A DNA stretch of 64,000 nucleotides, taken from the NCBI GenBank assembly GCA_964016885.1, contig OZ024741.1, forward strand, positions 324,322,001 through 324,386,000, given 5' to 3'. Positions 1 through 64,000 of the stretch are shown piece after piece. Position 1 is the stretch's first letter, and each line of letters opens with the position of its first letter. The DNA is from Eledone cirrhosa (lineage: Eukaryota). Made by a program: the position numbers and the translations under genes. A model generated the notes under the pieces. The model did no database searches. It saw nothing but the letters and a program-made list of their open reading frames with translations, and had not been told where the DNA came from.

Positions 1-1074
<1,074 letters not shown>

Positions 1075-2267
1075 TGTTTTATAGGTACAAGAGATTTAGC
1101 TAAAACTATATGTTTTATATATGATTAAATTGATGTTATAAAATATGCAATATGTTTCTCACTGGATATCGTCTGCTCAATATGGTTATATATTTAACAT
1201 AATACTACCCAGACATACGATGATTGTTTGAATGAATGTGTGGCCGGATGATGTATTAGAAAATCCGATTAATGTCCGAATGTTTTCGAGCACGAACAAA
1301 TAAGTGGAAAGAGAGAAAGATAAGAAATACGATTCTAAAGATATTATGTCTGAAATATATCGGAAATATATATAAAACAAAGTATATGTACGTGTGTGTG
1401 TGAGTATGTATGTGTGCATGTATGTATGTACGTATGTATGTACATATGTTTGTATGTATGTATGTATACATGGACACGCATACATGCACGCACACATGCA
1501 TACATTTATATATATACATATCGAGACAGAGAGAAACAGAGAAAAAAGAAAAGGGGTACAAGAAAATGTGGGTTGAAATACGCCAATATGCCACTGGGAG
1601 ATGATCGAAGATCGAAGAATAGATCATATCAATGATAATAGATACAAAAAAGTATAATGTTTTCCAAGAACGGACGGAAGCAGACATGTTAGATTCAAAG
1701 TTTAGCAGTATCTTTATGACATGAAACGGATGTAAGTTAAAATCCTTCGGGATAGGGCGCAAGTTAAGTGTATAATAACATTCTCTGATGACCTGGCATA
1801 GATTCATCTATTTTTCTGTTAATTTTCATGATTTCAGTCATTAGACTACCGCCATTCTGTGGCACGGCATTAAAGGGATTTTAGTCGATCACACCGTCTC
1901 TATTACTTATTTTATCGATCTCAATTTGTTACACCGCTATCTTTCGAGACATAAACACATACACACACGCACATAAATATATATACAGGCACACACACAC
2001 ACATATAAGTGTGTGTGCTGCATGAATGTATGTATCTTTAATTTATATAGAAATTACTTCTACATGATTATACTTGATGTGAAATCATGAGGAAAGTCAA
2101 ATAAAATTGGTCGGTATCATTATTTGTTGTTTCTATAGGATGGATGCTGAGTGGGTGATAGAAGGGAGATGGAGATGGAGAAGTAGGGAGTGTAAAAGAC
2201 GTTGAAATGTAGGTGAAGTAGATGGTAGAAGAAGAATGGGGTAAGAAAAAGGAAGGGGAAGGAATAA

Positions 2268-2700
2268 TAATTGTTTCTACTTTAGGCACAAGGCCAGCAA
2301 TTTGAAGAGGAGGGGAAAGTCGATTAAATGGACTCCAGTGTATTACTGGTGCTTTATTTTATGGACACAATAAGGATGAAATACAATGCTAACCTCGCGG
2401 GATTTGAACTCAGAACGTAGAGGGCCGTAACACTATGCTTCAAAGCATGTTGTCTGACGCCCTACCGATTGTCTGACTGCCAATCACCGCCTAAATTAGG
2501 GGGAAGGAATAATAATGGTTTTTACTTTAGGCAAAAGGCCAACATTTTGGGGGAGGAGCAAGTCGAGTAAATCAACCCCAGTGTGTTACTCGTACTTTAT
2601 TTTATCGGCGCCGTAAGGATGAAAGGCAGAACGTAAAGGGCCACACCTCCGTGCCGCTAAGCATGTTGGCCGACGCTCTACCGGAACTGACAATCCACGA
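2268..2700 (-). mobile_element. Two adjacent copies of the abundant tRNA-headed SINE (family S1)
   Basis: Reverse complement of the recurring GAGTTCAAATCCCGCCGAGGTTAACTTTGCCTTTCATCCTTACGGGGTCGATAAAATAAAGTACCAG...GTAGAAACAATTATT unit. Other copies near 8735-9070, 10272-10455, 13818-14005, 19862-19975, 43870-44040, 44360-44540, 44830-45020, 49625-49748 and 51285-51445. Confidence 0.8.
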
Positions 2701-4011
2701 TCGGCAAGAGCCCAGATATCATTCGCTTACCTAGGGGAATGGAACAATGTTTTCATTGGTCTTTCAGTTGCTGATATTATCTACCGGTCGCAACTTCTGG
2801 CCGAAAGAGTGATGTGGAATAAAGTGACTTTTTAAAGGACATAACACATCGCTAAGTTTGAGAATCGAACTCACAACCTCACAATTGTGATAGAATTCTC
2901 TAACCACCAGGCCACCTACCTTCACAATAAACCATGTTTTTTAATGATCACTTCTCAAGTATGTACCGCAACGGTATCAGATTCTATTGAGCGGTACAAC
3001 AACAACAACAATAACAACACGATGATGAGGTGTTCCTCCCTTTTCCGAGCGTGAACAGCTAAACTATACAAGTCTCCCGCGAAGAAGAAGAAGAAGAAGA
3101 AGAAGAAGAAGAAGAAGAAGAAGAAGAAGAAGAAGAAGAAGAAGAAGAAGAAGAAATGGGAACCTTTTTTTAACTATGCTCATTTCCCGATCCCCATATA
3201 TATATATTACTAGAGAGAAGAACCACGTTATACTTAAAACCTATCTTTATTCTAAATGGGTTTCAATGTAGATCTGTGGGCAATACCCCGATACATACGA
3301 GGCATTTGACCATCGCTCTATATATCTTCAGTAATTTAGATATTGTTTGAAGTTACGTACACAAGATAACTTCATACAACAGATGGGGATCTTACCATAC
3401 CAATTAATACATTGCAAATTACAAGCGCAATCAAAAGCAAAATCAAAGCAGAAGCGGTTTATTAAAAACAGTATATCAAAATGTAGTACTTCTGAACATC
3501 CATACATTAACAGACATATGATAAAAAATTAGAGGCAATGTTATATGAGAATTTGTGTATATTGACCAGAAATAAGGAGGACAGTAGTTAGTCAATTATA
3601 CGTTAGGCATATAAACATAAAATAATCAATGGAAAAATAAAAGTTCATAATTTCATAAGAATCCTAGTTTGAAAATATTTTTTCCAACGATACAAAAAAA
3701 TCTCTAACAAGAAAACACAAGTATCACGCTTCTCTATTATACTTCATATGTATCAATATTATTTATAATATAATGGTTTCTTTATTGGCCACAAGGGCTA
3801 CAATACTATAAAATAAAATGAAATATAAATACAAAAATATAGATAAACAATTATTTTCCAGAATTACATAGATTTATATATTAGAATGTTCTCCAAATGT
3901 ATGTATAAAAATAGGCATATAAAAAAACAATGTTACAATTATTAATTTAATGGAACTGAAAATAGCTATTATGATACTTAAGAAAATGAATAATCTTCAG
4001 TATTACCCGCA

Positions 4012-4090
<79 letters not shown>

Positions 4091-4096
<6 letters not shown>

Positions 4097-4642
4097 CGTA
4101 AAATAAGAAAATTATAAAATTAACTTACTTACTAAAAAATCACTTCCAACTAATTAGTTTCTGGAATGGAGTAAATATATTTTCCGAAGAAACACATAGA
4201 AAATCATTCCGTCATCAGGAAAGTCTTTTTCCGTATAGGTCTCCAGGCATAGCGAGGACACTGGAAACTTATTAAAAAAATAATTCAGTGGAATGGAAAT
4301 AGCAAAGCGTGGACTGGATTCCAAGCCATTGAGAAAATCACTGCCTCCTCGTCTTTGGCAAATTCAAAAAGAATCAATCACGTGACATCGAGGTCAATCA
4401 GTGGAAAGCGAGTGGTTATTAAGACAGCGGCCAGCTTACTACCATAGTAGCAGTCATGGCCAAATATTGCTCGACAAATGAATTGGAGATAATTATAAGG
4501 AATTTATATCTAGTAACATTTATATACACACAGATGCATATCAATGCAAGCAAATATATAGGTTTTGTCTTATTAACAATGTGGTTCAATGCATGGGGTT
4601 GCAGAACAATAATATGAGAGACGTAAAATAAGAAAATTATAA
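4091..4642 (-). mobile_element. Family C ORF-less retrozyme-like unit (period 525) with short terminal direct repeat
   Basis: GAGAGACGTAAAATAAGAAAATTATAA at 4091 and 4616; flanked by (TA)n; contains a hammerhead; diverged relative at 56995-57580. Confidence 0.7.
4142..4224 (-). ncRNA. Type I hammerhead ribozyme with palindromic stem III
   Basis: Minus strand: ACUUUC-CUGAUGA-cGGAAUG...CAUUCCa-GAAA-CUAAUUAG-UU/GGAAGU. Confidence 0.8.
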
Positions 4643-4870
4643 TATATATATATGTAGATAATATATATAATATATATATATGTAGATAAATCTACCAAAA
4701 TGTACGGTAGTGTCCAATCCGTATGAAGATCTCAATGTAATCCAAATATCATGAAAAGAGAAGATGTATTCAAAAGTTTTTTTCGATGAAAAACACAGGA
4801 AAACAGAGTCAAGATAAATTAATAAAAATAATGAATAAAAACAAAGAAATAGTTCCTTATATTAAAAAAT

Positions 4871-5008
4871 TCATCATTTTACGATCGTTTCTAGGATATA
4901 TATGTGTGTGTTGGTATGTATATCATATAGATCTATGTAAATTTTTTACAAACTATCAGAGGGAATATACATACCTACACATATATATGCTGTCTTCAGA
5001 AATAATGA
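4871..5008 (-). ncRNA. Type I hammerhead ribozyme in the Naiad 3' pseudo-LTR, long stem II
   Basis: Minus strand: UCAUUAUUU-CUGAAGA-[about 100 nt hairpin]-GAAA-CGAUCG-UA/AAAUGAUGA. Confidence 0.85.
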
Positions 5009-5887
5009 TATTTGTTTATTGAAAAAAACCAACAAAGATTTAATATAATAGGTCTGTTTGGGAACAGGTTTTGAATTGACCAATAGAAAGGTAGTAAGTG
5101 GTCAAGATGGTAGAATAGTAGTAATGGAACTTTAATTTAGGGGTAGAGGAAAGCAGATTTCAGTTTTGAATGGAAAGAGTATATTGAATGAAAAGATTAT
5201 TTTGGGGATGAAAATAGGTCAAGTCGGTAAAAGGTACACGAAAATTTGATGTTATAAAAGAATAATGCTAATGTAAATATCTAAGGAGAATAACATTTTA
5301 CGATCAATGTGTTAGTGAAAAATATCAATCTTATTTAAAACATAAGGAATTTACATCTATAAAAAGAAAATAAATTAATTAAATTGATAGGTATATTTAT
5401 ATTGATAAATTTATATTAATTCATATAGATATGATAAATAAGAGTTAGATGTAATTGAAGAATGCTGTTAAAAACGAAGGGAAAATAAAATAATAATTAT
5501 TATTATTATTGGGTGGGGGTAAATGTATTAGTGAGAAATAACAAATTTATATAGATTATAAGGAATATAGATTCATAACCTGAAATTAAAATAGTTTATA
5601 TGTATACTTATTGGTATAAATTTTAGGAAAAGATAGCTGTAAAAGGGAAATAAAATTATGCAGTTCATTAGTAGTAGGATATTAATTATAGGTTAACTAA
5701 TTTAAAAAAAGTGTTAATATAATAATTTGTAAAGTGTATATTAATTAGGTTTATAATATTTAAAAGTTCTTCTCATTTTATGATTACATGATATAATTAA
5801 TTCCTGTCGCTTATTTAGTAGGATATCCTTATATTTCATTATTTCAAAAAGTTCCTGGGAACATAATCTACATTCATATCTATTAGT

Positions 5888-5972
5888 TTCATCCTTACTG
5901 TGTCGATAAAATAAAGTACCAGTAATGCACTGGGTAATTGCTAGCCTTGTGCCTAAAGTAGAAACAATTATT
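5888..5972 (+). mobile_element. 3' fragment of SINE S1 inserted into the Naiad GIY-YIG coding region
   Basis: TTTCATCCTTAC...GTCGATAAAATAAAGTACCAG...GTAGAAACAATTATT lies between the VTPY and YECRLC segments. Confidence 0.85.
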
Positions 5973-8420
5973 TTGATAAGGGGTGACCCTTTTGAGCACA
6001 CTCCAGGTCAGGTTATAATCTATATTCCTTTTTCTATAATTATTAATTATTTCAGCTAAGGATGTTGTATTAGCTAATGCGGCATTTTTAAAACTGTGTT
6101 TGTGGGTATTAAATCTTATTTTAAATTGGTTAGAAGTAGCTCCTATATATGAATAAGTTGAGTCCTTAGTGTTAATTTTACATTTATATACTATGTTATT
6201 AATAAGGCAATTTCCTTTTAATGGGCAATTTGCTTTGTTTCTACAGTTACAACCTTTCGTGAATGTTGTATCAGAGGAGATAGTCAAATTAGGTGTGGAA
6301 TTTTCTCGACTTGTTGTATGTGAATGAGATGGTGGTTTGCTGTGGTTTATTTTAGTATTATGGTTAGTTTGATGTATTGGTGGTATATTCATGTTTTTTT
6401 ACACTTATATGCATTATAGGCACTTATATTTTGTTGTATATTTTTGGTTGTTGAGTAGGAGAATTTAACCGTTGATCTATTTAAAATTTGATGGTATTTA
6501 TGGTTTGGCGGGAATTTTTCTCTAGGATAGTAAAACATTTTTTTAGGTATATTATCTTTAATTTGTAGATTAAATGGAGCATTATACCAAGTAACTCGTC
6601 TATTACGGTTTCGATGTTGTTTATTATTTTTATATGATGTATCCTGATGTTTATTAAGAGAATTAGTATTAGTGATTTTATTACACATATTTTTAGTTAG
6701 ATTCATTGATTTAGGTGTTTTAGTCTGTTTATTAGGAATTTTGTTATTAACATATATTGGAATATTAGGATGAATGGTTTTTTGAAAGTTACTATATTGT
6801 ATATTAGAAGAGTTAGAGAAATTAAGTTTTATGTTGGTATTTTTGGATATAGTGTGAGTGGCATTTAGGTGTGTATAGTTCATTTGGTGTCTGTTGGTAA
6901 TATTGGGTTGTATGTTTGTAGTGTTATTGGTACAAGGTATATATACTAATTTGTTTTTGTGGCCGCTTCTAGCTAAAGCTTCGTTATAAAAGGTCGCATT
7001 TTGATCAAATACATCCTGGTTAGACGAAAGGTTAGAAATTCTGAGTGAGATATTATATGCTAGGTTTTTAAGGATAGATTTAGGGTAATTAGATTGTGAG
7101 TGTATGTAATGTAAGTTTTGGCTAGGTTTATGGTAAGGTTGGTAGATACCCGTAGATAAGTCTAATGTTATATCAAGGAAATTAACTACTTTACTTGTGT
7201 TTTCAAATGTAATATCGAGACTATAATAGTCTTTGAGGAAAGTTCTAATAAGTTTTTTTATTTTTTCAATATCTGATATGCTAAGGTTATTGGAAAGAAG
7301 AAGACAGTCGTCACGATATAAACCACCTTTAAGGTGGGGAAAATAAGTATTTATGTTAAATAGAAGAAAGAGGCCCACAAGATCGGTAATTTGGGCAGAA
7401 TCACTGGAGCCCATAGTAATGTCGAATAGATTACTATATGTGTTTCTGGTCCAGTATTCTTTCTGAAATTCCAGTAGTGTTTTTCTAGCATGTGTGATAA
7501 TATTAATGTCATCCATAGTTAAGTTTGATCTATTTTTGGCAAATATCAAGGCTTTGTTCAGGAGTATAGGTGATATAGAGGAATAATAAGCATCTATATC
7601 GAATTGTAGAAATGAAGCAGACGATTTATTTCTAATATTAGTAAACCAGTTAATTACCTGGGATGTGTTTTCCCAGAGTGGTAAATTAACATGTTTTCTT
7701 AATTGTGGGATGACTCTATCTAAAAAAATTTTACTAATGATGCCAATGTCAGATTTGGAAGGGCATATAAGCCTTATAGAAGGATTAGAGTTAAAATTAG
7801 ATTTGTGATCTTTCAGGTTAAAATGTGGTTTTTTCAGTGCCAAAGGTTCAGTTCTATCTTCAATATTAAGCCTATTTACTATGTTGCGTGTTTTGTTGTT
7901 GATGTTGGTAAGTGCCGCATTGTTTGTTTTTTTTATAATTTTTCCTGAGTTCTTTATATATGAACTCATTGTAATTATCAATATCCATGTGATACAGATT
8001 TCCAGTTTTGTCAGAGTGGACATGGATTTTGTTAGATTTTTTTAGATCCAATAGGGTAGAATCAAGATCCTTTTGAAAATTAGATTTATATTTCTTAAAT
8101 TTGAGGTGTTTGATTAACTTAAAAAGGTCTTTCTCGAAGTTTTCAAGCAAGGAGTTGTGTGGTGGGTTCTTATATGTAGTGAAATCATATATATATATAT
8201 TTATATATACTATCAACACATGCATAAACTCACACTCACACATACAAGCACACACATCCCACCCACCCACATATATATATATATATATATATATATGTCT
8301 GTGTGTGTGTGTGTGTGTGTGTGAGTGTGTGTGTGTGTGCATCAAAACCAACATGTAAAACTTCAAATATGTATCGACATGTTTAATAATGTTCAAATGT
8401 TTCCTCATTCATTCGTCTAG

Positions 8421-8533
8421 GACCGGGTCTTGTGTTTGTTGTGTACCCTGAAGCGCTTTCACAATTTGCTGCAGCTCCCGTATGGTCTGCTCTATTCTTC
8501 CTCATGATGCTTTGTTTGGGGTTCAGTTCGCTG
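8421..8533 (+). CDS. SLC6 sodium-dependent transporter, exon for EL4-TM8 (earlier exons not found in the window)
   Basis: ag|GA CCG GGT...CTG|gtaag, 113 bp; (G)PGLVFVVYPEALSQFAAAPVWSALFFLMMLCLGFSSL matches the SLC6 GPGLxFxxYP...WSxLFFxM motif. Confidence 0.95.
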
Positions 8534-9682
8534 GTAAGTGTAAAGCTATGTAAAACTTAATTAAATTGACTTCATTATTAAAAAACAGAAATGGTGGATT
8601 GGAGCAACATTAGAGTTCAAATTCCGACGGCTTGACACCCTTGCCATCCCCCCACCCCACCCCAGTTAAGTACCAGTTAAGTACTGGGGTCGATATAATC
8701 GACATATTGCTGAACGACATGCCAAATTTAGAAATAATAATTGTTTCTACTTTAGGCACAAGGCCAGCAATTACCCACTGCATTACTGGTGCTTTATTTT
8801 ATCGACCCCCGTAATGATGAAAGGTAAAGTAAACCTCGGCCGGATTTGAACTCAGACCGTAATGGGACGTAACTTTGCTGGAAAGCAGGGCGTCCGACTC
8901 TCTACCGATACTGCCAATCCACATAATGGCTTCTGATATAGGCACAAAGCCAAGAATTTATGGGGGAGCGGAAAGTCGATTACATCGACCCCAGCGTGTT
9001 ACTGGTACATTATTATATCGGTCCGGTAAGGAGGAAAGGCAAAGCTAACCTTGGCGTGATTTGAGATCGATAAAATAAAGCACCAGTAATGCAATGGCGT
9101 TGATTTACTCGACTTTACCCTTCCCTTAAATTTATTTGATTTGTGCCTAAATCAGAAACTAATATTAGGAGATCCAGTGTAAATAGGAATAAAAAAAATA
9201 GAGAAGTATTATTAAGACATCCAGCATGAATGCACACCACCACCATCATCAGCGCCACCAGCACCACCAGCACCACTTCTATCACCCTCACCACCACCAA
9301 TATCACCATCACCACTAAACAAATATCATAGCTATCATCATCACCATCGACATATGTGTGTATAGAGTTCTGATATTCATCAAAGTTATTCCAATGTCAA
9401 GAAGTCAGGGAAGGTCACACTGTTGCCAAAATATCGACACCATATTGGATCTCATTCAAGATCAATGCAATGTAATGTAGCTTTGAAGATTAATCTTTTT
9501 ACACACATTCACATACACATACTTACATACACACTTATATACACGCAGGTGTATGCGTTTGCGTGAGGGTACCCGCAAGTATGTGCATTTGTGTATATGT
9601 ACTCACACACAGCACACATATATTATATGTATATATAAAAAAAAATATATATATACATACACATTTATATGTGCGTGTGTGC

Positions 9683-9725
<43 letters not shown>

Positions 9726-9745
9726 TATACGCACACACAGACCTA

Positions 9746-9776
<31 letters not shown>

Positions 9777-9805
9777 TTATAAATATGCACGCACACACAC
9801 ATATA

Positions 9806-9895
<90 letters not shown>

Positions 9896-9933
9896 GTATG
9901 TATATATATATGTATATATATATATATATATAT

Positions 9934-10090
9934 AACGAAGGAAATGTGGTAAGGAACCAGGTGGACCATAACTCACCAAAGTACTCAATACGTAGGGTAG
10001 TCGAGTGGGTAATAGGAACGAGTAGGACCCCGACGGCCGAGAATTATCCGTCGAAACGGCTTGAGCTCAGCCGTCGGGGTCCTACTCGTT

Positions 10091-10095
<5 letters not shown>
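9934..10095. mobile_element. Family B PLE-type terminal fragment in fold-back arrangement with half hammerhead
   Basis: AGGAACGAGTAGGACCCCGACGG...CCGTC-GAAA-CGGCT-tgagctc-AGCCG-TC-GGGGTCCTACTCGTTCCT; relatives at 16990-17166, 55398-55548 and 55627-55820. Confidence 0.65.
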
Positions 10096-10174
<79 letters not shown>

Positions 10175-10456
10175 TATATATATATAAATAAAATATAGAG
10201 TTGTTAACTCATATAGATACCCTGCAATTAACAAGCTCAAAGTATAAATACTGAGCATTATAATATTAATATGGCGGTGGATTGGGAGAGGTTCGGACGC
10301 CATGCTTTGACGCATATAGTTACGGCCCTTGCCATTCTGAGTTCAAATCCCGCCGAGGTTAACTTTGCCTTTCATCCTTACGGGGTCGATAAAATAAAGT
10401 ACCAGTAATGTACTGGGTAATTTTCTGGCCTTGTGCCAATAGTAGAAACAATTATA

Positions 10457-10701
10457 ATATTAATATGTGTAGAAGTAAACACGGTAAATCCTGTGTCTAG
10501 AATTACGAGGGTAGATTACACCACAAATGTTACATATAAATTAACCTGAATCATATGGGATGTTACAAGATTTCTTATAAGATTTCTCATACATACCAAA
10601 TCAATATGATTCAGGTTAATTTATATGTAACATTTGTAGTGTAATCTACCCTCGTAATTCTAGACACAGGATTTACTGTTTACTTCTACACATATTAATA
10701 T
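10457..10701. repeat. About 100 bp inverted repeat with 47 bp spacer (MITE-like or fold-back)
   Basis: 10457-10556 is a near-perfect reverse complement of 10604-10701; AT-rich flanks. Confidence 0.8.
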
Positions 10702-10797
10702 ATATATATTTATATATATATATATTTATATATATATATATTTATATATATATATATTTATATATATATGTATGTATATATATATATATAAATACAT

Positions 10798-10919
<122 letters not shown>

Positions 10920-11083
10920 GGATCGATCGACTTTCGTCAAATCGGACCGAGGAAACAATGTTTCCGTTGGTCTTTCCAGTTGCTAGTACTATCTATCGGT
11001 CGCAACTCCAGGTAGAAGGAGCAACGTGAAATAAAGTGTCTTGCTCAAGGACATAACGCATCGCCCCGTCCAGGAATCGAACT

Positions 11084-11086
<3 letters not shown>
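10920..11086 (-). mobile_element. CORE-like tRNA-derived SINE (family S2)
   Basis: Minus strand GAGTTCGATTCC B-box, then GTCCTTGAGCAAGACACTTTATTTCAC (CORE-like). Other copies near 2720-2925, 15890-16183, 23935-24290, 48150-48345 and 59397-59610. Confidence 0.7.
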
Positions 11087-11175
<89 letters not shown>

Positions 11176-11260
11176 TTATATGTGTGTGGTGTGTGTGAAT
11201 ACATATATATATATAGAGAGAGAGATTACATGAAACAAAGTTCTGTTTAAATCATTTATC

Positions 11261-11307
11261 TGCTTACAATTGTTTCTTCCAAACCGAGGCTTGGAGTCTT
11301 CGGAGCA
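11261..11307 (-). ncRNA. Type I hammerhead with U4C core change, at the end of an ORF-less PLE-like tract
   Basis: Minus strand: UGCU-CCGAAGA-cUCCAAGC-cucg-GUUUGGAa-GAAA-CAAUUG-UA/AGCA. Confidence 0.7.
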
Positions 11308-12584
11308 ATTATTCAGTGATTTTTAGCACACTTGACCTCCTATTCAACACAAGAGACATACAGAAACATATGTATATATTGACCCACAGTGGGTTGACAT
11401 CCATTATAATAATACAGCATGGTAATTTACATACAAAGATTACAGTCATATTAAAGGACAAAATTAAAGTTAAAATAAAAATAAAAATAAAACATTGGCA
11501 GTCTACTAAGATAAAGCAAAAGGAAAGTTTGGAGTAGCCAGTGTATGCAACAGTCACACGTGTGGCATGCACGCGTGTCCTATTTATACAAGATTATAGT
11601 GCAGCAGATTGTTACAAGTAAAACAAGCAGTCAAAGCAGGCAATTAAGAGCATCATGGGGGCTGAACTGGTTAAGCATTATTTACACACACCTGTACGAT
11701 ATAGAAGCCCGTGTGTGGAGAAACACCAAAAATCTCAAAAATATCACAAATGAGAAGCAAAACAGCACCACTGTCCTCGTACACACCACCACTCTCACAA
11801 TCCAGGAAACGCAATTTATAGACTACATGTCCATCTCACAATCCATGATGATTCAACATTGGGTGCCTGGTGAACCATGCTAGAACATCACAGCTTGTCG
11901 ATCTTTAATTCGATTCCATAGAGTAGGTTGTTTTTGTTGTGAGAGGTGACATCGTATTATATTCCGGAAGTGTGTGTGTGATTAAGGGGAGCTAATGCGT
12001 AAGAGGAGGTAACTAGCTGATTCCTATAGCTAAATTTATTATCCTAAAGTACATTAATGGTGTTTCAAATGAGTTCTCATCATATAAGGTTATAATCAAT
12101 TTCTAAATTTAAGTATCTTATCTATAAATTACAGTGTATCCTATCAAGAAGTACTAAAGGTGTTCATATTAGGATGATTACCTTTTATCATAGAGTGCCC
12201 CCACCGAACATTCCACGTGAAGAGTCAGATCTCCAAATCAATGATCTTTGTAAGTGTAGTCCACCCGCAGGACCTGGCAGGGTCCTATTAGAATCACTTC
12301 TATATATGACTCCTGGTAAGTTCTGGGTCATTGCATGACTGATTGCATGGCAAAGTTAAATATCACTAGGGTAGTCCAGAGATCAATTCTCACTTACAAA
12401 GACACTGATATGACTATCAAGTCATACATGTATTTATAACTCATACATCACCTGTACATAATTCATTGCACTCAGCATATAGATTATATAGCTCATTTAG
12501 GGTATAATATAACTATTTATGGTATAATATATATATAACTATAAAAGGTTTTAGTATATACATAACCATAAATAGTATCCTTAA

Positions 12585-12704
<120 letters not shown>

Positions 12705-12919
12705 GCGTGTACACGAACGTATTCCAATATTTATGGACAACCAGGCACATATTAACATTCATTTACATCCATAAATATGCTCCTCACATTGAATATTATA
12801 TTCATGCATATATGTGGTGGATGGGGTGATCATGTTAGTTGAAGAATTGCGTTACTTTATTTAATTAGTAGGTTGGTAATATATAAATATTAGCTCTGTG
12901 CTAGTTGTTAAGTCATGAT

Positions 12920-13745
12920 ATATATACATTTTTCAAAATGAGAGTGGGACCAACGGCAACATCTATCTATCCAAATCGTTTGTTCGTGACTGTTTACTTT
13001 ATGACTTCAAATGTGGCCTAAGCGCAGCAGTATCGCGTCGACGCTTTAACAAACCATTTGGGTCACACACCATGACTGAACACAGTGCCTCAGACTGGTT
13101 TGCACGCTTTCGTTCTGGGGAGTCCAGCCTTGAAGATCGACCACATGCAGGACATCCATATATATGACTACAATGGCAAGTAACTGCCTGAACTGGTGGA
13201 AGCCGACCCACACTAGATATCACGTCAACTCTCCGAAGTACTTGGGCAATGGAAAACAACCATTATCAATCACTTGCATGCAATAGGGAAGGTGTCGAAG
13301 CTGGACTAATGGGTGCCCCGCCTTCTGCTTGACAGTAATCGTAAAAGTCGGGCGGCGAGTGGGACCTCTCTGTTCTTCTACCATCGCACAACCAATGATT
13401 ACGTTCCATTGTCAGTAGTGATGAAAAATGGTGTGTCTTCATATATGTCAAGCCCAAGCCATCGTCGTCTTATAAATTGTGTGTGCCACAACGACAAGAA
13501 AAGGCTGGCCACCACGCTCGCAAAGCCCTACTGAGCTTTTGGTGGGATTGACACATATCATCCAATATTAGCTACTCTCACTGAGCACCAACATAATCTC
13601 TGACGTCTATTGCCAACAACACGACAGATTAGCAGAGAAAATCCCACTGGTGCATCCGCACCATAGCCCTCTTCGGTTCTTTAATGATAAGGTTCGCCCG
13701 ATAACATCAAGCATGACGCGTGAGAAGCTGTTGGAGCTAGGATGT
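12920..13745 (+). pseudogene. Degenerate mariner transposase
   Basis: WFARFRSGESSLEDRPHAGHP, TIINHLHAIGKVSKLD*WVP, SDEKW, LSFWWD and YCQQHDRL across shifted frames with stops. Confidence 0.85.
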
Positions 13746-14123
13746 AGATTTTGCGGTTACCTCCCCTTTTTCCTTTACATTTGATATTTAATAGCTTTTT
13801 TTCTTATTTATTGTAAACGTGGATTGGCAGTATCGGTAGAGAGTCGGACGCCATGCTTTGAAGCATAGAGTTACGTCCCTTTATGATCTGAATTCAAATC
13901 CCGCCGAGGTTAACTTTGCCTTTCATCCTTACGGGGTCGATAAAATAAAGTACCAGTAATGTACTGGGTATTTGCTGGCCTTGTACCTAAAATAGAAACA
14001 ATTATATAACTGAACTCAATAAAAATGTTATCTCTCGTATTAAAAAGATATCAAATGTTATTTATATATGCTTTTCCACGTTGTTTAATTTATTTTTATT
14101 GCTTTGTTTCTTCTTCTTCCTAG

Positions 14124-14261
14124 TTTTCTGGCTCTGAGTTGATTTTTACAGCAATAATAGATGACTACGCCCAGTTCCTCCGTAAGAAGAAAGCTAGCAT
14201 CATATTCCGTCTCCTCATGTGTACAGTGTTCTTTCTGTTTGGCCTCAGCATGATGACAAAC
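14124..14261 (+). CDS. SLC6 exon (end of TM8, TM9)
   Basis: cttcctag|TTT...AAC|gtaag, 138 bp, phase 0/0; FSGSELIFTAIIDDYAQFLRKKKASIIFRLLMCTVFFLFGLSMMTN. Confidence 0.95.
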
Positions 14262-14425
14262 GTAAGAAAATATTAACTCATCATTCATAATACTTATATT
14301 CATCTTCCTTATTTCAATCCCTCACTTTCTTTAACTCCTTATCCAATCTCCCCTCCCCCGTAGCCACAAATATACCTCCCTCCAACAACCGCTCCCAACC
14401 CCCAGAAGAAACGTCGACGATAAAC

Positions 14426-14479
<54 letters not shown>

Positions 14480-14483
14480 ATAC

Positions 14484-45214: not shown

Positions 45215-46135
45215 AATATATATATGTAGATAAATCTACCAAAATATACGGTAGTGTCCAATCCGTATGAAGAACTCAATGTAATCCAAATATCATGAAA
45301 AGAGAAGATGCATTCAAATATTTTCGATAAAAATCATAGGAAAACAGAGTCAAGATAAATTAATAAAACCAATGAAATAAAAACAAAGAACAAGTTCCTT
45401 ATATTAAAAAATTCATCATTTTACGATCGTTTCTGGGATGTATATGTGTGTTGGTATGTATATCATATAGATCTATGTAAAAATATTACAAATTATCAGA
45501 GGAAATATATATACCTTCACATATACTGTACATGCCGTCCTCAGAAATGATGAGATGTGTTTATTGAAAAAAACAAACAAAGATTTAATATAAAAGATCT
45601 GTTTGGGAACAGGTTTTGAATTGACCAATAGAAAAGTAGTTAGAGGTGAAGTTGATAGAATAGTAGTAGTAGAAATTTAATTTAGGGGTAGAGGAGTGCA
45701 GACTTATGTTTTGAATGAAAAGAATACTTTGGGGATGAAAAAAGGTCAAGCCAAGGAGATGGTGAAAGGTACACGAAAATTTGATGTTATTAAAGTATAA
45801 TGTTAAAAACGAATAAAAATAAAATTTTAGGGTAAGGGTATTAGTGAGAAATGCCAATCGTATTTAAACCACAAGGAATCTAGATCTATAACAAGAAATT
45901 AAATTAATTGATAGGTATACTTATAGGGATAAAGTTATATTAATTCATATAAATGTGATAAATAAGAATTAGATGTTAATAAAGTGTGTTGTTAAAAACG
46001 AAGGAAAGTAAAATGTTGGGATAAGGGTAGTAGTGAGAAATACCAATCTTATTTAAACTACAAGGAATCTAGATACATAACAGGAAATTAAATTAGTTTA
46101 TAGGTATATTTTTAGGTATAACATCTAATTCTTAT
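45215..46135 (-). mobile_element. 3' UTR/pseudo-LTR of a Naiad-1 relative
   Basis: Colinear with 4675-5500. Confidence 0.85.
45413..45553 (-). ncRNA. Type I hammerhead ribozyme, long stem II
   Basis: Minus strand: UCAUCAUUU-CUGAGGA-[long hairpin]-GAAA-CGAUCG-UA/AAAUGAUGA. Confidence 0.85.
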
Positions 46136-46138
46136 TCC

Positions 46139-46183
<45 letters not shown>

Positions 46184-46205
46184 ATACAACTGATTATATA
46201 TATAT

Positions 46206-46292
<87 letters not shown>

Positions 46293-46293
46293 C

Positions 46294-46336
<43 letters not shown>

Positions 46337-46515
46337 CATATATATAATCAGTTACAAAAGTGACATTTACATGTAATTAAGTTTCGTTCGATTGCTACCC
46401 TAACTAATTCAGCCCGAGTGTTCTTAACCCTTGGACAGTATTGTACTACAATATATATATATATTGTACTACATATATATATATATATTGTACTACTATA
46501 TATATATATTGTACT

Positions 46516-46572
<57 letters not shown>

Positions 46573-46582
46573 TTATATATAT

Positions 46583-47401
<819 letters not shown>

Positions 47402-49761
47402 TAATATATATTTTGGTTTGGTTGTTTGGGGGTTTTTTGTCGTCGTTCTGGTAATTGTAAATGATTTTGTTATTGTTTCTTTGGATATGTGCTACTACTT
47501 CTTTCTATTGAAATTACATGGCCATTCAAACATCTTTACATATCAGCAATGCCGCCATTGTATAAAACCGCCCTTTCTCTAATAAAAGAAACAACCCCAC
47601 CACCCGCACCACCACCACCACTACCAACTACAATAACAAGAAAATCACCAACAAAAACAACACCAACACCAACGGCAGCGTTAGCCGACGGTAATTATGG
47701 CTGTTTGTTCTCCTTCAAGCCTCCCGTCTTTGTTTGAAATCATCATATGATTTGACGTCTCAGTTCTGAAATTCTTAGAATTGTGGAGATGATATACACC
47801 CGTGGGGATGGCTGCATTTAGAATTCTCCAGCGAATGACAAACGTCTACTAACTGTAACTCTCGCCTGATATTTCTCTGTTGAGCCAATAAATGAAGGAA
47901 ACACTGAATAATTGATAACCATGTACGGAATACCTACAAATGACAGGTTGCGCGCGTCTGTAACACGTAATTTACCGATAAAATATATCCAAACATTAAC
48001 AACATCAGTCAAGCATGTGTATTGATATCTCTGTTATACACAAATAGATGTGGTGAACCCCCGTCGGTTTCGACGATGGTTGTTCTATTTGTTTGACGAA
48101 CGGTAATGTGCGTAACTGGCGAGCAAATAGCCGAGGATCATTCCACAGGATCTTGTACACTTAGCGTAATTCTCAGGGACACATTGGTTGACAAGGTTGG
48201 CCCTTTGAATCATATATACAACACATTTTTTCCAGATGAACAAACTAGAACAACATGAAATAAAATCAAAACGGGCTGCTGAGAATTGAACTCACGACCT
48301 TGCGATCGTGGCCGTAAACTCTAACTATTAAACCAGGTGCTTTCAGAACTTAAACAAATATACTGTAATATATTGTTACTTTAATCACCACTACAACAGT
48401 TTATGTTCGCCTGAGCAAGCAAGACTTGGTGGTGGTGATGGTGCTGGTGAGGGTGATGAACGTGGTGCTTTTGGCGGTGTTGATGGTGGTAAACTCTTCC
48501 GTAACGTAGAGACTTACTGTGCGTGACTGTGTATATATTTTATCATCAATAGCAATCATCCAACCGAATCATCTAACCACCAAATGACTACCATCTTCCA
48601 TGGACCTACCCAAACCACACAAACATATATAGATTAGAAATTTCTCCTATTTTAACACTCGCAGATGAAATGTTAGAGAGTGAGACAGTCCTCTAATAAT
48701 TGTATATATATATGTATATACAAAATTAGAATTTGGTTTTTCACTCATATGAATGTATTCTTAAGTTTTATATCGAATAATAATAATATGTGATTCATTC
48801 GTTCATTTACAAACAAACAGCCGCATTTCGCTGTTTTTTAGATGACGATCGTCATCTTTTTGCTCAAACGACAATCGACAAGTTGTATTGGGATTATTGC
48901 CCTTTGCCCATGTGTATTCTTCCTGTCACTAATTACATCTCTTGAGAATACATAGTATATATTCTCTAAAGTACATATCGGCAGGTTAGTAGATTCCACT
49001 ACACAATGTAACTTGGAAAAGTAGATTAATGCATTAAAAAGTATGCTTACCCTAGTTTCCTTGCTTAAGAGGTTGAACCTAGAAACACATGGTTTCCTAC
49101 CGAATTTCATAACCACTTGACCGTACTTTGCACCAAACATACGTACATACATACATACATACATGATGGCTGCAACTCTATTTCGAGTAATGCCATCGCT
49201 TGATACTTAAGATGAGCATCATGGACATGGCTTTTTAGTATTGCTAGGGACTTTACTATAGCCAGCAATACCATGCATCGTAGAAATGTCACATATCAAG
49301 CGATATATGTTCTTGATGTTTTTTTTATGTGAGGAAAGGCTTTGCACGGGGCCAATCCCACTCTCTGAACATCGAATGCATTTTCCAAAAAAGAAGAACT
49401 GTTCCACATCATTGGACGCAAACGAGATAACAGGTTTTATATCAGAGTGACATTCTCCTAGAGAGATGTCTTAATGAAGACAAGGGCAGATGAACTCAGG
49501 AGAGTTAATGGCCAGCGAATAAAGTGTTTTCCCTTTGTTTTTGTGGAGCTAGAGACTCTTAATCTTCATTAAGACATCTCTCTAGGAGAAGGTCACTCTG
49601 ATATAAAACCTGCGACTTACATACATAATTGTTTCTACTTTTGGCACAAGGCCAGCAATTATCTCAGTGTATTACTGGTACTTTATTTTATCGACCTCGT
49701 AAGGATGAAAGGCAAAGTTAACCTCGGCGGGATTTGAACTCAGACCATATATACATACATA

Positions 49762-50040
49762 ATGGCTGCCCCCTCGTTATCGAGTATGGCCATTGCACGA
49801 TATATGCCTGTGCGTGAAGATATTTTTTAAAGTGAGGAAAGACTGTGCACTGAGCCAATCCCACTCTCTGAGCGACAGTAGCTATAACCTGAAAAGAAGA
49901 AAAGATCAACATCATCGTTAACTACTGAGCCGCAGGTTTTATAGCGGAGTTATCCCAGTTTCCTGAGTTGCCTTCTCCTAGAAGAATGTCATGACAAAGG
50001 CTAGGGGTCCTTCACTACCAGTGGTTTAACCAGGCGGTAC
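49762..50040 (-). mobile_element. RTE-related short non-autonomous element
   Basis: Reverse complement of 25280-25595; ends GGCCATACTCGATAACGAG...GCAGCCAT with a TATG tail. Confidence 0.7.
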
Positions 50041-51490
50041 AACATACATACATACATACATACATACATACATACATACATACATACATACATACATACA
50101 TACATACATACATAACATGACATACATACCTTACGTAATTTCTTTTATAAAACTACAGCAGACGATACTAAACAATATCAGACGATATCAGACGATACTA
50201 AACGATATCAGACGATATCAGACGATAGATGATGGATTTTCCACACTGTACCGACACGGATTTTTATGAAAACGTTGGATAGATGCTTTGGTGTATTCAT
50301 TCCGGCTTTCAGCGATCTGAGCTTAAACCCTGCCGAGGTCAACATTACCTTTCATTCCTTCGAGAACTATAAAAAGGTCTCTTTCTGAATTCCTCTCTAT
50401 CACTAAATTTCCTTTTCAGGAAGAAATAGGCTGTGTTCAGACATGGTGAGTGGATGGGCTCCGCCAACGAGCAGCGAATGCAATTACGGCGCCTTAACGA
50501 CTACATCAGGGGTGACGGGTACATATATACATATATACCGACACCGACCTTACAACGACTCTCTCTTCTCCCGTTATTGAAGCACACACCTCAACGCCAC
50601 CTCTTTACAGTGGGTCATGCGCATACTTTAAAGAATAGACAAAATAAGCATCCATTTATTTCCAGACGACAATTATACAATTTCCTTTCATTGACCCACA
50701 ACTCGTTGTTGTTCAGCTTAGTGTGACGTAACAGTTACTGATGAAAGAGACCTCATACACTTTGTTCATCACATTAAAATATTATGTCAGCTTTCAATCT
50801 TCTATATAATGTTTAATCTCGGATGAAAGGTCGCAGCCATCATAGACAACATTCAGAATGCTGTGTTTGTGTGTTTATGTGCCTATGTATGTATGTATTT
50901 ATGTATGTATGTGTGTATGTATGTGTGTATGTGTGTATGTTTGTATGTATGTATTTATGTGTGTATGTATCTATATATGTCCGTTATGTATGCATGCGCG
51001 GGTGTGTGCATGAGTCTATGTGTACGTGCGTTTACGTTTTTGTGTCGGTCAGTGCGACAGTGTGTGTGTGCGTGTACGTATGTGTAGCATAAGAGTATTT
51101 GTGTCTACAACTGTGACCTCGTAAGATCTTGACTATCACCGTTAATTTAACAACTGCACTCTTCCTTCAAATGATCACGACCTCCAGCTAATGACAAATA
51201 TCATTGCATTCGTTGTTGCTGTATATACGTTAAAAAAAAAGCATTTACAGGGCAAGTCGATATTTTGAAATGGACCATAAGAATAATGGCTTCTGATTTA
51301 GGCACAAGGCCAACAATTTTTGGTAGGAGGGAAAGTCAATTAAATCATCACTGTGCATTACAGGTGCTTTATTTTATCGACGCTGTAGGGATGAAAGGCA
51401 AAGCTAACCTCGGCGGGATATGAACTCAGAATGTAAAGGGCCATGAAACACACACATACACACACACATATACATAATATGCATATATAT

Positions 51491-54400
51491 GATGGCTGAT
51501 AACTCGTTTTCGAGTACGGCCACTACTTTATATCCATGTAGGAGAACCCCTACCGATGCGCTGAACGAGTGTGGCTTTTTTAGTCCAGCCAGCGACTTGA
51601 AAACTCTGGTACAAACACTACACTTGTGACAATTATTGACACTTAGTGCTGGGCCCATGGTACCATGTGACCGAAGATCACTACTCGACCTGCATACCCT
51701 TCCACAAACATTACATGTCGTCGTCTGATGAACACTTATATCTCCACAGGTGCCTGCTTCCCTGTTCTTGTTCACTCTCAGGTGACTCTCTAGACCTGCC
51801 ATACCTGCCAAAACCCTATTACAGGTCCCACATGTCAGGTCAGGCCGTCTGTCAGTACCTTCGGGAAGGCCAACATGGATTCCTTTCCGGACATTTCTTT
51901 TTAGTGTCGCGTGCCTTCTTCTTGTTTCCTCAAATAGACTCTTGCCACTAGCCACTGCTTTCCGCCAAAGCGATCGGTCGCTAGCGCATGCTTCCCAGTG
52001 CTCACAAGGGATATTACTTTTCTTGAGAGCCCCCTTGATGCAGTCCTTAAAACGCATCTTGGGTTTGCTCGCGTTCCTTTTTCCCATTTGGAGCTCGCGA
52101 TAAAGCAGCTGCTTCGGTATTCGCTTGTCATTCATCCTTAAAAGATGGCCGGTCCAGCGCAGCTGATGTTTCAAAATCAAGGACTCGACACTATCACAGC
52201 CACTTCTGTCGAGAACCTCGACGTCACTGACAAACATTTGCCAAGTTATGCCGAGTAACCGACGTAAGCAGTACTGGTGGAAGCTCTCAATCGCTTCATC
52301 TCTCTACGGTAGACCACCCACTTCTCACAAGCATAAAGAAGTGCCGCGAGCACACACGCATGATACACTTTGAGCTTTGTCTTTACCGAAATTCCCTCTT
52401 GAGTCCAGAGACGCTTGTTCAGTTTTCCAAAAGCATCACTGGCTTTCTGTATCCTGTATGATATTTCCTCATCAAGATCGCAGGACATACTCAGAGTGCT
52501 TCCAAGATATACAAAACTGCCAACGACCCTTAGCCTTTCACCATAAACCAAGATGTTGGGCTCACAACATGGCTTCCCAGGGGCTGGTTGGTACATGGCT
52601 ACTGTCTTTTCCAGGTTTATGGTAAGTCCTAATGCAGTACACGCATTAGAAAATGCATCCATGAGATGCTGCATATCAATATCCGTGTGCGTTACCAGGT
52701 CACAGTCATCTGCATAAAGCAAATCCCTGATTAGTGACAAGTGAACCTTTGACTTAGCATTGAACCACCTGATATTAAACAGCTTTCCAGTTGATCGGTA
52801 GCGAACATACATACCATGATTGCAGTTCCCGAAGGCCTGTTCGAAGACAATGGAGAAGTACAAAGCAAAGAGCGTTGGAGCTGGAATGTCACCCTGTTTG
52901 ACTCCATTCTCGACCGTCACCGGCTCAGAGAGCTTTCCACCAACATTTACCCATGCCTTCATGTCATCATGAAACAAACGCAAAATGGAAACAAACTTCT
53001 CAGGGCACCCCAGCTTCCTCAAGATATCCCCTAAAGCCTTTCTGTTGACCGTGTCAAATTTGTCAGATCAACAAACACCTGGTAGAGATCCACATTCTGC
53101 TCAACACACTTTTCCTGCAGTTGTCTGGCTGTAAAGATCATGTCCACAGTGCCACGCCCAGCCCGAAAGCCCGATTGCGACTCTGGTAGAGCTTCATCAG
53201 CAATGTGGAGCAATAAACGGTCCAACAGAATTCTACAGAGAACATTGCCGACAACAGACAACAGTGATATCCCACGATAGTTTCCGCAGTTATCTCTGTC
53301 TCCATTTCCCTTGTACAAAACAACCATCACAGCATCCTTCCAGTCATCGGGAACATGATTGTTGTTCCAGGCATCCAGAACCAAAGCATGAAGTCGGTGC
53401 AAGAGATTCTCTCCACCGTGCTACAAGATCTCAGCATACAGCCCATCCAATCCAGGCGACTTCCCACCATTGAGTTTCCAGACAGCACTTTTAACCTCCT
53501 CGATCGTTGGAGGCTCAGCAAGGACTTTCTTTACTGGCTTATCAGGTATGGACCTGATAAACTCTTCGTCAACCTCTGAATCCCTATTGAGAAGCTCATC
53601 AAAGTGTTCCCGCCATCTCAACAGGATATCATTGGGATCTCTAAGGATCTGATTGCCATCCTTTGTTCTAAGAGGCGCAACTGGTGATGTAGGTGGTACA
53701 TACACTTCACGAAGAAGATTATACATTGCCTTAACGTCCTTCACATCCGACGCAAGATGCATTTCATCGGCTTTGTCATGCCACCACTTATTCTTCATTT
53801 CACGCAATTTTCGTTGCACATCAGCTTTACGAGCTTCAGCTTATCAGCGATTGCCTTCTGCCGATCGGTGCTTAAATCACTACCAAGCAGTGCGGAGTGG
53901 AGAATATGTTTCTCCTCCAAAAGCTTGTCTATAAGCTTGTCATTTTGGTCAAACCAATCCTGATGCTTCTCATCCGTGAATCCAACAACATCAACACATG
54001 CCCCATAAACTGCCTCCTTAAAGGAAGTCCAGTCATTTCCGCACTTTAATGCATCCATCTTTTTAACTAGCCAGATTTTCTCTGACTTCAGGATGCTTCA
54101 GACGGGCAACGTTCAGCCGTTTCGGAAGTGATACCCCTCGCCGTTTCTCCCTTTTACGAACTACACATCTTGCTCTTGCTCTCACCAGACGATGGTCGGT
54201 CCAACACTCTTCCCCACGCATCACACGAACACTGCACAGATCCTGTACATCCCGCCGCCTCACAAAGACATAATCAATCAGGTACCACTGTTTCGATCCA
54301 GGATGCATCCAAGTTGTCTTGTATTTGTCCTTCTGTTGGAACATAGTGCTGCCAATGAACAAGTCCAGCTCAGTGCACATTTGCAATAACAAGAGTCCAT

Positions 54401-54780
54401 TGCCATTACACTTTCCGACCCCATGCTTGCCCAGAGCTCTCCAGGTCTCATAATCACGGCCCACGCGAGCATTAAAATCTCCAAGAATGAAAATTTAGTC
54501 TGCTGCAGGCACTTTCCAGACAAGAGACCTAAATTCATCATAAAAAGCCTGCTTTGCTTCATCAATGCATTCCATTAGTTGGTGCATAAGCACCAATCAC
54601 GGTTGCATATCTTCCACCCTCTAGAGGAACTCTCACAATGATGAGTCTGTCACTAACGCCTGTCGGCAGCTCCTGAAGATAATCTGTTATAACTGTTTTT
54701 ATGGCAAAAGCGACACCAGCTTCCATCCTCCCCTCCTTCCTTCCCCTCCAGAAAAACGTATATCCACCGGATTTCTCTGT
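51491..54780 (-). mobile_element. RTE-clade LINE (APE endonuclease, RT, C-terminal C2H2-like fingers), disrupted
   Basis: GYTFFWRG, YAPT, GVGKCNGNG, TTWMH...LIDY, TDHRLV, NYRGISLL, ESQSGFR, GVKQGD, LYADD, QLRWTGH, CxxC...H repeats; multiple frameshifts. Confidence 0.93.
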
Positions 54781-54819
54781 GAATATATATATATATACGT
54801 ATATATATACATATATATT

Positions 54820-54875
<56 letters not shown>

Positions 54876-55347
54876 TAAAAGGAAAAGAAAATGCTGACAA
54901 ATTTTTCCCAGTGAAAAATAGTTTAATTAGGAATAAGTATAAATTAGTAATAAGTATTGGTTAGTATTCAGTTTTAGTTTTAAGTTTTTACCGGTTGCGC
55001 ATTTCTAATGCTTTTCAAAAATAATTTTGAGATAGAGCGCCCGTGATGTTTGCTCTAATCCTTCATATATATTCATGTATATATATATATATGTATACAT
55101 GAATATATATACATACATATATGAACACATACATATATATATATGTATACACACATACATACACACACACACACTCATGTATATAACAGAGTGAACAGCA
55201 AATAGACATAATATAGCTACATTAGTATAAACACATATGTGGTGTCCATCATTTCCCACTTTTGCTCGATGAATGAATTAAATAAATAATACATTAATCA
55301 GAGTTACACACACACTCACACACACACACATATATATATATTTAAAT

Positions 55348-55397
<50 letters not shown>

Positions 55398-55400
<3 letters not shown>

Positions 55401-55544
55401 AAAATGTATGACCCCGACGGAAGAGCTCAAGTCGTTTCGACGGCCATTTCTGGTCATACATTTTCCTATTACCAACCCTACTACCCTAAGTATTGATTAC
55501 TCTGGTGCGTTATGGTCCATCTGGTTCCTTACCACATTCCTTCG

Positions 55545-55629
<85 letters not shown>

Positions 55630-55817
55630 AACCAGTAGGACCCCGACAGCTGAGCTCAAGCCGTTTCGACGGCTAATTCAGACGGAGAATTAGCCGTCGA
55701 GACGGCTTGAGCTCAGCTGTCGGGGTCCTACTGGTTCCTATTACCCACTCTACTACCTCAATTATTGAGTACTTTGGTGCGTTATGGTCCACCTGGTTCC
55801 TTACCACATTTCCTTCG

Positions 55818-55849
<32 letters not shown>

Positions 55850-55870
55850 CGAAGGAATGTGGTAATCTAT
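55398..55870. mobile_element. Cluster of family B fold-back fragments
   Basis: 55627-55740 is a near-perfect hairpin centred on GACGGCTAATTC-agacgga-GAATTAGCCGTC; shared tail ...CCTTACCACATT(T)CCTTCGTTA. Confidence 0.7.
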
Positions 55871-56382
55871 ATATATATATATATATGTATACATTATACT
55901 ATGTTAAAAGTGAATCCCTTATATATATAATGCTATTAATTTATATATTTAATTATAAATATAATTTATTTTCCTATAATACATTAAAGGTCTCATTGTA
56001 TTATTATCTATCCATTACTGAATATAATATAAGTAAGCTATAGTAGTTATATTATATGGTGGTAACCTTATGTTTATTCCTAATAGTTATTGTAGAGTAT
56101 AAGGTTAGAGATAAATAGGAGTGAAGTAGAGGAATGAGCTGATCATAGAGTGTGATGCTGTGGGGGTTATTATATGCTAATAAGACCTAGAGGTGGAGTG
56201 TTAATACAGACAGACACACACACACATACACATACACACACTTCTCCGTATAAGACAAGAGCTGAATAATATGTTTCAACATGTTAAAATAACCCCTCCC
56301 CCCCTCCCCACACACACACACACGTACACACACATTCCTACAGACCGATTCATTTCCATTATCACAACAATGAACCACTTTG

Positions 56383-56464
<82 letters not shown>

Positions 56465-56551
56465 TTGTCTTAATAGACACCTGAACTGTTGACCTCTCAA
56501 CATGACTGCAACTCAATCAAGCGGAAAAGGAGACTCTTCGACAAACCTACA

Positions 56552-56700
56552 TTTGGCGCGAAACCAGTTCGCGCTAAAATCAATTTAAACATTCACGTGA
56601 CTTCTACCGACCAATCGAAATTGTTTTGACTACAAGAATTTTTGCAACACGAATTGGCGCGAAATTTATAGTGCTTATTCACGTGATATTCAACAACCAA
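56552..56700. promoter_or_regulatory. Duplicated E2F-site, E-box and CCAAT module inside a repeat-like tract
   Basis: TTTGGCGCGAAA 56552-63, TCACGTGA 56593-600, CCAAT 56611; TTGGCGCGAAA 56654-64, TCACGTGA 56679-86. Confidence 0.5.
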
Positions 56701-56994
56701 CCAAATTTTAATACCTCCCAACCCACTTTTTTCACATAAAAAAGGAAGAATTTCCAAAACTGATCAGATTAGAGGAAAAATCAAGAGCACTCTATCTCAA
56801 AATTATTTTTGAAAAGCATAAGAAATGCGCAACCGGTAAAAATTTAAAACTAAAACTGAATACTAACTAATACTTATTACTAATTTATACTTATTCCTAA
56901 TTAAATTATTTTTCACTGGGAAAAATTTGTTAGCATTTTCTTTTCCTTTTTACAAATATATATATATATAATATATATATATATATATTTTTAA

Positions 56995-57572
56995 AGAAAT
57001 GTTCTTATTTTACGTCTTATATATTATTGTTCTGCATTCTCCTGCATTGAACCACCTAGGTACTATGACATAACCTGTGTATTTGCTGGCATTAGCGTAC
57101 ATCTGTGCGCTTATGTTAGTAGATATATTAAATTATCTATATTTATCTCCAAATCACTGATTTGTCGAGCAAACCTGCCAAAACCACTTCTAAATTTTTT
57201 TTTGGGGTGTTAGTAGGCGTTTGTCATCTTACCATCCCATTCCTACTGACTAGCCTCTGTGTCACGTGATTGATTCTTTAGAATCGGCCATATGATCAGT
57301 GGCAGTGAGAATTTTCAGTGGCTGGAATCCAGTCCTCGATAGCTGTTCCAGTTGCCGAATTATTATTATTTTTATATGAGTCCCCAGTGTCCGCGCATCG
57401 CCTGGAGACTCGGCTGAGAATGACCTCCCTGATGACGCAATGAATTTCTCAACAGTTCATTACGTAACTGTCTTTATCCCATTGCAGAAGCTAATTAGTT
57501 GGAGTGAAAATTTAAGTAAGTAAGTTAATTTTTTAAAAAAATATTTTTTAATGAAATTTTCTTATTTTACGT

Positions 57573-57580
<8 letters not shown>
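56995..57580 (+). mobile_element. Family C retrozyme-like unit (period 557) with hammerhead at 57425-57504
   Basis: CTTATTTTACGTCTTATATA at 57004 and 57561; CUCC-CUGAUGA-cGCAAUG...CAUUGCa-GAAG-CUAAUUAG-UU/GGAG. Confidence 0.75.
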
Positions 57581-57636
<56 letters not shown>

Positions 57637-57837
57637 AGTATGTATGTATTCCTCCCGTTAGACCTGTGCCTAATTCCTTCCTTGCTCACATTTCAACCAG
57701 GTTTGATGGTCTTTATTCTCTCGTTCACGATTTCACCGAATTTATATTCATAGAAATCTGGGACTTGTCTCTTCCTTCATCACTTTCTGTTGCTTAAACC
57801 ATTTTGTTTGTTTACCCTAGCGTCCCCTTTATTTACG

Positions 57838-57941
57838 TGTCCCAACGACTTTTTTTAGCCGTTGCTCGCACCACCCTGAGGTATATGGCCTTTAAAGCGA
57901 TGAAATGCCTACGACGGTTGGAAGGCCACTGATGAAGGACA
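57838..57941 (+). ncRNA. Candidate permuted k-turn hammerhead, copy 2 (cut after A57885)
   Basis: Same layout as copy 1; GAAA 57902-05; CUGAUGA 57929-35. Confidence 0.62.
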
Positions 57942-58463
57942 AACTTTTTCATATGTAACCCATTTGCAACGCCGCAGCTCCATTATTATCATATTTACAC
58001 ATATATGTTTTCCTCTGCTGCTACCCGTCTGTTTCGTTATTTGTATCTTTACCCTTTCTAGCAGTCTCTCTCTCTCTGTTAGCCTCTTCCTCACCTTTCA
58101 CTCACTCATTGTCTGTCACTACCTCTCCTCCTCCCCTTTCTTCCCGTTTGACCTGTTCCTTAATTCTTTTCTCGCGCGCTCTTGTCCAAGCCGGTATGAA
58201 TTTTTTTCTCTCTCTCTCTCGTCTGCGACTTCACAGAACTTATGTTTACCGAATTCGCAGACCAGACCCCTTCTTCCTCCCGTTAGACCTGTGCGAAATT
58301 CCTTCCTTGCTCACATTTCAACCAGGTTTGATGGTCTTTATTCTCTCGTTCACGATTTCACCGAATTTATATTCATAGAAATCTGGGACTTGTCTCTTCC
58401 TTCATCACTTTCTGTTGCTTAAACCATTTTGTCTGTTTACCCTAGCGTCCCCTTTATTTACGT

Positions 58464-58565
58464 TATCCAACGACTTTTTTTAGCCGTTGCTCGCACCAAC
58501 CTGAGGTATATGGCCTTTAAAGCGATGAAATGCCTACGACGGTTGGAAGGCCACTGATGAAGGAC
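58464..58565 (+). ncRNA. Candidate permuted k-turn hammerhead, copy 3 (cut after A58510)
   Basis: CCAACC-U-GA-GGUAU-A-UGGCCUU-uaaagcgaU-GAA-AUGCC-UAC-GA-C-GGUUGG-AAGGCCA-CUGAUGA-A. Confidence 0.65.
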
Positions 58566-58625
58566 AAACTTTTTCATATGTAACCCATTTGCAACGCCGC
58601 AGCTCCATTATTATCATATTTATAC

Positions 58626-58884
58626 ATACATATATGTATACAGACGTACTGTAGTATGTATATATATACATACATGCACACATATATATGGACGTATCAG
58701 TTTACCGAACATTTATTATAATGCTCGGGCTGTTTGTTTGTAAACAAACAAACAGCCCGAATTACGCCGTACAAACAAACCGACCATTATAATAAATGTT
58801 CGGTAAACCGATACGTGCATATATATATGTGTGCATGTATGTATATATATACATACTACTGTACGTCTGTATACATATATGTAT
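58626..58884. repeat. Nested inverted repeat (about 95 bp arms, inner perfect hairpin)
   Basis: Outer arms are reverse-complementary; inner TCGGGCTGTTTGTTTGT-aa-ACAAACAAACAGCCCGA. Confidence 0.8.
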
Positions 58885-59685
58885 TTACGTATACATCCAT
58901 ACTTGCATTTAAGTAACTGCCGTACTAAGAGTGAGAAATGAAATTTCGTTTCATTCTATTCCATTTATATATATATATTGACCGCCAGCAGTCTTACTGT
59001 TATAACTCACTCCCGAAAGCGGCATAGAACGGAAACCTGTTGAGAAAGTGAACTCTCTGTTCGATCTTCCAGAACCAATGACTTGCATACCACGCAAGTG
59101 GATATTGTTGATTTTGGATTCACAGAAAACTATCGGCGATATTGCTTAATATCGACGCGATGGTCCAGGCTTGTCAAATTATCCTGAGTTGGTTTTCTCG
59201 TTGCTTTGGTCCTTGCGGCTGGCTTACCAGTCGCAATCTTCAATTTGCCAAGCTGTTTAAACATAATGTTATTACTCTAAGGTAAAATACCTTATTGAGT
59301 GCTTAGCGTCACATTCCGATTGTATTCGTTAGCTTAGCTGCAGCCAGAGCTTCGATTATACTGAACTTCCATTTGTATATATATATATATATATATTCGA
59401 TCGACTTTCGTCAAATCGGACCGAGGAAACAATGTCTCCATTGCTTTTTCCAATTGCTAATACTATCTATCGGTCGCAACTCCAGTTAGAAGGAGCAACG
59501 TGAAATAACGTCTCTTGCTCAATGATATAACCCATCGCCCGGTCCGGGAATCGAACTCACAACCTCACGATTGGGAATCAATTTCTCTAACCACTCAGCC
59601 ACACGCCTTCACACACACACACACACGCACACACATATATATATATATATACTATATATATATATACTATATATATATATATATA

Positions 59686-59728
<43 letters not shown>

Positions 59729-59873
59729 ATTAAATAAATGGAAACTATATTTATAAAACCATATTTATTTCATTATATATATTTCAGGGATAACATATTA
59801 ACAATATGTCGAGTGCTTTTATATCAGTTATAAATATTTACTAGTTGTAACACAACAATTTAAATATAACTTT

Positions 59874-59952
<79 letters not shown>

Positions 59953-60004
59953 TTAAAGAAAGAAGAGTTACATGGTTGGCTGTACAATCAGGGCTTTATT
60001 TAAA

Positions 60005-60115
60005 GTACTGACAATTGTTTCGTTGATCAGGTGTGTCTAGAGTTCGCTAATCGCTTGAGGTTGCGTCAATCGATCTCCAATACATTGTTTACCACTTGTC
60101 AACACATCAGAGCAC
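60005..60115 (-). ncRNA. Type I hammerhead with A9U core variant
   Basis: Minus strand: GUGCU-CUGAUGU-GUUGA...UCAAC-GAAA-CAAUUG-UC/AGUAC. Confidence 0.7.
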
Positions 60116-60341
60116 ATAGATATGAAAATAATACACTCGAGGCAAGACTTATATAGAAGAGTAGCGTAAAAAAAAACAATAACATCAATAATAGAGATCT
60201 AATAATAGGATCTAACGACTCAGCGCAAATAACAGACGTGGTGGGAATATATATAGAGCACAACTTACATAAGGAATTCAATAACCTCTAAGGAGGAATT
60301 TATAGAGACGATACGCTCCTTATAGCCAAAAACTTAAATAA

Positions 60342-62082
60342 CACCGTGTAACATATTTTATGTTCACCGGTTCTAAGTGTCATTTCATGGTTTGTTATAT
60401 CTCATTATTACAAAAGAAAACACACTATTATTTAATCAGAAGTTAGGGTTTGTGGTCAGGAGTTTGATATTTCGAAATGTTCATATTTTTCGAGAAAAAA
60501 CACATTTTTTAAAAGTTTATCAGTTCATATAATTAAATCAACAGAGTATATATTTATTTTATTACACAAGCTTATCAAAAGCAAACAAGTAAACACAAAT
60601 AACACTTATAAAGCAACTTATACACGTCAGAAATGACTGGATTTCCTGGATTTGCGGTTGTAGTCCAGGTCGTATTCCCGCACTAGCCCCCAGATATAGT
60701 CCCCCATCATTCTTTCATTGTAGTGGCCCTCGTACCTCCGCTCTATCTCTTTCAAATCTTGGTGGAATCGTTCGCCTTGTTCTTCTGAGTAGCCGCCCAT
60801 ATTGTCCTTGAAGTTTTCCAGGTGAGCGTTCAGCATATGGAGTTTAAGCGACATCCTGCATCCCATGGCGCCAAAAGCCTTTATCAGATCCTGCACCAGT
60901 TGCTGGTAATTTTCAGCTCTATAGTTGCCCAGGAAGCCCTTAAAAACTGCCTTGAAACAGTTCCATGCTGTTCTCTCAATCCTATTGAGCTTATTGGAGA
61001 ACTCGGTAGACTCAAACACCTTTATCTGAGGTCCAACAAAATTCCACCTTTGATTTTGGCCTCAGATAACTTGGGGAAGAACTCAAGAAGGTATTTAAAA
61101 GCGGCTGATTCTTGGTTGAGAGCCTTCACAAACTGCTTCATCAACCCCAACTTAATGTGCAGTGGCGGCATGAGCACAATCATGGGATCAACCAGTAGCT
61201 CCCACATGACGTTCCGGGTCCCAACTACAAATTCTGTTCGCTGCTCCCAGTTCTTTATTTTGTAGTGGCCAGATATGGCTCTGCTGTCCCAAAAGCAGAG
61301 CAATCATTGGAATTTGATAAAGCCTCCTTGAAGTCCAAGCAGGAAAGCCACCATCTTGAAGTCTCCAATAATTTCCCAATTGTACTGGTTGTATTGCAGA
61401 GCTTCCAAGAGGACTTTCAGACTGTAATAATCTTCCTTCATGCAGACTGAATGAGCTAGGGGCAGTGTCGGGAACTTGTTTCCATTGTGGAGGAGGTCAG
61501 CCTTCAAACTTGTGGTGGAGCTATCTATAAATAGCCGCCACTCCTTGGGTACAAACGGCACCCTTATAACCTCAAACAGTCCAGGCACGTCATAGCATAA
61601 GCAGAGGCCATACCTAAGAATGTAAAAGCCTGAGAGAGGTTCGTGTCGACTTCTCTGACTTGTCACCTGCACTTCCTCCTTGACCAAGTTCCACTGCTTC
61701 ATCCTGGAGACGAATGCTTAAAACACAATTTACCCTTTATTCAGGGTGCGAAAATCCAGTATCAATAAATCTCTTTAATCCACTTTTTAACAATTTTATA
61801 CTTTATTCCACTTTTATAATTTTCTTTAGGTATTACTCTTTATTTTATAATTTTAATTTAACCTGAAACATATATAAAAAAATCATTTAACATAAGGAAA
61901 TTAAACTTACATACAACGTAAAATCCAGCATACAAATAATTCTAGTGAATAGCTTAGAATTTTTACAAACCCAAACTTTTAGCTGTTTAATAGCACTTCT
62001 TTTATTTATTTGGGACCTAAGCAACACAAAAAAGTGATTACAAGCCAGGAACAAAGAAAAAGTTTTTTTTGTTTTTTTATTA
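60342..62082 (-). mobile_element. Chapaev3-like (CMC) DNA transposon, transposase disrupted and N-terminally deleted
   Basis: LFIDSS..SLKA.LLHNGN, GDFKM..FLLGLQGG, PPLHIKLGLMKQFVKAL, MSLKLH, SEEQGERFHQD; terminus CACCGTGTAACA; TAA duplicated at 60339-41 and 62083-85. Family name is from recalled motifs. Confidence 0.8.
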
Positions 62083-64000
62083 TAATCAGAACATGGAAAG
62101 ATTACGAAAAAACATTAGAATATTCTTTTAAAAAACTAGGCCTAGGTATCGCCTTCGAACTTAACTCTAAAAAAGCAAATTTCATAGAAGTAACTCTCAA
62201 CCTAAACACAGGACTAATCGAGTCCTTCCATAAGATTAACGAAAACCTAGCCTATATTAGTTACAACTCAAATCACCCCCGATCCATAATTAACTCCATA
62301 GAACATAGTATATCCCTCAGAATATCCCGCCTATCTTCGAACCTAGAAATGTTTAATGAACACGCAAACTATTATAACTTAGCTTTACATAAGGCTGGAC
62401 ATAGGGAGAAGCTGCAATACATACTAGACAAAGACAACAACAAACCTAATGACACCAACACTACTCGCTCATACAGAAATAACAAGCATAGGACTAAGCA
62501 TAGAATTAAACAACGAGCACCAAAAATAACCGAACAGAACACTAATAATAGGAACCCCCAAAACTATAAAAGAACCAGAGTGAGAAAGTACCTATGGTTC
62601 GATCCAATTTTCAACTCCTCTATTAAAACTACCTTCTACATTCTATAAACTAATAGCTAAACACTTCCCTACACTACACAGATACCATAAAATCTTCAAT
62701 AGAAAAACTATAAAACTTTCATACACTACAGCAGCCAACTTAGAATCGCACATACGTAAGATCAACCACAAAAATAACTCTAAGGAATCTATCCTACCAA
62801 CGCACACCGTAGCACCAAATACAAAACACAAACACATGTCAACATCACAACCACAAACATATCAGGAGGCATCACAACAAAACATTAAAAGGCCTAAATC
62901 ACAACCCACCCACAACAACTTACAAAATCGCAATGAAGAACATGCACAAAATAAAACCTCAAACTGTAATTTCCACCTACCAGATAAGTTCCCACTACGT
63001 AATAGATGCCTGGATTCGAGCATGGTATACCTGTGTACTGTGAATTCAGGCAACTCTACTTGGCACTACATAGGTTCTACAGCTGGGGCGTTTAAGAAAA
63101 GGTGGTACGTCCACAGACACTCCATGAAAAACCATGCACTGGAGAATTCTACAACGCCCGCCAATAAAATCTGGCTGCTTAAGGAATACAAGATAAGCTG
63201 GTCAAAATTTTCGGCAGCAAAAGCCTACAGCAACGGTATGTCCCACTGCGGGCTCTGTAATTTAGAACTGCTATATATTTTAAGCTACGATAAGATGCTG
63301 CTTAACAGCAAAATAGAAAGATTCATTTTTTGTAGGCATAAAATAGCTACTAGATTTACAAACTTCAAACCACCATGATTCGAACCAGCAATCCCAAAAT
63401 TAGTACTGAACCACCTAGACTTTAACATATAGAATACATACGTTCACATCGCTATTAGCTATCATACTGCCAACCGATCACAGGATTATAAATCTCTGTA
63501 CACTTATTCCACACTCTCTCCATCAACTTCATTAAGATAGAACAACCAACATCAACAACGAACGTTTATCAAATGACCCGTCAACCCATAAATAGTATAC
63601 ACCAATTAATCTATATTTTATTGTTTTCTATTTTACCGGACCCTCCACACAAATTTATCTACTTCTAAAATCTGATCTCTCATGTTAGCACCAAGGAACA
63701 CTTTCTTAAAATCTAACTCTAAGTACAATATATCACTCTTTCATTTCTTTTATTTCTTTCTATTTTCCATTTCCTCGTTTTCTTCTTATTATTATTTTTC
63801 AATGTACCCTACATTGTATCTTACTTGTCACTTTTTACACCTGTAACTTCTCTATCGATTTACCATACATGTTTTATTTTTAATTATACGCCGCTCTATT
63901 ATTGATGTTATTGTTTTGTTTTACGCTACTCCTCTATATAAGTCTTGCCTCGAGTGAATTATTTTCATATCTATGTGCTCTGATGTGTTGACAAGTGGTA

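Follow-up and report, generated by a model that had tools for sequence, protein, structure and literature searches.

The stretch of Eledone cirrhosa DNA analysed here (64,000 nt of contig OZ024741.1, referred to as the window) carries two insertions of a tandem repeat, family A, near its left and right ends, together with a PLE. The features concerned are as follows.

1..296, minus strand: the left insertion's inverted (fold-back) arm, 500 nt overall, 204 nt of which precede the window
296..~981, plus strand: forward arm of the left insertion, period 621, 1.1 units, of a subfamily in which GAAA is preceded by C and the core followed by G
854..924, plus strand: permuted hammerhead motif, copy 1, predicted cut after 873
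978..1062, no strand: (TA)n tract bordering the left insertion on its 3' side
4680..8408, minus strand: Hydra-clade PLE, frameshifted, with a type I hammerhead-like motif near 4880-5000; a candidate helper, outside family A
57575..57633, no strand: (TA)n target tract to the left of the right insertion
57649..58622, plus strand: right insertion, 5'-truncated, 974 nt or 1.56 head-to-tail units, with the long 3' end (self-BLAST, unit mapping)
57866..57936, plus strand: permuted hammerhead motif, copy 2, predicted cut after 57885, helix X with one mismatch
57886..58510, plus strand: one full cut-to-cut unit, 625 nt, 43.5% GC, pyrimidine-rich, without credible ORF
58491..58561, plus strand: permuted hammerhead motif, copy 3 (descriptor scan, covariation)
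58575..58579, plus strand: short-end site, about 69 nt past the cut, at which inverted arms across the genome terminate, as do a minority of single arms
58580..58619, plus strand: PLE-type tail of 40 nt between the two end classes, with a putative second RT start at about 58619-58624

Self-BLAST and unit mapping confirmed the tandem arrangement that the sequence-only reading had described at both loci, with periods of 621 and 625. The overlapping copies of the right locus are 97.5% identical across 358 nt at an offset of 625, the left forward arm is 92.8% identical to the right locus, and the left fold-back is a 99.8% palindrome. Cuts are predicted after 873, 57885 and 58510; one unit of 625 nt separates the last two, as had been proposed, and the common right end claimed for the two loci was measured at 108-112 nt beyond the predicted cut, where both run into (TA)n. 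The absence of a credible ORF was likewise borne out, as the longest ATG ORF touching the right locus comprises 60 aa and a stop-to-stop frame of 172 codons gave no Pfam match. No Rfam family reached its gathering score in the window, and the 36 Rfam matches at E<=10 within 57500-58800 included no ribozyme; a descriptor for the order cut site, GAAA, CUGANGA matched the window only three times. A MITE-like, near-perfect inverted repeat at 58633-58890 adjoins the right insertion on its right. Two broken non-LTR retrotransposons occupy 33548-37134 and 51404-54960, both on the minus strand, one of them with a 766-aa RT frame, the other RTE-like judging by its motifs.

The hammerhead motif, as judged by sequence and pairing, occurs once per unit, at one-unit spacing. 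Its predicted parts in copy 3, all on the plus strand, are as follows.

58491-94: upstream stem II strand; 58522-26: stem II 3' strand
58496-501 with 58541-46: outer helix X
58504-09 with 58530-35: stem III, predicted cut after A58510
58511-17 with 58547-53: stem I
58527-30: GAAA; 58554-60: CUGAUGA; 58561: base that can pair with 58526

Family A thus has the hammerhead core nucleotides in the order cut site, GAAA, CUGAUGA, which is that of the type SGC hammerhead, a type that was defined, and its cleavage shown, from metatranscriptomes; none was found in genomes of known organisms according to the accessible sections of that study (PMC10085705). Readings of the motif as a type I, II or III hammerhead failed, because no GAAA lies at a usable distance after the core. 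Stem II is split: one pair joins the bases that flank GAAA on its 5' side and CUGAUGA on its 3' side, and the next four bases pair with positions 58491-94 upstream of the cut. Among 131 family A matches, the base before GAAA and that after the core were T-A in 85, C-G in 33 and another combination in 13, with a mismatch in 12. The part of stem II contiguous with CUGANGA is 1 bp at most (Watson-Crick in 118/131), and block C is interrupted. A literature search, to which most subscription journals were out of scope, found neither the SGC order nor the layout with an upstream stem II in animals or PLEs, and the family A motif is not described in the accessible parts of PMC13282606 or PMC13725137.

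Covariation was evaluated in 39 sequences of family A and its nearest relatives, namely 38 of 41 picks (three truncated ones were left out) and the window copy. In this set 92.6% of the cells were paired, against 33-45% in slid controls, and both sides had changed at 10 of 25 pairs (shuffle mean 4.4, 0/500), figures to be read with the copies being related, the structure drawn from the same copies and the core demanded by the pick. Most of the signal is carried by stem I, with double changes at 4/7 pairs. Stem III showed only one-sided changes within the A group, its letters differing across families; the upstream stem II showed one double change; and helix X, paired in 94.9% of cells, owed its double changes mostly to one diverged sequence (L291). 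Within family A the core did not stand out as significantly better conserved: 1/13 of its columns had shared variants, versus 72/567 of the other columns (p=0.5). Pseudoknot-free folding gave MFE z values of 0.2 to -1.2 for four isolated motifs and of -3.8 for the whole unit (20 shuffles). The linkers of 2 and 5 nt between helix X and stem III make a tight geometry for a monomer, and a dimer fold may therefore be needed. The motif is predicted, and likely, to cleave itself.

In order to define the family beyond the window, as the sequence-only reading had called for, the 3.0-Gb assembly was searched and the ends of the copies tabulated. A 33-nt pattern of the ribozyme motif gave 1,982 exact matches and its reversed control none, which excludes chance, and the tail pattern gave 1,208 matches. 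Irrespective of reading frame, 43 distinct full units measured 596-640 nt, and the family is young, nearest neighbours being mostly 1-4% apart. Insertions were mapped in three overlapping samples (24, 28 and 48 insertions, with two insertions split by the gap rule), and positions are given as q, the number of bases after the predicted cut. In the positional sample, that is the first 30 motif matches representing 24 insertions, 14 insertions were single-arm, 12 of these ending at q~109-114 and 2 at q~69, and 10 had an inverted arm, which in 8 cases paired a long with a short end; 38 of 48 flanks were TA-rich. A short-query sample (28 insertions) gave long ends in 16/19 single arms and long-short pairs in 9/9 inverted structures, and a long-query sample (48 insertions) gave such pairs in 12/13, the exception being the fold-back of the window. 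The 3' ends are therefore fixed rather than random, in two classes 40 nt apart, whereas the 5' ends scatter across the unit. Arms with at least two cut sites occurred in 3/24 and 10/28 insertions of two samples, and the longest arm, at locus L062, extends over 2,985 nt or 4.8 units with five cut sites.

A tail, inverted arms, 5' truncation and a (TA)n bias mark PLE insertions, which are mostly 5'-truncated (PMC8557442), and the tail is bounded by two internal RT start sites in vitro (PMC11167929); our use of the term tail follows these two reports as far as they were accessible. Family A shows a 40-nt tail, 5'-truncated copies, inverted 5' arms and a preference for (TA)n, and its PLE-type mobility is thus well supported. 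Amplification as satellite-type DNA, or an assembly artefact, might be suspected from the near-perfect palindrome of the left locus, and is extremely unlikely: the insertions are short and dispersed with fixed 3' ends and a target bias, the polarity of the ends by itself already refutes such an origin, and the unit with its head-to-tail joint was also present in contigs of three public runs from one sample, which may be the source of the assembly and is silent on expression. It is also very unlikely that the unit belongs, as terminal repeat or UTR, to an undetected coding PLE whose 5'-truncated remains make up the dispersed copies. The prevalence of 5' truncation among PLE insertions (PMC8557442) would agree with such an origin, and inspection covered about 90 of the roughly 2,000 copies; yet upstream of the unit there was always another unit, an inverted arm or the flank and never a shared coding sequence (24, 28 and 48 insertions, overlapping), and a PLE ORF was attached within about 6 kb upstream at 0/13 loci of related motifs. 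A PLE ORF on the same terminus, for which the sequence-only reading had proposed to look, was absent from the inspected copies, and no coding element with a family A terminus was seen in any locus.

To examine the template of reverse transcription, 40 of the 1,208 tail matches were fetched, 20 without a match in the motif list, a choice that favours truncated copies, and 20 in contig order. On a linear monomer running from cut to cut, reverse transcription primed at q109 would end at q1. Of the 39 readable tail-bearing copies (one further copy was masked), 36 run 5' through the predicted cut, arguing for a continuous template; the other three start at q3, q14 and q47, and 5 of the 40 fetched copies extend into a further unit instead of ending. 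A cleaved linear monomer was consequently rejected as the template, only one of the 39 copies starting near the cut, and 7 of 132 arm starts in the overlapping samples falling at the cut, about the number expected by chance for the mapping window. Divergence is 1.4% between units of one array (6 pairs, 0.2-3.7%) as opposed to 5.5% between loci (897 pairs), which is compatible both with a circle and with an uncleaved multimer. Among the RNA runs searched, none was listed as containing the unit. From the sequences of the copies, the template could equally be the one or the other.

It is accordingly quite possible, if somewhat short of an even prospect, that circles have no role at all, the template being an uncleaved or partly cleaved multimer of the source array, with arrays rebuilt by template jumps as in PLE pLTR formation and a slow or protein-assisted ribozyme serving RNA processing only. 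The read-through of the cut is explained equally well in this manner. Uncleaved RNA was the dominant substrate of an Anolis PLE, for which the accessible part of PMC11167929 reports no RNA-seq reads starting at the cut, and ribozyme mutants left insertion in vitro unchanged (PMC11167929); SGC ribozymes are slow (0.007-0.13 per min; PMC10085705). At L062 and L063 the 3'-most unit deviates from the preceding units at several sites, which is unexpected from a single circle and argues against one at those loci. Against a template without circles, 5' truncation should shorten arrays in each generation, yet arms often have at least two cut sites; a pair of L062 units is only 0.2% divergent; and other animal retrozymes accumulate as circles (PMC7229834).

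Family A is not alone in its genome. The block order recurs in no fewer than six additional families without ORF, among them B, C, D, E, F and H. A spacing pattern that does not require stem I gave 104 matches genome-wide versus none in the control, and stem I was paired at five or more of six positions in 22/30 fetched loci against 1/29 matches of a similar pattern in viral contigs, which as carriers of the motif yielded chance matches only. A loose pattern gave 2,861 matches (control, 295), a figure that is not a copy number, since a sample of ten was mixed (three with the clear layout, one weak, two type I, four with nothing). Among side observations, a sister family (L031-L060, for example L044 and L057; 3,743 first-look candidates) has a period of 527 nt, a rebuilt stem I, a CUGACGA core, an AUA or AUC site and a 3' end at q~117. 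The six or more additional families lie at L150-L189, L037, L038, L291, L297 and L298, the F-like ones having GUC or GUU sites and a tandem spacing of 570-790 nt, and a repeated canonical type I hammerhead family is present at L289 and L290.

When 12 family representatives were compared by pairing each strand with its own partner or with that of another family, stem I scored 4.7 versus 2.4 of 5 and stem III 4.9 versus 3.1, both stems having been partly selected for, and the upstream stem II scored 4.3 versus 3.1 bp and helix X 5.0 versus 3.6 bp. In families B and F, the G pairing with the C before GAAA comes from the upstream strand, and the base that follows the core is variable or unable to pair; it was unpairable while the upstream strand paired in 5/11 matches of family B and in L038, L297 and L298.

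The core not being significantly conserved within family A and the contiguous stem II being just 1 bp, the motif might be a vestige, family A then being an ORF-less pLTR derivative like Chlamydomonas MRC1 with the structure kept as a binding or RT-start signal; only 1/9 Xenopus retrozyme dimers cleaved in vitro, according to the accessible part of bioRxiv 10.64898/2026.07.22.740005. We regard this as improbable. Seven family groups have stem I and helix X rebuilt in different letters with the spacing of GAAA, CUGANGA and the UH site kept, in searches that demanded these core motifs, and the layout recurs in Naiad PLEs of four named phyla.

Naiads encode EN-RT and are described as lacking canonical hammerheads, 18 of 54 having been flagged 'HHR_core' or 'HHR_half_core' (PMC8557442). 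Read by eye, with 30 of the 54 consensus 3' ends covered in full, the supplement to PMC8557442 holds 11 published Naiad ends with the SGC-order layout, most of them with an upstream stem II strand, which would put this layout outside the six published permutations: 7 of 13 ends (Beroe, Clytia-3, three Acropora, Morbakka-2 and Pomphorhynchus), 3 of 16 others (two Octopus and Euprymna) and one unnamed entry, amounting to about eight independent sequences. In seven Naiads the upstream stem II has 4-6 bp in letters that differ each time (GGCTCC/GGAGCC, GGGGA/TCCCC and GACGCC/GGCGTC, for example) and always opens with G-C, and the base after the core is never G; the Euprymna end is degenerate. As read from these ends, the Naiad layout would be that of SGC opened between A9 and 10.1. 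Other Naiads have the classic order or different motifs, two nematode entries combining the classic order with a long stem II (by eye). The ends of Saccoglossus, Ptychodera, Clytia-1/-2 and several bivalves carry other 3' motifs, found across phyla and not hammerhead-like by eye; such conserved motifs are possibly other structured RNAs. The layout common to family A and Naiads suggests, and makes plausible, a Naiad ancestry of the family A motif.

Which PLE now supplies the enzyme is a separate matter, for which the sequence-only reading had named Naiads. The window PLE, at 5895-8408, has DKT, CxCX5C as well as a GIY-YIG endonuclease at the C-terminus, which by the criteria of PMC8557442, as far as accessible, place it in the Hydra clade and not with Naiads. 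The Naiads of this genome, which resemble published octopus Naiads by eye, are represented by 46-53 decayed matches, none of which has an open frame above 233 aa, and no recognisable motif was found in four of these decayed loci. Searches of the genome with Naiad motif patterns gave 0, 2 (control, 2) and 4 matches, a result in which a distant lineage could be missed, and the octopus-Naiad ribozyme pattern gave 0 matches. The nomination of Naiads as present helpers thus found little support; such a role is unlikely unless a distant intact lineage escaped these searches. Family A is coeval with abundant Hydra and Neptune PLEs, which insert in (TA)n, have two end classes and tails of about 33-38 nt, and have nearest neighbours that are 94-99% identical. 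The Hydra family had 72,873 first-look candidates, with open frames of up to 845 aa and a type I motif by eye, and of 1,789 matches to a generic endonuclease pattern all 30 fetched were Neptune. We consider it fairly likely that one of these two is the present helper.

Several other PLE sequences were noted. Positions 56500-56955 (plus strand) of the window are the 3' end of a Neptune family member, 700 nt to the left of the right insertion, and positions 61983-63378 (plus strand) hold a second, more decayed PLE that is Hydra-like with a C-terminal GIY-YIG. The Hydra 3' UTR in L099-L119 contains a repeat of about 113 nt with a lone CUGAUGA half core, in several copies per element. At L187:2-3073 (plus strand) lies a PLE whose open frame has 1,023 aa, with a CX4CxxC linker and, within the 3' end, a motif resembling the type I hammerhead, possibly a recent family and a further helper candidate.

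Taken together, family A is probably of the retrozyme kind, a retroelement that is not autonomous and is copied by the reverse transcriptase-endonuclease of a PLE. Of the retrozyme originally proposed, the ORF-less, non-autonomous, PLE-mobilised tandem element with a permuted hammerhead motif and a continuous template has stood (1,982 matches, end maps, 36/39 read-through, covariation), and the Naiad as present helper has found little support. In the mechanism that we propose, family A arrays would be transcribed and the motif would fold as a double pseudoknot, in which the loop of a hairpin made of helix X and stem III pairs downstream with stem I and upstream with the stem II strand. Cutting after A58510 would yield monomers of about 625 nt that could be ligated into circles. 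A PLE protein would nick both strands of a (TA)n tract, cDNA would start at two internal sites, about 69 and 109 nt past the cut, and the continuous template would be copied until the enzyme falls off; the joining of two cDNAs would produce the inverted structures.

A wider proposition, drawn from the same layouts and to our minds evenly poised, is that an SGC hammerhead opened between A9 and 10.1, active and of a seventh layout with its stem II strand upstream of the cut, may be the missing ribozyme of many 'hammerhead-less' Naiads (ctenophores, cnidarians, acanthocephalans and cephalopods), and that in this genome it may have seeded thousands of copies of ORF-less circular-RNA parasites in at least seven families, which would have outlived their Naiad parent and would now ride the enzyme of another PLE clade. 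If so, non-circularly permuted hammerheads would move from anonymous metatranscriptome contigs to animal genomes, in thousands of copies; a layout would be added that the published six-permutation scheme excludes; there would be a candidate answer to why many Naiad PLEs appeared hammerhead-less; and retrozyme surveys using type I descriptors would overlook whole families. The end maps provide evidence, at the level of single bases, for PLE machinery integrating an animal retrozyme-like element at two internal RT start sites, a connection hitherto argued from co-occurrence and pLTR similarity.

Like the animal non-LTR retrozymes of PMC7229834 and bioRxiv 10.64898/2026.07.22.740005, as far as these sources were accessible, family A consists of ORF-less tandem units with one hammerhead motif each and a GC content below 45%, dispersed as monomers to multimers alongside PLEs. 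Its unit of 625 nt exceeds the 150-450 nt given in PMC7229834 and lies within the 51-972 nt of bioRxiv 10.64898/2026.07.22.740005. In contrast to those elements, family A is described here at the DNA level, with PLE tail, twin ends and inverted arms mapped to the base, and its motif is not type I and has no Rfam hammerhead match; not being type I sets it outside the animal non-LTR retrozymes proper. MRC1 and the non-autonomous Chlamys elements are likewise ORF-less, head-to-tail and PLE-mobilised, but they resemble the 3' end of their helper, and the accessible text of PMC8557442 describes no ribozyme for them. The Hydra and Neptune PLEs of this genome share with family A the (TA)n target, the two end classes and a similar age, whereas both encode proteins and Hydra carries a type I hammerhead-like motif (by eye); between the Neptune 3' end and family A there was no similarity beyond simple sequence. 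Naiads share the (TA)n bias, the tail, the inverted 5' arms and, by eye, the motif layout (PMC8557442, in part), and differ in being coding elements, their likeness to family A being one of layout. With HRIMA-1 and the other type SGC variants, family A has in common the order cut site, GAAA, CUGANGA, a short linker between stems I and II, and an extra helix joining the outer ends of these stems, as set out in the main text of PMC10085705. In type SGC the stem II strand follows CUGANGA, whereas family A has one pair there at most and the rest of stem II is located upstream of the cut, like the 5' strand of helix X; for families B and F, as for the Naiads, the entire stem II would be upstream, which breaks the assumption of an unbroken block C made in that text.
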